Assembly (NCBI GenBank): GCA_965198225.1
Contig: CBDAOY010000009.1
Location: 160,001-224,000, forward strand
From: Terriglobia bacterium
Lineage (GTDB): Bacteria > Acidobacteriota > Terriglobia > 20CM-2-55-15
Direction of reading: 5' to 3'
Length of the DNA stretch: 64,000 nt
Of this stretch, positions 1 through 64,000 are shown one piece after another; position 1 is the first letter of the stretch, and the number at the start of each line of letters is the position of its first letter. The translations under genes and the position numbers were made by a program. The notes beneath the pieces are model-generated. The model did not search any database, was not told the origin of the DNA, and saw nothing but the letters and a program-made list of their open reading frames with translations.

Positions 1-174
1 GGATTGATCGACGTTTAGAGCAGGGTTGGTCCAAACGAAGTGCAGGTCGTAGCCGCGCTGCTCGACCGACAGATCCTGAACAGCCTCGGGAATCCTTACG
101 AAAGGAGGGAGCGGATCACCGACCTTCCCGCAACCGAGCGTGGCGAGAACTATCCCGATCGTAAGCAGACGCAT
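1..174 (-). CDS. Lipoprotein, 5' part (runs off the window edge)
   Basis: Manual translation MRLLTIGIVLATLGCGKVGDPLPPFVRIPEAVQDLSVEQRG...: hydrophobic stretch, LGC lipobox and Pro-rich motif; not in the ORF track. Confidence 0.7.
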   Translation of the reverse strand, partial: MRLLTIGIVLATLGCGKVGDPLPPFVRIPEAVQDLSVEQRGYDLHFVWTNPALNVDQS

Positions 175-204
175 ACCCAAAGATTTCTGAAATTTTGCAG
201 AGAC

Positions 205-270
205 AATCAGCCATCAGCTCCCAGCCTTTTGTTTCGTGGCTGAAACCTGAATGCCGATCGCTGACAGCAC
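205..270. repeat. Degenerate heptamer repeats (ATCAGCC / GCTGAxA type), inverted halves
   Basis: aatcagccatcagctcccagc ... gctgaaacctgaatgccgatcgctgacagc just past the hslU stop. Confidence 0.5.
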
Positions 271-272
271 GC

Positions 273-1658
273 CTACAGGATGTAGCGACTCAGGTCCTGA
301 TCCTTGACGATGTCCTTGAGCATCTTTTCCACGTAGGTTGCATCGATCTCCACCCTCTTTTTGTCCAGGTCGGGCCCTTCGAAAGAGATCTCGTCCAGAA
401 GCTTCTCCATTATCGTGTGCAGACGGCGGGCGCCGATATTCTCGGTGGTCTCGTTGACCATGGCAGCGAAACGTGCGATCTCGAATACCGCATCCTCGGT
501 GAAGGACAGCTTGATTCCTTCCGTGTCCATCAGCGCAACATACTGTTTGATGAGGGCGTTCTGGGGCTCCGTCAGTATCCGAACGAAATCCTCCATTGTC
601 AGCGATTCCAACTCGACACGAATGGGGAACCGGCCCTGGAGTTCGGGAATCAGGTCCGATGGCTTGCTGACGTGGAAGGCGCCGGCTGCAAAGAACAGGA
701 CGTGGTCGGTCCGGATCATGCCGTAACGGGTGTTGATCGTCGTGCCTTCGACGATCGGAAGGATATCGCGCTGGACCCCTTCCCTGCTCACGTCCGGCCC
801 GTGGCCCGATTCCCGACCGGCAATCTTGTCGATCTCGTCGAGAAAGATGATGCCGTTGTTCTCGGTACGCTCGACTGCAATTCTCGTGACCTGCTCCATG
901 TCGACAAGCTTCTGTTCCTCCTCCTGGATCGTGTACTCGATAGCTTCAGCCACTTTCATCTTGCGCTTCTTCGTACGCTGACCCAGGAATCCGGGGAGTA
1001 TATCCTTGATGTTGATATCCATCTCCTCGACGCCGCTGTTGCTGATGACCTCGAAAGCCGGGAAGCTGCGCTCCTTGACCTCGACTTCCACGGTTCGATC
1101 GTCCAGTTTTCCCTCGCGAAGCTGCACCCTCAATTTCTCACGCGTCCGCTCCCATTGTTCCGCCGCACGCGCCCGTTCCTCGGCATCTGCGTCCCGGTTG
1201 GCGCTTATCGGAGGCAGCAGCAGGTCGAGAATTCGCTCTTCGGCGTTGATTTCCGCCTTCTCGGCGACTTCCTCGAGCTTTTCGTTACGGACCATGTCGA
1301 TCGAAATCTCGACCAGATCACGGATCATCGACTCGACATCGCGCCCTACATAGCCCACCTCGGTGAACTTCGAGGCTTCGACCTTCAGGAACGGGGAGTT
1401 CGCCAACCTTGCCAGGCGGCGAGCGACCTCGGTCTTTCCGACACCGGTCGGGCCGATCATGATGATGTTCTTCGGCATCACCTCTTCGGCCATGTCCGGC
1501 GCCAGTTTCTGACGTCGGACACGGTTGCGCAGCGCGATGGCAACGGCGCGCTTTGCGGCGGCCTGTCCGATGACGTACTTGTCCAGTTCGCGGACGGTTT
1601 CTCTCGGGGTCAATTCGTCGAGATGAGGTGTGGGATTCGGGGCTTCGTATGCAAACAT
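273..1658 (-). CDS. hslU: HslU ATP-dependent protease ATPase subunit
   Basis: Walker [45 protein letters not shown]-terminal DLSRYIL; start set at MFAYE. Confidence 0.97.
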
Positions 1659-1712
1659 TTCCAAAACCAAGAAGACTAGCACCGACAAGTCTGGTCGTCG
1701 GGGCCGGGAGAC

Positions 1713-1987
1713 CTAGTGGCCTGCAACGGACAGCGTGACAGCGTCGCCGATGGGTCTTGCGGGCATTCTCACGAATCGTTGCCGGTCGAAGAACATCGGC
1801 CTTCTTCTAGACGGCTCATACGCCGCGGCTCGCAAGATCCATCGTCCCTTCGGGTGGCGGCGGAACAGCACCGTCTTCGTTGTCGCGCCTTCTCGCAATG
1901 AAACAGCATTACCTCGGGCGACGCTCCTAGAATCCGGTGCCGTTGCGCTCGCAACGCCACTATCAATCTCTCTGTTACAGGCCACTA
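1713..1987 (+). mobile_element. Non-autonomous TIR element, family A copy 1 (2 modules)
   Basis: Ends CTAGTGGCCTGCAAC ... GTTACAGGCCACTA; right TA lies in the hslV stop codon; homologous to the copies at 6442, 42406, 46540 and 51966. Confidence 0.9.
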
Positions 1988-2521
1988 CAATTCTTCCACT
2001 GTGATGTTGCTGTTGGTGTAAATGCAGATGTCGGCGGCGATCTTCAGCGACTGCTCGGCGATCTCCCGCGCGCTCATGTCGGAACACGACGAGAAGGCGC
2101 GTGCGGCCGCCAGGGCATAGGATCCTCCCGATCCGATGCCGAGAATGCCGTCATCCGGCTCGATCAGATCGCCGGTTCCAGAAATCAGGAACGTCGTCTT
2201 GCCGTCTGCGACGATCATAACGGCCTCGAGTTGACGCAGGCTCTTGTCGGTACGCCAATCTTTTGCCAATTCGACGGCCGCCCGGCCCAGGTTTCCATTG
2301 AACTGCTCCAGCTTGGACTCGAACCTCGAAAAGAGCGCAAAGCTGTCCGCCGAGGACCCTGCGAAGGCCGCCAGGATGCGGTCGTTGTAAAGGCGTCGAA
2401 TCTTCCTGGCACCCTGCTTGACCACGGTGTCGCCCAGGGTAACCTGGCCGTCGCCGGCAAGAGCCACCTGCTCGCCCTTCCGGACGCAGATGACGGTCGT
2501 GGAGTGGGCGTGAGCGGGCAT
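1985..2521 (-). CDS. hslV: HslV protease subunit
   Basis: N-terminal [39 protein letters not shown]. Confidence 0.97.
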
Positions 2522-2525
2522 CGGG

Positions 2526-3278
2526 TCAGTTCTTCGTGTACCTGAGGACAGCGGGAGTGAAGACACGGTCGGCGATGCCGGAGTTGTAGGCAACTTCGTC
2601 GAAGCGGATCTCCATCGTTTTCATGCCGTTCGTGTACCGGTTGATCAGCAGGGGCGTCAGCACGTTCTGGATCTCGTGATAGTTGCTGTACACCTCTTCG
2701 TGAACGGCCGGATCGTCCAGACGCCGCATCGTCTTCTTTACCAGGAGACCGCTCTCGCGATCGATGAACAGGTTGATGCGCGTCCGGTCTTGGTCCCGTA
2801 TCTCCAGGATGTCCACTCTCTTGAAGTCGATGATTTCGCGACCGACGTACTGCAGCGTAGTTCTCTCTTCTCCGATCACGAAGCGCATGAGGAAGTCGAG
2901 GCTGACCTTGAACTCCTCCCAGAAAACCTCAATCTGTTCCCCTATCTGGTCATCGACTTCTTTGTCGCTGATGTTCCATCCTTCGTCACCATTGTTGACC
3001 CGAGCCGACTTGCGGTCTTCGCCGAATTCGGTCCGCTCTTTGTCGGGAAACTTGATGTAGTCGGAAAAGAACTCTCCGCCGATCAGTTCTCCCCGCTGGA
3101 ATTGAAAGAACCGACCGTGGGCCGCGATATCTTTGACATCCATATAGGCCGCGCCGCCCAGCCTCAGCACCGCTTTGTCCAGGATGTCCTGCGGATCGAT
3201 CTGCGCACGGGCATCGGTAGGAGCCCACAACGCCGCCAGGGCACACAAGAAACCGGCGAAAAAGCATTTCCCTGTCAT
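2526..3278 (-). CDS. Exported protein, possible LolA-like/outer-membrane sorting fold
   Basis: Signal peptide ending ARA-Q; beta-rich body with YSNY..I.NVL.P motif; start at MTGKC. Confidence 0.6.
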
Positions 3279-3319
3279 GAAGCGTAGATTATAGCCAATT
3301 TGCGTCATTTCGCCTCTTC

Positions 3320-4036
3320 TCACCGAACATCGCGTGCAGCATCCACGAATGCCGTGAAGATGGAGCGGGCGAACCGATCCGTGCTCCATCCGGTTTCGGG
3401 ATGCCATTGCACACCGATCGCGAACGTCCCGGTGGTGTCCTCGACGGCTTCGACGACGCCGTCGGGAGCGAGGGCCACAGACCGCAGGTTTCTTCCGGGC
3501 ACGTCGATCGACTGGTGGTGATAGCTGTTCACTTGTGCTTCCGGATCCGGGTGCAATCGCCTCATCCAAGTACCTTCGAGCCTTACGCTGTGGGACTTGA
3601 TCTCCTTCGGCTCGCCCTCCCGGTCGTGCTCGAGGGCCTCGGGTATCTCGGACGGAATGTCCTGGATCAGCGTGCCTCCGCGGTACACGTTCAGGCTCTG
3701 CGCGCCGTAGCAGATGCCGAGCACCGGCAGTCCGGCGCTCGCGGCCGCTGCGAGCAGGATGAAGTCGGTATTGTCCCTTTCGGCGAACACCCGACCGAGC
3801 TTCTCGTGCGGTTCGCGCCCGTAATGGGCCGGATCGATATCGTTCGGGCTTCCGGGAAGCAGAATCCCGTCGAGGCGCCGTGCGTATTCGTCGATCAGAT
3901 CCTGCTCGCTGCCGACAGGAATCAAAACCGGAACCCCACCCGCCGATCGGACGGCATCCAGGTAGAACCGGTCCTGACTGAAACGGTGTTTCTCGTCATC
4001 GTATCGGGTCGGCATGCCGATCCAGGGGGTTCTCAC
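3320..4036 (-). CDS. Peptidase C26 / gamma-glutamyl-GABA hydrolase family glutamine amidotransferase
   Basis: GILLPGS.NDIDP, PVLGICYGAQ, VNSYHHQ, GVQWHPE. Confidence 0.93.
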   Translation of the reverse strand: MRTPWIGMPTRYDDEKHRFSQDRFYLDAVRSAGGVPVLIPVGSEQDLIDEYARRLDGILLPGSPNDIDPAHYGREPHEKLGRVFAERDNTDFILLAAAASAGLPVLGICYGAQSLNVYRGGTLIQDIPSEIPEALEHDREGEPKEIKSHSVRLEGTWMRRLHPDPEAQVNSYHHQSIDVPGRNLRSVALAPDGVVEAVEDTTGTFAIGVQWHPETGWSTDRFARSIFTAFVDAARDVR

Positions 4037-4851
4037 GACTGATTCCTCGTGGCCGGGCTTGGGGAAGCAGCGGGGCCATGGAACACCGAGACGATGGTCT
4101 CCCGCACTGCACCGGCAATCTCATCCAGCGTCATAGTGTTGGACGGGAACCGCTCACCGATTGTCACCGTCACATCCCCTCCGCGGACCCGGCCCGACCC
4201 CGGCGCGAATACCCAACGGGTGCCTTGGATCGTCGCGGGAACGATCTCCGCCCCTGATCTTTCGGCGACCGCGAACGCGCCGCCTTTGAAAGATCCGATC
4301 TCACCGTTCCGGCTCGTTCGGCCCTCCGGAAAGATGATGACCGGTGTGCCACCGCGACTACCTTCCACCGAGCGCTCCAAGGCCCGCACGGCCGCAAGCG
4401 GGTTTCCGCGATCGACAGGGACATGGCCGGCGCGGCGGAGATGCCACCCGAGGAACGGGACACCAAAGAGCTCCTTTTTCGCGGCAAAGCGAACCGGGTC
4501 TGGAATGGACGCCAGCAGCACCGGAATGTCCATGTAGCTCTGATGGTTGACGCAAAGCAGATACTGGCCGCCGCGCGGGAGATGCCCGAGGCCATCCACC
4601 CGAACCCGGACGCGCGAGACGAACAGGACGAACCGCGACCAGATTCGAGCACACGCGTGCTGAAACCGACCTTGCGGGTCCGCGAGCGAACCGACCAGCG
4701 ATGTGGACGCCATCAAGACGGTCGCGGCGATGATCAACGGCGCGGTCCAGAGCAACGTCCTGGGATAGATCAACCGGTCAGAGACTACGGCCCAGACGGT
4801 CCCCGTGGGGCCTTTGCAGGAACGGGGATCTGCTCTGTCCGGAAAACTCAT
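4033..4851 (-). CDS. plsC: 1-acyl-sn-glycerol-3-phosphate acyltransferase
   Basis: NHQSYMD (HX4D), FAAKKEL, FPEGRTS; ATGA overlap with the folC stop. Confidence 0.88.
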   Translation of the reverse strand: MSFPDRADPRSCKGPTGTVWAVVSDRLIYPRTLLWTAPLIIAATVLMASTSLVGSLADPQGRFQHACARIWSRFVLFVSRVRVRVDGLGHLPRGGQYLLCVNHQSYMDIPVLLASIPDPVRFAAKKELFGVPFLGWHLRRAGHVPVDRGNPLAAVRALERSVEGSRGGTPVIIFPEGRTSRNGEIGSFKGGAFAVAERSGAEIVPATIQGTRWVFAPGSGRVRGGDVTVTIGERFPSNTMTLDEIAGAVRETIVSVFHGPAASPSPATRNQS

Positions 4852-6098
4852 TCGTCGATTCCAAGCGCCTCTCTGGCCTCTCCGACCAGGTAGAGGGAGC
4901 CGGCTACCAGAACGGTTGCGTCGCCCGGAGCGTTGTGTCTGACGTATTCGATCGCTTCCCTGACCGAGGCGGTAACCATGGATCCCGGTGATAGCTCGAC
5001 GAGATCGACGGGATCGACCGAACGGGCATTCGCAGTTCGGGTGAAGACGATCTGCCGGGCGTGCGGGCGTATATGACCCAGTATGCCGGCGTGATCCTTC
5101 TCGCGCATGCTCGCAAACACCAGCCATACGCCTTCGGGATAGTACTCCGCCAGAAAACGTGCCAACGCCGCCGCCGCGGGCACGTTGTGCCCACCGTCGA
5201 GGAGAAACGCGGGTGTACCGTCGAGCTTTTCCAACCTGCCCGGCCAGGTAGCGCGGTTCACACCGCTGGCGATTCTGTCCGCATCGATCGGCCACCCTTG
5301 GGCCTCGAGACACTCGGCAGTACGAACGGCGACGACGAGGTTGTCCACCTGGTGACGACCGGGAATGCGCGGACGCAGAGAGAAGTAGTCCCGGACTGGC
5401 GTCTGAAGATCGACGTCGAGAAACCCTTCCCCAAGGTTCCGCACTTCGGTTGCGACCCCCGACGCGTCGACCAGCCGTCCCCCCGCCCGCCCGGCAACAC
5501 AGTCAAAGTCCGCACCGGCGCCGATGATGACCGGTTCGGCGTGTTTGATGATCCCTGCCTTCTCAGCCGCGATCTGGGAGAGTCGCTCGCCGAGGTATTC
5601 GGTGTGATCCAGACCGATGTTCGTGATCACGGAAGCGTCCTGGTGCACCAGGTTCGTCGCGTCGAGCCTACCCCCGAGCCCGACTTCGAGTACGGCCTTC
5701 TCCACCCGCGTACTGAAGTAGGTAAAGGCCACAGCGGTCACCAGTTCGAAGTAGGTCGGGGGGTAGAGCAGGCGGGGTGCGGCGCGGCGAGCCGCCGCCG
5801 CCACGATGTCGAAGGCCTCGTCGAGGTCATCCTCACTGATGGGGCAGCTTCCTATGGATACGCGCTCGTTCAGGCGAACAAGGTGGGGCGAAGTGAAGAG
5901 ACCGGCCTCGGGAACCATCGCTGAGAGCCACCTGGCGACGGAGCCTTTCCCGTTGGTTCCCGCGATGAGCACCGAACGGAAGTTCCGATGCGGGTTGCCG
6001 AGGGCATCCGAGAGGGCCTCGATATTGCGAAGGTCGTACCGGAGAGAACGGTACTCATTCCGGAGGGAGAAAAGACGCTGGATGTCGTCGCTCTTCAT
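4848..6098 (-). CDS. folC: Folylpolyglutamate synthase/dihydrofolate synthase
   Basis: IAGTNGKGS, FTSPHL, EVGLGGRLDATN, WPGRLE, LDGGHN, AGSLYLVGE. Confidence 0.95.
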   Translation of the reverse strand: MKSDDIQRLFSLRNEYRSLRYDLRNIEALSDALGNPHRNFRSVLIAGTNGKGSVARWLSAMVPEAGLFTSPHLVRLNERVSIGSCPISEDDLDEAFDIVAAAARRAAPRLLYPPTYFELVTAVAFTYFSTRVEKAVLEVGLGGRLDATNLVHQDASVITNIGLDHTEYLGERLSQIAAEKAGIIKHAEPVIIGAGADFDCVAGRAGGRLVDASGVATEVRNLGEGFLDVDLQTPVRDYFSLRPRIPGRHQVDNLVVAVRTAECLEAQGWPIDADRIASGVNRATWPGRLEKLDGTPAFLLDGGHNVPAAAALARFLAEYYPEGVWLVFASMREKDHAGILGHIRPHARQIVFTRTANARSVDPVDLVELSPGSMVTASVREAIEYVRHNAPGDATVLVAGSLYLVGEAREALGIDE

Positions 6099-6163
6099 CG
6101 GATGGCGCTCTGGCAACCCGTGGCCAGAAGTCTGCTGGCTCGCGCTACGGCGGGCGCCAGGTG

Positions 6164-6333
6164 CTAGCCCGGATTATTCATGAATTGTCTACTGCACCGG
6201 CGGATACACTCGCAGATACGGCGTTGCGCTAACGGGCCGGCCTCCGCATTTGATCCAGACACGCCGCCCTCGCGGCCTTGTCTCGCGGCGTCTCCACCGC
6301 TTCGCGACGACAACCACGAATAATCCGGGCTAG
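6164..6333. mobile_element. Non-autonomous TIR element, family B (170 bp)
   Basis: Perfect 16-bp inverted termini CTAGCCCGGATTATTC / GAATAATCCGGGCTAG with an imperfect hairpin interior. Confidence 0.8.
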
Positions 6334-6441
6334 GAGTCTGCGCGGCAGAAGAAACCCGGTACTACATGTCGATGCTAAGTGCTGCGCACACACACTATGC
6401 TGTGGTCACAATGACCCAAAATCGTTCTACCGCGCAGACTC

Positions 6442-6922
6442 CTAGTAGCCTGTAACAGAGATAGTGACAGCGTCGCCGATGGGCCTTGCGGGTCCTCCCC
6501 CGAGTCGTTGCGGCACGAAAAACGCCGTTTTCCTGGCTCCTCTGCGTGGCCGGCAAGACCCATCGTCCCTTCGGGTTGCGGCGGAACAGCACCGTCCTTC
6601 GTTGTCGCGCCTTCTCGCAATGAAGCAGCATTTCCTCGGGCGGCGCTCCTTGTACCCGGTCCCATAGATAGGGAGCGTAACGCCGATGGGTCTTGGCGGC
6701 GAGGTCGCGGAGCGAGGCGCGAAGTGATGCTCTTTCATCCTGAGCGGCGAGCGACAAAGAGATCGCCGCAACCCCCATCGGCCCGAAGGGTTCGGGCGGA
6801 ACGGTCGAGTCTTCGTTGCCGCGACCTTTCTTGGTAAGACCCTCTTCCCATCGGTCCTCGTCGCTCCTAGAATCCGATGTCGTTGCGCTCGCAACGCCAC
6901 TATCACTCTCTCTGTTGCAGGC
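6442..6922 (+). mobile_element. Family A copy 2, composite with 4 modules and a degenerate right end
   Basis: Left end CTAGTAGCCTGTAAC; a second CGCCGATGGG..CCCATCGG unit starts at 6681; right end CTGTTGCAGGC. Confidence 0.85.
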
Positions 6923-6950
6923 GCCGCAATCCATGGATAAGCGGGTCTAC

Positions 6951-7790
6951 TCAACCGATGAAAAACTTCAGAGAGCGGACCAGATAGGGCTTCAAGTCGC
7001 GACGCTCGACGATCGCATCGAGCATACCGTGCTCAAGAAGAAACTCGCTCCGCTGAAAACCCTCCGGCAGCGTCTGTCGGATCGTCTGCTCGATGACGCG
7101 GGGACCGGCAAAGCCGATCAAAGCCTTCGGTTCGGCAATGTTGATATCGCCCAACATCGCATAGCTTGCCGAAACACCGCCAGTGGTCGGGTCGGTCAGG
7201 ACGGAAACGTACGGCAGGCGCGCTTCGGCCAGTCGCGCGAGCGCGCCAGAGATCTTGGCCATCTGCATCAGGCTCAGCGCTCCCTCCTGCATGCGGGCGC
7301 CGCCGGAGCATGAAACGATGACCAGGGCCGCGCGGTTCGTCAGGGCGTGTTCGATGGCGCGCGTAATCTTCTCTCCCACCACCGACCCCATTGACCCTCC
7401 GATGAACTCGTACGCCATCGCCGCGATCACCGCGGGGTGCCCTCCGAGAGTTCCGACTCCTGTAACGACGGCCTCCCTGGTCCCGGACCTGCCGGCCAGG
7501 GCGGCCAGCGTCTTGTCGTATTCCTTGGCGGCCTTGAACTCAAGCGGATCGGTGGCATAGAGCCCCGCGTCCATCTCTCTCCATTCGCCGTCGAAAAGTA
7601 GGTGCAGTCGATCGAAGGCGCCGATCTTGTAGTGGTGGTGGCACTTCGGACAGACCTGAAGGTTGGCGTCGATGTCCTTCTTCCAGACCGGCTCCTTGCA
7701 ACTGACGCACTTCTGCCAGAGGCCTTCCGGGATGACCTTCCGCTCCTGGTCGACTTCCATCGACTTCTTTTCCCGCTTGAACCAAGCCAT
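6951..7790 (-). CDS. accD: Acetyl-CoA carboxylase carboxyltransferase beta subunit
   Basis: Zn finger CVSC...CPKC, FIGGSMGSVVGEKI, SGGARMQEG, FAGPRVIEQT. Confidence 0.97.
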   Translation of the reverse strand: MAWFKREKKSMEVDQERKVIPEGLWQKCVSCKEPVWKKDIDANLQVCPKCHHHYKIGAFDRLHLLFDGEWREMDAGLYATDPLEFKAAKEYDKTLAALAGRSGTREAVVTGVGTLGGHPAVIAAMAYEFIGGSMGSVVGEKITRAIEHALTNRAALVIVSCSGGARMQEGALSLMQMAKISGALARLAEARLPYVSVLTDPTTGGVSASYAMLGDINIAEPKALIGFAGPRVIEQTIRQTLPEGFQRSEFLLEHGMLDAIVERRDLKPYLVRSLKFFIG

Positions 7791-7830
7791 AGATTATTGA
7801 TTATACAAAGGATACTTGAAATCTTGAAGA

Positions 7831-8025
7831 AGCTATCAGCTGTTCAGCCTTCGGCGGTCAGCCCTCAGCGGTTCAGCTGCCGGAGGAAGTTCCTGAGAGT
7901 GCCTTTGATTTCGGTCATCTCTGCCAAACATACTATCGTGAAGGCCGGGCGGTGAGGAGAAGCGGAGACCTTCGAAACGCAATGTGATTTCTCTGCTGAA
8001 AGCGGACAGCCGAGGACTGAAAGCT
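7831..8025 (-). pseudogene. Heptamer-repeat-flanked remnant, possibly of a four-helix-bundle (IVP-like) gene
   Basis: TCAGC-type repeats at 7831-7878 and GCTGA-type at 7995-8025 flank a minus-strand segment encoding ...LAEMTEIKGTLRNFLRQLNR*. Confidence 0.4.
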
Positions 8026-8027
8026 CG

Positions 8028-9464
8028 CTACGGGCCGAAGACTTCCTCCGCTGCGCGACGCAAGCGGAGGGCCGTCTTATCGCGTCCAAGGACGACCATG
8101 ACGTCGAATATGCCTGGGGCGACCGCCTTGCCAGTGAGCGATACACGGGAGGCGTTGATCAACAAGCCTGCTTTGACGCCCAGCTCGCCGGCCAGCGAGC
8201 GCAGTGCCGTCTCGGTGGTTTCCAGATCGAATGGTTCCAGCGCCTCGAGCCGGCGCGCCAGCGCCGGCAAATACTCCGCGAGTTTCGAATCCTTCATGAA
8301 CCGCTCCACAGCCGGGGGCTCGTACTCCACGCGCTCGCCCGTGTACGTCGTTGCTGCCGCCGCCACATCGTTCAACGACCGAAACCGTGGACGGATCAGG
8401 CCAATCATCGCGGAAAACCAGTCAGCATCCGTGCCCGCGAACCGGTCCTCCCAGAGCCCGAGATCGTCCATCATCGGGCGGAGGCGTTTGACGAGGTCGT
8501 CGAGCGGGAGCGCTTTGATGTATCGACCGTTGAACCAGGACAGCTTCTCGGCATCGAACACAGCGTTCGCCTTGGAGATGCCCCCGAGCGAGAACGCCTC
8601 GATAAGTTCTTCACGGTTGAAGACCTCCTGATCGGTCCCCGATGACCAACCAAGCAGGACGAGAAAATTACGGAAGGCTTCGGGAAGGATGCCCTGATCG
8701 CGGTATGCGAGTACCGACGTCGCTCCGTGCCGCTTGCTGAGCCTGCTCTTGTCCGGACCCAGGATCAGAGGAACATGGACGAACTCCGGCGACGACACCT
8801 CGAAAGCGTCGTAGAGCAGGAGTTGCTTCGGTGTGTTGGAAATATGGTCTGCACCACGCAGGACATGAGTGATCTTCATGTCGATGTCGTCTGCGACGAC
8901 ACTCAGGTGGTAGGTCGGATGACCGTCGGAGCGAAGAAGGATGAAGTCCTCGATTTCGTCGAATCCCCGCTCGATGGGGCCGAACACCGCGTCGTCGAAC
9001 CGAACCGGCTGGTCGGGCACCTTGAGGCGGACCGCGGCCGGCTCCCCTTTTTCCAGTCTGCTGCGAATTTCCCCTTCTCCCAGCGAGAGACACGCTCGAT
9101 CGTACTTCCACTCCACTTTCGTCGAAGAGTCCCGGGCGCGTTTGGCGGCGAGCGAAGCGGGCGAACAGAAGCAGTAGTAAGCCTGTTGCTGGCGGATCAA
9201 CCGCATCGCCCTGTCCCGGTAGCCGGCGACGCGGGTGGACTGCAGGTAGGGGCCTTCGTCCCAGTCCAGCCCCATCCACTTCATGGCCTCGAATATCCCC
9301 TCGACCATGTCTGCGCTGGATCGCTCGACATCGGTATCTTCGATGCGCAAAACGAAGACGCCCCCCATCTTCTGCGCAAAAAGCCAGTTGAAGAGCGCTG
9401 TTCGAGCGCCGCCGACGTGCAGATAGCCGGTAGGAGACGGGGCAAAGCGGACGCGAACAGTCAT
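8028..9464 (-). CDS. gltX: Glutamate--tRNA ligase
   Basis: RFAPSPTGYLHVG (HIGH), LRIEDTD, RGADHISNT, RLSKR (KMSKS-type). Confidence 0.97.
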   Translation of the reverse strand: MTVRVRFAPSPTGYLHVGGARTALFNWLFAQKMGGVFVLRIEDTDVERSSADMVEGIFEAMKWMGLDWDEGPYLQSTRVAGYRDRAMRLIRQQQAYYCFCSPASLAAKRARDSSTKVEWKYDRACLSLGEGEIRSRLEKGEPAAVRLKVPDQPVRFDDAVFGPIERGFDEIEDFILLRSDGHPTYHLSVVADDIDMKITHVLRGADHISNTPKQLLLYDAFEVSSPEFVHVPLILGPDKSRLSKRHGATSVLAYRDQGILPEAFRNFLVLLGWSSGTDQEVFNREELIEAFSLGGISKANAVFDAEKLSWFNGRYIKALPLDDLVKRLRPMMDDLGLWEDRFAGTDADWFSAMIGLIRPRFRSLNDVAAAATTYTGERVEYEPPAVERFMKDSKLAEYLPALARRLEALEPFDLETTETALRSLAGELGVKAGLLINASRVSLTGKAVAPGIFDVMVVLGRDKTALRLRRAAEEVFGP

Positions 9465-9766
9465 CTATGTACTTCGACGGGTTTCTTGAGAAGGTGGGGG
9501 ACCCGCGCCAGGACATCGACAAGTTGCTCTTCGGTCAGATGTTGTCCGGCGATGTGCTCCTGATACTCGGGGAAATGGGTATTCGGGGTCACCATCGCGG
9601 GCGCCCCTCCCGGTATCGATCGGGCGAATACGCCCAGCGCTTCCCGGGAAGGAGGTTCCTCCAGAAGCAGTCGCGCTTCGAAGGGGATCTCCTGTTGCGA
9701 AAGCCACGCTTTCGTATCGTCGCACGGCCCTCAGCCCGGCTTGGTGTAAAGAATCAGGTTCGCCAT
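9461..9766 (-). CDS. Probable selenoprotein of the ArsC/Spx (thioredoxin-fold) family, UxxC, 101 aa
   Basis: MANLILYTKPG-TGA-GPCDDTKAWLSQQEIPFE...ARVPHLLKKPVEVHR*; GAGG RBS; frame open after the TGA (9731-9733); stop overlaps the gltX ATG. Confidence 0.85.
9698..9714 (-). promoter_or_regulatory. Candidate bacterial SECIS hairpin
   Basis: Perfect stem CGAAAGC-GUG-GCUUUCG starting 16 nt after the UGA, with a G-first apical loop. Confidence 0.55.
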
Positions 9767-9827
9767 AGTCCTCGCCTTTGGGGTTGGATGATTCATGAAG
9801 AAAACCGATGCCTTCCTCAGCGTCTTC

Positions 9828-10445
9828 CTATTGAGCGGCAAAACAATAGAACAAGCCGTCACCGCCCGAAGCCCGCAACTGTTCCTGGCTGCATCCACGG
9901 CTGTCATGGGCCGAGTTCCAGGCCGCGCGGTCATGATGACCGATCCTGGCTTTTCCGTCACCGCTGCTCGTCCAGTTGCCGCAGGTCATGTCCTCGCCAG
10001 CCGAGAAGGCCGTTCCGTCCGGCTGCGAGCCGGTCAGGACATCGTGCCGGTTCGGAACGTATCCGCTACCGGGGATCCTTCTGCCTCTCTCGTCGATCAC
10101 GGTCATGACGGTAAACCGATGTCCCATCCCGTGGAGCTCCTCGACGTTATTACCGATAAGGGCGCCCAGAGCGTTGTGCCATGGGCCTGAGCCGATACGG
10201 TCGCGAGCATTCACCGCGTTCGGGCCCTGCGTGCTGAGGTAGGCATGCCATGTGCGGTCGCCCGCACCCGCTCCGGCGGCCAGGCTCTGACAGAGCGCGT
10301 CGGCTCCGTCCAGACCACCCAGATCGGCTCCTTCGCCGGAGCCTGCACTTGTGACGAAAAAGGTCATCGAATTTTGGGCCAGGGCCGGCGCGGAAACCAG
10401 CAGGCTGAGGCAAATCACACCGAAAATAGGCAGCGCTCTACTCAT
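9828..10445 (-). CDS. Secreted endostatin/C-type-lectin-like protein
   Basis: Signal peptide; GADLGGLDGADALCQSLA, ARDRIG.GPW, HDVLTGS, LFYCFA. Confidence 0.75.
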   Translation of the reverse strand: MSRALPIFGVICLSLLVSAPALAQNSMTFFVTSAGSGEGADLGGLDGADALCQSLAAGAGAGDRTWHAYLSTQGPNAVNARDRIGSGPWHNALGALIGNNVEELHGMGHRFTVMTVIDERGRRIPGSGYVPNRHDVLTGSQPDGTAFSAGEDMTCGNWTSSGDGKARIGHHDRAAWNSAHDSRGCSQEQLRASGGDGLFYCFAAQ

Positions 10446-10861
10446 GTCGGTTCTCCTTCTCGTGACAATCTTGGTGATCCAAAGACTTCCAGATTAACGG
10501 AGGTTTTTCATCAGACCACTATCGCAGTTCGGGTGTCAATCGAAAGCGGGTCTGGTGAAAGAGTCGGCCGAGGGTGCAATGAAGAAGGTCGTTTGTTAAC
10601 GCCGCGCAACCCAGGTCGTCATTTAATTAGAGTAGCTGGAGGGGGCTGAAGTGACGTTTTGGGGCAAAAGATCCAAGCACTATGATGACAACTCAGACTG
10701 CAAGTCATGCCATCAATCTTGAGAGCCCCGGAACGCTTCTGAACGGTATGGACGCGCCGTTCGAGAGTGCCGCCGCGCCCGCCGCGATACTTCTTGACCG
10801 TAGGTTCTCCAGCATGGGAACGTGAAGGGCACTCAATCAGGCAAACCTGCAGGAGAACACC

Positions 10862-13054
10862 ATGCGACGAAGAGTTGGATTGCTGACCCTCGGTTGTCTG
10901 CTGACCCTGGGCGTGGCGTGGACGGTGGGGAGCGCCCAGGACGTCGATACCGAGACCATCACTGGTGTCGTCACCAGCAGCGATAGTCCCGAGGCAGGCG
11001 TCTGGGTCATCGCCGAAACCGACGACCTCGACACCAAGTTCCGCAAGATCGTGGTGACCAACGACAATGGTCGGTTCTTATTGCCGGAGCTGCCTCAAGC
11101 GAACTACTCGGTCTGGGTGCGGGGGTACGGGCTGGTCGACTCGAGGCCCGTGACGGCCACGCCGGGTCAGGACCTCAGTCTGTCGGCAGTTGTCGCGAAG
11201 ACTCCACAGGAAGCCGCCGCGGTCTATCCTGCCAACTACTGGTTGTCGCTGATGGAGGCGCCTGAGACGAGCGAATTCCCGGGAACCGGTCCTGATGGCA
11301 ATGGCATCAGCCCGCAGCTCGAGACGCGCCACGAATACCTCTACAACATGAAGCTCTGCCTGCGCTGTCATCAGGTCGGGAACAGGTTCACGCGCGAGAT
11401 TCCGAACGCGGAAGAATACGACTCCACCGCCGAGGCGTGGGATGACCGCGTCCAGATGGGTCAGCGTGGAGCCGAGATGTCCTCCTTGATGACGCGGTTC
11501 GGGCGCGAGCACGGGTTGGGGATGTTCGCCGACTGGAGCGACCGGCTTGCGGCCGGTGAGGTGCCGCCGGCGCCGCCGCGCCCGAGTGGGTCGGAGCGGA
11601 ATGTCGTCCTCACCCAGTGGGAGTGGACGGATACGATGGGCAAGATCCACGACGAGGCGTCTACCGACAAGCGCAACCCGCGCGTGAACGCCAATGGGCC
11701 GATCTACGGCGTCGACATTGCGAACGACAACCTGGCCATCCTCGATCCGATTACCAACACGGCGACGATGCTGCGGATCCCGACCCTCGCGGATCGTTCG
11801 ACCATGCGGGCGTCCTACGCGCAGTCGGGCTATCCCGCGTCCCGATTGGCGAACCTGGCCCGCTTCAATCCGACCAGCATCCACAACCCCATGTTGGACA
11901 GCGAGGGCCGGGTCTGGTACACGGCGACGCTGCGCCCTCCGGCGGACCAGCCCTATTGGTGCACAGAAGAGTCGGAGAACAAGTACGCGCAGTATTTTCC
12001 CCTGGAGCGGTCGGGCCGCAACGTGAGCTACTTCGACCCGAGGACCCAGCAGTTCACGATGATCGACACTTGTTTCGGCAGCCACCATCTACAGTTCGCG
12101 CATGACGAGAACGAGACCCTGTTCCTGAGTCGGCCGAATGCCGCAGTGTTCGGCTGGGTCGACACGAGGCAGTTCGATCAGACCGGCGACGGACAGCGTT
12201 CGCAGGGCTGGTGCCCGACCGTGGTCGACACCAACGGCGACGGCAGGATCACGAAGCCCTGGAACGAGCCGGGCACAAGCGCGTCCGACTTCGACCCGAT
12301 GCTCGATACCCGTGTCGCCATAGGGGCGTACGGGATCATCGTGAATCCCGTTGACGGGTCGGTCTGGGGTGCGCAGCAATCATATCCGGGGAAGATCATC
12401 CGGGTGTCGCTGGGTGACAATCCGCCGGAAAGCTGCATCGCAGAAGTCTTTGAAGTGCCGTCGGAGCGCTGGGACGTGGAGGCGAATGGCGAGAGGGGCT
12501 TCATGCCGCGCGGCATCGATGTGGACCGCAACGGCCTTATCTGGACGGCGCTCTCGGGGACGAACCACCTCGCCAGCTTCGACCGAAGCAAGTGCGGGTC
12601 CCTGACCGGGCCGACGGCGCACGAGGGGCGGCACTGCGGGGAAGGGTGGACGCTTCATCCGCTGCCCGGTCCAAAGTTGAGGGGCACGGACGTCCGGGCC
12701 GACTACAACTATTACAACTGGGTCGACCAGTTCAACACGCTGGGCCTCGGGGAGAACGTTCCGATCGCCACTGGGACGGGCTCCGACTCGCTGATCGCAT
12801 TGTTGCCGGACACGGGTGAGGCGGTCGTGATGCGCGTGCCCTATCCGCTGGCCGGCTTCCACCCGCGGGGCCTGGACGGTCGGATCGACGATCCAACCGC
12901 CGGATGGAAGGGTCGTGGCGTCTACTCGTCAACCGGTGCGGACACGGTGTGGCATGCGGAGGGCGGTCTCGCCGTGGAAAACGGCGAGTACACGTCAATC
13001 TCGCAACCGATCTTGGTGAAGTTCCAGATCCGCCCGCATCCGCTGGCGAACTGA
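10862..13054 (+). CDS. Secreted protein with carboxypeptidase-regulatory-like N-terminus, heme c motif and beta-propeller
   Basis: Signal peptide; EAGVWVIAET, WVRGYGLVDS; CLRCH (CxxCH). Confidence 0.75.
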   Translation: MRRRVGLLTLGCLLTLGVAWTVGSAQDVDTETITGVVTSSDSPEAGVWVIAETDDLDTKFRKIVVTNDNGRFLLPELPQANYSVWVRGYGLVDSRPVTATPGQDLSLSAVVAKTPQEAAAVYPANYWLSLMEAPETSEFPGTGPDGNGISPQLETRHEYLYNMKLCLRCHQVGNRFTREIPNAEEYDSTAEAWDDRVQMGQRGAEMSSLMTRFGREHGLGMFADWSDRLAAGEVPPAPPRPSGSERNVVLTQWEWTDTMGKIHDEASTDKRNPRVNANGPIYGVDIANDNLAILDPITNTATMLRIPTLADRSTMRASYAQSGYPASRLANLARFNPTSIHNPMLDSEGRVWYTATLRPPADQPYWCTEESENKYAQYFPLERSGRNVSYFDPRTQQFTMIDTCFGSHHLQFAHDENETLFLSRPNAAVFGWVDTRQFDQTGDGQRSQGWCPTVVDTNGDGRITKPWNEPGTSASDFDPMLDTRVAIGAYGIIVNPVDGSVWGAQQSYPGKIIRVSLGDNPPESCIAEVFEVPSERWDVEANGERGFMPRGIDVDRNGLIWTALSGTNHLASFDRSKCGSLTGPTAHEGRHCGEGWTLHPLPGPKLRGTDVRADYNYYNWVDQFNTLGLGENVPIATGTGSDSLIALLPDTGEAVVMRVPYPLAGFHPRGLDGRIDDPTAGWKGRGVYSSTGADTVWHAEGGLAVENGEYTSISQPILVKFQIRPHPLAN

Positions 13055-13257
13055 CACGAGGTGGTGCCGGGCCGAAGAGACATGTCGATGCGCCGGCACC
13101 GAATCCTCCCTATTGCCTCCTCGGCGGCCCTCTTCTGCGCGCGGGACTTAGCGAGGATCCCCAGCAGCCCATAGTTCCCCTCGTGACACGCAGACCTTTT
13201 CCGTTCGTGTAACTTACCGCGCCGGTTCCTTCATACTCGTACAGGAGGTTGGAGCGA

Positions 13258-16200
13258 ATGGCCGAGACCCGCACATGTCTCGAGTGCGGATCGCCACTGC
13301 AGGATGAGCTCGCCGGAGGACTGTGCCCGCGATGCCTGATGGGTTTAGGGGTAGCAGCCGCCGACGCCGAAACCCTGACGGCGTCCGAGCCGGAGCCGGT
13401 GTCGCGAGGTTCTCGCCGGAGCCCTCGATTCAGCGACGGCGATGATCTCGGCCACTTTCGCATCGTCCGTCCGCTTGGACAGGGTGGCATGGGGGAAGTC
13501 TACGAGGCTGAGGATTTGGACAGCGGCCGCCGCGTTGCAATAAAAGTGATGGCGCACACGCTGGTCTCGGACGAGCACCGGGAGCGGTTTCTGCGTGAAG
13601 GCCGCCTTGCTGCTTCGATCAACCATCCGAACAGCGTCTATGTGTTCGGCACCGAAGAAATCGACGGCATTCCGGTGATCTCGATGGAACTGAGCCCTGG
13701 AGGGACGCTCCAGGACAGCGTCCAGGACGGGAGACGGATGGTCCCGGTAGCCGCCGTCGATGCGGCCCTGGACCTGATCGAGGGGCTTCAAGCCGCGCTC
13801 GACAAGGGCATCCTGCACCGGGACATCAAGCCATCCAATTGTTTCGTCGAAGCCGACGGGCGGGTCAAGGTCGGCGACTACGGTCTGTCGATCTCGACAA
13901 GGTCGGACGAAACCGTCCTGACCGCTGCCGGAACGATGCTCGGGACGCCCGGCTACGCTTCACCCGAGCAACTCCAGGCCGGCGATCTGGACGTCCGGTC
14001 GGACATCTACTCCCTGGGTGCGACACTGTACTGCCTTCTGACCGCGCGGCCGCCGTTCGAAGAGACGCGCGTCGCCAACCTGATGGCCGCGATTCTGGAG
14101 CGTACACCTGACCCACCGCACAAGCTTCGGCCCTTAGTTCCCAAGGCCCTGTCGGGCCTCGTCCTGCGATGCCTGTCACGCGACCCGGCGAACCGATTCG
14201 ATAGTTACCGGGAGTTGAGAGAAGCGCTCCTGCCTTTCAGCTCCGCGCGATCCGAGTCGGCATCGCTCGGGGTGCGCTTCCTGGCTCACGCGCTGGACTA
14301 CGGTCTGCTGATGACAGTCCTCTTTCTGCTTTTGTTCCTGCGTGAAGCGACCCAGATTCAGGCGGCGTTCCCGGCGCTGACTGGGGCGGGGTTGGGGATC
14401 CTGGGCCCTGCGGTATCGCTGCTCTATTTCCCGCTGCTTGAAGGCCTTGTGGGGCAGACTGCGGGGAAGTGGGTTTGCGGCATCCAGGTCGTAGGGAAGG
14501 CCGGCCCACCGGGTGTTGCGCTTGCCGCTTTGCGCTGGGCAGTCTTTTACTGGTTGCCCGGGTTGCTGTTAATGGCTCTCGGAATGCTGGTCGGGCCCGT
14601 GTCACTCCCTGCCCAGATCGGGATCTTCCCCCTGCTGCGACTCCTTCTCTTGTTAGCGCTTTTCGCTACGGCGCGGCGGCACAACGGGTTTGCCGGCCTG
14701 CATGACATTTTATCCGGCACTCGTGTGGTACGTCGGGACGGCCGCCAGACGCGAGCGTCCGTGGACCCCGATCGGACCCTACGACATCAGGTGGAATCGC
14801 TCGCTCCGGTCGGTCCCTATACGGTCCGAGGCTTCCTTGTTCGCTCGGGGTCGGAACAAGTTCTCGAAGGGTATGATCCGACGCTCGGGCGACGCGTGTG
14901 GATCCGGAGTTTGCCGGACGGCACGCCGCCGCTATCGTCCGGCCGGCGTGATCTGGCCAGACCGGGACGGCTTCGATGGCTGAACGGACGCCGCAGATCA
15001 GGCGAGAACTGGGACGCCTACGCCGCCGTGGATGGACTCCCGCTCAAGACAGCCGTCCGCACCAAACCGCCCTGGTCCGCCTTGCGACTCTGGCTCCTGG
15101 ATCTGGCCGCCGAAGTAGCGGAAGGTTGCTCGGATCACACCGAACCCGAGAAACTGGCATTGGGCCGGATCTGGATCGGAGCTGATGGAAGGGCGCGCTG
15201 GCTGGACTTTCCAGTTTCCGATGATCCTCCCCGCGCCGCTGGGGATCGCGGTGGTCATAATGTGCTTGCCGATCTCCAGGCCGTTTTGTCCCAAGTCACT
15301 TCAGCTGCGAGGCCGCACGGTGACGGAGCACACGGCAAGATCCTTCCGCTTCCAGTGGCGGCATCTGGATTCCTGCGACGCCTGAAACAAACCGGCTTCG
15401 ACAGCCTGTCGGAGCTGTTGGGCGCCCTCCGTTCGCTGTCCGGAACGGATGCAGCTGTGGGGAGGCAAAGCCGGTTTGCTCAAATATTGATCTGTGCGGC
15501 CTTTCCCCTGTTGAGTACGATCGCCATCGGCACCGCCGGCTACATGGTGCAACGTATCCCTCGAGACTACCCGGAGTGGGGCCGCCTGGACGAACTCCTC
15601 ACTCAGGTGGCGATCATGCGGCCGCGGATCGAGCGAGGCAACAACGAAGAAACGATCCGTGCGCTCGAAGTCGTTATCGCCTCTCAACACCGAACGCTCA
15701 TCGAAGACCCCGAGCTCTGGCCTCCTGGCTTGTCTGAACGACAACGCGAACGGATCGAGGATGCCCAGGACATCATCGACCGCCACCCCAGCGTGACGGT
15801 TTCCGAGCTGCGCGATGCGGAGTCGCAGCTTCAGCCGGTCTTTGCCCGGATCGAAGCCCTTCAGCAGGGCAGGGATGCAGTGGCCGCCCGCTCGGTTTCT
15901 GTTTCGATGACGTTGCTCGGCGTGTTCGGACTCATCTCCACCGCCCTGGTCCGGGGGGGACTGTTGTTGCGTCTGTTCGGCATGGCAGTGGTCGACGCCA
16001 GTGGACAGCCGGCCGCGTTCTGGCGAGTCTTTCTGAGAGGAACCCTGATCTGGGGAACTGTCATCGTCCTGTTCCCAGGTTACTGGGGTAACTCATTCCT
16101 GCTGAGCCGGCTTGTCCCTTTCGACGCGCTACGTGAGATGTCGGTGTCTGTTGGAGAATACGGATGGCTGGGCGTCGCTCCATCCGCTCTGTTGATCACT

Positions 16201-16281
16201 GCGGCCGCCGCCTGGGCCGTGCTCCATCCGTCCCGAGGCCTACAGGACCGGCTTGCCGGAACGTACCTGGTGCCGAGGTAA
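13258..16281 (+). CDS. Membrane Ser/Thr kinase with two RDD-like domains
   Basis: N-terminal CxxC..CPxC; LGQGGMGEVY, VAIK, HRDIKPSN, DYG, GTPGYASPE; GQTAGK and GLHDILSGTRVV, GLQDRLAGTYLV. Confidence 0.9.
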   Translation: MAETRTCLECGSPLQDELAGGLCPRCLMGLGVAAADAETLTASEPEPVSRGSRRSPRFSDGDDLGHFRIVRPLGQGGMGEVYEAEDLDSGRRVAIKVMAHTLVSDEHRERFLREGRLAASINHPNSVYVFGTEEIDGIPVISMELSPGGTLQDSVQDGRRMVPVAAVDAALDLIEGLQAALDKGILHRDIKPSNCFVEADGRVKVGDYGLSISTRSDETVLTAAGTMLGTPGYASPEQLQAGDLDVRSDIYSLGATLYCLLTARPPFEETRVANLMAAILERTPDPPHKLRPLVPKALSGLVLRCLSRDPANRFDSYRELREALLPFSSARSESASLGVRFLAHALDYGLLMTVLFLLLFLREATQIQAAFPALTGAGLGILGPAVSLLYFPLLEGLVGQTAGKWVCGIQVVGKAGPPGVALAALRWAVFYWLPGLLLMALGMLVGPVSLPAQIGIFPLLRLLLLLALFATARRHNGFAGLHDILSGTRVVRRDGRQTRASVDPDRTLRHQVESLAPVGPYTVRGFLVRSGSEQVLEGYDPTLGRRVWIRSLPDGTPPLSSGRRDLARPGRLRWLNGRRRSGENWDAYAAVDGLPLKTAVRTKPPWSALRLWLLDLAAEVAEGCSDHTEPEKLALGRIWIGADGRARWLDFPVSDDPPRAAGDRGGHNVLADLQAVLSQVTSAARPHGDGAHGKILPLPVAASGFLRRLKQTGFDSLSELLGALRSLSGTDAAVGRQSRFAQILICAAFPLLSTIAIGTAGYMVQRIPRDYPEWGRLDELLTQVAIMRPRIERGNNEETIRALEVVIASQHRTLIEDPELWPPGLSERQRERIEDAQDIIDRHPSVTVSELRDAESQLQPVFARIEALQQGRDAVAARSVSVSMTLLGVFGLISTALVRGGLLLRLFGMAVVDASGQPAAFWRVFLRGTLIWGTVIVLFPGYWGNSFLLSRLVPFDALREMSVSVGEYGWLGVAPSALLITAAAAWAVLHPSRGLQDRLAGTYLVPR

Positions 16282-16345
16282 CGACTGTGTCGAGAGTGGA
16301 GCTATGTACCCGTCCGACCGGGACCGGACGACCAAGGAGGCAGAG

Positions 16346-17989
16346 ATGAGCAAGCGAACATGTGTCGACCGCCGACGGTTTTTGGCCGGGACCGCCGGCG
16401 CGCTGGGTAGTGCGTTTTTTGGACGGCTTCCTCTCGAGGCCATGGTCGAGCAGGGGGCGCCGCCGGCTGCTCAAAACTGGGATGCGGGTCTCGTCCGTCA
16501 TCTTCTGCCGACGGTCAGCGATTCCCGCATTCTCTTGAAGGTGTCGTTCGACCGGCCACTGTCAGCGGCGCCGACGCTGGGCGTCGGGAGCACGAAGGTC
16601 GTCGGAAGCCAGAACGACACGGCCGGCGAGCACTGGCAGTTCCACGCCACCGACCTTGCGCCTGGCCGTCGCTACGAGTTGACGCTCCGGCGGGCAGGCG
16701 GCGGGTCGTTGTGCGAGCCCTGGTCGCTGTCGACTTTTCCACCGCCAGGAGCGACCCCCGAGCGGTTCAGGATGCTCTTCTTTACTTGTGCCGGCGGGAC
16801 GGGCGGCTCGTACGAGGGAATCGGAGAGCGGCAGGGCTCCTTGCCGACGCTGATTCGCAATCGGCTTCTGCGCCGGGCGCTGTCCTTCTCGCCGGATGCG
16901 GCGGTGGCGAACGGCGACCACATCTACTGGGATCTGCACACCTGGCAGGGTGAGAACGCCGGGCAGCTGAGCGAGCGCGGGCGGCAGTCGAACTTCGACT
17001 TCTCGGCCTCGGTGTTTGGAGCGAGCAACGAGACGGCGATGAAAGCGGCGGCGGGGCCCCAGATCGTGCCGGTCTATGGCAGCGACTTTCGGTCGGTCCC
17101 GGTGTTCTTCCTGCAGGACGACCACGACCACTGGGAGAACGACGCGGTAACCGACGACATCGCAAGCTATCCGGTACCCTGGTTCCAACTCCAGCTCGCA
17201 CGCGCCACCCAGCAGCTGTACTACCCCGAGTTCCTCCCCGACGGAGGACGACCGGCTGGCCTGCCCTGGTCCGGCACCAGTGGCCGGGGGGATCTCTCCG
17301 AGAGCTTCGGCACCGTCCGCTACGGCGATCTGGCGGAGGTCCTGCTCTACGACGTGCGGCGAACGATGTCGCTGGGTGGGCCCAATGCCGTCTTCGTTGA
17401 CACGCAGGCGGAACGGTGGCTGGTCGAGCGCACCCGTGCGACCGGCGTTCGGCATCTGGTGCATGCCCCATCGAACCCCTTCGGCTGGAGCGCCGGAAAA
17501 TGGGGCGAGTGGTACCCGGACGTTCTCGACCGCGAGAGCGGGGAGCTGACGACGGCCAGCGAGAAGCCGTACTGGCAGGAAGGATGGTTGCGGCAGCACG
17601 ACCGCCTGGTGCAGGCGATCGGGGGACAGGCGGAGCGTGTTCCGCTGATCATCAGTGGGGATCTCCACGCGATCGGAGTCGGGCGGATCCATCGGGCCGG
17701 CGAAATCAATTTGGGCGCCCAACCGATCACCGCTATCCTGAGCGGCCCGATCGGCACCTCCGTTCGCGGATTCCCTTCCGTGGTGCGGGGGATCGGCGCG
17801 ACACCACCCGAGCACCTCGACCTCGAGGAATCCGTCGCGCCGATCGAGGACCACGGCTTCACTCTGGTGGATTTCCTGCCGGATCGGATGGTATTGCGCC
17901 AGTTCAAGTGGGACGTCGACGTGCAGCCGCTCGCCGCGATCGACCGGCTGGAGCCGTTCTACACGACGGAGCTGCCCAGGCCGGCGTAG
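16346..17989 (+). CDS. Tat-exported PhoD-like metallophosphoesterase
   Basis: AAGGAGG RBS, DRRRFL Tat motif, NGDHIYWD, DDHDHWEND, SGDLH. Confidence 0.75.
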   Translation: MSKRTCVDRRRFLAGTAGALGSAFFGRLPLEAMVEQGAPPAAQNWDAGLVRHLLPTVSDSRILLKVSFDRPLSAAPTLGVGSTKVVGSQNDTAGEHWQFHATDLAPGRRYELTLRRAGGGSLCEPWSLSTFPPPGATPERFRMLFFTCAGGTGGSYEGIGERQGSLPTLIRNRLLRRALSFSPDAAVANGDHIYWDLHTWQGENAGQLSERGRQSNFDFSASVFGASNETAMKAAAGPQIVPVYGSDFRSVPVFFLQDDHDHWENDAVTDDIASYPVPWFQLQLARATQQLYYPEFLPDGGRPAGLPWSGTSGRGDLSESFGTVRYGDLAEVLLYDVRRTMSLGGPNAVFVDTQAERWLVERTRATGVRHLVHAPSNPFGWSAGKWGEWYPDVLDRESGELTTASEKPYWQEGWLRQHDRLVQAIGGQAERVPLIISGDLHAIGVGRIHRAGEINLGAQPITAILSGPIGTSVRGFPSVVRGIGATPPEHLDLEESVAPIEDHGFTLVDFLPDRMVLRQFKWDVDVQPLAAIDRLEPFYTTELPRPA

Positions 17990-18075
17990 ATCTGACCTGA
18001 TGACAGTACAAGGAAGCGTGCCTCACAAGGCGATCACGCCGACACCTCTTGGCGGTGTGGCTTGACTCAATATGT

Positions 18076-19774
18076 TCACTGGCCGATCTTGTCGTAAGAA
18101 ACCTTCCGGACCCGCTGCGTGCTGATAGTGAAACCGGCGATGTCTCCGTGTTCGTTCCTGAGAAAAGTGAAGTAGGCCCCGGGACCGGTGGCGAAGACGA
18201 AGCCGTCCTTAAAGGTGGGCTGGAGCGGAACGTCATCACTCTTGCGGGCTTTCAAAATGAGCTTGCCGTCCCGGATCACAAACTCCACTTCCCGAACCAA
18301 CTCATCGCTGTAGTACCTTCCCACGTATGCTGCCAACTCATCCGCGGTAGGCTGGGCTAGTGGTGCCCAGTCGTAAGATTCGTCGCCGGCGGGGTTGTCA
18401 GGCTGCAGGCGCGGCGAGCCCGTGGACTCCGAGGACTCAATCGACAAGACATTATCCGAGGTCCCGACCCGGAATCGGCCTTCACCCAGAGCAGTCAGCA
18501 CTTGCCCATCTTCTATCGTGGGCCCGATGATGAGCTTGTCGTCTGCCATCCTCAGCACCACCACCACATCAGTCAGCCCTCGACGGTAGGCTCCAGCAAA
18601 CCGATTCATATCGGATTCCGGAACTTCTGGAGCCTCATCTGCATCGAGTTCCGTTTCAGCCGGTTCAGTAAACGCACCAGCCAGGTACACGTCCGCCACT
18701 TCCTGTGCCTTTCGTCCGGGGTTGCTCGAAGGGAAGTTGCACAGTACGGCAACGCTGAAACGCTGGCCCGGAAATCGAAGGAACGATGACCGGTACCCGG
18801 CATCCGCACCGCCGTGACCGACGGTCCGCAATCCTCGATACTCTCCATGGACCAGGGCGTAGGCATATTTCCTGACCGCTGTTCAGGACACCTCGCGTGT
18901 GCATCTGGTCGATCACCCGACGGCCTCCAACGCGGGCAGTGTAGAAATTACGGTCCCAACGAGCGAGATCTTCGACGGTTGTAAACAGGCTCGTCGCGCC
19001 AACGACGTCGAAATCGGGAATCCTGATTTTCAGTGTGTCATCCCCGCCGGTTGGACCGTATGCATAGGCCCGGTTCTTGACGATCATCCGATGATCGTCG
19101 TGAAAATGAGTGTCGTCCATTCCGAGAGGCTCAAAGATTCGTTCCTCGGTGAAATCGCGGAGTGACTGTCCGCTGATCCTCTCGACGATAACCCCGAGCA
19201 GCGTGTAGCCGGTGTTGCTGTAAAGGTACTCGTCTCCCGGATTGAAGTTGAGGGACGTCTGACGCGAGGTGATGTCCAGGACGTCTCCCTGTGTTATCAC
19301 GTCGGCTTCAAAACGCCAACCGGCAAGCCTCAGCAGGCTCCATTGGTCGCGGAGGCCACTCGTGTGATGAATGAGTTGCCGGATTGTCAGAGTCGTTCCA
19401 AAGTCGGGAACTTCCTCGACGTACTCCCGCACGTCGTCGTCGAGTGAGAGTTTTCCTTCCTCGGCCAGCAACAAGACAGCAAAGACCGTGAACTGCTTGG
19501 ATACCGACGCGACGTGGAAAATCGAAGACGGCGTGATAGGCACGCCGTACTCCAGGTTCGCCATCCCGTAGCCCCTCTTATAGACAATCGCCCCATCTTC
19601 CATGACGGAGACCGCGCATCCAGGTGAATCGGGAGAGTCCCGATCGACGAAGATTTCATCCACCTGTCCCTGGAGGTTGGTTTCCTGAGCTCGCAGGACA
19701 TGGGACTGAGTTCCGGTCGAGGCCAGCAGTATTGCTACGGAAGTTAGGGCGTGCTGTGTCAGCTTGTTTGTCAA
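18076..19774 (-). pseudogene. Serine hydrolase (beta-lactamase class C-like), frameshifted near 18868
   Basis: SVSK, YSNTGY in the upstream frame; YAYAL.HG..GLRTVGHGG continues in another frame. Confidence 0.85.
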
Positions 19775-20095
19775 ATCAACCTCCTGGCCAAGGTTCTGTT
19801 CAGCCCACCTAGGGTTGGAAGTGAAATCCACCGGGAACCAACGGGTTCATCGACAAGGTGATCTGAGCACTATCCTCACTGAATCCGGCCATCTATGTCC
19901 ATCAAATCGGCCTCATTTGATGAATGCGGCGCCACATGGATGTGCCCTCCGCGATCCGGATCACTAACCGGGCGGGCCTTCAGATCTCCGACAAGACAAT
20001 GTCCTTTAACGCAATGAACACCATCTGGAAGGGTATGATTCAGATTGAGGTGAACCTATGGCCACAACCCATCTCTTCGACAGCCTAGACACGCT

Positions 20096-21142
20096 GTGAA
20101 CAAGAGCAAGCGAGCCCTCACGTGTAGTTTTCTCCTCCTTGTAATCGCGGCCGCAGAAGGCTGCGCTAGGGGATCAACGCCCGGGGCGACCTCGGCGCAA
20201 GCGGAGCATGGTGAAGCGAAAGCCCGATGGGAGCTGGCATCTATCGTGCCACCGGGCAACTATATTGCCGATCTGACCGACACGTTCGCCGAGCGGGTCG
20301 CGCAGGTAACGGACGGCGACGTGACGATCTCCGTCCACCTCTCAGGCGTCCTGGGTCTGAAGGGACCGGAAATGCTGAATGCGGTACGCGATGGCCTCGT
20401 TCACATGGCCGACATTCAGATGAATCAGCAGGTCGGCGAAGACGCGCTCTTCGGCATCGAATCGACTGCTTGCCTGGCAACAGACTTTGACCAGCTCTGG
20501 GAGTTGCAGAAACTGACACGGCCGGTCTTTGAAGCACTGACTGCCGACTACAACCAGAAGCTCCTTTATGTCTACCCTCTACCCCGACAGGTTCTTTTTG
20601 CAAACAGGGCGACCGATACTTCCCTCAGCCAGTATGCGGGCCTGAGTGTGCGCACGATTGATCGCAACGGAGTCGATTTCTTCCGGCGGCTCGGCGCCGT
20701 GCCGCGGCAGATGCCCTGGCCGGACGTTGTGGCGGCGCTGTCGACTCACGCGCTCGATGCGGTCTCCACATCGCCAACGTCGGCCGTCGACGGAAGCTTC
20801 TGGGAATTCCTCGGACATGCGACGCTTCTACACTGGCAGATGAACTCCTTTATGCTCACGGTCAACCTGGATGCCTGGCATCGAATATCGGATGAGCATC
20901 GAATCGCCATCGAGGCCGTGGCGGGCGACCTGGAGGTTCGGCTCTGGGAGGCCAGTCGCCAGTCTGAGTCGGACACCCTTGCGATCCTACGCCAGAACGG
21001 TATGACCGTCGTCGAACCCGACCGGGCACTGCGCGCAGAGATACAGGCTGTTTGCGAGGACGTCTGGCAGGAGAAGCTCGCCACCGAGGACGCTGTAGCG
21101 GTCGATCTCCTTCGACGATACCGGTCCACGACGGGCCAATGA
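20096..21142 (+). CDS. dctP: TRAP transporter substrate-binding protein
   Basis: GLKGPEMLNAVRDG, GLSVRT, MPWPDVVAAL; coupled to small and large subunit genes. Confidence 0.88.
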   Translation: MNKSKRALTCSFLLLVIAAAEGCARGSTPGATSAQAEHGEAKARWELASIVPPGNYIADLTDTFAERVAQVTDGDVTISVHLSGVLGLKGPEMLNAVRDGLVHMADIQMNQQVGEDALFGIESTACLATDFDQLWELQKLTRPVFEALTADYNQKLLYVYPLPRQVLFANRATDTSLSQYAGLSVRTIDRNGVDFFRRLGAVPRQMPWPDVVAALSTHALDAVSTSPTSAVDGSFWEFLGHATLLHWQMNSFMLTVNLDAWHRISDEHRIAIEAVAGDLEVRLWEASRQSESDTLAILRQNGMTVVEPDRALRAEIQAVCEDVWQEKLATEDAVAVDLLRRYRSTTGQ

Positions 21143-21696
21143 GGGCCGACATCGCGTTGACCGGGCTGAGGCCAATCGCTGACGGCTTTTGCAGGGTCGT
21201 GGATCATACCTCGCGGCTGGCGGCCGGCGTTGCGGCCTTTTGCCTCGGGCTCATCCCCGCGCTGATCATTTCCGACCTCCTTCTGCGAGTCATGTCCCTC
21301 GGCTCGCTCGAATCTGTCTGGGAATACAGCACCTATCTAATGGCCACTGCCACCTTTCTGGGCAGTGCTCATACCTTGCGCACAGGCGGGCACATCCGAG
21401 TTGGATTGCTGTCGCTGAGGGGACACCCGTCGGCGCAAAAGGCGGCTGAAATCGGCGTCACCCTCGTTGCGCTCCTGATCAGCCTGTTCATCGCCTGGGC
21501 TATGGCGGAACTCGCCTGGCGCTCGGGCATCAGGGGATCCTTATCAGCGACCGCGGCCGCAACACCGCTGGTCGTCCCGCAGGTGTTTTGCGTTCTTGGT
21601 TCCTTTCTACTGTGCCTGCAGTTGATGGCCCGCCTCGCAAACATCGTGCGGGGTCGGCCACTGGAAACCTCGCCCACCGCAGGGACCGCTCAGTGA
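21139..21696 (+). CDS. dctQ: TRAP transporter small permease
   Basis: Four hydrophobic segments, GGHIRV; ATGA overlap. Confidence 0.85.
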   Translation: MRADIALTGLRPIADGFCRVVDHTSRLAAGVAAFCLGLIPALIISDLLLRVMSLGSLESVWEYSTYLMATATFLGSAHTLRTGGHIRVGLLSLRGHPSAQKAAEIGVTLVALLISLFIAWAMAELAWRSGIRGSLSATAAATPLVVPQVFCVLGSFLLCLQLMARLANIVRGRPLETSPTAGTAQ

Positions 21697-22979
21697 ACGG
21701 CGCACTCCTCACAATGACCGGTCTCCTCGCAGCACTTCTAGCCGGACGCTTGTGGGTGGCCCTGGCGCTATTCGGCACCGGCATGACCCTCCTGTTCATG
21801 TTCCGCGAGTTGCCGGTCGATCGTATCCTGGCGCAGAGCTACTGGAACATCACGACATCCCCCGACCTGCTGGCTCTGCCTCTTTTCATCCTGATGGCCG
21901 AAGTCCTCCATAGATCGCGCGTATCGGACGGATTGTTCAAGGGCCTGACGCCCTGGGTGTCAGGTCTTCGAGGCGGCCTTCTCCACGTCAACGTGGTGGG
22001 ATGCACGCTCTTTGCGGCGGTCAGCGGATCATCGGCAGCGACGGTGCTGACGATCGGTCGTGTCACCGTGGATGAGTTGCTCTCGAGGGGCTATGACCGC
22101 CGCCTTGCGCTCGGCTCGCTGGCAGGCGCCGGCACCCTGGGCTTTCTGATCCCACCCAGCCTGATCATGATCATTTACGGCGTTCTTTCGGGAGCATCGA
22201 TAACCAGACTATTCATCGCCGGCATTCTGCCGGGTCTGGTGCTCGCGCTCGGCTACGCCGTCGTGATCATCCTGTCGCCTGGTTCTCTCCGGGGCCCGGA
22301 CGAAAAGCGGCGCCCGAGCTGGCGGGAGCGTGTCGCTGGTCTCGGTGACATCATGCCGACGATGCTGCTCATCCTTGCCGTGATCGGTTCGCTGTATGGC
22401 GGTATTGCCAGCCCGACAGAAGCGGCCGCGGTTGGCGTGCTTGGGGCCGCCCTCACAAGCGCTTTTCAGGGAAGCCTGACGAGGGAGAACGTGACGCTCG
22501 CCTTGACCGGCGCCGTGCGAACGATGTGCATGGGCATTTTCATCGTCGCTGGCGGGTTCTTCTTCTCGGTCGTCCTTGCCTATCTGCAGATACCGCAATC
22601 GCTGCTGGCGAGTGTTGCCGCATGGAATCTGGCCCCGTTACAGCTGATTCTGCTGTTGATGCTTTTCTACCTGGCACTCGGGCTGATCCTTGACGGTACA
22701 TCCACCATCATCATGACGCTGCCCGTCGTGTTGCCTCTCGTCACCGGCGCCGGTTTCGATCTGATCTGGTTCGGGGTCTTTCTGATCCTGGTTGTCGAGA
22801 TGGCACAGATCACGCCGCCGGTCGGATTCAACCTGTTCGTTATCCGGTCCCTGACCGATGAACCCGTCGGCAGGATCGCGCGTTACGCCTTTCCCTTTTT
22901 CCTCGTGACGCTGGCGATGACGCTGCTCATCATCTTCTTTCCGGGGTTAGTGACATTTCTTCCCAACAGGATGTCCTAG
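21693..22979 (+). CDS. dctM: TRAP transporter large permease
   Basis: LLALPLFILM, AVSGSSAA, GFLIPPS, SPTEAAAVG, ITPPVGFNLF. Confidence 0.92.
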   Translation: MNGALLTMTGLLAALLAGRLWVALALFGTGMTLLFMFRELPVDRILAQSYWNITTSPDLLALPLFILMAEVLHRSRVSDGLFKGLTPWVSGLRGGLLHVNVVGCTLFAAVSGSSAATVLTIGRVTVDELLSRGYDRRLALGSLAGAGTLGFLIPPSLIMIIYGVLSGASITRLFIAGILPGLVLALGYAVVIILSPGSLRGPDEKRRPSWRERVAGLGDIMPTMLLILAVIGSLYGGIASPTEAAAVGVLGAALTSAFQGSLTRENVTLALTGAVRTMCMGIFIVAGGFFFSVVLAYLQIPQSLLASVAAWNLAPLQLILLLMLFYLALGLILDGTSTIIMTLPVVLPLVTGAGFDLIWFGVFLILVVEMAQITPPVGFNLFVIRSLTDEPVGRIARYAFPFFLVTLAMTLLIIFFPGLVTFLPNRMS

Positions 22980-23019
22980 CTAGCAGCCCGCGCGTGAGAG
23001 GGCGGGACTTCCGGTCCAG

Positions 23020-23209
23020 GTGTAGGTGCGGTCTGTGACCGCACAAATGCCCCCGGAACCATGAGTTGTGCGCTCATAGAGCGCACCTACACCCGCGCGA
23101 AGATGTGTAGTCGGCAGGCAGAGACGCGATGTCAGACCGGTGTAGGTGCGGTCTATGACCGCACACTCTGCAGACCGAAACAATGTGCGCTGATAGAGCG
23201 CACCTACAC
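23020..23209. repeat. Two tandem GTAG-REP doublets (REPIN/BIME-like)
   Basis: GTAGGTGCGGTCTRTGACCGCAC paired with inverted GTAGGTGCGCTCTATSAGCGCAC at 23020-23092 and 23140-23209. Confidence 0.9.
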
Positions 23210-23210
23210 G

Positions 23211-24488
23211 TTAGGAGCAAATGCGATAGGCAGCCAAGGCGATGGCTTTGGCGGCGGTGACAATATCGGAAAGCAAGACCCGTTCGTCGGGTGCCGGCCA
23301 TTCATCGTAAATACGGATGTCGCCCGGACCGTACTGCAAAGACGGAATGCCCGCAGCGTCCAGAAGATTGCCGTCGCCCACGTTGCCGAGCCGAAGTCCC
23401 CCGCCCAGATGCGGCGCGTCGCCGGACGCAACGCGGTGCCCTTCGGCCAGAGCTGTCACGAGCGGATTGTCCTTTTCGATATACATCGGATCCATGCCCG
23501 CTGCCTCGGGACCATCGGCCGGGATGAAGATCCTGGCATCGAAGGCCGGGAAGTCGGTCTTGATCTCCTCCAGCAGCCGCTCGACATCCCGGCGCACGCT
23601 GTCTTCGGTCTGGCCGGGAACCGTTCGGATCTGAAACGTCATGTCGCACTCCCGGATCGGGGCGTCGCTGACTCTCCGGTAGAGATAGTGTTCCCGGTGG
23701 ACGGTGTCGATGGAAATCTGTGGAAAGCCGGGCAAATCGTCATGGGGCTCGAAAGTAAGCCAGCCGCCAGGCACCAGCGCATTAAAACTGCCGCCCAACC
23801 GCCGAATGATCTCGACCTGTTGTTCGATCGGATTGAAGTAGGCGGCTCGTGCTTCCTCATTGTGTCGGAAGAAGAGTTCCGGCGACTGCGTCCTGACGCG
23901 GATGAAAACGATGCCGACGCAGGTGGTCGCGATGGTGTTGGCCGAGTGTTCCATATTGATGCAACAATCGGCCCGCACGCCATGTTCTATGAGCGCCCTT
24001 GTCCCTGCTCCCAGGAGTTTGTGCCCGGCAACCGGGCAGACCAGGATGTCGCCTTCGAGGCGGACGCCGCTTCGAACAATCGCTTCAACTGCCGCCAGCG
24101 CGGCCGCCAGCCCGCCTTTGTCGTCATGGGCTCCAATTCCCCAAACCCAGCCCTCCTCGTAAATCCCGGCGTAAGGATCCACAGTCCAGCCGCTCATTTC
24201 AACACCGGGATCCATATGGCCGTTCAGCATCAAAACCCTGCCGCCGCCGGTGCCTTTGAGCCGACCTACAGGTTGTCGGGTGCTGCCTTTGTCGGCATCC
24301 CAGGGATGCGGCACGGCCATCATTTCGACTGAAAGCCCCATGTCCGACATCTGCTCGGCTAGATAATCGGCAAGCCTCTGCTCCTCGAAACTCGAGCTCG
24401 GAATCCGGATCATGGCCTGTTCGAGAGCCAGGACGCGATCTTCCTGGATCAAACCGACTACGTCAGAATTAGTTTCGCTATTTGACAT
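23211..24488 (-). CDS. M20/ArgE-DapE family metallohydrolase with atypical ligands
   Basis: LNGHMD, GAHDDKGG, YGPG; usual EE and C-terminal His positions differ. Confidence 0.8.
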   Translation of the reverse strand: MSNSETNSDVVGLIQEDRVLALEQAMIRIPSSSFEEQRLADYLAEQMSDMGLSVEMMAVPHPWDADKGSTRQPVGRLKGTGGGRVLMLNGHMDPGVEMSGWTVDPYAGIYEEGWVWGIGAHDDKGGLAAALAAVEAIVRSGVRLEGDILVCPVAGHKLLGAGTRALIEHGVRADCCINMEHSANTIATTCVGIVFIRVRTQSPELFFRHNEEARAAYFNPIEQQVEIIRRLGGSFNALVPGGWLTFEPHDDLPGFPQISIDTVHREHYLYRRVSDAPIRECDMTFQIRTVPGQTEDSVRRDVERLLEEIKTDFPAFDARIFIPADGPEAAGMDPMYIEKDNPLVTALAEGHRVASGDAPHLGGGLRLGNVGDGNLLDAAGIPSLQYGPGDIRIYDEWPAPDERVLLSDIVTAAKAIALAAYRICS

Positions 24489-24592
24489 GGCGCGACTGAG
24501 GCTGCCTTTTTCTCATCAGGCAGCGAAGGTCCCTCCCCTGATAGGATCGGCACTCTTGTCATAAATTGTGCATCACGGACGCGTCTTGCAAG

Positions 24593-26815
24593 CTAGAACC
24601 GGCGTGTGAAGGCAAGCTTGCTGGAAACCTGGCGGTTGAGTGTCTGGATTCCGTCCGGCCTGAGTAGGTCGTCGATCCAATTCTGGTTGAGCACCAGGAA
24701 GATGTCGTTGCCGGGTTTCAGGATCCAGCGGAAACGCGCCTGCCAGCCGAGGATCCGGCTGACGGTGTCGTACTGGAAACGGTTGGCCAAAGAGACCCAG
24801 GGTCCGAACTGCGTGTTGAGCTCCGATCGCAAAAGGCTCGTCGAAAAGCCGCCTTCAGCGAGTTCCACCCGGTTGAACTCGCCGCTCACGCTGGCGAAGA
24901 AGCCGGGACGGGGACGGATCCTGAGTTCGAGAGAAAACTCCCGGCGCGTTCCGGAGAAAAAGTTTCCCCACTCCAGTTCGGCAGAAGCCGCGAGCTTTCG
25001 ACGGTCGGCGGTGTTGATCTCGACGCTGTACCTGGTGAAGTCGTACTCGGTGCCCTCGGGCAGAACGATGCCCGGGTTGATTTCAAAATCCTTTTCAAGC
25101 CGCTCGAAGCTGGGTACGGCCTTGAACAGAAAAGTATCCTGTGAATGCAGCTCCATCTCGAACACGGTCACGTCAAAAATGCGCGTGATCAGATTGTTTT
25201 TGGTGTCCATCCAGAACTGGGCGTCGGAACCGAACCGGAACCGCCGGATCCAGGGATGGTCGGCCGGACGGGGCGCGAAGAACAGCTCCGGATTCACCCG
25301 CCGGAAACCGCGACGCGGCGTGAATCCCACGGCCGGATTGAAATTCTCTTGAAGCTCGCGGACCGACAGGTTCGACTGCCAGGTGTCGTTCGGGTAGTGA
25401 AGCCGGAAACCGCGCGCCGCGCCACGACCACGTCGCTCGGGCGTGTTATTCCAAAAGTAGAATCCGGTGAAAGACAGGTTGCGGTCGCCGCGGAAGCGGC
25501 TGGTCGAGAGCTGAATCTCCGCGCCCGCCGTCTGCAGAACGGCGGCGCCCGTCCCTTGCGCGCCGCGTCGCGTATAGATCGTCGCCACGTGAGACTCCGA
25601 GAGAAAGCGGCGTTTCAAGCGAACCACTGAAAAGTCTTCACCTGGAATGTTGCCGGAATCGGCGGTTCGGACCTGCAACACACCGATGTCGTGGGCGCCA
25701 GCCTGACCCGTGAGCTTCACTCCGTAGACGATCCGCTGCGGGTTACCTTCGGCGTCAAGGCCGATTCGGCGGCTGAAGAACGGGGTGACGCCGGCCGTCG
25801 AAAGATCGAAGAAGTTCGACCCGTCCAGGAAAAAGTCACGCTTTTCGGGAAAGCGGAGCGGAAACCGCGTCAGGTTGACCTGGCGATCGTCGACTTCGGT
25901 CTCTGCGAAATCAGTGTTCAGTGTGAAGTTTGCCCGAAGCTCAGGCGTCACGCTGTAGAAGAGATCGAAACCCGCGTCACCCCGGTAGGTCCGGTCAGCG
26001 TCCGAGATCGGTCTGTCTGTAATCTTGCCCGCCAGGTAGGGCTTCACGTCCAGTCCCAACCCCTGGTCGATTTCATCCAGCCCGACCACGAGCCCCGCGG
26101 TGCTCATCTGCATCAAGCCCTGGTTCCGTGAGTACCCGTTCCAGCGGCTTTCTTCATTCTTCCGCCGCACGGTCCGCTGGAAGTTCACGCCCCAGGCGGG
26201 GGCGTTCGGATCGAAGTTCACCGTGGCGAACGGGATCTCGATCTCGGCCTGCCACCCGATGTCGGTGCGTCGGACCCTGGCGGTCCAGATGCCGTCCCAC
26301 GCCTTGTTGGCTCGGAAACCTCCCCCGGCGGATGGGTTGATCAGACCGTCTCCCATTGCTCCCGATGGATTGATCTCGAAGTAATATCCAGTTCGCTCGT
26401 CGAGGAACGGATCCAAAGCCCACATGAATCGATCGTCTGCTTCAAAAGGCTGGTCACGCTGCATCTGATTGCCCAGGAGGGCTTCCGCATCCGAGTCGAG
26501 ACAAAGGATTCCCAGATACAAACTCGTTCTGCCGTATACAACGCGTACTTCTGTCGCTTCGGTCGCCGGCTTGCCGTTGTCGGGATCCTGCTGCAGGAAG
26601 TCCCGCGCCGGCATGGCCCGCTCCCAGACGGCTTCGTCCAGCCGGCCGTCCAGGTCGATGGATTCGCTCGCTTCCATGGGAATCGCTTCAACGACTCGGC
26701 GGTCTTCGTACCCGCGCAGCAGGTCGACCTGGCCGTGCGCTGTTAAGGCCAGCGCCGAACCAAGAAGAAGGAGAACCGCTCCGAGGAAGCGGGCTTCGCG
26801 TGGGGTCCCGTCCAT
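24593..26815 (-). CDS. CBM9-like/DUF5916 outer-membrane protein
   Basis: LDGRLDEAVW, AEIEIPF, NTDFAETEVD, NLTRFPLRFPEKRDFF; C-terminal Phe. Confidence 0.85.
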   Translation of the reverse strand: MDGTPREARFLGAVLLLLGSALALTAHGQVDLLRGYEDRRVVEAIPMEASESIDLDGRLDEAVWERAMPARDFLQQDPDNGKPATEATEVRVVYGRTSLYLGILCLDSDAEALLGNQMQRDQPFEADDRFMWALDPFLDERTGYYFEINPSGAMGDGLINPSAGGGFRANKAWDGIWTARVRRTDIGWQAEIEIPFATVNFDPNAPAWGVNFQRTVRRKNEESRWNGYSRNQGLMQMSTAGLVVGLDEIDQGLGLDVKPYLAGKITDRPISDADRTYRGDAGFDLFYSVTPELRANFTLNTDFAETEVDDRQVNLTRFPLRFPEKRDFFLDGSNFFDLSTAGVTPFFSRRIGLDAEGNPQRIVYGVKLTGQAGAHDIGVLQVRTADSGNIPGEDFSVVRLKRRFLSESHVATIYTRRGAQGTGAAVLQTAGAEIQLSTSRFRGDRNLSFTGFYFWNNTPERRGRGAARGFRLHYPNDTWQSNLSVRELQENFNPAVGFTPRRGFRRVNPELFFAPRPADHPWIRRFRFGSDAQFWMDTKNNLITRIFDVTVFEMELHSQDTFLFKAVPSFERLEKDFEINPGIVLPEGTEYDFTRYSVEINTADRRKLAASAELEWGNFFSGTRREFSLELRIRPRPGFFASVSGEFNRVELAEGGFSTSLLRSELNTQFGPWVSLANRFQYDTVSRILGWQARFRWILKPGNDIFLVLNQNWIDDLLRPDGIQTLNRQVSSKLAFTRRF

Positions 26816-27169
26816 GGCGCACGATTATAGACCTATAACAGCATGTGAAGATTGTGGCAAACGCATCGATCCCACCCCCCGCAGATGCACTGATTGCAGG
26901 TTTGCGCCAGGCGACAGTTTGATTGCTTCAAACTCCGTTCGGATGTTGAATAGGGGGCTACTGAAAAATCACAATCTCTCAGCGTCCTGTTCTCGTTCGG
27001 TCCTCGCCCTGATATCGGCCGAACAGTGGGGGTCCCCATGGGCTGGCAGTCAACATTCGACTTTCACGGTCTAATCCACAACGTCGTGGCTCGAGCCACT
27101 CACACATACGGTAGTTTCCGCCGGAAGGGCTTACCCGGGTTCTCCGGTCGATCCAAGGAGTCCAACACC

Positions 27170-30100
27170 ATGCGTAGAACCTTCCAGCGGTGGTTTGTCG
27201 CCGCGATTCCCGTCGGCGCCACTTTGCTCCTTCATGCTGGCATGCTCTCCGCCCGGCAGTCCGCGGACTGGGACGTTACACTCCCAAGGGGCGAGACACG
27301 GGAGATCGACTTCACAACGACCGAAGGCACCTGGACGTCGGTCGACGTTTCCCCGGATGGATCGTGGATCGTCTTCGACCTGCTCGGCCACGTCTACCGC
27401 ATGGACGCGCAAGGCGGGACCGCCGAGCCACTCACCGGGAACAGCGGCATCGCTCTGAACTACCAGCCCCGAATCTCGCCAGACGGCCGGACCGTCGCCT
27501 TCATATCGGACCGGGGTGGCCAGGACAACCTGTGGATCATGAACGCAGATGGTTCGGAGCCCCGACCCGTGTTCCACGACCTGAACTCCCGGGCTTTGAC
27601 CCCGGCCTGGACGCCGGATGGCGAGTACATCGTCGTCCGACGCGACGTCATCGCCCGTGGCGGTGTCGGCGAAGACGGCCTCGGGATCTGGATGCACCAC
27701 CGGGACGGCGGCGACGGCGTACGGCTGGTGGAGGATGGCGCCGCACACTGGCCGTCCGTCTCGCCTGACGGCGCTTACGTGTACTACCACGCCATCGAGG
27801 GCGGCCGAGACCGTGACGCCCTCCGCGGTGACTACCAGCTTCGCCGCGTGGACATCAGGAGCGGACACATCATCGATATCACCAGCGGGACCGCGCACAG
27901 CACGGCCTCCGGACGCCGGTCGAGCGGCGGCGCGTTCGCGCCCGAGATCTCTCCCGATGGACGCTGGCTCGCCTTTGGACGTCACATACCCGACGGCACC
28001 GTTTCGTTCAAGGGCCACCGCTTCGGGCCGCGCACCGCGCTGTGGTTGCTCGATCTCGAGACGGGAGTGGAGCGGATCGCTCTGGACCCGATCAATATCG
28101 CCATCGAGAGCGGTGACAAGAACATGCGCGTTCTGCCGGGCTATGCGTGGTCCCGGGACGGGCGCTCGATTCTCATCTCCGGAGGTGGCGGCATCGGTCG
28201 TCTCGATGTCGCCTCCGGCGGCGTGACCTCAATCCCTTTCGAGGCAAGGGTGCAGCGGACCATCTCGGAACGGGTTCATCATCCGTTCCGGATCGACGAC
28301 GGCCCGTTCGAAGCAAAGTTCCTGCGCTGGCATACCGGCTCGCCTGACGGCGAGACGCTGGCTTTCCAGGGTGTCGGTCGGGTCTGGCTCTCCGATCTGC
28401 CGGGGGGTACGCCCCGTCGTCTGACGCCGGAGTCATTTGAACCCGTACAGGAGTTTGGTCCGGCGTGGTCCCCCGACGGACAGTGGATCGCGTTCACGAC
28501 CCTGGACAATAGCGGTGGCGGGCACCTCTGGAAGGCGCCGGCCCGCGGCGGTACCCCCATCCGCCTTACGACAGAACCCGGGGAATACGTGCATCCCGCC
28601 TGGAGCGCCGACGGTCGTGAGCTCACCGTTGCCCGGGGTTCGGGCGCCACGTTCAGAGGACGCACCGTCACCCACAACCCGTGGTGGGATGTCGTCCGGG
28701 TCCCTGCTGACGGCGGCGACCCGACCCATGTCGTCCGGGTGGCACTTCCGACAGGCAGCGGTCCGGAGAGGGTCCAGCGCCGGGCGATAGTCGCTCCTTC
28801 CTGGGGACCTGAAGATCGAATCTTCTTCCCGGAAATCATCGACGGCGGGACCGCCGTCGTTTCGATGCGGCCCGACGGCGAGGATCGCCGGACCCACCTG
28901 ATCCTTCCGTCCGCCGACGAGGTCGCCGCCTCGCCCGACGGACGCTGGATCGCTTTCCAGGAAGCCAACGACGTGTACGTCGTGCCGATGCCCCGGACGA
29001 CAGGCGGCGACGCGCCTCTCAGGCTCGACCGCCGGAGCGGCGGACTGCCGGTTCGCCAGCTCAGCCGCACCGGGGGCCTGTTCGTTCGCTGGCGCGACTC
29101 AAACTCGGTGGAGTTCGGCAGCGGGAGCCGGTACTACCGTCACGACCTGACTACCGAGCAGACCGAGACGTTCGACGTAGATCTGGTCGTGCCTCGCCGC
29201 ACCGTCGAGAGCACGGTGGCCCTCACCAATGCGCGGATCGTCACCTTCGCCGGCGCGGGCAACGACGAGGTGATCGAGAGCGGGACCATAGTGATAACCG
29301 GGTCGCGCATCGCCTGTGTCGGCAGCTGCGACACCAGCGCGGCCGATCGGGTGATCGATGCTTCGGGCCGCACGATCATCCCCGGGTTCATCGACATGCA
29401 CTCGCACCACCACCGCGAGCATCGCGGCTACCGGCCCCTGCGGGACTACGAGGTCGGCATCTACGTTGCCTACGGGGTGACGACCAGCCTGGACAATTCG
29501 ATGTGGGCGCAGAACATCTTCCCGAGTGCAGAGCTGATCGAAAGCGGCCGCATGATCGGTCCCCGCACCTTCAGCACGGGCGACCCGCTTCCGTTCGGCG
29601 AGCTGGCCAGCCGGGAGGCGACGGCCAACCACATCGACCGGCTCCAGTCCTGGGGCGCCGTTTCGCTGAAGCAGCACTCGCACCCCCGGCGTGACCGGCG
29701 GCAGTGGATTGCCGACGTCGCACGCGAGAAGGGGATCATGTTGACAGCCGAGGGCTACGATCTCGAATACAACCTCGGGCAGGCCATGGACGGCTACTCC
29801 GGGTGGGAGCATCCCCTCAGCGTCATTCCGATCTACTCCGACGTTGCGAAGTTCTTCGGACAGGCAAAGACCGTCTATTCGAACCCCTTCATGTTCGATA
29901 GCCCTACGGCGGCCAACATCGAGTACTGGTACGCTGAATCCGACGTCTGGAAACAGGAGAAGCAGCGCCGCTGGATGCCCTGGCGGATGACCACGTTCTT
30001 GCGCCGGCGCATGCTGCGGCCGGAAACGGATTACAGCTTCCCGCTGATCGCACAGGGGCTCGCCGATATCCTCGCCGAGGGCGGGCGCGGCGCCCTGGGC

Positions 30101-30466
30101 GGGCACGGCGAACACCACGGCACCAGCATCCACTGGGAGATCTGGATGGCTTCGTCCGCGCTGGGCCCGATGGGTGCCCTGCGGACCGCGACGCTCGGCA
30201 GCGCTTCCTTCCTGGGAGCGGACAAGGACCTCGGGACACTGGAAGTCGGCAAGCTCGCCGACCTGGTCGTACTCAACCAGAACCCGCTGGAGAACATCCG
30301 CAACACGACGGACATTCAATACGTGATGAAAGGGGGAGTTCTATACGAGGCCGATACGCTGGACGAGATCTGGCCCGAACAGCGCCCTTTCGGACCCTAT
30401 TACTGGGTCGACGAAGACGCCACGCGGACCGACGACCGGCCCGTCGGCTCCTGGCCGCCGCGCTAG
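27170..30466 (+). CDS. Amidohydrolase with TolB-like (PD40) repeats
   Basis: Repeated SPDG motifs; IIPGFIDMHSH; GTLEVGKLADLVVL. Confidence 0.9.
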   Translation: MRRTFQRWFVAAIPVGATLLLHAGMLSARQSADWDVTLPRGETREIDFTTTEGTWTSVDVSPDGSWIVFDLLGHVYRMDAQGGTAEPLTGNSGIALNYQPRISPDGRTVAFISDRGGQDNLWIMNADGSEPRPVFHDLNSRALTPAWTPDGEYIVVRRDVIARGGVGEDGLGIWMHHRDGGDGVRLVEDGAAHWPSVSPDGAYVYYHAIEGGRDRDALRGDYQLRRVDIRSGHIIDITSGTAHSTASGRRSSGGAFAPEISPDGRWLAFGRHIPDGTVSFKGHRFGPRTALWLLDLETGVERIALDPINIAIESGDKNMRVLPGYAWSRDGRSILISGGGGIGRLDVASGGVTSIPFEARVQRTISERVHHPFRIDDGPFEAKFLRWHTGSPDGETLAFQGVGRVWLSDLPGGTPRRLTPESFEPVQEFGPAWSPDGQWIAFTTLDNSGGGHLWKAPARGGTPIRLTTEPGEYVHPAWSADGRELTVARGSGATFRGRTVTHNPWWDVVRVPADGGDPTHVVRVALPTGSGPERVQRRAIVAPSWGPEDRIFFPEIIDGGTAVVSMRPDGEDRRTHLILPSADEVAASPDGRWIAFQEANDVYVVPMPRTTGGDAPLRLDRRSGGLPVRQLSRTGGLFVRWRDSNSVEFGSGSRYYRHDLTTEQTETFDVDLVVPRRTVESTVALTNARIVTFAGAGNDEVIESGTIVITGSRIACVGSCDTSAADRVIDASGRTIIPGFIDMHSHHHREHRGYRPLRDYEVGIYVAYGVTTSLDNSMWAQNIFPSAELIESGRMIGPRTFSTGDPLPFGELASREATANHIDRLQSWGAVSLKQHSHPRRDRRQWIADVAREKGIMLTAEGYDLEYNLGQAMDGYSGWEHPLSVIPIYSDVAKFFGQAKTVYSNPFMFDSPTAANIEYWYAESDVWKQEKQRRWMPWRMTTFLRRRMLRPETDYSFPLIAQGLADILAEGGRGALGGHGEHHGTSIHWEIWMASSALGPMGALRTATLGSASFLGADKDLGTLEVGKLADLVVLNQNPLENIRNTTDIQYVMKGGVLYEADTLDEIWPEQRPFGPYYWVDEDATRTDDRPVGSWPPR

Positions 30467-30488
30467 AGAAGCGAAACTTCAGGAGCGG

Positions 30489-30558
30489 GTGTAGGTGCGC
30501 TCTATGAGCGCACAGCGTTTCGGTTCGGAGAATGTGCGGTCATAGACCGCACCTACAC
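30489..30558. repeat. GTAG-REP doublet
   Basis: GTAGGTGCGCTCTATGAGCGCAC ... GTGCGGTCATAGACCGCACCTAC between convergent genes. Confidence 0.9.
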
Positions 30559-30582
30559 CTCACTTACCCTACACCGACAATC

Positions 30583-31398
30583 TCACCGATGCTGACTGCC
30601 CGGAACCTTGCCGCGAATGTAGTCGACAGCGATCTTGACTTTTTGCTCGTTCAAGACCCGACCCAGTTCTGGAGAAACGAACTTGGCGATTGCCGGCGAG
30701 ATCTTGTCTGTTCGCACGTTCTCCTTCCGGAGGAACAGGACTTCAGACGCGTCGGTCGTGGCGCTGATGCACCCGCCGATCCCGTTGTCGAGGCACTCCA
30801 CCGGGAAGCCCTCTACCTTTCGCAGGTGCTCGGCGGTCACTCCGTTGGCATCGCTATACACGGGAAAGAAGAAGACACGGGTACCCTTGGAAGACCACTC
30901 CCGGTCCAGATCTTCGGACACTGTCCGCAGTACGGCCTGACCGCCGCCGTCCTCACCCATCACGATGATGTGCTTAAAACCCGAGACGACCGCGCTGTTC
31001 GTCATGTCGCGCAGAACGGCTTCGAATGTCGAGTCGCTGAGAGCAATCGTCCCTCCAGCGGTCCCCGGCTTCAGGTGTGAACCGGCCGGCGTGTATGGCA
31101 ACGGATGGTAGGCCAGCGCGTTCCCAAGTTCTTCGGCGATACGACGAGCCTGATACAGCGCCACAAGGTTGTGTTTGTTGATCGCTACGGCGTCCACGTG
31201 CGGTCCGACATACACCGTGTTCTCCGCTTGATAGGTGTTCTCGTGCAGGCCTCCGACGTATAGAATAGCCGTCGTCTTACCCCCCGCGATTGCCTCCATG
31301 ACCTCAGTCCCCGTCATGTCGTCGATCATCACGGTTTGCTGTGCAAACGCCAAACCGCTGATCAGAACGAACACGAGCCCAAACATCGTCGTTCTCAT
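30583..31398 (-). CDS. Secreted creatininase-family protein, divergent
   Basis: MTGTEVMEAIAGGKTTAIL, KHN, GTIALS, GFKHII.MG. Confidence 0.7.
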   Translation of the reverse strand: MRTTMFGLVFVLISGLAFAQQTVMIDDMTGTEVMEAIAGGKTTAILYVGGLHENTYQAENTVYVGPHVDAVAINKHNLVALYQARRIAEELGNALAYHPLPYTPAGSHLKPGTAGGTIALSDSTFEAVLRDMTNSAVVSGFKHIIVMGEDGGGQAVLRTVSEDLDREWSSKGTRVFFFPVYSDANGVTAEHLRKVEGFPVECLDNGIGGCISATTDASEVLFLRKENVRTDKISPAIAKFVSPELGRVLNEQKVKIAVDYIRGKVPGSQHR

Positions 31399-31534
31399 AT
31401 CTCACCTCCTCTTCCGCTGCGGACTGCAAAATGTTGCGCCCTACGCGCTACTCTGTCCGCGGCAATATATCATCGTGCCCGTCAGCACAGCAAAAGCCGC
31501 GAAAGACCCTCGAACTCGCCCGTTCGCGACGATC

Positions 31535-33944
31535 TCAAAACCGCACTTTCGTCTGTACTGTGAACTGTCGGCCGGTGCCGAGGGCAGTCCCTGAAAACAC
31601 GCCGTTGAAGTTGATCACGTTCAAATGGTCGGTCACGTTACGGACGTCGAACTGAACGGACACAGACCGCTCCTGTTCCTCCCACAACCGCAGGCCGACA
31701 GAAAAATCGAGGCTGAGAACCGACCGCAGGCGGCCCCGCTCAAAGTTCACACGCTCGAGGATCGCCGGTGAGATCGACCCTGCCTCGTCATCATCGCCTA
31801 TTGAGTCCATGGCGCGGCCACCGTCATCACCATCATCGTCCTCGAGCTCGACCGGCAGCCCACTACCGTATCGAAAGCCACTCGAGAACCAGACCCGCTC
31901 GTCCGGCTCGAAACGGACTACCGTATCGAAAGCCACTCGAGAACCAGACCCGCTCGTCCGGCTCGAAACGGAATAATGCCGACAAGGTGTTGCGTTGATC
32001 CTGGCTGATCGAGAAGCGCTCGTCGGGCTCGCGCAGTTCGTCGGCTTCGCCACCTTCGATGAACAGGCCTCCAGTGACGGGCGACGTGGCGTGTCCGATC
32101 ATGTTCGAGTAGCTGATCGAAGAAGAAAGCCAACGCCAGCGAGGGAGATCGGCCCGAACCTCAGTGCCGGTGATTCTCGCCGTGTCAAAACTGATCGGAA
32201 ACGATAAGCCGGTGTTGAGGAAGACATCGTCGTCCATGTAGTTCCGGAATGTCCGCCAATAGTGAACGATGTCGACGCGGAGGGCGTCGAAAAGCGGTTT
32301 ACGCAGGCCAACTTCAAAAAAATTGCCGCGCGCGGCGGGAATCGGGACCGATTCGGTGACCGCATCAACGTCCAGTTCTCCTGCGGCGCTGCTCAGCAGG
32401 AGGTTTTCTATAGGCGGCGGCTGGAAGATGCGGTCGTACGACGCACGGAGCTGCAGGTCGGCCTTGGGAATCCAGTAGCTCAAGCCAATCCGTGGGCTGA
32501 TGGCGTCATCTTCGATCAGGAAGTCGTAGCTGTCATAGCGGACACCCAAGCTCGCCGCGAAATAACCCAGGCGGATGTGGTCCTGAAGAAAAAACGAAGC
32601 CTCCCTACTCCTCCTGGTGTCGCGAAAGTCTACGTCGAAGTCGGGAAACTCATCGGTTGGGCCAAAGCGGAATTCCTCGCGCACGTCGCCGACTCGAAGA
32701 TCGCCACCGAACTTCAGTGTATGGTGTTCACCCTCGATAGTAAGGTCTCCGATCAGAACGGACTCTCGGATGCCTCGGTCCTGCTCGACGCGTACCGGTG
32801 TCGACTCTGGATTGCTCCAGAGTTGGGCGTTAAGATTTCGATGCATGAAGCGAACCGCGGCCAGCACTCTCTGCGAAATCACGCGCTGGTAGTGCAGCTG
32901 TGTTGCGGTCTCGCCTGAAAACCGATCCTGACGCTGCGCCGCGTCCTGTTGCACGAGGTCGTTCGGCACCAGGAATCGGGTTTCGTTGGTCCGTAGATAG
33001 AACGACACTCGGTCCTGGTCGCTCAGATCCTGGTCGACACGGATGTTGAAGCCGCCGGCGGTGGCGTTGTTCGTAAAATTCTCGACCGATGGCGGGTCCA
33101 GGTACCGGTCCGTGTAACCACCGTGGCCACCGAGGGAGATCGAAGTATCCTGGGTTCGGAACTGGTGCCGGATCGACCCGGCACGGTTGTCAAAGCTGCC
33201 GATCTGGGAATCGAACGCGGTGCTGTGACCGGGGGTGCCGGCCCGGTGCGTGTCGAGCGCGATGACCCCGCCCAGACGTCGGCCGTACTCGGCCGGCATG
33301 CCGGCGGTCATCACGCTCACAGCTTCGAACTCGCTGGTCTCGAAGGCAGGTGCAAACCCGATCGACCGGTTGTCGTAGACGGGCATCCCGTCGACGACGT
33401 ACTGCGTGTCGTATTCCGATCCCCTCGGATGGAGAACCGCATTGGCCTCCAGCAACCAGCCCGGCAACGTCGTCACGACGTCCACGGCACTACGGCCGAG
33501 GGATGTTGCGGGGATTTCATCCAACTGCTGGCGGCCGACCCGCATTACGGCTGCGGGTTGTGTGATGTCCAAAAGAGGTGGATTGTCGGTCACTGTGATC
33601 GCAGTGGTGCCCCCGGCTACTTCGAGCGTTACCGTAATCTCGCGGGGAACGGCCGAGCGAACTTCAACAGTGGTACTGATTTCGTCAAATCCGCTTTGAC
33701 GAACGGTGAGGCTATAGACACCGAGTGGAACGCGCACGAGCCGCGCGCGACCCTCCGAGTCCGCCCGAATCGTTGCTTCAAATTGTGGATTCCGGCCCGT
33801 CAGCTGAACTTCAGCCGGTACCGCCAGCTCGTCCGGGTCGCGGACCACGACCCGTATTTCGCCCTGCATGACCTGAGCGATCGCGACGTTCGAACAGAAC
33901 AGTACGATCGCGAATAAGCCGTGCCAGCGGCCAAGTCCTTCCAT
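31535..33944 (-). pseudogene. TonB-dependent receptor frameshifted by a 55-bp tandem duplication
   Basis: Plug HPRGSEYDTQYVVDG; beta-barrel motifs; C-terminal ...VQTKVRF in another frame; duplication at 31862-31971. Confidence 0.85.
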
Positions 33945-34074
33945 CGTGAGGATGCCTCTACTCTCGAACCGAGATCAGAGTGGCGCCAAAGAGCCGCTCT
34001 TCGGCCTGAACCTTACACCAATACCTTCCACGGCGTGAGCGATAAGAAGACGGTCTACCGCCTCTACTTAAACT

Positions 34075-34118
34075 CCCCTCCTCAGATGAGGAGGGGTGGC
34101 GCGATGCGCCGGGGTGGT
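34075..34118. repeat. REP-like palindrome
   Basis: CCCCTCCTC-AGAT-GAGGAGGGG followed by a GGCGC..GCGCC hairpin; single copy in the window. Confidence 0.5.
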
Positions 34119-34349
34119 GCTGAAGTTGAGGCAGCCCGAAAAGGCGGCTGCGGCACCGGCCGGCGACTGGAAAGGAGGAGAGTTCAATTCAGCTTACTTC
34201 TCAATCGAATTCGTCTCCCCGCCACCTTCGTTGACCCCAACCCGTTCCTGCCATAGTATTTATCAAGTTTTTCCGCAATATCAGTACAGCCAGGACAATC
34301 AGGGACTGGAGCGGCCATATCTCCGGGATCGTCTTGACGGGAGGGCAGG

Positions 34350-36425
34350 GTGAAAGTTCAGTACATGATCGCGGCCCTATTCGGCGCGCTGTTGACCTTC
34401 AGCGCAACGGAGAGTCCAAGTTTCGCAGTTGCCTCCCAACCGCAGGAGCCGTTTCCGTCGGTCTACAGCGCCGAGCAGGCGACGAGCGGCCGCGGCGTGT
34501 ACGGACAGCATTGTGCCGTCTGCCACGGAGCGAATCTCCACGACGGCACGGCGCCCCCGCTGGCCGGCCCCCAATTCAATGCCGCCTGGAGCGCTGACCG
34601 CACGCTCTACGATCTTCTCTATCTCACAAGAACGACCATGCCCGCGGGAGCCGGCAACAGCCTGTCGACCCAACAGTACGTCGACGTGGTGGCCTTTATC
34701 CTTCAGCAGAACGGGTATCCTTCCGGCGATCTGGTCCTGACCGACAACCCCGACCTTCTGGGAACGATCCGAATCGAATCGGGCCTGGCCACCGAAAGCA
34801 CCTCGGCCCAGCGAGGCGTTGCTTTCATCGAGGGCGAAGACGGCATGGCGCCCAGCACGAATCGACCGGCTCCGGGAGAACTCGAGGGAGCGAGCGACAA
34901 CAATCGCGACTGGTTGTTCCACACGCACGACTACACAGGCAGACGCTATTCCTCCCTCTCCGAGATCAACACCGGCAACGTATCCGAACTACGGCCCGTC
35001 TGCCTCTATCAATTCAACGAACAGAGCAGTTTCCAGACCGGTCCCATCGTCTACGATGGCGTGATGTACATGACCACGGCCCACCAGACCGTTGCGCTGA
35101 ATGCGGCCGATTGTCGGCCGATATGGAAGCACGTCTGGGAACCGCAGGATCAGGAAGTCTGGTTGAATAACAGGGGCGTCGCGATACATGACGGGCGTGT
35201 TGTGCGCGGCACATCGGATGGATACCTGTTTGCTCTGGACTCGATGAACGGAAGGCTGCTCTGGGCTCGAAAGGTTGCCGATCCGAGCGTCGGCGAAACG
35301 TTTACGATGGCACCGATGATCTTTGAGGACCTGGTGCTCATCGGTCCGGCCGGTAGCGAAAACGCCATATCGGGATGGGTCGGCGCGTTTCGGCTGGCCG
35401 ACGGCACGCCCGTATGGCGTTTCAACACCGTTCCTGGGGCCCGCGAACCGGGCGATGACACGTGGGGCAACCCCGCGAACATCGTCCTGGGTGGCGGAGC
35501 GACCTGGACTCCGTTTTCCATGGATCTGGAGCGCGAGGAACTCTATGTCGCCGTCACCAACCCCGCCCCCGATCTTCCGGCCGACCTGAGACCCGGGTCG
35601 AATCTCTACACCAATTCGATCGTGGCGCTCGATGTCCGTTCCGGCGAACTCCGCTGGTACGAGCAGATGGTTCCCAACGACGATCATGATTGGGATCTGA
35701 CGCAGGTCAGCCCGGTTTTCACTACCGAGATCGATGGACGGCAGCGCAACCTGGTTGCGACGGTGGGCAAGGACGGGATACTGCGCGGTGTGGACCGCGA
35801 CACCTATGAAAGAGTCTACGAGACGGCCGTCACGACTATAGAAAACGTGGAGGCGCCCGTGACGACGGAGGGTGTCCGCGCCTGCCCGGGTGTTCTAGGC
35901 GGCGTTGAATGGAACGGTCCCGCCTTACACCCCGCGACGAACACTCTTTTTGTCCCGGCGGTCGACTGGTGCAGCACGTTTACCCGGGCTGAGGAGGTCC
36001 GTTACATCGAGGGAGAGCTCTTCATGGGGGGCACTATCGAAATGGACGGCCTCGAGGTGCTGAGCATGGAAAGCGGTGCCGACAACATGTCGGCGCAATC
36101 CCAGGGTTGGCTGACCGCCGTCGATGCCGCCGCCGGTGAGGTTCGCTGGAGATACCGTTCCGAACGTCCCATGGTCGCGGCCGTGACAACAACGGGCGGG
36201 GGACTCGTGCTCACGGGAGAGCTGACTGGAGATTTCTTAGTTCTGGAAGCCGTAGGCGGTGAGGTCTTATATCGGTTCAACACCGGCGGCCCGATCGGCG
36301 GCGGTATCGTGACCTACCAGGTGGATGGTAAACAATACATCGCCGTGATGTCGGGCAGTCCGTCGCCATTCTGGGTCGATGAACATCCCGGCTCTCCGAC
36401 CGCTCTGATCTTTGCTTTGCCATGA
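34350..36425 (+). CDS. PQQ-dependent dehydrogenase with N-terminal cytochrome c
   Basis: CAVCH; RYSSLSEINTGNV, NRGVA, GGGATW, NLYTNSIVALD, CPGVLGGVEW. Confidence 0.9.
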   Translation: MKVQYMIAALFGALLTFSATESPSFAVASQPQEPFPSVYSAEQATSGRGVYGQHCAVCHGANLHDGTAPPLAGPQFNAAWSADRTLYDLLYLTRTTMPAGAGNSLSTQQYVDVVAFILQQNGYPSGDLVLTDNPDLLGTIRIESGLATESTSAQRGVAFIEGEDGMAPSTNRPAPGELEGASDNNRDWLFHTHDYTGRRYSSLSEINTGNVSELRPVCLYQFNEQSSFQTGPIVYDGVMYMTTAHQTVALNAADCRPIWKHVWEPQDQEVWLNNRGVAIHDGRVVRGTSDGYLFALDSMNGRLLWARKVADPSVGETFTMAPMIFEDLVLIGPAGSENAISGWVGAFRLADGTPVWRFNTVPGAREPGDDTWGNPANIVLGGGATWTPFSMDLEREELYVAVTNPAPDLPADLRPGSNLYTNSIVALDVRSGELRWYEQMVPNDDHDWDLTQVSPVFTTEIDGRQRNLVATVGKDGILRGVDRDTYERVYETAVTTIENVEAPVTTEGVRACPGVLGGVEWNGPALHPATNTLFVPAVDWCSTFTRAEEVRYIEGELFMGGTIEMDGLEVLSMESGADNMSAQSQGWLTAVDAAAGEVRWRYRSERPMVAAVTTTGGGLVLTGELTGDFLVLEAVGGEVLYRFNTGGPIGGGIVTYQVDGKQYIAVMSGSPSPFWVDEHPGSPTALIFALP

Positions 36426-36453
36426 TCGAGGAACAGGTGAGGGTGCGTAGGCA

Positions 36454-36699
36454 TCATCCCGCCTCGGCGGACAGAGCATCCGTCGACTCGGAGTCAATCG
36501 GAGTGAAAAATCCCTTCTCGGGGCACTGGAGCAGCCAATCGACCAAGCCCTCATTCGGCGGAGCCACCCGTCGGATGAGCCGGTACGCCCCCCTATCGAG
36601 GCGCTCAACCTCAAATTCCTGGCCCGCCTCGATGTGGTCTTGCAGTCGAAGTTCTGCGGGCAACACGATCTGACCCTTTGAGGATACGGTCGTCTTCAT
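36454..36699 (-). CDS. AbrB/MazE-family antitoxin, orphan
   Basis: MKTTVSSKGQIVLPAELR; no toxin ORF downstream. Confidence 0.85.
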   Translation of the reverse strand: MKTTVSSKGQIVLPAELRLQDHIEAGQEFEVERLDRGAYRLIRRVAPPNEGLVDWLLQCPEKGFFTPIDSESTDALSAEAG

Positions 36700-36914
36700 G
36701 ACATGTAAGATATCGCCTCACGCGTGGATTCGTAAACAAACCGGTTGGCGGAATTCCAGTTTGCCCAACCTGGACACGCTCTTGAGGAAGCCCCCCACTG
36801 TCGCAAATCAACCGAAACGAATCGCGACGGCTTCGGCCTTTCAACCAAACCGCCAATTCGCTTCGAAAACCCCAGGGTTTCGAATATCCTAACCGCCTAT
36901 CCAGAGGGACGATC

Positions 36915-37753
36915 ATGCGAAGAGCACTTTTTCTTCTGGCCGTGCTGTTCTATCTGGAAAGCCCGGCGTTCGCTACATGGTCCGTGATTGCTGTCGATAG
37001 GAGCACGCAGCGTGCCGTGATGGCGGCAGCGTCCTGTGTCGACACCACGGACGATCGGATGAAAGATGCGATTGCCGTCGTGGTGCCCGGCGTCGGGATT
37101 GCAGCGTGCCAGGCGGCAGCTGATGGTTCGGGTCGGAACCAGATGCTTGTCTTCGAAGAACTGAACAAAGGTACCGAGCCGCGGCAGATCATCGAGATGT
37201 TGAGCGCCGATCCTGCTTTCCAGTCGCGCCAGTTCGCGATCGTCGACATGGACGGCCAGGCCGCCGGGCATTCCGGACTCGGTAACGGCTTTGTGACGCA
37301 GTTCATGTACGGTCAGGTGCCGGGCACGGAGATCTTCTATGCGGTCCAGGGCAATACTCTCCGGATGCATGACGTCGTTCCCGCCGCCGTCGAGGCGTTC
37401 ATCGAAACGGACGGTTCGCTTGCGGACCGTGCATTGCGGACCGTGCAATGGCGGCTTTGGAAACGGGAGACCGCGCCGGTGGCGACAGCCGCTGCACGTG
37501 CCCCCCGACTCCGGCAGACGGCAGCGAGCCGCCAATCCCCTGCGATGCCAAGACATCCCATGTCGCGTACGTTCTGATGGCCGAACCAACCGACACCAAC
37601 GGTGAGTCGTACAACGACGGCGACTACGCGATGTACATCACCGTCTCACAGCCTTCACCGGACCACCCGCAAGGCATCAGGGCAGGTGAGGATCTCAATC
37701 CGGTGAAGACGCTGCGGATGCGCTACGATGCGTGGCGCAGTTCGGGGCCGTGA
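36915..37753 (+). pseudogene. DUF1028 (Ntn-hydrolase-like) protein frameshifted by a 14-bp duplication
   Basis: ATWSVIAVD, RQFAIVD, VQGN; removing one TTGCGGACCGTGCA restores LADRAMAALETGDRAGGDSRC. Confidence 0.85.
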
Positions 37754-37836
37754 TCGAAGATCGGCCGCAACACCACCAGGCAGGACGATGTCCCACAACG
37801 AGAGACGCGACTGATCAGAGATAACCCCCGAACCCG

Positions 37837-39111
37837 ATGACCGCCGGCCCACGAACCAGCGCCGAAGATCTTGCCGAGGACCTGCGCGAAGCGCGCGGGC
37901 GGGAGCTGACGCTTTTCACCGACCTTTCCGATGCGCAACTGCTCGGCCCGCAGGACCACTTCATCGAACCTCCGATCTGGGAAGTCGGACACGTCGGTTG
38001 GTTTCAGGAGTACTGGATCCTCCGGCGACTCGCAGGGGCGAGACCGCTCCTCGAAAATGGGGACAGCATTTACGATTCGTTCAATGTGTCGTACAAACTT
38101 CGCTGGGATCACGATTTTCTGGCGCGGGACCAGACACTGGACTACCTGCAGACCGTCCTCGATCGCTCGATCGAACGGCTGGAGCAGGGTGAGCCGAACG
38201 ACGAGGAGAAGTACTTCTACTGGCTGGTCAGCCAGCACGAATACATGCACTCGGAGAACCTCTGCATGGTGCGGCAGACCCTGGGATACCCGAGGCCGAG
38301 GTTCGAGGAGGCGGAAGTTTCGCCGGATCCGAACTTCGCGCCGGCGGACGTTGAGATTCCTGGCGGGAACTGTTCCCTGGGTGCTCCGATGGATGGCTCC
38401 TTCGTTTTCGACAACGAAAAGTGGGCGCACGACGTCGAAATTGCGTCGTTCCGCATCGCCAACGCGCCGGTGACGAACGCGGCGTTCCTCGAGTTCGTGA
38501 AGGAGGGGGGATACGGAACGAGGAGATTCTGGGGGAAGCACGGCTGGGAGTGGCGTCGGCGGGAAGGCGCAAGCCATCCGCTGTTCTGGCTCGAGACCGG
38601 CGGAGGTTGGATGCAGCAGCACTTCGACTTCCAGATTCCGCTGAGCCCGGAGAGCCCAGTGGTTCACGTCAACTGGTATGAGGCCCGGGCGTACTGCAAA
38701 TGGGCCGGTCGCCGGCTTCCGACGGAGGCGGAGTGGGAGCTGGCGGCTTCGGGCCCGGAGAAGCGCCTCTTCCCCTGGGGAGACGAACTTCCGACCCCGG
38801 AACGGGCCAACCTGGACTGGAGTCACGTCGGGGTTGTCGACGTGAGTGCCTATCCGGAAGGCGACAGCGTCTTCGGTTGCCGCCAGATGATCGGCAACAT
38901 CTGGGAGTGGACCGACAGCTACCTGGAGCCCTATCCGGGCTTTACCCCTGATCCTTACCAGGAATACTCCCAGCCGTACTTCGGACAGAAGCCGGTCCTG
39001 CGGGGCGGGGGATTCGCGTCGCGGTCGAAGATGGTTCGCAACACGTGGCGGAACTTTTTCATGCGGCACCGTCGCAACATCGTAGCCGGATTCCGGACCT
39101 GTGCCCTTTGA
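37837..39111 (+). CDS. DinB + FGE-sulfatase non-heme iron enzyme, SenA/EgtB family (SenA-like)
   Basis: PPIWEVGHVGWFQEYW, HEYMHSE, FDNEKWAH, RLPTEAEWE, RNFF...AGFRTCAL. Confidence 0.8.
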   Translation: MTAGPRTSAEDLAEDLREARGRELTLFTDLSDAQLLGPQDHFIEPPIWEVGHVGWFQEYWILRRLAGARPLLENGDSIYDSFNVSYKLRWDHDFLARDQTLDYLQTVLDRSIERLEQGEPNDEEKYFYWLVSQHEYMHSENLCMVRQTLGYPRPRFEEAEVSPDPNFAPADVEIPGGNCSLGAPMDGSFVFDNEKWAHDVEIASFRIANAPVTNAAFLEFVKEGGYGTRRFWGKHGWEWRRREGASHPLFWLETGGGWMQQHFDFQIPLSPESPVVHVNWYEARAYCKWAGRRLPTEAEWELAASGPEKRLFPWGDELPTPERANLDWSHVGVVDVSAYPEGDSVFGCRQMIGNIWEWTDSYLEPYPGFTPDPYQEYSQPYFGQKPVLRGGGFASRSKMVRNTWRNFFMRHRRNIVAGFRTCAL

Positions 39112-39650
39112 GGTACCGAGGCGAACTTCTCGTTCGGCGGCGGGGCGACTTCAACGGGCGGAGGGTCGATTCCGTAGTCGATGAACTTGCGTATCTGCTC
39201 CGTCATCTTTTCGAATTCTTTCGAACGTTTTTCGAGGTCTTTGACCGCCCAGCCTTCAGACATGGGAGAGTACGCGCAAGCCTGCAGTTCCACGGCGACT
39301 CGTCGAAACTTGTTATCCACGTCCTTCAGGAAACTGTCCAAGCGCATCTTTCGATTGTAGTGCTCCCGTGCCTCCTTCAGGTCGCGAGGATCGGTGAAGA
39401 TGCCTTCCAGGAAGGCATCTTCCGCCCGCCGGCCGATTCCCTCCGCTTCTGGCCAAAGACGCGCGTTGTCTTCGGCCTCTTCCTTTCGGCGCTCCGCTTC
39501 TTCTCGCCGCTCCCTCTCGCCTTCGGTTTCTTCGGGAACGTCCATCTTTCCCAGTTTCCGCTTCTGCTCTCCCTCGCTTTGCGCGTAGGTCGGTACCGGA
39601 AGAAGAGAAAGAACGATGCCTAGAATGAAGTATCGGATCAGAGTCTTCAT
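38955..39650 (-). CDS. Secreted hypothetical protein; 3' end uncertain (overlaps the convergent gene)
   Basis: Signal peptide MKTLIRYFILGIVLSLLPVPTYA; charged helical body. Confidence 0.5.
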   Translation of the reverse strand: MKTLIRYFILGIVLSLLPVPTYAQSEGEQKRKLGKMDVPEETEGERERREEAERRKEEAEDNARLWPEAEGIGRRAEDAFLEGIFTDPRDLKEAREHYNRKMRLDSFLKDVDNKFRRVAVELQACAYSPMSEGWAVKDLEKRSKEFEKMTEQIRKFIDYGIDPPPVEVAPPPNEKFASVPQRAQVRNPATMLRRCRMKKFRHVLRTIFDRDANPPPRRTGFCPKYGWEYSW

Positions 39651-39771
39651 GGTTTTGTCCCGGATTCCTATAACTATCCTGCGACCGGGCAGCGGCACCA
39701 TCAAGAGAAAACAGGGTGGGTGAGCCATGGCGGGGGATTCGATTACCCGAGTTGGCGGACATCGGTCGACC

Positions 39772-40599
39772 CTACTTGATCAGCTCCCTCTCCAACCGCT
39801 TCATCGCGATCACGAAAGCCACGGAGCCGATCGACAACAGGTAGGCGACGTGGACCACGACGCCCGGCACAACCCGGCCGGTCGTCAGCTGCCTGAGCAG
39901 CTCTACTCCGTGATAGAGCGGGACGGCCTGGACCAACCATTGTGCGAACCCAGGTAGCTGAGTGACCGGAAAAAAGGTGCCGCTGAACAGGAACATCGGC
40001 ATCACGAGCAGGCCCATCACGATGTCGAAATCCTCGACCCTTCGCACAAAGCTCGTGATGCAGAGCGCGATGGCCGCGAAAGTAGCCGAAACCAGCACCG
40101 AGCCGGGCAAGGCGAGTATCGCCCAGGCTGAGGGCAGCATCCGGGGCCCGATCGTCTGTCCCATCAATAGAACCACCAAGAGGAAGGCGGCCGCGTAGAT
40201 CGAGCCCCGCGTCAGCGCCCAGAGCATTTCGCCGAACGCGATATCGGGAACGCGCATCGGCGTCGCCAGGATACCGTCGTAGGTTCTCTTGTAGTACAGC
40301 TTGAAGAAGATGTTGAAGAAGCCGTCGCTGATCGCGCCGTTCATGCAACTCGCTGCCAGAAGGCCCGGCGCCACGAACGTGCTGTAAGGTATCCCGCCGA
40401 CCTCACCAATCATCGATCCCAATCCGAAGCCGATTCCCAGCAGGTAGAAGAGCGGCTCGAAAAACCCGGAAAACACGATCATCCACAGGTGCTTGTACAC
40501 GAGCAGGTTGCGCTGGATCATCCGGAATGATCGGCGCAGAGAGGGGATCGCCGGTGACGGGACACGGGTCCGACCCCAAGTGCTCGACGTCGTCCTCAC
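39772..40599 (-). CDS. ABC-2 type permease (NodJ-like)
   Basis: FFEPLFYLLGIG, FVAPGLLA, FLFSGTFFP; GTGA overlap. Confidence 0.9.
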   Translation of the reverse strand: MRTTSSTWGRTRVPSPAIPSLRRSFRMIQRNLLVYKHLWMIVFSGFFEPLFYLLGIGFGLGSMIGEVGGIPYSTFVAPGLLAASCMNGAISDGFFNIFFKLYYKRTYDGILATPMRVPDIAFGEMLWALTRGSIYAAAFLLVVLLMGQTIGPRMLPSAWAILALPGSVLVSATFAAIALCITSFVRRVEDFDIVMGLLVMPMFLFSGTFFPVTQLPGFAQWLVQAVPLYHGVELLRQLTTGRVVPGVVVHVAYLLSIGSVAFVIAMKRLERELIK

Positions 40600-41366
40600 G
40601 CGCGCAGCTTCCGGCGAAAGGCGGCGATCGCAGCGGCGACACCAATCGCCAACATGCCGAGCAGGTAGCCGACGTGGATGAGCCAAACCGGTGACTGGAT
40701 CGTGTTCAAGGTCAGGCCACGCACCAGCTCCACGCCGTGGAAGAGCGGGGTGAACCAGGCAAACTGCTGGAGCGCATCCGGTAAGCGCGTGATTGGGAAG
40801 AACACGCCTGAGAACAGGAAGAGCGGTGTGATGACGAAGCGGAACATCCCGTTAAAGCCGGCGCCGCTTCGGTTCACCGCGGCGTAGGCCATGACCGGCG
40901 CGCTGAAGGCCAGGCCGGTGAGCACGGCCGCCGGGATTGCGAGCAGCGCGATGGGCGAGCGGGGCACGCCGATGATGGTAAGGATGATCGTGAATGCAAT
41001 CGCGACAGTCAGGAGGCGCAGGGTCATCCATCCCAGCTCACCGACGACAAGGTCCACGATCCGCATGGGCGTGGCATGGATGGCCTCGTAGTTCCGGTAC
41101 CAGCTCATCTTGCCTGTGATCGGGAAGCTGGAGTCGAAGCTGGCGGTCTGCATGCACGCAGCCGCCAGGAGTCCCGGTCCCAGGAAGTGCAGAAAATCCA
41201 CGCCGCCCAGCATCGAGGTGTCGCCCCTGTTAACGAGCGCTCCGACGCCGAAGCCCATGGCCGTCAGGAACAGTGCCGGCTGGAGGAAGCTGAAGAAGAT
41301 CGAACCGCGCCAGACACGTCGATAGACGATGGCGTTGCGCTGGACCATGCGGAATGCGCCAATCAC
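40596..41366 (-). CDS. ABC-2 type permease (NodJ-like)
   Basis: FLGPGLLAA, PLFLFSGVFFP, PLFHGVEL. Confidence 0.9.
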   Translation of the reverse strand: MIGAFRMVQRNAIVYRRVWRGSIFFSFLQPALFLTAMGFGVGALVNRGDTSMLGGVDFLHFLGPGLLAAACMQTASFDSSFPITGKMSWYRNYEAIHATPMRIVDLVVGELGWMTLRLLTVAIAFTIILTIIGVPRSPIALLAIPAAVLTGLAFSAPVMAYAAVNRSGAGFNGMFRFVITPLFLFSGVFFPITRLPDALQQFAWFTPLFHGVELVRGLTLNTIQSPVWLIHVGYLLGMLAIGVAAAIAAFRRKLRA

Positions 41367-41376
41367 CTCTCAGCCC

Positions 41377-42309
41377 TCAATCGACCAGCGTCCGGCCGGT
41401 CAGTCTCAGGAACACGTCTTCCATCGTGGAGCGGCGCACGAGAGCACTCTGGAGCGGGATGTCTTGGGAATGGACGCGCCCGAGGGCGTGCTCTCCGTCG
41501 GTGGTGTAGACCAGCGTACGGTCCGGCAAGACTTCGATCCGCTCGGCCAGGCCGTCGAGCCGTCCGTCGAGACTGACGGGCGCGTCGTCGGGAAAGCGCA
41601 GCTCCAGTACTTCGTTCGTGGAATAGCGTTCGATCAGTTCTTGCGGCGATCCCTCCGCAACGATCCTGGCTTTGTCCATCACGACCAGCCGGTCGCAAAG
41701 CTGCTCGGCCTCGTCCATGTAGTGCGTGGTCACCAGCAGCGTGGCTCCACTGCGCTTGAGCTGATACAGTCGCTCCCAGATTACGTGCCGAGCCTGCGGG
41801 TCCAGCCCGGTGGTCGGCTCGTCGAGCAGGATCAGTTCCGGATCGTTGATCAGCGCCCGGGCGATCGTCAGCCGACGCTTCATCCCGCCCGACAGCGGCT
41901 CCACCTGCGAATCGGCGCGTTCGGAAAGCTGGACAAACTCGAGCAGATCGTCGGCCTTCGGGCGGGAGATGTGGCCGGGAATGTCGAAGTAGCGCGCGTA
42001 CATCACCAGGTTTTCACGCACCGTGATTTCGGTATCCAGGTTGTCCTGTTGCGGGACAACGCCCAGCCGTGCCTTGATCGGGCTGGCCTGGGTACGCGGA
42101 TCCATCCCCATGACACGCAGATCGCCCTCGGTCACCGGCGAAGCGCAACCGATCATACGCATCGTGGAGGTCTTGCCGGCTCCGTTGGGGCCCAGGAAGC
42201 CGAACGATTCGCCCGCATGAACGTCGAAGTCGATCGCGTCCACCGCCGTGAAACTGGAGAATCGTTTTGTCAGGCCGCGCGCACGGATGATGGGCTCGGA
42301 GATGGGCAT
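41377..42309 (-). CDS. ABC transporter ATP-binding protein (NodI-like)
   Basis: GPNGAGKT, LSGGMKRR, LLDEPTTGLD, TTHYMDEAE. Confidence 0.93.
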   Translation of the reverse strand: MPISEPIIRARGLTKRFSSFTAVDAIDFDVHAGESFGFLGPNGAGKTSTMRMIGCASPVTEGDLRVMGMDPRTQASPIKARLGVVPQQDNLDTEITVRENLVMYARYFDIPGHISRPKADDLLEFVQLSERADSQVEPLSGGMKRRLTIARALINDPELILLDEPTTGLDPQARHVIWERLYQLKRSGATLLVTTHYMDEAEQLCDRLVVMDKARIVAEGSPQELIERYSTNEVLELRFPDDAPVSLDGRLDGLAERIEVLPDRTLVYTTDGEHALGRVHSQDIPLQSALVRRSTMEDVFLRLTGRTLVD

Positions 42310-42405
42310 TCTGCGATTCTAAGAGGGCGTCAAAGGTAATGTCGAGCCGCGAAGAGAAGAGTCTCTACCGGTGTTGGCGTTCCCTGCGGATGTCCAGGGC
42401 AAACT

Positions 42406-42680
42406 CTAGTGGCCTGTAACAATGCTATCGGTACCATCGCCGATGGGTCTTGCGGGCGAGGTCGAGGAGGGAGACGGAAAGCGATGCTCTTTCATCGGTG
42501 ACGGCTTCCGACAAAGAGATCGCCCGCAACCCCCATCGGCCCGAAGGGTTCGGCCCAACGGCGCCGTCTTCGGTGTCGTAACGCCCTCGCAATGAAACAG
42601 CATTGGCTCGGGCGTCACTCCTAGAATCCGACGCCGTTCCGCCGAACGCTGGTACCGATAGCACTGTTACAGGTCACTAG
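42406..42680 (+). mobile_element. Family A copy 3 (275 bp, 2 modules)
   Basis: CTAGTGGCCTGTAAC ... GTTACAGGTCACTAG with extended sub-terminal IR TGCTATCGGTACCA / TGGTACCGATAGCA. Confidence 0.92.
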
Positions 42681-42755
42681 TAGGTTGATTCCGAGTGGAC
42701 GAAGTGGGCAGTAGAAGGCTCGAACCCGCTTCACCGGTTTTGGTAAACCGTCCCG

Positions 42756-43781
42756 TTATGTCTGTCGTTCCTCAGAGACTTGAACAATCAACTTGCCCTT
42801 GTTCGAGCCGTCGAACAACCTGTTCAGGGAAGCGGGCGCGTTTTTGAGTCCGTCGATGACGTCCACTCGATATCGCAGCTTACCGGTCATGAGCCACTGG
42901 GCGAGATCCGCGATGGCCTCTTCTGAACGATCAAGATAGTCGAGGACAATGAATCCCTCGATGCGGGCCCGTTTGATGAGTACATTAGCGAAATTGAAGG
43001 GGCCGGGGACGGGCTCGGTGGCGTTGTATTGTGAAATAAGACCGCAAAGAACTATACGGGCTTTCAGATTGATTCGAGCCAGGACTGCGTCGAGAATGCT
43101 CCCACCGACGTTGTCGAAGTAGATGTCGATACCGTCAGGGCAATGTCGTTCCAGGCCCTCAGACACAGACTCGGTCCGGTAATTGATGGATGCGTCGAAA
43201 CCAAGCTCCTCCGTAGTCCAGCGGCACTTTGACTCGGTTCCTGCAATTCCAATGACGCGGCATCCCTTAATCTTGCCGATCTGCCCAACGAGTGAGCCAA
43301 CCGCACCCGCGCCGGCTGAGACCACCAGAGTTTCACCAGGCTGCGGCTTACCAATGTCCAGCAGGCCGAAATAGGCTGTCAATCCGATATGTCCGAAGAT
43401 CCCGAAATGGGCCGTCAGCGGAATGGAGGGGTTCCTGGGTAACCTGGTGAGCCCGGCGCCAGCCACGATAGCGTAGTCCTGCCATCCCAGGATTCCCTGG
43501 ACGAAATCGCCGGGCCGATACTCATCCATCCGCGACTCCACCACAATCCCGATGGTAATCCCTCTCATCACCTCGCCAATCTGGACCGGAGGAAGATAGG
43601 TGTCGATTTCGTTGGTCCATGCCCGGTTTGTCGGATCTAGTGACAGGTAGACGTTGCGGACCAGAACTTCTCCCTCTTGAACGTCAGGCACGGTGTCTTC
43701 ATGCCATTCGAAGTCTGACTCTTTGAGCAGCCCCACCGGGCGCGCCGCAAGACGCCATTGCCGGTTCGTTCTAACTGTCAT
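42756..43781 (-). CDS. NADP-dependent oxidoreductase (CurA/PTGR family)
   Basis: YLSLDP, GLTAYFGL, SAGAGAVGS, YFDNVGG, CGLISQYN. Confidence 0.92.
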   Translation of the reverse strand: MTVRTNRQWRLAARPVGLLKESDFEWHEDTVPDVQEGEVLVRNVYLSLDPTNRAWTNEIDTYLPPVQIGEVMRGITIGIVVESRMDEYRPGDFVQGILGWQDYAIVAGAGLTRLPRNPSIPLTAHFGIFGHIGLTAYFGLLDIGKPQPGETLVVSAGAGAVGSLVGQIGKIKGCRVIGIAGTESKCRWTTEELGFDASINYRTESVSEGLERHCPDGIDIYFDNVGGSILDAVLARINLKARIVLCGLISQYNATEPVPGPFNFANVLIKRARIEGFIVLDYLDRSEEAIADLAQWLMTGKLRYRVDVIDGLKNAPASLNRLFDGSNKGKLIVQVSEERQT

Positions 43782-43881
43782 TGAAAGCTCTCCCTCCTGG
43801 CGACTACAGCGATCACCGCCATCACTGCGGTGAGCGAGGGGATCAGTGTCGCCTTGACCTCAAGTCAGGCAAACCGACGCC

Positions 43882-44244
43882 CTAGCCTTTTGTCCGATAC
43901 TGTGGATGGGCCTTTATCCTCTCAACGAACCCGGCAGGATCATCAGGTGTAATATTCAGTCTTCGGAGTAAGCCAGACCTTCGATGAAGGGTGACGCCTT
44001 TTTTTCGAATGGTTGGCATATGGATCGTATTGGTCCAGTTTTCTCCTCCTACCGTCACACCAATCTCAGCGCCTTCAAAGTCACTGATTGGAATTTTGCG
44101 AAAGGCGAATGCACCGACTTTGATTCGTAGATATTGCTCATCGATTGCGTAGTTGATGTTCGAGATTAGATAGCCCAGAGCTATCGCTACGAGCAAGATC
44201 GTCGCGATACTGCCGATGACTCCTATCATTTTCAATGCTCTCAA
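43882..44244 (-). CDS. Small membrane-anchored hypothetical protein (cassette-like, lower GC)
   Basis: N-terminal hydrophobic helix, ITPDDP motif; visibly AT-richer than its flanks. Confidence 0.6.
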   Translation of the reverse strand: MRALKMIGVIGSIATILLVAIALGYLISNINYAIDEQYLRIKVGAFAFRKIPISDFEGAEIGVTVGGENWTNTIHMPTIRKKGVTLHRRSGLLRRLNITPDDPAGFVERIKAHPQYRTKG

Positions 44245-44312
44245 CTGGCGCCTAAAGGATGGTTATTCGGCTCCTCGGTGTCGGTCTGCAGGGGTAAGCA
44301 GGCAGCCGGTCT

Positions 44313-44807
44313 TTAACGGTTGCCCTCCCGATCCGCCACTTCGTCTTGATTCAACTCTTCCGACGATCGAAGGACTTCGATTGATCGTTCCCTATCCTGC
44401 GCGGCGACGACAAGTCGAATGCCGCCTGACCCGAGCATCAAATGGGGCGCAATGTTTCCCGTGAAAGCTAGATCGATGCAGGCTTTGATACCGCTGCCAG
44501 CAAGCACCGAAATGAGATCAGTCGCGTTCTCCGAGGTGTCGAGCGCCAACTCGTGCACGCCGTTCTCCCGCGCACGCTGTTCAACCAGATCTATCAGCAA
44601 GGAACCGATTCCGTAGCCCTGGCGAGCCGGTCGCACCGCAAACTGACCGAAACTGGCCACGTCCGCCCGGTCATAAAATGGGCATCCCTTCGTCGAAGCC
44701 ACATTTGAAAGCGTGATGACGCCGCCGACCAGCCCCTCCTCGAAAGCCACAATTGTTTCGCCTTTCGCTGCGCGCCTCCGGGTTATATCTACGTCCTGGT
44801 ACGGCAC
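44313..44807 (-). pseudogene. Chimeric remnant: GNAT acetyltransferase core fused to a DUF2007-like C-terminus
   Basis: FGQFAVRPARQGYGIG, LALDTSE, then an abrupt switch to L.GSGI.A...GGIRLVV...D.E. Confidence 0.6.
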
Positions 44808-44832
44808 CTGCCTCTCTTAGTTCTCGGGCGCT

Positions 44833-45276
44833 TCATCCGTCGTGCTCGGCGAGCACTGTGTCTTCCGGGACATCTGTGTCGCTCTCGAAGTCGATCCTGT
44901 AGCCGTCGGGGTCCGATAGCGACGTCATCCACATTCCATTTCCGACGACGGGTCTCGACGCCTGAACCCCCCTCGATGTGACCTGGCGATAGATCGCCAG
45001 GGCATCTTTGCAGATGAAGCAGATCGATACGCCCTCGCCGACGTTCCCTTCAGGTACCCAGGAATCGTGACCCTCTTTCGGGAACTCCTGCAGCATCATT
45101 GACGCGCCTCCGTGTTGAAGGCAGCACCAGCGAAGCTTGCCCTCCACTACCCATTTCTCAGTCATCTCGAAGCCAAGTCCATCGACGTAATAACGGACGG
45201 ACCGTTCCATGTGCGATACCCGAAGAAACGGCACCGCCTGTTTAACGTTGGCTGAGGTCTTTGTTTCAAGATCCAT
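44833..45276 (-). CDS. VOC/glyoxalase (bleomycin-resistance-like) protein
   Basis: AVPFLRVSHMERSVRYY..GLGF, DPDGYRIDF. Confidence 0.85.
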   Translation of the reverse strand: MDLETKTSANVKQAVPFLRVSHMERSVRYYVDGLGFEMTEKWVVEGKLRWCCLQHGGASMMLQEFPKEGHDSWVPEGNVGEGVSICFICKDALAIYRQVTSRGVQASRPVVGNGMWMTSLSDPDGYRIDFESDTDVPEDTVLAEHDG

Positions 45277-45521
45277 CGTTCGAAATCGTCGCCCACAGCT
45301 GGTCATTTCGAAAGGGGTACCAAACCGGTGTCAGATGAAGCGAACCGTCGACATCCCGAGTTACCAGCACGGTGTAATGTCTTCCCGCGAGGAGCGTTCT
45401 CGCCCAGTCACTCAGTTCCTTCATTCCGTTTATCTCCGAAGGGCCGTCAGCTTCAGGGTTTTGAAAGAGTGTACGTCGTCAGGAGCAGCCATTTGTGATG
45501 AGAAACTCCGGCCACGGACGA

Positions 45522-45947
45522 TCAGTTTGTTGGATTGAAGGAGATGCGATATGCCTCTGACCTTACGAAATTTGCTGCTTTGCGATTTCCGGCTTCGCCC
45601 CAATACCCTATCGCGACGTTGACTACGTAGGCGTTGGGCCATCCCGGCGCGGAAACCAGGAACGGTCCTTCCTCCATATGCCCTTCGCCTGAATATGGAA
45701 CGGCCACGGACGCCGACCAGACCAGGTCGGAATCAGCGTCGGGACGCACGCCAAATGTTACCTGGTACAGCGCACTTCTATCGTCGGAGTTTTCGAAACT
45801 GATCCACTGGGAGTCCGGAATAACGCTGTCGATCATCAAATTCAATTCCGAGAGGTTTTGATAAGGTACAGGCTCATCGAAAAACACTTGGCGAATCCGC
45901 CCGTTTTTGGCGCAACAATCCGCCTCCATCCCGCGTTTCCCAGTCAC
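45522..45947 (-). CDS. Hypothetical protein or gene fragment
   Basis: 141-aa ORF in the cassette-like region; no recognised motif. Confidence 0.3.
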   Translation of the reverse strand: MTGKRGMEADCCAKNGRIRQVFFDEPVPYQNLSELNLMIDSVIPDSQWISFENSDDRSALYQVTFGVRPDADSDLVWSASVAVPYSGEGHMEEGPFLVSAPGWPNAYVVNVAIGYWGEAGNRKAANFVRSEAYRISFNPTN

Positions 45948-46059
45948 AGCAACACCTCACGCCACCGAAAAGGCTGGCAGCCCCGAGTGATCTGCGTCGC
46001 CACGGGTCCGTCATCGTGCTTGCCCTTCGGTGTTGCCGGATCAGCGATCCACGACTTGG

Positions 46060-46307
46060 ACTTTTCACACAGTCTGGGTCGCTTTGTGGAGCTGGAGCAA
46101 AATCGACTCGTAGTGACGACTTGGCTGACAGGGAAGGGGGGAACAGAAGGGGCGGAGACGATCATCCGTATTGAGCTTACCTCAGAGGATGGCGCCACTC
46201 TCCTGCATTTGACACATTCGGGATTTCCAGATGAGGCATCGCAGAAAGGCCACTTGGACAACTGGCCAGAGGCTTTGGAGTGTCTAGACGCTGCTTTATG
46301 TAAGTGA
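46060..46307 (+). pseudogene. C-terminal half of an SRPBCC/AHSA1 domain protein
   Basis: GRFVELEQNRLVVTTW, TLLHLTHSGFPDE...H...W; no matching N-terminus; 5' boundary approximate. Confidence 0.65.
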
Positions 46308-46372
46308 GCACTTTTTCCGCTTAATGCGCGCTTACGTTATCCTGCTGGATCCTGCCGGATAGAGTCACCAGG

Positions 46373-46540
46373 TTAGACTAGGAAATCGAGGCTCCTGACG
46401 GCGTTGGGTCCCCGGTTCAGCGCATGGGTGTAGATCATCGTCGTCCGAACGTCGCGATGGCCGAGCGGTTCCTGGACCGTTCGTATGTCGTCGCAATCTT
46501 CCAGAAGGTGCGTCGCGAACGAGTGACGGAATGTGTGGCA
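46373..46540 (-). pseudogene. intI: Integron integrase C-terminal remnant
   Basis: Manual translation [55 protein letters not shown]. Confidence 0.85.
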
Positions 46541-46742
46541 GCCAATGCTGTTTCATTGCGAGGGCGTTACGACACCGAAGACGGCGCCGTTCCGTCGAAA
46601 CCCTTCGGGCCGATGGGGTTGCGGGCGATCTCTTTGTCGGAAGCCGTCACCGATGAAAGAGCATCGCTTTCCGCCTCCCTCCTCGACCTCGCCCGCAAGA
46701 CCCATCGGCGATGGTACCGATAGCACTGTTACAGGCCACTAG
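46540..46742 (-). mobile_element. Family A copy 4, truncated and fused to the intI remnant
   Basis: Near-identical to the reverse complement of about 42406-42608; ends GTTACAGGCCACTAG. Confidence 0.9.
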
Positions 46743-47070
46743 CTAGTCGAGTTGCTCGACGACGATCCTGGTTTCGTGGGGACCCAACCGAACGTTGATC
46801 TCCCAGCAGCCAGGGCTCGGATAAACGAGATACATCATCACGAACGCGTATCGGTCCATGATCTCCGGGGTGGCCCCGCCCGGCGTGACGGAATATTCTC
46901 TTGCGTCGGAGGCCACGACGCGCTCGATCGGTGAACTTGTCGGGGTGGCTTGAAACCGCATGGCCTCGGGTCGATCCAGGCGGCGTCCTTCAACCACAAG
47001 GTCCGCGGCGACATCTCGTCCAACCACCCATACAGATTTCACCAGCGAGTCCGGACCGGACCATTTACAG
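46743..47070 (-). pseudogene. C-terminal fragment of a hypothetical gene
   Basis: KSVWV..., L.VEGRRLD, YPSPGCWEI; no credible start; upstream boundary approximate. Confidence 0.45.
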
Positions 47071-47169
47071 ATCCCTGAGGCCCGACCACTCGCCGTCCGC
47101 CGAGACATTGATTGATCCACCTCCGTGCCTCTCGTATGATTTGCCGAGCCTTTGGAATCCAGGGGAATC

Positions 47170-48501
47170 ATGAGAGGTTTGACTGAGCTGATGACAGGCC
47201 GGCGAGTGGGCTTGCTGGCGGCACTCGCTGTCCTGGCTGGTGCAGCCGTGATCTCGGCTGGCGCGCAGAATTCGTATCCCGCGGCTGGGGAGTGGAGGCA
47301 GTGGGGCGGCCCGCAGCGAAATTTCATATCGGACGCGACAGGTCTTGCGGACTCGTGGGGGGAGGGTGGACCTCCCATGGTCTGGAGCCGTCCGCTCGGT
47401 CTGGGGCACTCGGCCATCCTCGTCGATGACGGCACGCTCTACACGATGTACCGGCCCGGCGAGGACACCCGGCAACGGGGAGCGTGGGAATCCAGGGAGT
47501 TCGTTATCGCGATGGACGCGGCTACGGGCGAGACCGCCTGGGAGTACGAGTACTCCTCCCGACCGCTGCACTTCCAGTTCGGAGCAGGACCCCATTCGAC
47601 ACCGCTCGTGGCCGGGAATCTGCTTTTTACGGCCGGCACCAACAAGCAAATCCACGCGTTCGAAAAGAAGACAGGACGTCTTGTCTGGTCACACGACCTG
47701 GTGGCTGACTACGATTCTCCGCCGACGCTGATTCGGCCGTCGGTCACGGCGGGTTTTGCCTCCAGCCCCCTTGCTTACAACGACACGATCATCATCCAGT
47801 CCGGTGGGCGCGGTCAGGCCGTCATGGCTTTCGGGCAGATAGACGGCACGCTCGTCTGGAAGAACGGGGATTTTCTGACCGCGCAGGCCGCGCCCCTCCT
47901 GATCGACGTCGACGGCCAGACCCAGTTGGTCATCCTCGGAGGGCAGTCGGTCAACGGTCTGGACCCGGAGTCGGGCAGAATCCTCTGGTCCCATCCTCAC
48001 AATACCCAGGGGGATATGAACAACAGCATGCCGGTGTGGGGATCCGATAACATCCTGTTCATCTCCTCTGGATACAATCAGGGCAGTCGTGGGTTGAAGC
48101 TGAGCCGTGAGGGTCGGAACACGCGTGTCGAGGAACTCTGGTTCACCGATCGTCTCCGGCTGATGTTTGCGAACGCGATCCGGCTCGGGGACTACGTCTA
48201 CGGCACTGACGGAAACTTCGGCCCTGCGTTCCTGACCGGGCTGGACGTCCGCACCGGCAAGATCCTGTGGCAACAGCGCGGCTTCGGCCGTTCCAGCCTG
48301 GTGTATGCGGACGGCAAGGCGATCATCATGGACGAGGACGGCGACCTCGTACTGGCGAGGCTGTCGCCGGATGGCGGGGAAGTGCTGGCCCGCACCCAGC
48401 TCTTTGACACCACTTCATGGACCGTTCCGACGCTGGTCGGTACGACGCTCTACGCCCGCGATCGAGAGAAGGTCGTCGCGCTCGATGTCGGCGCTCCGTA
48501 G
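47170..48501 (+). CDS. PQQ-like (BamB-type) beta-propeller protein
   Basis: WRQWGGPQRN, repeated DAATG..W / TG...W motifs, SWTVP. Confidence 0.85.
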   Translation: MRGLTELMTGRRVGLLAALAVLAGAAVISAGAQNSYPAAGEWRQWGGPQRNFISDATGLADSWGEGGPPMVWSRPLGLGHSAILVDDGTLYTMYRPGEDTRQRGAWESREFVIAMDAATGETAWEYEYSSRPLHFQFGAGPHSTPLVAGNLLFTAGTNKQIHAFEKKTGRLVWSHDLVADYDSPPTLIRPSVTAGFASSPLAYNDTIIIQSGGRGQAVMAFGQIDGTLVWKNGDFLTAQAAPLLIDVDGQTQLVILGGQSVNGLDPESGRILWSHPHNTQGDMNNSMPVWGSDNILFISSGYNQGSRGLKLSREGRNTRVEELWFTDRLRLMFANAIRLGDYVYGTDGNFGPAFLTGLDVRTGKILWQQRGFGRSSLVYADGKAIIMDEDGDLVLARLSPDGGEVLARTQLFDTTSWTVPTLVGTTLYARDREKVVALDVGAP

Positions 48502-48525
48502 CGGTACGGGTCAACTCAGTATCGG

Positions 48526-48603
48526 GTGTAGGTGCGCTCTATGAGCGCACATTGTTTCGGCTCGACGAATGTGCGGTCACAGAGTCACAGACCGCACCTA
48601 CAC
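48526..48603. repeat. GTAG-REP doublet with an internal 8-bp duplication
   Basis: Same REP pair; GTCACAGA twice at 48576-48591. Confidence 0.88.
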
Positions 48604-48642
48604 CTCCTCAGGAGATATGCCCCTACCGAAAGGAAGATCCAT

Positions 48643-48956
48643 CATGAGTGAGCGGTCGCTTGCGAGCTTTCGACTAGCCGGCTTGACGTTCGCACTTGCA
48701 TTGGCTGCCGGCCAAGTCGCGGCCGCTCCGGGGCCGCTCGCTCTACGTCCTGAGGCTCACGCCCGACGGCCGAGGTGTGAGCTCGGTCGAGCGACTCTTC
48801 GAGGACCGGTACGGTCGACTGCGGGACGTGCTTGTCGGGCCCGATGGCGCCGTTTACATCGCCACGAGCAACCTCGATGGCCGGGCCGGGGGAGTGGGTC
48901 CGTTCGAAGGCGACGACAAGGTGCTCCGCATCACGCCGGTGACGAGGAGGGACTGA
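48643..48956 (+). pseudogene. Internally deleted PQQ-dependent sugar dehydrogenase (GSDH/YliI-like)
   Basis: Signal peptide MSERSLASF... joined out of frame to YGRLRDVLVGPDGAVYIATSN.DGR...DDKVLRI. Confidence 0.7.
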
Positions 48957-48990
48957 CAGAAAACCGGCGGCTCCACGACCGCCGGTTCTG
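48957..48990. terminator. Hairpin between convergent genes
   Basis: AACCGGCGG-ctccacga-CCGCCGGTT stem. Confidence 0.45.
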
Positions 48991-49017
48991 AGGGCATAGT
49001 TGGCAACGGCTAGTGAC

Positions 49018-51795
49018 CTACTGGTCTTGCCGGCCACCCTCCAGGGTCACAGGCTCGGCACGACCGTAGTAGATGCCGTTGAAGAGGAACTTGAAGGTTC
49101 CGTGTGGTTGCGCGCGGAACACGACTTCGGGACCGAACAGGAAAAGCTTTCCCCGGCCGACGTTCGCGTCTATGACTGCGATCGTATCCTCCAGGTAGCC
49201 TTCTCCCCAGGCCCATCCGCTGCGGAGCGAATCCGGGCCGAACCACGCGACGGCTTCGACTCCCTGCTTGGCGGCACCGGGATCCAGCCGGAACGCCTGG
49301 CTTCTCTGGAAGAACAGGTCGACTTCAGAGGGCAGCCCGAACGCCAGCGGGTTGGAGTTGTCGACCTGCGCCCGAAGGACGGACCCCGGCACGTAGAACT
49401 TCTCCCGTGGCAGCGGGCGCTCCCCCCCGTCAGGCAGCTTCTCGACGAGTGCGTCGGAAATGGGCAACCCGAGGTGCTGGGCCAGGATTGTCGAATCTCC
49501 GATCGCCAGCACCGTGCCGCCGGCCTCGAGGAACTCTTTGATCCTGGGAACGGTCTGGCTGACGGTCACGGCACCGAGGGAGTCCTCGTACTCTTCGGGC
49601 AGAAGCTCGGGGGGGTCGCCCTCGCTCGGGTCCCGGGCGGGAATGCCCCCGTCGACAAAAATCAGGACATCGAATCGCTCCGACAGGTTTTCTTCGTCGA
49701 GCGCCTGCGCATAGACGACCTCGTGCGGAAACTCGAAGTTCTCCAGCATGAAACGCGTCCAGCCGGACGGCATCGAGCCGCCGTACCGATCCCACAAACC
49801 GACACGCAGGCTGCGCAGCATCAGCGCGTCGCTCTCCGGCTCCGACGCCGTCGCCTCGAAGTTCAGACCGACCTCATCCGCGAGTGCGGCCAGCTTGTCG
49901 GCGGTTCCCGCCTTCGCGCGGATATACATGGTGCCCATCGGATAGGTCTTCCCGTTCGCCGCGACGGGCTCTCGCAACCAGTAGACATCTTCGTTTCCAC
50001 CGGTCAGCCGGTTTACGGCGACGAAAGCGTCGTTGACCGCATGGGTCAGGAAAAAGCCGGAGGCATTGTTCAACTCTGTAATGCGGCCCGAGGGCGCTTC
50101 GGCAAAACCTTCGATCTTCTCGAAAGGCCCGTCAAACCCCTCCATGATCCGATCGAATTCCACACCCATCTGGTAGATCAGGGTCCATCCGGTCGTGTCG
50201 TAGGGCGGTGTCGGGGGAGCTCCCGGAAAAGCGAAGTCGTTCGGGTAGTCCTGCGGCTCGAACATGTCGAGCACATGGGGCCGGAAAGCCTGGGCCGCTT
50301 TGACGACGTATGACCCGGCGGGGTAGCTCTTTCCGTCGACCTCGAAATCAGCTGTCGCACGGTGGATGGCGACGCCGTTTTTGATCAGGACGTTGACGAA
50401 CTTCGTCGCGGTAAGGAAGTCGGCCTGGTCGGCCGCGATGATGTAGCCGCGCGGGTCGCGCAGCTCCGGATCGCGCATCATCTGGTAATAGCGGCTAAGG
50501 TCCGGACCTCCGCCGCGCCCGCCACGGCCTCCGCGCTGAACCTCATCGGCATCCATCTGGGCTTCGACCCGGGCCACACGATCGGGACTGATCGTCCAGC
50601 TGTCGCGGTTCCCGCGCTCGATCGAATTCATTCCCATCCGCCATATGTTGAACAGGAGGGTGTCGCGGTTGCGCGACGCGTAGTCGAGGACGGCTCGATT
50701 CGCGGTGATCGAATAGTCGATCGACTGGCGGAAATGCCACGTCTGCGGGGCGATCGGGGCGGGATAGTCGCCTTTCGGCAACTGCTTCTCGACGACGAAC
50801 GGGATCTCCATCGGAGTGGGGTTGCCGATCGTTTCGGTCAGCAATCCGATCATGTTGTGGAAATACGGACTGGTGCGCAGCCCGCCGTTCCACCAGGTCG
50901 AATAGGTCGCTCCCGAACGCATCGTCGCGCCCGGCTTGCCTTCGGCCAGAAACCGGCTGTGCATCGCACCTGCGACCTGGTCAAGGCTCGTAACCACGAG
51001 GGGGTCGTAGTTGTAGTTGAAGGGATCGCGGAATGGCGGAGCGAACAGAACAGTACCCCGGGGACCTGTCTGGTGGTGATTGTAGACGATCTGGGGGAAC
51101 CACTCGCGGTAGAGAATCCGGTTGATGGCTTCCGATTCGGGTTGGGACGACATGTAGAAATCCCGGTTGTTATCGTGCCCGGTGTACTTCTGGTAGAGGC
51201 GCGGCAGTCCGGAAGTGGAACGTTCCTCCGGCACCGGGTTCCGCATGTACCAGTTCGAAACCAGCTCCAGGCCGTCGGGGTTTACGCATGTCGCCAGGAC
51301 GATCGTGTCGCGGAGGAAGCGCATGGTCTCGTCGTCGGTCCGGCTGACCAACTGGTACACCAGCTCCATCAGCTGCTGGGCTCCGAGCACCTCGGTGGCA
51401 TGCAGCCCGCCGTCGATCCATACCACCGGCTTGCCCTCGACCGACAGCTCGCGTGCTTCCCCCTCGCTGACGCCTTCGGCCAGGGCGAGGCGGCGGGAGA
51501 TTTCCTTGTAACGATCCAGATTGGGTTGGTTTTCCGCTGCCGTGATCGTCGCCATGTATATCGGCCGCCCCTCGGCGGTGTTGCCGATGACCTCCAGCCT
51601 CATCCGGTCGGACTCCTCGGCCAGCCTCTGCCAGTAGGCTTCGAGCTGCGTGTAGTTCGCCAGCTGGTAGTCGTCCCCGAGATTGAAACCGAACTCCTCG
51701 AGCGGTGTCGTGATGGTCTGGGCCGAGGCGCCGGTCACAAGAAGCATCAGGACGAGAGGCAGGACGGTCGACAGACGATTCGTTTGAGAAAACAT
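49018..51795 (-). CDS. M14 zinc carboxypeptidase family protein
   Basis: GGLHATE (HxxE), NPDG, GHDNNRD, NHHQ; signal peptide. Confidence 0.9.
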   Translation of the reverse strand: MFSQTNRLSTVLPLVLMLLVTGASAQTITTPLEEFGFNLGDDYQLANYTQLEAYWQRLAEESDRMRLEVIGNTAEGRPIYMATITAAENQPNLDRYKEISRRLALAEGVSEGEARELSVEGKPVVWIDGGLHATEVLGAQQLMELVYQLVSRTDDETMRFLRDTIVLATCVNPDGLELVSNWYMRNPVPEERSTSGLPRLYQKYTGHDNNRDFYMSSQPESEAINRILYREWFPQIVYNHHQTGPRGTVLFAPPFRDPFNYNYDPLVVTSLDQVAGAMHSRFLAEGKPGATMRSGATYSTWWNGGLRTSPYFHNMIGLLTETIGNPTPMEIPFVVEKQLPKGDYPAPIAPQTWHFRQSIDYSITANRAVLDYASRNRDTLLFNIWRMGMNSIERGNRDSWTISPDRVARVEAQMDADEVQRGGRGGRGGGPDLSRYYQMMRDPELRDPRGYIIAADQADFLTATKFVNVLIKNGVAIHRATADFEVDGKSYPAGSYVVKAAQAFRPHVLDMFEPQDYPNDFAFPGAPPTPPYDTTGWTLIYQMGVEFDRIMEGFDGPFEKIEGFAEAPSGRITELNNASGFFLTHAVNDAFVAVNRLTGGNEDVYWLREPVAANGKTYPMGTMYIRAKAGTADKLAALADEVGLNFEATASEPESDALMLRSLRVGLWDRYGGSMPSGWTRFMLENFEFPHEVVYAQALDEENLSERFDVLIFVDGGIPARDPSEGDPPELLPEEYEDSLGAVTVSQTVPRIKEFLEAGGTVLAIGDSTILAQHLGLPISDALVEKLPDGGERPLPREKFYVPGSVLRAQVDNSNPLAFGLPSEVDLFFQRSQAFRLDPGAAKQGVEAVAWFGPDSLRSGWAWGEGYLEDTIAVIDANVGRGKLFLFGPEVVFRAQPHGTFKFLFNGIYYGRAEPVTLEGGRQDQ

Positions 51796-51965
51796 GGATC
51801 CCCCTTGGATGTTGCGGAAAGGACGTATCGGTGAAGTACATAATTGTAAGGCAGGAAGTGACGAGAGACGAGTGACAAGTGGAGGGAAGACTGGCTAGCG
51901 GCCAGTCTTCCGTAGGCCGTTGCCCGTAGGCCGTTGTTGTCGGACGGTCTACCAAATCCGGCACT

Positions 51966-52240
51966 CTAGTGACCTGTAACAATGCTATCGGTACCAGCGT
52001 TCGGCGGAACGGCGTCGGATTCTAGGAGTGACGCTCGAGCCAATGCTGTTTCATTGCGAGGGCGTTACGATACCGAAGACGGCGCCGTTCCGCCGAACCC
52101 TTCGGGCCGATGGGGGTTGCGGGCGATCTCTTTGTCGGAAGCCGTCACCGATGAAGGAGCATCGCTTTCCGTCTCCCTCCTCGACCTCGCCCGCAAGACC
52201 CATCGGCGATGGTGCCGATAGCACTGTTACAGGCCACTAA
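51966..52240 (-). mobile_element. Family A copy 5 (275 bp, inverted relative to copy 3)
   Basis: CTAGTGACCTGTAAC ... GTTACAGGCCACTAA; near-identical to copy 3. Confidence 0.92.
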
Positions 52241-52290
52241 TGAGTGATCACTGACGACTCGGTCCGCTAGTTGTGTTAAAAAAGCGGGTC

Positions 52291-52617
52291 ATGCCCTTTG
52301 ATCCGGCGCTGCGCCACCTGATCGCAAACTTCCGTCGGTCCCCCGCCTGGGACCAGGAGCTGGACCTGCGGCTGCTGCGGGCGCTGTGGCCGAAGATCGT
52401 CGGGCCAGCCCTGGGACAATCAACAATGTACCGAAACGCCACATCCTCGTACGTCGCTCGGATCGACGGGGCAAGGGTCGTCATCCGGGTGCCGGATCAG
52501 ACCTGGGAGAAACAGCTTCGGTCGATCCGCTCCAGGCTGATCCGGAAGATAAACGAGCCTTGGCCCAATACCTGGATCACGGAGATTGGATTCATCCATG
52601 AAAATAAGCGCAACTGA
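52291..52617 (+). CDS. DUF721/DciA family protein
   Basis: WPKIVGPAL, VPDQTWEKQL, LIRKIN, ITEI.F. Confidence 0.7.
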   Translation: MPFDPALRHLIANFRRSPAWDQELDLRLLRALWPKIVGPALGQSTMYRNATSSYVARIDGARVVIRVPDQTWEKQLRSIRSRLIRKINEPWPNTWITEIGFIHENKRN

Positions 52618-52879
52618 CGTCGAGTACGTCGCCCAACTGGCGAACCTCGAAGTCGAGGATGACGAGAAACAACGACTGGCGGACCAGTTGAGCCGAATCG
52701 TCGACTACGTCGAGCAACTCGAGGGCCTCGACACGGAACACGTCGAGCCCACCTCCCAGGTGAACGCCGAAGTCCCGCATGTCGTTCGCGAAGACCGGGT
52801 CGAACCCCGTACCGGAAGCTCCGAAGCAGCCACCAGAGTCGGCCTGTTCAAGGTGCCCCGGGTGATCACCGAGCGATGA
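52598..52879 (+). CDS. gatC: Asp/Glu-tRNA amidotransferase subunit C
   Basis: [30 protein letters not shown]. Confidence 0.93.
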
Positions 52880-54330
52880 AGCTGAGGGACCTCACGATCG
52901 ACGAGCTCGGCGCTCTCTACCGGAATCGGGAGGTTGGGGTCACCGAGGTCGTCGGGGCTCTGTACGAGGAAATCGATCAGGTCGACGACGATCTCCACGT
53001 CTATCTCACGACCTGCCGGGAGGCGGCGCTGGGGGAGGCCAGGCGTGTCGATGAGAAGATCGAGGCGCTTGAGGCCGGGGAATCTCTACCGCCGCTTGCC
53101 GGGATCCCCGTCGCCGTCAAGGACAACATGGCAATCCGAGATGTCCGGACGACGTGCGGTTCCCGCATACTCGAAGACTACCTACCACCGTATACGTCAA
53201 CCGCGGTCGAGCGGCTGCGCGACGCAGGTGCGATCGTCGTCGGCAAAACCAATATGGATGAGTTCGCGATGGGCTCATCGACCGAGAACTCCGGTTTCTC
53301 TCCCACCCGCAACCCGCATGATCGCGACCGCGTCCCGGGAGGGTCGAGCGGCGGTTCGGCCGCCGGCGTCGCGGCAGGTCTCTCGCTGGTCTCGCTGGGT
53401 TCCGATACCGGAGGGTCGATCCGTCAGCCGGCCTCGTTCTGTGGAGTCGTCGGTCTGAAACCGACGTACGGCCGGGTCTCCCGCTACGGCCTTGTCGCTT
53501 TCGCGTCGTCGTTGGATCAGATCGGTCCGCTTTCAAAGACAGTCCGCGAATCGGCCCAATTGCTCGGAGCCATATCGGGTTTCGATCCACTCGATTCCAC
53601 GTCCGCTGACGTTCCGACCGATGAATGGACTGCATCTCTGGAAGAAAAGGTCGACCGAACCCGGATCGGAATCCCGAAGGAGTATTTCATCGAGGGTCTC
53701 GATGCCGAGGTGAAGGATCAGGTGGAGAAGGGGATCAAGCTGTTGGAAGCAATCGGTTGCCGTGTGGAGGAAGTCAGCCTCCCTCACACCGAATTCGCCG
53801 TTGCGACCTACTACCTGATCGCCACGGCCGAAGCCAGTTCCAACCTGGCACGCTACGACGGCGTGCGGTACGGGCTCCGTGTGTCGGAGGGTGGCGGCCT
53901 TCAGGAGATGTACCGCCGCACGCGGATGAGCGGTTTCGGCGCGGAAGTCAAACGGCGCATCCTCCTGGGTACCTACGCGCTGAGCGCCGGATACTATGAC
54001 GCGTACTATCTCAAGGCACAGAAGGTCAGAACGCTCATACTGCGCGACTTTCGGGAAGCCTTCGAGAAAGTCGACCTGATCGTCACCCCGACGGCCCCCA
54101 CGACCGCCTTCAAGATCGGCGAGAAGACCGACGACCCTCTGGCGATGTACCTTTCCGACATTTTTACCATCACCTGTAACCTTGCCGGCCTGCCCGGCAT
54201 CTCCGTGCCGTGCGGCAAGGATTCGGCTGGAATGCCTGTCGGCATGCAATTGATAGGGAACCACTTCCGTGAAGATCAGGTGCTTCGGACCGCACACCAC
54301 TTTGAAGAAGCCGGTGGTTTCGGACAATAG
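52876..54330 (+). CDS. gatA: Asp/Glu-tRNA amidotransferase subunit A
   Basis: [53 protein letters not shown]. Confidence 0.97.
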
Positions 54331-54435
54331 TGGCAAATATGAGGGTTCCTTGATTTCCCTCTTGTTTTCTTCGCACCTGGAGACGAAAAGTAGGAGAATC
54401 GAAGGTACCCCACTTTCGGGATAGGAGAATATCGG

Positions 54436-55038
54436 ATGATCCGTCAGTCGCAGTCCAAGACAACCACACCCTCGGGAACGACCTGGGCCGTTCTGCTAAT
54501 CGGGGCGCTCCTTTTGTCACCGGTCACGCTTGGCGCTCAGTCGGCTTCCAAGATCGGGGTCATCAATCTTGCGCAGGCCGTCGAAACAAGCGCCGAAGGC
54601 CGACAGGCCGCCGAGCAATGGACGGCCCGGATGACGGAACGAACCGCCGAGATCCAGGCCAAGCAGCAGGAGTTGGTTGCCGCGCAGCAGCAAGTGCAAA
54701 CGCCCGAACCGGGAGCCTCGGAAGCACAACTGCTTATGCTGAACCGCAACATCGAGCGGATGACAACCGACCTGAACCGGCTGAACGAAGACGTCGACCT
54801 CGAGTTGAACGCGCTTCGACAGGAACTTCTGATTCCGATCACCGCGAAGGTCGATCAGGCCATAGCGGTCTATGCCCAGGAAAACGGTTTTACGCTGATC
54901 ATCGACTCGTCCAACCCGCAGAGCGGCCTGCTTTTTGTAGAGGACATCGCGGATATCACGACGGAGATCATCCGCCGCGTGGATGCCATGTCGGCGGAGC
55001 CTCCGCCTCCTGGACCGGGCCCCGGACCCCACCGCTAG
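54436..55038 (+). CDS. skp: OmpH/Skp periplasmic chaperone
   Basis: Signal peptide, KIGVIN, coiled coil, YAQENGFTLIID, DITTEII. Confidence 0.85.
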   Translation: MIRQSQSKTTTPSGTTWAVLLIGALLLSPVTLGAQSASKIGVINLAQAVETSAEGRQAAEQWTARMTERTAEIQAKQQELVAAQQQVQTPEPGASEAQLLMLNRNIERMTTDLNRLNEDVDLELNALRQELLIPITAKVDQAIAVYAQENGFTLIIDSSNPQSGLLFVEDIADITTEIIRRVDAMSAEPPPPGPGPGPHR

Positions 55039-55092
55039 TTTGACCCGTTGGCCGCTGCGTTCCGAGTGCCCATTACCGACTGCTGAGACTCT

Positions 55093-56277
55093 ATGCTGCG
55101 ACTAGCCCTTGTCCTTGCCACGCTCACCGTGGCCGCCTGCGGCGGAAACGAACCTACGGAAATTCCGGAATTGCCGCCGGTTGCAGAGAGCGCTCCCACC
55201 TCGGTCGGTGGAGCTCCGGATTACCGCGTGATCGACGTGTCCGGCGGAGGGCGCATAGGGGGCACGATCCTGGTGTCCGGCGGGATCCCATCACTGCCCG
55301 TCCGTGATGTCAACCGCGACCCTGAGGTCTGCGGTGGAGACGATCGCGAACCGCTCGAGCTCATCGTTGCCGAAGAGGGAGGCCTGGCAAATGTCGTGGT
55401 ACTGCTGGAAGGCATCACCGAAGGCAAGCCGATGCCGGAACCGGAAGCTGGATGGAGGATCAATCAGTCGGGATGCGACTATTCCCCTCACGTCCAGGTC
55501 GTGCCGACAAACGTGAACTTCAGCATCGTCAACAGCGACCCGATACTCCACAACATCCACACCTACCTGAACGATGAAACGGAGTTCAACATCGCCCAGC
55601 CGGTTCAGAACCAGACCAACACGCACACCTTCACGACGGCCGGCTTCGTCTACACCGAATGCGATATCCATTCCTGGATGCAGGCGCACATCGTCGCGGT
55701 GGACAGCCCTTACTTTGCAATCACCGATGACACCGGCAGTTTCCTGATCGACGGTGTTCCTCCCGGAACCTACACAGCCCGGATCTGGCACGAGTTTCTC
55801 GGTGAACGAACGGCTGAAGTCACAGTTTCGCGCCGCGCTGATACCACCCTGGACGCGGACCTCCGGGACCTGCTCGACGAGAGGATGCCACCACCCGTCA
55901 CGGCGGCACCGCCGGAAACGGGCCCCACGGAACCCGCGGACGGCCCCGCTGCGGCCGAACCCGCCGTCGTGATCGTTGAAATGCAGAGTCAGGGATCGCG
56001 CTTTCAGTTCGTCCCGGCGGAAATCACGATTACAGTCGGTACCACGGTGCAGTGGGTCAACACATCCCGAAACCGCCACTCCTCTACGACCGATCCCCAG
56101 TTCGAGAAGCAAACGGGACAAGCCATCCTGCCTCCTGGTGTCGAGCCGTGGGCTTCGGTGTTTTTGGGCAACGGTCAGACCTTCCAGAGGACCTTCGACA
56201 CCCCCGGTGAATACCGCTACTTCTGCCGGAACCATGAACAGTTCGGTATGGTGGGGACGATAACCGTCGAGCCCTAG
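55093..56277 (+). CDS. Lipoprotein with cupredoxin-like, carboxypeptidase-regulatory and plastocyanin domains
   Basis: VAAC lipobox; DPILHNIH...CDIHSWM; H...YFCRNHEQFGM. Confidence 0.8.
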   Translation: MLRLALVLATLTVAACGGNEPTEIPELPPVAESAPTSVGGAPDYRVIDVSGGGRIGGTILVSGGIPSLPVRDVNRDPEVCGGDDREPLELIVAEEGGLANVVVLLEGITEGKPMPEPEAGWRINQSGCDYSPHVQVVPTNVNFSIVNSDPILHNIHTYLNDETEFNIAQPVQNQTNTHTFTTAGFVYTECDIHSWMQAHIVAVDSPYFAITDDTGSFLIDGVPPGTYTARIWHEFLGERTAEVTVSRRADTTLDADLRDLLDERMPPPVTAAPPETGPTEPADGPAAAEPAVVIVEMQSQGSRFQFVPAEITITVGTTVQWVNTSRNRHSSTTDPQFEKQTGQAILPPGVEPWASVFLGNGQTFQRTFDTPGEYRYFCRNHEQFGMVGTITVEP

Positions 56278-56466
56278 GACAACTGGTACGCAAAGATCGA
56301 TTCTGTCCGAAAGCCCCTTTTTGGAATCGGTTTGGTCACCTCCCGGCCTCCACGTATCCCGGGTAGGCCAAGCGTGCCTTCGCGAGTATCAAGCCGATCA
56401 AGCGACGGGCCTCGGCACCCGGCTTTTCGGCAGCCTGTTATGTGTCAATGCAATACGAGATAAAGA

Positions 56467-56925
56467 ATGGGCAAAGACTCTAGTGTTTCCAGAAAGATCA
56501 AGAATCCGGAAGTCGCTGCTGTTTTTAGATCTTATCCAAGAAATACGAGAGCGAAATTAATGTTTCTTCGCCAATTGATATTCGATACCGCAGCGGAAAC
56601 AGAAGGTGTCGGAGAATTGGAAGAGACTCTTAAATGGGGAGAGCCAAGCTATTTAACCCCGAAAACAAAAAGTGGGAGTACTGTCAGAATAGATTGGAAA
56701 GAATCTCAAGATGGGCAGTACGCAATCTACTTTAAATGCACAAGTCATCTGGTCCCAACATTTAGAGAAAGATATCCAACGGAATTTAAGTATGGAGGAA
56801 GTAGAAGCATTATTTTCTACGAGGACGATGAAATTCCTGTAAGAGAACTAAAGGATTGTATTGCCTTAGCCTTAACTTACCATCTCAATAAAAAACTAAC
56901 GAAGCGTGCAAATCGGACGAATTAG
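56467..56925 (+). CDS. DUF1801 family protein (AT-rich, gene cassette)
   Basis: LEETLKWGEPSY, GSTVRIDWK, CIALALTYH. Confidence 0.85.
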   Translation: MGKDSSVSRKIKNPEVAAVFRSYPRNTRAKLMFLRQLIFDTAAETEGVGELEETLKWGEPSYLTPKTKSGSTVRIDWKESQDGQYAIYFKCTSHLVPTFRERYPTEFKYGGSRSIIFYEDDEIPVRELKDCIALALTYHLNKKLTKRANRTN

Positions 56926-56929
56926 GATC

Positions 56930-57047
56930 ACACAACAATCGCGTGCAAGGGATCTTCCCCCGCGCCTTTTGCGAAAATCTTATGTGGACCGATCGTCGGG
57001 CCTTCCAGGTTCGTCGCCTGTCAAGACCCCTGATACAGGAGTCAGCG
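56930..57047 (+). other. Degenerate attC-like site
   Basis: R'' ACACAAC, spacer AATCG, L'' CGTGCAAG..., L' CCTGATA, R' GTCAGCG; R'' mirrors GTTATGT at 56437. Confidence 0.6.
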
Positions 57048-57118
57048 GAAGTTAAGAGTCGCTCGTGAACCGGAGGTCGAAGCTTGCGGAACCAAAGAAC
57101 TCAAATATAGACGAATCG

Positions 57119-57955
57119 ATGACGAATAAGATGTACGCGGCTGACGTGAGTCAGATTCTCGCTACGCGTCATGACAACGGCGCAGACTATTGGGCAACCC
57201 CGGACGGGCGGATTGGCGTGGGCGGCCCTTTCAGTACCCTTGATTCGCTGCTCATTCTCAGTGAGCTCGGAGTGCCGAAGTCTCACGAAGGGCTCAAGGG
57301 CGCTGCAGAGCTTGTCCTCGATGCGTGCGGAGAAGATGGTCGTGTGCGTGTCGCGCCGAAGGGCACGATCTACCCATGCCATACTGCCATCGTCGCCGCA
57401 GCGCTCTGCCGCAACGGCTATACACGTGACAAGCGAGTGAAGGCAATGCTCGAACACCTGTTGTCAAACCGATTCGAAGACGGCGGCTGGCGGTGCATGA
57501 AGTTTTCCGGCGGACGAGGCCCCGAAACCGACTACTCCAACCCTGGTGTCACTCTTTTTGCTTTAGACGCTTTTCGATGTGCTGGGATGAACGAGGGCTC
57601 TCGAGACCTTAACCGGGCCGTCGAGACGCTCCTCGATCACTGGAGGGTTCGCGGGCCGACGGGGCCCTGTCACTTCGGTATCGGTACGCTGTTCATGCAG
57701 ATAGAGTACCCGTTCCTGCGGTACAACCTCTTCTACTACACTTACGTCCTTTCCTTTTACGCTAAAGCACGCAGGGACAAGCGGTTCAAGGAAGCGCTTG
57801 TAACGTTGAAAGAGAAGCTGGACGACCGAGGCCGAGTGGTCGTTGAGAGGCCGAATCGAAAGCTGGCCAAACTGAAGTTCTGCAGGAGGGGTAAGCCCTC
57901 CCAAGCGGCCACGAAACGCTATCGTGAAATAGTCGTGAACATCGAAGGGCGATGA
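57119..57955 (+). CDS. Prenyltransferase/squalene-cyclase-like repeat protein
   Basis: YPCHT, EDGGWRC, GPCHFGIGTLFMQIEYPF.RYN. Confidence 0.7.
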   Translation: MTNKMYAADVSQILATRHDNGADYWATPDGRIGVGGPFSTLDSLLILSELGVPKSHEGLKGAAELVLDACGEDGRVRVAPKGTIYPCHTAIVAAALCRNGYTRDKRVKAMLEHLLSNRFEDGGWRCMKFSGGRGPETDYSNPGVTLFALDAFRCAGMNEGSRDLNRAVETLLDHWRVRGPTGPCHFGIGTLFMQIEYPFLRYNLFYYTYVLSFYAKARRDKRFKEALVTLKEKLDDRGRVVVERPNRKLAKLKFCRRGKPSQAATKRYREIVVNIEGR

Positions 57956-58045
57956 CTTCCGAACCGTCCGATAGAGAGTAGGGAGTCGCCCGCGTCACAA
58001 GTGAAATAGCTGAAGAACGAAATAGGGAAATGGGGGCTCTGCCCC

Positions 58046-59125
58046 CTAATTCCCAACTCCGTTTAAAAGGTCATAGGCGCGCAGGACGGCCCGGGGGTCC
58101 ACTCCGGGGCCCTGGATGTTAGGGTAGAACCGGGTGTGCGCGGTCAGGTCCACGCGTCCGGCAGCGTCCTCGGCGGACACTCCCGCGGAATGGAGACGTC
58201 GAAGCTGGTTCCAGAGGTCGGTCAGGTAGGACTTGTAGTGCTCGATCTTCGCCTTCCCTTCAAACGGCGCTCCGTGACCGGGCAAGGCTGTGACGAAATC
58301 CAGCCCCGCGAGGGCGTCGAGCGTTTCGACCCATTCGTTCAGGTACCCGTCTCCCATGAATGAAGGGTTCGGTCCCAACAGGTCACCGGTACAAACGATG
58401 CGTTCTTCGGGAAGGTAGACGACGACGTCGCCACCCGTGTGCCCCCGTCCCAGGAAGTGCAACTGAATCTCGCGGCCGCCGCGGTAGAGGGTCATCCGCC
58501 GCTCCAGCGTGAGGTTCGGGGGCGTGGGGACAACTTCCTCGAGTGCCGCCCAATAGTTCTCCTGGACCATCAGCCGGTCTTCCAGCCCGGACCGGGCGCC
58601 AGCGTCGGTTTCCTCCGCAATCTGCTCTTTCAAGGAATCGATCTGGCCCGGGATGCCGGACGTGAAGGATTGGTAGGTTCGCTCCTCGAGGACGTTTCCT
58701 TCGAGCTTTTCCCGGGTGAACACGTGTCCGATGACTTCGACGTCGGCCGGAAAGATCTGGTTCCCGTGTGCGTGGTCGAAATGATAGTGGGTGTTGACCA
58801 CGTAGCGTACCGGCTTGTCCGTGATCGCCTTAAGCTCGTCGAGGAGCACCCATGCTGCCGCCGCCGTGATATGGGAGTCGACAAGCATGACGTCGCTCTC
58901 GTTGATGATCACGACCGAATTCGTGCCCACGTTCAGCGCTCCAGTTCCGCGCGCGTGGTAGATGCCGTCCACGATCTCGGTGAACCGGAACGCCGGACCG
59001 TCGTGCAGCGTTCCCGCCGGTCGCGGCAACGTTTGCTCGGCTTCGGACAATCCCTCAGCCCCATTACTCGTGCAACCGGTCAGGCCCAGCAGAATAATGA
59101 GCGATACAAAAACGGGTCGATTCAT
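58046..59125 (-). CDS. MBL-fold metallo-hydrolase lipoprotein
   Basis: LTGC lipobox; THYHFDHAHGN, GHTGGD, TGDL, PGHG. Confidence 0.9.
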   Translation of the reverse strand: MNRPVFVSLIILLGLTGCTSNGAEGLSEAEQTLPRPAGTLHDGPAFRFTEIVDGIYHARGTGALNVGTNSVVIINESDVMLVDSHITAAAAWVLLDELKAITDKPVRYVVNTHYHFDHAHGNQIFPADVEVIGHVFTREKLEGNVLEERTYQSFTSGIPGQIDSLKEQIAEETDAGARSGLEDRLMVQENYWAALEEVVPTPPNLTLERRMTLYRGGREIQLHFLGRGHTGGDVVVYLPEERIVCTGDLLGPNPSFMGDGYLNEWVETLDALAGLDFVTALPGHGAPFEGKAKIEHYKSYLTDLWNQLRRLHSAGVSAEDAAGRVDLTAHTRFYPNIQGPGVDPRAVLRAYDLLNGVGN

Positions 59126-59183
59126 AGCCCCTCCTCGTGACGAAGATCGCGACTAATATATAGCCCTCTGCTGGAAACGTATA

Positions 59184-59208
59184 CTAGTAGCCTGTAACAG
59201 GCCACCAG
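59184..59208. mobile_element. Collapsed (empty) family A element
   Basis: CTAGTAGCCTGTAACAGGCCACCAG = left end joined to right end through a shared ACAG. Confidence 0.7.
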
Positions 59209-59220
59209 TGCTCAAAGCGC

Positions 59221-59574
59221 ATGAACATCAAGATCAAACGGGCATATGAGGAACCCGACGAGGCGGACGGATTCCGGATACTCGTCGACCGCCTCTGGCC
59301 CCGGGGCCTATCCAAGCAGAACGCACGGATCGATTACTGGCCGAAAGAGCTCGCTCCATCGACAGAGCTGCGCCGATGGTACGGCCACGATCCCGAGAAG
59401 TGGCCCGAGTTCAAGTCGCGCTATTTCGCGGAACTGGATGGCGAACCCGACCTGGTAAGCCGGCTTCTGGAATACCTGGGTGACGACACCGTCACCTTCG
59501 TCTTCAGCTCCAAAGAGGAACGGCTGAATAACGCGTTCGCGCTCAGAGAATACGTGTCCCTGCTCGGAAAGTAG
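59221..59574 (+). CDS. DUF488 (YeaO-like) protein
   Basis: IKRAYE, DG.RILVDRLWPRG, APSTELRRWYGH. Confidence 0.92.
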   Translation: MNIKIKRAYEEPDEADGFRILVDRLWPRGLSKQNARIDYWPKELAPSTELRRWYGHDPEKWPEFKSRYFAELDGEPDLVSRLLEYLGDDTVTFVFSSKEERLNNAFALREYVSLLGK

Positions 59575-59684
59575 CCTCCCGGACGAAACACAGCCAACCA
59601 TGGCCGCAGCCAGACGGGAGTTCCTCTACCACTTCCTCGAGTCGGTAACCGCGGCCAGCCGTCGGAGCGTATACTGGCTCCGAC

Positions 59685-60494
59685 ATGAACCCAGACATTC
59701 CCGCGGACAAACTGACCTACGAGAGTTACCTGAAGGTCCCTGAGCTACTGGAGCTGCAAAAGCCCCTTGCGGATCCAGCAAGCCATGATGAGATGCTGTT
59801 CATCATCAGCCACCAGGTGTTCGAGCTCTGGTTCAGACTGATGCTTCACGAGCTGCGTTTGATCCTTTCGCTACTGGATGAGGGCGACATCAGAGAACCC
59901 GAACGCCTGCTGCGGCGGTTGACGGCCACCGTGCGCCTCTTCATTCCCAAGTTGACCGTCCTGGAAACGATGATCCCGTCCGATTTCATCGAGTTCCGGG
60001 ACAACCTGAAGCCGGCAAGCGGCTTCCAGTCGCGACAGTTCCGCGAGATCGAATACATCTGTGGATCAAGAGATCGTCGTTATCTTGCGATGTTTGACGA
60101 CCACCCTGAAGCGCGGCGACAGTTGGAAGCGCGGCTCCGGGAGCCCTCGCTCTGGGACCGCTTCGTGAATCTGCTGGACGGACGCGGCTTCTCGGTCGAG
60201 ACCGACGAGGAACAGGAAACGGCCGTCGTCGAGGTCTACATCAATCCCGATCACCACGAAATAAAGATCCTCTGCGAAGCCATGATCGAGTACGACGAGA
60301 TGTTCTCGCTCTGGCGCGAACATCACGTTCGGATGGCGCAAAGAATGATCGGCCGCAAGGCGGGAACGGGCCAGAAACTGGTCGAGACCGCGTTCGGTCA
60401 GGGACCGCTCGGAACGATGGGCGTGGAGTACCTGACCCAAACGCTCGACAAGAGATTCTTTCCCCTGTTGTGGGCTGCGCGGACGCGGATGTAG
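59685..60494 (+). CDS. kynA: Tryptophan 2,3-dioxygenase
   Basis: YESYL, HDEMLFIISHQ..ELWF, ASGFQS.QFR, WREHH...RMIG.K.GTG. Confidence 0.92.
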   Translation: MNPDIPADKLTYESYLKVPELLELQKPLADPASHDEMLFIISHQVFELWFRLMLHELRLILSLLDEGDIREPERLLRRLTATVRLFIPKLTVLETMIPSDFIEFRDNLKPASGFQSRQFREIEYICGSRDRRYLAMFDDHPEARRQLEARLREPSLWDRFVNLLDGRGFSVETDEEQETAVVEVYINPDHHEIKILCEAMIEYDEMFSLWREHHVRMAQRMIGRKAGTGQKLVETAFGQGPLGTMGVEYLTQTLDKRFFPLLWAARTRM

Positions 60495-60528
60495 GCTCGG
60501 TTCTCACTCTACTCACTCGGGAGGTTCC

Positions 60529-60951
60529 GTGAGCGAAAAAAACAGCTCTCGAAGAAAGGGCGGCATCTTCCTGCCGCCCGGCGAGGGGCGGTCCTACCCG
60601 ATGGGACGCATCAGCGCCGTGTTCAAAGCGGATGGCGACGAGACTGCGCGCGGGTACTCCATCTCCGAATGGCGGCTGGAGCCGCACACGAAGGGGCCCG
60701 GAGCACACTCCCACGAGGAAGACGACGTCTTCTACGTGATCGAAGGAACCATGAGTTTCCTGATCGGTGACCAATGGAGGGAGGCCCGAGAAGGCTCCTT
60801 CGTACTGGCGCCGGGTGGCACGACGCATGATTTCGAGAACCGAAGTTCGAGCCAGGCAGCGGTCCTGAACTTCTCCATCCCCGGCGATTTCGAGAAGAAT
60901 ATGCCGGCAATCGCGAAATGGTTTGCCGAGAACCCCCCGGAGGACGCGTGA
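60529..60951 (+). CDS. Cupin domain protein
   Basis: HSHEEDDVFYVIEG, PGGTTHDFEN. Confidence 0.88.
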   Translation: MSEKNSSRRKGGIFLPPGEGRSYPMGRISAVFKADGDETARGYSISEWRLEPHTKGPGAHSHEEDDVFYVIEGTMSFLIGDQWREAREGSFVLAPGGTTHDFENRSSSQAAVLNFSIPGDFEKNMPAIAKWFAENPPEDA

Positions 60952-61163
60952 ACACGGTTTACCGTGGCAGGCTGAACCTGGGCGTTTTCCACAACCACCG
61001 GCTCGACAATACCTACAAGGGTCGTTACATCGTTCGATTGCCGGACCGTACGCTGGTGTACGCCGATAAGTACGAAAAGCGCGTGACCGAGTACCGACAG
61101 CGGCACGGTGACGCGGAAGAAGGCGCCGGCAGATCGAGCCAGGCCGGTGCCGACATTCGGTAG
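60948..61163 (+). CDS. Small hypothetical protein
   Basis: GTGA overlap with the cupin gene; 71 aa. Confidence 0.4.
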   Translation: MNTVYRGRLNLGVFHNHRLDNTYKGRYIVRLPDRTLVYADKYEKRVTEYRQRHGDAEEGAGRSSQAGADIR

Positions 61164-61181
61164 GAACCTGGCCGGAAACGC

Positions 61182-61657
61182 ATGCAGTGGTACTGGATCA
61201 TCGCGGTCGCTCTCGTTGTCGTATTAGCGATGATGCACCAGTTTGGCATCCTCCGGTTCGATACCTCCCTGCACTGGAGCGCATGGGTTGTTGCGGCTCT
61301 TGTCCTGCTCAACGGCGGCTGGATGGCGTTCGACGGAGGCCGGGCGCTCGTCATCGGGGACTACGTCACCCCGAAGTCCGGACAACTCGCCGGGACTCTG
61401 GGGCCCTGGTCCCGGGTCGTCCAGACGGTTGGCATCGACCCGCGATCGACTCTGATGAAGTTCATGTTTCTCAGCTACGGGCTCGCGTACCTGGCCGCGA
61501 CGGCCGCTTTCCTGCTGGGGACGTCGACAGCGTGGTGGGCGATGCGTTTCTTGCCGTGCTGGGCTTCTGGTACATTCCGTTCGGGACGTTGATCAACCTG
61601 ATCGTGCTGACGCTGCTGCTGCTGACGCCTCTGCGCTCCACCGGCGGAAGTATCTGA
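61182..61657 (+). pseudogene. Membrane protein, frameshifted near 61545
   Basis: Hydrophobic reading continues as AFLAVLGFWYIPFGT in another frame. Confidence 0.7.
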
Positions 61658-61703
61658 CGGCAACACTTCGGGACAGAATTCAAACCGAACGGAGGAATCA
61701 CCA

Positions 61704-62462
61704 TTGAGCGCAGTTGGAAAGGTCGCCATCGTTACCGGAGCCGGGACAGGTATCGGAAGGCAAGCCGCACTTGCTCTTCTGGAGGCGGGGTATGCCGTCG
61801 CGCTGGCCGGCCGTCGTGGGGACCCCCTGGAGGTCACGAAGAGGGAGGCCGGACCGGCCGGGTCGAACAGCCTGGTCGTGCCCACCGATGTCACAGACCC
61901 CGCCTCCGTTCGAGCTCTGTTTGACCGGACCAAAGAAGTCTTTGGACGTCTGGATCTGTTGTTCAACAACGCCGGAACCAATGCGCCGCCAGTCCCGTTA
62001 GAGGACCTGACCTACGACCAATGGAAGACGGTCGTCGACACGAACCTGACCGGTGCGTTCCTGTGTACACAGGAAGCAATCAAGATCATGAAGAACCAAC
62101 GACCCAGAGGTGGGCGTATCATCAACAATGGGTCTATATCGGCCCATGCCCCAAGGCCCGACTCCGCGCCCTATACCGCAACCAAACACGCGATCACCGG
62201 CCTGACAAAATCAACGGCTCTGGACGGGCGCAAATACGACATCGCCTGCGGTCAGATCGACATCGGCAACGCTGCGACGGAGACGACCGATGTAATGACC
62301 GAGGGTGTTCAGCAGGCCAACGGGTCGATCGCCACCGAATCGCGAATGGCTGTGGATGACGTGGCCCGTGCCGTCCTGTACATGGCGGGTCTTTCGCTGG
62401 ATTCGAACGTGCTGTTCATGACGGTCATGGCGACGAAGATGCCCTACGTCGGCCGCGGCTAG
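61704..62462 (+). CDS. Short-chain dehydrogenase/reductase
   Basis: [18 protein letters not shown]. Confidence 0.93.
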
Positions 62463-62514
62463 CCGAGGACACTACACGGACGGTGTCATTCAGACACGGC
62501 GGGATTCGGAACGG

Positions 62515-63138
62515 ATGAGAATGAAGTCGGAGTACTCCAGATGGCGACCCCATCCCTGGCATGGCTTGACCCCGGGTCCGAACCCGCCGTCGGATCTACA
62601 CGCTTTCGTGGAGATCACACCGTTCGATCTGGTGAAGTACGAGGTCGATAAGACCAGTGGCTACCTCAGGGTGGATCGATCGCAGCGAACATCTTCTCTC
62701 CCGCCGGCCCTCTATGGCTTTGTTCCTCAGACGTACGCGGCGGAGAGGGTCGCCTCGCTGATGCCGGATGTCGACGAGGGGGACCTCGATCCGCTCGACA
62801 TCTGCGTCCTGAGTGAGCGGCCGATTTCAAGAGCCGAGGTGATCGTCGGAACCCGGGTCGTCGGGGGAATTCCCATGATCGACGGGGGGCAGGCCGACGA
62901 CAAGATCGTCGGCATACTCCGCGATGATCCAGTGTTTGGGGAAGTGCACGAAATCGGCGAGGTTCCGAGTGTCCTTATCGACCGCCTGATTCACTATTTC
63001 TCGACCTACAAGCTCGGGCCGGAGTCCCCGGCTGACGTCACTGTGGGCAGGCCATACGGAAGGGCTCATGCTGAGGCTGTCGTGGCTGCCTCTCTGGAAG
63101 ACTATCGCGCCCAGTTCGCCCCCGGGCCGACAAGCTAG
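62515..63138 (+). CDS. ppa: Inorganic pyrophosphatase (family I)
   Basis: [33 protein letters not shown]. Confidence 0.92.
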
Positions 63139-63249
63139 AAAGAGTCAAACGTAGCCCCGCTATAGCGCAGAGCACGCTGCGGGTCGAGTTTAGAAGTCGA
63201 CGACTCAACGCCTTTTCGTCCGCCGCAGTCGAGTCGAACGACCCCTGAC

Positions 63250-63430
63250 TTGAGGTACGATATTCCAGAACGGCAGGTGTTCCACGTGAAACCCCCATAC
63301 ATCGAAGACGCTCTGGATCGCACACTGGACCGAAATCCGCGCGTGAGACGGACGGCGCTCCTCGACCTGTGCCCCTGCAGAGTTCGAACCGAGATTGCGG
63401 CTGTCTGGGACCGCCTGCTCGAACCCGGAG
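63250..63430 (+). pseudogene. HEAT-repeat-like gene fragment
   Basis: DRNPRVRRTALLDLCPC..., cut off by the next gene. Confidence 0.4.
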
Positions 63431-63437
63431 GTATGAA

Positions 63438-63971
63438 ATGTACAACCGAGCCTTTCTGCTTCTACCGCTGTTACTAGGCGCGATCGCCTGTCAGCCGCAA
63501 CCCCCCACCGACCAGGACGACCCGATCCCCATTCTCTCGCCGCTTCACGGTGCCTGGCGCGGTCTGGACATCCAGACCGTTTCGGCGGGGGGGGGAGTCA
63601 CCGAGGTCGACATGCAGGAGAACCTGCTCCTGTTCACGGAGGGGTACTACACGATCGCCTACAGCTCCGGCGATGAGCGGTTTCCGCTGTTCGCCGAGAG
63701 GTGGGCGGCCGCTGACGAGGAAAAGGTAGCCCGGATCGACTCCATCGTCGTGAACGGCGGCACGTACGACGTGACGGGTTCGACGCTGGTCATGCGGCCG
63801 CAGTTCGCGATCGCCCCCGGGTTCGTCAACGGCAGGAGCGAATACGAATACGAAATATCGGGCGACGCCCTGACGCTGACTCTGACGAACGTCGTATCCT
63901 CAGACGACATCCAGCTGCCGGCGTTCGCCGACGGTGGTCGAACCATATACCGGCTCGCGAGGCTCGAGTAG
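63438..63971 (+). CDS. Lipocalin-like lipoprotein
   Basis: GGAGG RBS, AIAC lipobox, LHGAW, GTYDV.G.TL. Confidence 0.65.
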   Translation: MYNRAFLLLPLLLGAIACQPQPPTDQDDPIPILSPLHGAWRGLDIQTVSAGGGVTEVDMQENLLLFTEGYYTIAYSSGDERFPLFAERWAAADEEKVARIDSIVVNGGTYDVTGSTLVMRPQFAIAPGFVNGRSEYEYEISGDALTLTLTNVVSSDDIQLPAFADGGRTIYRLARLE

Positions 63972-64000
63972 CGGGCGGCATTTCGAGCCGAGCAATCATG

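Follow-up and report, generated by a model that had tools for sequence, protein, structure and literature searches.

The locus described here raises the question of whether a short open reading frame (ORF) with an in-frame TGA codon encodes a selenoprotein, and whether its overlap with the following gltX gene places the synthesis of glutamyl-tRNA synthetase (GluRS) under the control of selenium supply. It lies in a 64,000-nt stretch of DNA (referred to as the window) from a Terriglobia bacterium, which corresponds to positions 160,001 to 224,000 of contig CBDAOY010000009.1 in assembly GCA_965198225.1. The reading that we consider likely is that the ORF derives from a genuine selenoprotein family, that the gene was broken by a rearrangement in this genome, leaving a fragment that is probably dead, and that the link to gltX is incidental.

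Organisation of the locus

The ORF occupies positions 9461 to 9766 on the minus strand and consists of 101 codons and a stop codon. It opens with an ATG (9766–9764) and its N-terminus reads MANLILYTKPG-U-GPC, where U stands for the TGA at codon 12 (9731–9733, minus strand), which is very probably read as selenocysteine (Sec) and corresponds to the leading Cys of CxxC in Cys-containing homologues. The resolving Cys of the resulting UxxC motif is encoded by TGC at codon 15 (9722–9724, minus strand), and 89 sense codons follow the TGA. Upstream is a 61-nt spacer (9767–9827, minus strand) with a purine-rich ribosome-binding stretch at 9779–9769, and the 5′ flank of the gene is shared over ~835 nt with that of L015, a full-length relative. 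The choice of ATG is backed by the relatives L015, L018 and L025, in which a stop codon is located just 5′ of the equivalent Met.

At the other end, the stop codon (TGA, 9463–9461) and the gltX start codon (ATG, 9464–9462) form an ATGA overlap (9461–9464, minus strand). The gltX gene (8028–9464, minus strand) encodes a full-length GluRS of 478 amino acids (Pfam tRNA-synt_1c, E 8.4e-98). The arrangement given in the original prediction, an ATG preceded by a ribosome-binding site, the TGA, 89 further codons and the ATGA shared with gltX, was borne out on the minus strand.

Decoding of the in-frame TGA

The genome from which the window was taken contains selA, selB and selD, with scores of 537.5, 387.3 and 372.6 bits, respectively, all above the curated cut-offs; selD itself includes one in-frame TGA. 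A tRNA-SeC with anticodon tca was located by ARAGORN at C8:573867–573964. The prediction had called for a search for this machinery, and all four components are present.

A set of 40 genomes gave 13 matched places, 11 of them with exactly one in-frame TGA. Ten of these 11 places are ArsC-like and share the motif G-U-G-[PS]-C at one alignment position, so that the TGA is in the same column in all ten copies, which cover 33–91% identity. In the taxonomic family, TGA is present at 11 of 14 matched places and Cys forms at the other three; in L024 and L026, which are Cys forms, the TGA column is occupied by Cys. The TGA in the window is covered by four zero-difference records from contigs of other studies, and there is no other letter at 9731–9733 among the rows listed of the read table. 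Hence, neither of the situations in which the proposal was expected to fail, a genome that lacks the Sec machinery or a TGA unique to this assembly, was encountered, and the alignment of homologues that it had recommended showed the TGA to be retained in relatives and unchanged in contigs of other studies.

A SECIS-like hairpin at 9698–9714 (minus strand) has seven perfect pairs and the loop GUG, begins 16 nt 3′ of the UGA and falls within codons 18–23 (T-K-A-W-L-S). The perfect stem and the G-first loop had been described correctly, while the span given for them, 16–32 nt past the UGA, was off by one. Bacterial SECIS elements are stem-loops located shortly 3′ of the UGA with a G in the apical loop, and the hairpin shows both features; SelB would decode the UGA via this element 16 nt downstream. 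The stem is paired in 63 of 63 cells, as compared with 22–56% of cells at slid control positions, and the observed stem-pairing values are matched by 22 of 500 shuffles. Two of the seven pairs show compensatory change on both sides, and in one of them a K>R change is balanced by a synonymous Leu change. The folding energy is ordinary (z -0.30; 65 of 200 shuffles fold equally well), and a permissive Rfam scan of 9400–9850 gave no SECIS family, the sole match (MEG3_2, E 2.5) being at chance level. Over ten sequences, only one or two codons are used at codon 13 and at codons 20–24, as compared with three codons at the downstream invariant residues L35, P38, P39, A48 and G53.

The TGA might instead be a true stop codon, in which case the region would be decayed, non-coding or an 11-codon leader peptide, and the family would produce no selenoprotein. 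This would agree with the behaviour of gene callers, which stop at the TGA: of 13 proteins retrieved from the database (the sequences of seven were read), 11 cover only 39–51% of the query, as calls starting past the TGA, and in one entry, P0003, the TGA position is occupied by Arg. However, all ten ArsC-like copies, the most divergent at 33% identity, have an open frame on either side of the TGA, conservation extends to the first 11 residues and to U-x-x-C, and the N-terminal strand 1 would be required by the predicted fold. Together with the complete Sec machinery and the compensatory changes in the hairpin, these data make a true stop highly improbable. Thus, the TGA is very probably decoded as Sec, as had been proposed from the window, and, judged from the sequences, the ArsC/Spx-like family is a genuine selenoprotein family, into whose members Sec would be inserted. 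Gene callers cut this family short, and the active site is recovered once the TGA is taken as Sec.

Fold and family assignment

The family is predicted to comprise small ArsC/Spx-fold thiol-type oxidoreductases of 121–125 residues with a Sec12-x-x-Cys15 active site. All ten family members match Pfam ArsC (PF03960) at E <= 0.01. L015 scores 34.3 bits against this model (cut-off 24), and the shortened copy in the window scores 17.9 bits, which is under the gathering cut-off of 24. The family profile matches solved ArsC and Spx chains with E values of 4.5e-27 to 2e-18. An AF2 model of the full-length relative (pLDDT 85) superimposes on Spx and ArsC structures with TM scores of 0.76–0.78. The alignment and the fold comparison confirm an ArsC/Spx-fold protein in which the TGA takes exactly the place of the first CxxC Cys.

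Spx of Bacillus subtilis, a CxxC redox-sensing regulator that binds RNA polymerase, is the best structural match of this model (TM 0.78, 25–27% identity) and has a CxxC motif at the same place and a similar length. L015 misses the Spx cut-offs (TIGR01617, 50.7 versus 75.05; NF002459, 48.8 versus 123), and the scores of the window's copy against these Spx/MgsR models, 40.5 and 38.4, respectively, are also under cut-off. Spx has Cys and belongs to Firmicutes, whereas the Terriglobia protein has Sec and belongs to Acidobacteriota.

The glutaredoxin-coupled ArsC of Escherichia coli R773 has the same fold, and its N-terminal catalytic Cys corresponds to the Sec position. In contrast to the family studied here, which adds a second Cys to give UxxC, the R773 type has a single Cys. 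The TIGR00014 score is 31.4 versus a cut-off of 106.05, and the Arg of the ERP motif, which we take to be a member of the arsenate-binding triad, is replaced by Lys (K95) in all ten members.

The curated NCBIfam model NF041106 (ArsC_rel_Se_1, 'ArsC family (seleno)protein') describes ArsC-family selenoproteins with UxxC, a motif shared by the present family. Matches to it at E <= 0.01 were obtained with only three of the ten members, the best E being 1.2e-5; close relatives gave no match, and the window's copy is unlisted at E <= 0.1. ArsC-like UxxC selenoproteins are listed in Zhang et al. 2006 (PMC1794560), Zhang and Gladyshev 2008 (PMC2398784) and a 2022 review (PMC9312934), under the names 'Arsenate reductase 2' (cd03032, UxxC) and 'arsenate reductase-like protein' (COG1393, UxxC). 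The gene type, a UxxC ArsC-like selenoprotein, is therefore already known. As far as these descriptions go, on which the comparison is based in place of sequences, the published proteins and the present family share the ArsC/Spx fold, the replacement of the first Cys of CxxC by Sec, the mode of prediction (in-frame UGA and bacterial SECIS) and the existence of Cys homologues. Unlike them, the Terriglobia subfamily (KPGUGPC...THFPEYQEHIAG) is under every curated NCBIfam cut-off, and the window's copy is a shortened allele joined to gltX.

Origin of the junction with gltX

Codons 1–97 of the ORF are homologous to the relatives of 121–125 residues, and nucleotide homology to six relatives, read base by base, stops at gene position 287–291. 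The breakpoint is at 9475–9477, where selenoprotein-gene homology ends at codon 97 and homology to the gltX leader of relatives begins. The join is 11 nt 5′ of the gltX ATG, and to its right the sequence can be aligned, from position -9, with the gltX leader that is native in the relatives. Codons 98–101 (EVHR) and the stop codon come from this former leader sequence, of which 12 nt, with an SD-like GAAG, are retained (9465–9476, minus strand). ATGA is present at the gltX start also in the same-genus relatives G001, G002 and G003; therefore the overlap was built from the native start context of gltX.

The missing 3′ end (residues 96–123, 28 codons) was found on another contig of the same genome, at C6:437278–437361. 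This remnant is 93% identical to L015 and is preceded by in-frame TAG TGA. The other ten Sec-type copies in the taxonomic family span model positions 1 or 2 to 120–123, and the window's genome alone has a short copy. The remark that the protein is shortened after KKPV was accurate, as close relatives run on for 26 residues more.

Is the join a chimeric contig, with an intact gene in the real genome? The assembly has nine contigs with the two gene pieces on different ones, and a second, L015-like variant present in the same runs could mislead an assembler. However, the junction is bridged with 0 differences by contigs from three other studies, X3 record 17 (8900–9572), X2 record 11 and X7 record 27 (both 9438–9572), one of these contigs being 1932 nt long. 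In addition, a tblastn search of the genome, whose completeness is 97%, gave no other copy of the gene. The co-occurring variant is a separate genotype: its differences fall at exactly the positions of L015, and it aligns no further than 9476. An artefact is accordingly very hard to reconcile with the data. Since independent contigs of three studies bridge the join, it is not a misassembly, and the occurrence of the rearranged genotype in at least three studies shows a persisting lineage and not a one-off event. An RNA-library contig, X10 record 1 (9324–9524), also spans the junction.

In none of the five relatives searched (G001, G002, G003, G012 and G020) is gltX beside the selenoprotein gene. 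The two are separated by 484 kb and 264 kb in the closed genomes G002 and G003, respectively, and lie on separate contigs in the other three. On its 3′ side, gltX has kept synteny with relatives, including an accD-like gene at 6951–7790; the genes in this direction are syntenic in all four relatives' loci that hold downstream DNA. Given the lack of adjacency in relatives and the broken gene, the link to gltX looks accidental, and the designed coupling of gltX to selenium that had been suggested is not upheld: the adjacency results from the rearrangement by which the gene was interrupted at codon 97. Neighbours of the selenoprotein gene are not conserved either, being a TPR-S and a SnoaL-like gene in G002 and a MauE-like gene and a UGSC-family ORF in L041, and give no hint of function.

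From the breakpoint, the remnant, the junction and the non-adjacency, all of them observed, we infer that the selenoprotein gene would have been broken by an illegitimate rearrangement, which may have been an inversion or a reciprocal exchange, with one breakpoint past codon 97 and the other 11 nt ahead of the gltX ATG. The first three quarters of the gene, with the promoter side, the Sec codon and the SECIS element, would now run into gltX, and the last 28 codons would be left as a dead remnant on C6. The new frame would read EVHR into the ATGA start context of gltX and stop there, which would give the overlap. Transcription of gltX would then most likely start from the promoter of the selenoprotein gene, and its apparent coupling to selenium would be a by-product. 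A scan of 7800–10700 gave no promoter-like sites and two terminator-like sites versus 2.6 expected and is uninformative on where gltX transcription now starts.

The C6 flank gave only weak, scattered local alignments with the relatives' gltX upstream regions, no gene near gltX in the relatives is homologous to the 736-codon ORF adjoining the remnant, and tblastx of these upstream regions found no match in that part of C6. The sole remaining trace is an abutting match of 8 nt, C6 ending CCTAGTGA and G002 having CCTAGGGA directly before CGGAGT. A Sec ORF may look intact, with a good hairpin, and yet be a fragment; in this genome, it was only the comparison with relatives that exposed the loss of the last quarter and identified the gltX overlap as a scar of rearrangement.

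State of the fragment and expression of gltX

The model of the full-length relative contains strands at residues 97–99 and 104–106 and a helix at 111–118, and the window's copy stops four residues past position 97. It fails to provide the complete fold, i.e. a four-stranded sheet and a C-terminal helix, as beta-strand 4 and this helix would be absent from the 101-residue product. Hence, the product is probably unstable, inactive or impaired, with a consequent loss of function. AF2 run without an alignment gave pLDDT 51 for this product, a value that is not comparable with that of the relative's alignment-based model and carries no weight either way on whether the product folds.

The start, the Sec codon, the hairpin and the frame of the fragment are undegraded. 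On its own branch there are five synonymous and three non-synonymous changes, too few to tell purifying from relaxed selection; the three replacements, D76H, L83V and N91H, are at positions invariant in six other close relatives. The branch pattern might be non-neutral and continued function of the 101-residue product is conceivable, although the argument is weak. Differences from L015 amount to 6 of 87 nt in the dead 3′ remnant and to 24 of 291 nt on the 5′ side, so that the remnant is as well preserved as the 5′ part and preservation of the fragment is a weak sign of function. The break may be recent, and, with contigs from RNA libraries covering it, the fragment may well be translated.

Four-base ATGA stop/start overlaps are a general operon feature of translationally coupled gene pairs in bacteria. 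The overlap here is of the same kind, with an upstream stop and a downstream start, but was made by rearrangement, uses the native ATGA of gltX and is conserved in none of the relatives. A functional 101-residue protein, with ribosomes reaching gltX mainly after insertion of Sec at codon 12 and GluRS being selenium-gated, is unlikely. In its favour are the real overlap, the intact fragment, the RNA-library contig across the junction, the persistence of the genotype in samples of three studies and the state of gltX, in which nothing upstream of -11 is retained and the SD-like element is weakened, GAAG in place of GGAG in G002 and G003 (GAGG in G001, at the same place). Against it, the adjacency arose through gene breakage and is found in none of the five relatives searched, the product would lack strand 4 and the last helix, and the three replacements strike otherwise invariant positions. 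Moreover, gltX retains its own SD-like element and start codon, and its start is not hidden by a stable RNA structure (z +1.18; 179 of 200 shuffles fold equally well; the MFE structure makes up 0.6% of the ensemble). A second GluRS paralogue, 47% identical, is encoded at C9:131075–130101. Sec decoding is usually inefficient, and placing an essential synthetase under it would be costly.

With GAAG in place of GGAG, some dependence of gltX on ribosomes arriving from upstream is conceivable. An accidental loss of promoter and leader could have left gltX behind a Sec-requiring ORF with only GAAG as its SD element, so that GluRS synthesis in this lineage would be partly Sec-dependent, a natural instance of a housekeeping gene under selenium control that has endured in nature, in samples from several studies; this, too, we regard as quite improbable. 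The preferred reading remains that of a broken gene with an incidental link to gltX. If the fragment is translated, the locus would constitute a natural test of the dependence of an essential downstream gene on Sec-decoding ribosomes, which is a side interest and not a new kind of system.

The selenoprotein ORF and decoding of its TGA

The selenoprotein ORF (9461–9766) lies on the minus strand and begins with an ATG at 9766, followed by MANLILYTKPG, an in-frame TGA (9733–9731) and GPC. Downstream of this TGA are 89 more sense codons, ending at a TGA (9463–9461) that shares an ATGA overlap with the start codon (9464–9462) of gltX. The gltX gene (8028–9464, minus strand) encodes a complete glutamyl-tRNA synthetase, with matches to Pfam tRNA-synt_1c (E 8.4e-98) and an anticodon-binding domain. 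A perfect 7-bp hairpin with the loop GUG (9714–9698, minus strand) is found 16 nt past the TGA. The original prediction had described the ORF, TGA, hairpin and overlap correctly, leaving only the strand unnamed. The window and one relative's locus, L019, also have an in-frame ATG ten codons 5' of the accepted start (MNHPTPKART-MANL..., window 9795–9826, minus strand). Loci L015, L018 and L025 include a stop between the two, and hence the shorter start is the conserved one.

The proposal that the TGA is decoded as selenocysteine (Sec) agrees with the gene content of the window's own genome, G000 (the window being C9:160001–224000), which includes selA (537.5 bits), selB (387.3 bits) and selD (372.6 bits), all above curated cut-offs, and a tRNA-SeC with anticodon tca. 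The full-length selD match (C9:419380–420303, minus strand, outside the window) contains one in-frame TGA; thus, SelD of G000 is itself probably a selenoprotein. When 40 related genomes were searched in six frames, 13 places were found, spread over 11 genomes; 11 of these places have exactly one in-frame TGA. Ten of these 11 are ArsC-like copies (33–91% identity), and all ten keep the TGA at the same column (G-U-G-P/S-C), as expected if this position is Sec. The eleventh is a different protein, a 78-residue glutaredoxin-like UxxC, and the two places lacking a TGA are Cys forms (CGKS and CSTC). Across 34 genomes of the taxonomic family (E ≤ 1e-8), 14 places were found, with TGA in 11 and a Cys form in 3. 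Logan contigs from sequencing runs (X2 record 12, X3 record 20, X7 record 29 and X10 record 3) span the TGA region and show zero differences. We regard the identification as a selenoprotein as sound, though ordinary.

A 123-residue database protein, P0003, is 91% identical to the window's product and has Arg at the Sec position (KPGRGPC). The Arg codon is one base from TGA. P0003 has a single member, on one contig of 3089 nt, and reflects either an error in sequencing or a naturally occurring variant that is inactivated.

The hairpin stem pairs in all 63 cells examined (9 distinct sequences), with 4 pairs invariant, 1 varying in a single arm and 2 altered in both arms. These values were reached by 22 of 500 column shuffles, and slid controls paired in only 22–56% of cells. 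In one compensatory event, the 5' arm carries a Lys-to-Arg codon change and the 3' arm a synonymous change from CTT to CTC. Synonymous sites around the hairpin are frozen, codons 13 and 20–24 using one or two codons in all ten sequences, whereas the invariant residues L35, P38, P39, A48 and G53 further 3' use three. The hairpin overlaps the conserved peptide KAWLS, and part of its conservation is therefore at the protein level. Its folding energy is ordinary (z -0.30), and no Rfam family matched it.

Protein family

A full-length relative scores 34.3 bits against Pfam ArsC (cut-off 24), and each of the 10 members gives matches to both ArsC and Glutaredoxin at E ≤ 0.01. When two Cys homologues were included, a profile of the family aligned over its whole length with solved chains of ArsC, YffB and Spx (E 4.5e-27 to 6e-11). 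The AF2 model of the full-length relative (pLDDT 85, pTM 0.75) has the order strand 5–8, helix 13–24, strand 30–33, helical insert, strand 97–99, strand 104–106 and helix 111–118. Its closest structural match is Spx (TM 0.78), followed by ArsC-family proteins, yet the relative falls below the TIGR01617 cut-off (50.7 versus 75), and identity as Spx was rejected on the tests applied. On these tests arsenate reductase was likewise rejected, given an arsC score of 31.4 against a cut-off of 106 and replacement of the Arg of the ArsC ERP motif by Lys in all ten members. No curated NCBIfam cut-off was reached, and NF041106 gave a weak match in 3 of the 10 only. From profiles and model, the most fitting description of the family is a UxxC redox protein with the ArsC/Spx fold. 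Proteins of this kind are already known, being tabulated as selenoproteins under the entries "ArsC-like" (UxxC; PMC1794560), "Arsenate reductase 2, cd03032, UxxC" (PMC2398784) and "arsenate reductase-like protein, COG1393, UxxC" (PMC9312934); the window's copy is a truncated allele.

Truncation of the gene and origin of the gltX overlap

Full-length products are 123 residues in close relatives and 121–125 in a more distant group. Nucleotide homology between the window and six relatives ends at gene position 287–291, i.e. codon 97, directly after KKPV, which is where the protein had been suspected to be shortened. In the family search, the C-terminus was absent from the window's copy alone among 11 Sec-type copies. 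The missing part, residues 96–123, was found on a different contig of G000, at C6:437278–437361, 93% identical to the C-terminus encoded by L015, a close relative's full-length gene, and with the same stop and downstream sequence. This 3' remnant is preceded by in-frame TAG TGA and hence is not part of any longer ORF. A tblastn search of G000 revealed no further copy of the gene.

On the right-hand side of the breakpoint, the window can be aligned from position -9 with the gltX leader native to the three same-genus relatives (CGAAGTACATAG-ATGA, as compared with CGGAGT/CGAGGT..AT[AC]G-ATGA in the relatives). Downstream of gltX, the genes show synteny with all 4 of the relatives' loci that extend into downstream DNA. 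Together with the end of homology at codon 97 and the remnant on C6, this places the breakpoints in the selenoprotein gene and 11 nt before the gltX ATG. The four new codons, EVHR, and the stop derive from the former gltX leader and the ATGA context of gltX itself. About five bases (CCYGT) are common to both junctions. The event was either an inversion or another reciprocal exchange, between which two separate contigs do not discriminate. The sole sign that the C6 flank is the former upstream region of gltX is an 8-nt abutting match with genome G002; longer alignments and gene-level synteny against the relatives' gltX upstream regions gave nothing.

The gene and gltX are separated by 484 kb in G002 and by 264 kb in G003, both of them closed genomes, and in G001, G012 and G020 they are on different contigs; conserved adjacency was thus absent from all five. 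The relatives' gene stands alone among unrelated neighbours. The gltX overlap is a rearrangement scar.

A dispersed repeat of ~70 nt, which looks like a REP- or MITE-like element, lies just 3' of the gene in L015 (about 1900–1971) and of the remnant (within C6:437278–437464); its matches in G000, at 75–100% identity, number in the hundreds and are spread over all large contigs. The breakpoint is outside it. The related database protein P0009 diverges from the family after ...KKPVLTDGGRI, the rest of its 118 residues being unrelated; it provides a second example of C-terminal disruption, by frameshift or rearrangement, in this small gene. A 94-residue ORF (L041:3187–3471, minus strand) ~320 nt 3' of the distant family member in L041 matches the Pfam UGSC family (E 1.4e-15) and could likewise be a call cut short by a TGA; a GOS table includes proteins with UGSC among its selenoprotein families.

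In three other studies, sequencing runs yielded Logan contigs that span the join at 9476 with 0 differences, namely X3 record 17 (8900–9572, within a 1932-nt contig), X2 record 11 and X7 record 27 (both 9438–9572). The RNA-library contig X10 record 1 (9324–9524) likewise bridges it, DNA carry-over being possible there. A second genotype in the same runs differs at 9520, 9521, 9530, 9541 and 9542, where it has precisely the states of L015 at codons 83, 82, 79, 76 and 75, and its alignment stops at 9476. A co-occurring relative with an intact gene is consistent with this pattern, on contigs too short for proof. G020, assigned to another genus, has two copies of the gene, on contigs C2 (L015) and C45 (L025). 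The C2 copy shares 92.6% DNA identity with the window over 1132 nt, upstream flank included, a far closer match than the same-genus genomes give. Contig C2, which agrees with the second genotype in the reads, may have been mis-binned and come from a close relative of G000.

State of the truncated product

The fragment could still be functional, as its ORF, UGA and hairpin are all intact, changes on its own branch comprise 5 synonymous versus 3 non-synonymous, RNA-library contigs cover it, and the genotype persists across several studies. However, the untranslatable 3' remnant differs from L015 at 6 of 87 nt and the 5' part at 24 of 291; the two are preserved equally well, and intactness of the fragment hence shows only that the break is recent. 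Moreover, strand 4 and the C-terminal helix are missing from the product's thioredoxin-type fold, fragments of such folds are generally unstable alone, and the three branch replacements D76H, L83V and N91H are all at positions invariant in six other close relatives and all within the last 22 codons. Overall, we somewhat favour an impaired or inactive product.

Expression of gltX

Everything upstream of -11 has been replaced, and the fragment therefore probably now supplies the gltX promoter; a promoter scan gave nothing for or against this. Ribosomes finishing the fragment could re-initiate at the overlapping gltX ATG, and the original prediction went further in suggesting that gltX translation could be coupled to selenium supply. 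Such gating is very unlikely, since gltX retains its own ATG and an SD-like GAAG, no RNA structure occludes its start, G000 encodes a second GluRS paralogue (C9:131075–130101, outside the window; 47% identical over 325 residues), and the arrangement is an accident of one lineage. A short GluRS-like match (C9:1035347–1035063, outside the window; 34% over 95 residues) is possibly of the GluQ-RS type. The relatives have two gltX-like genes each.
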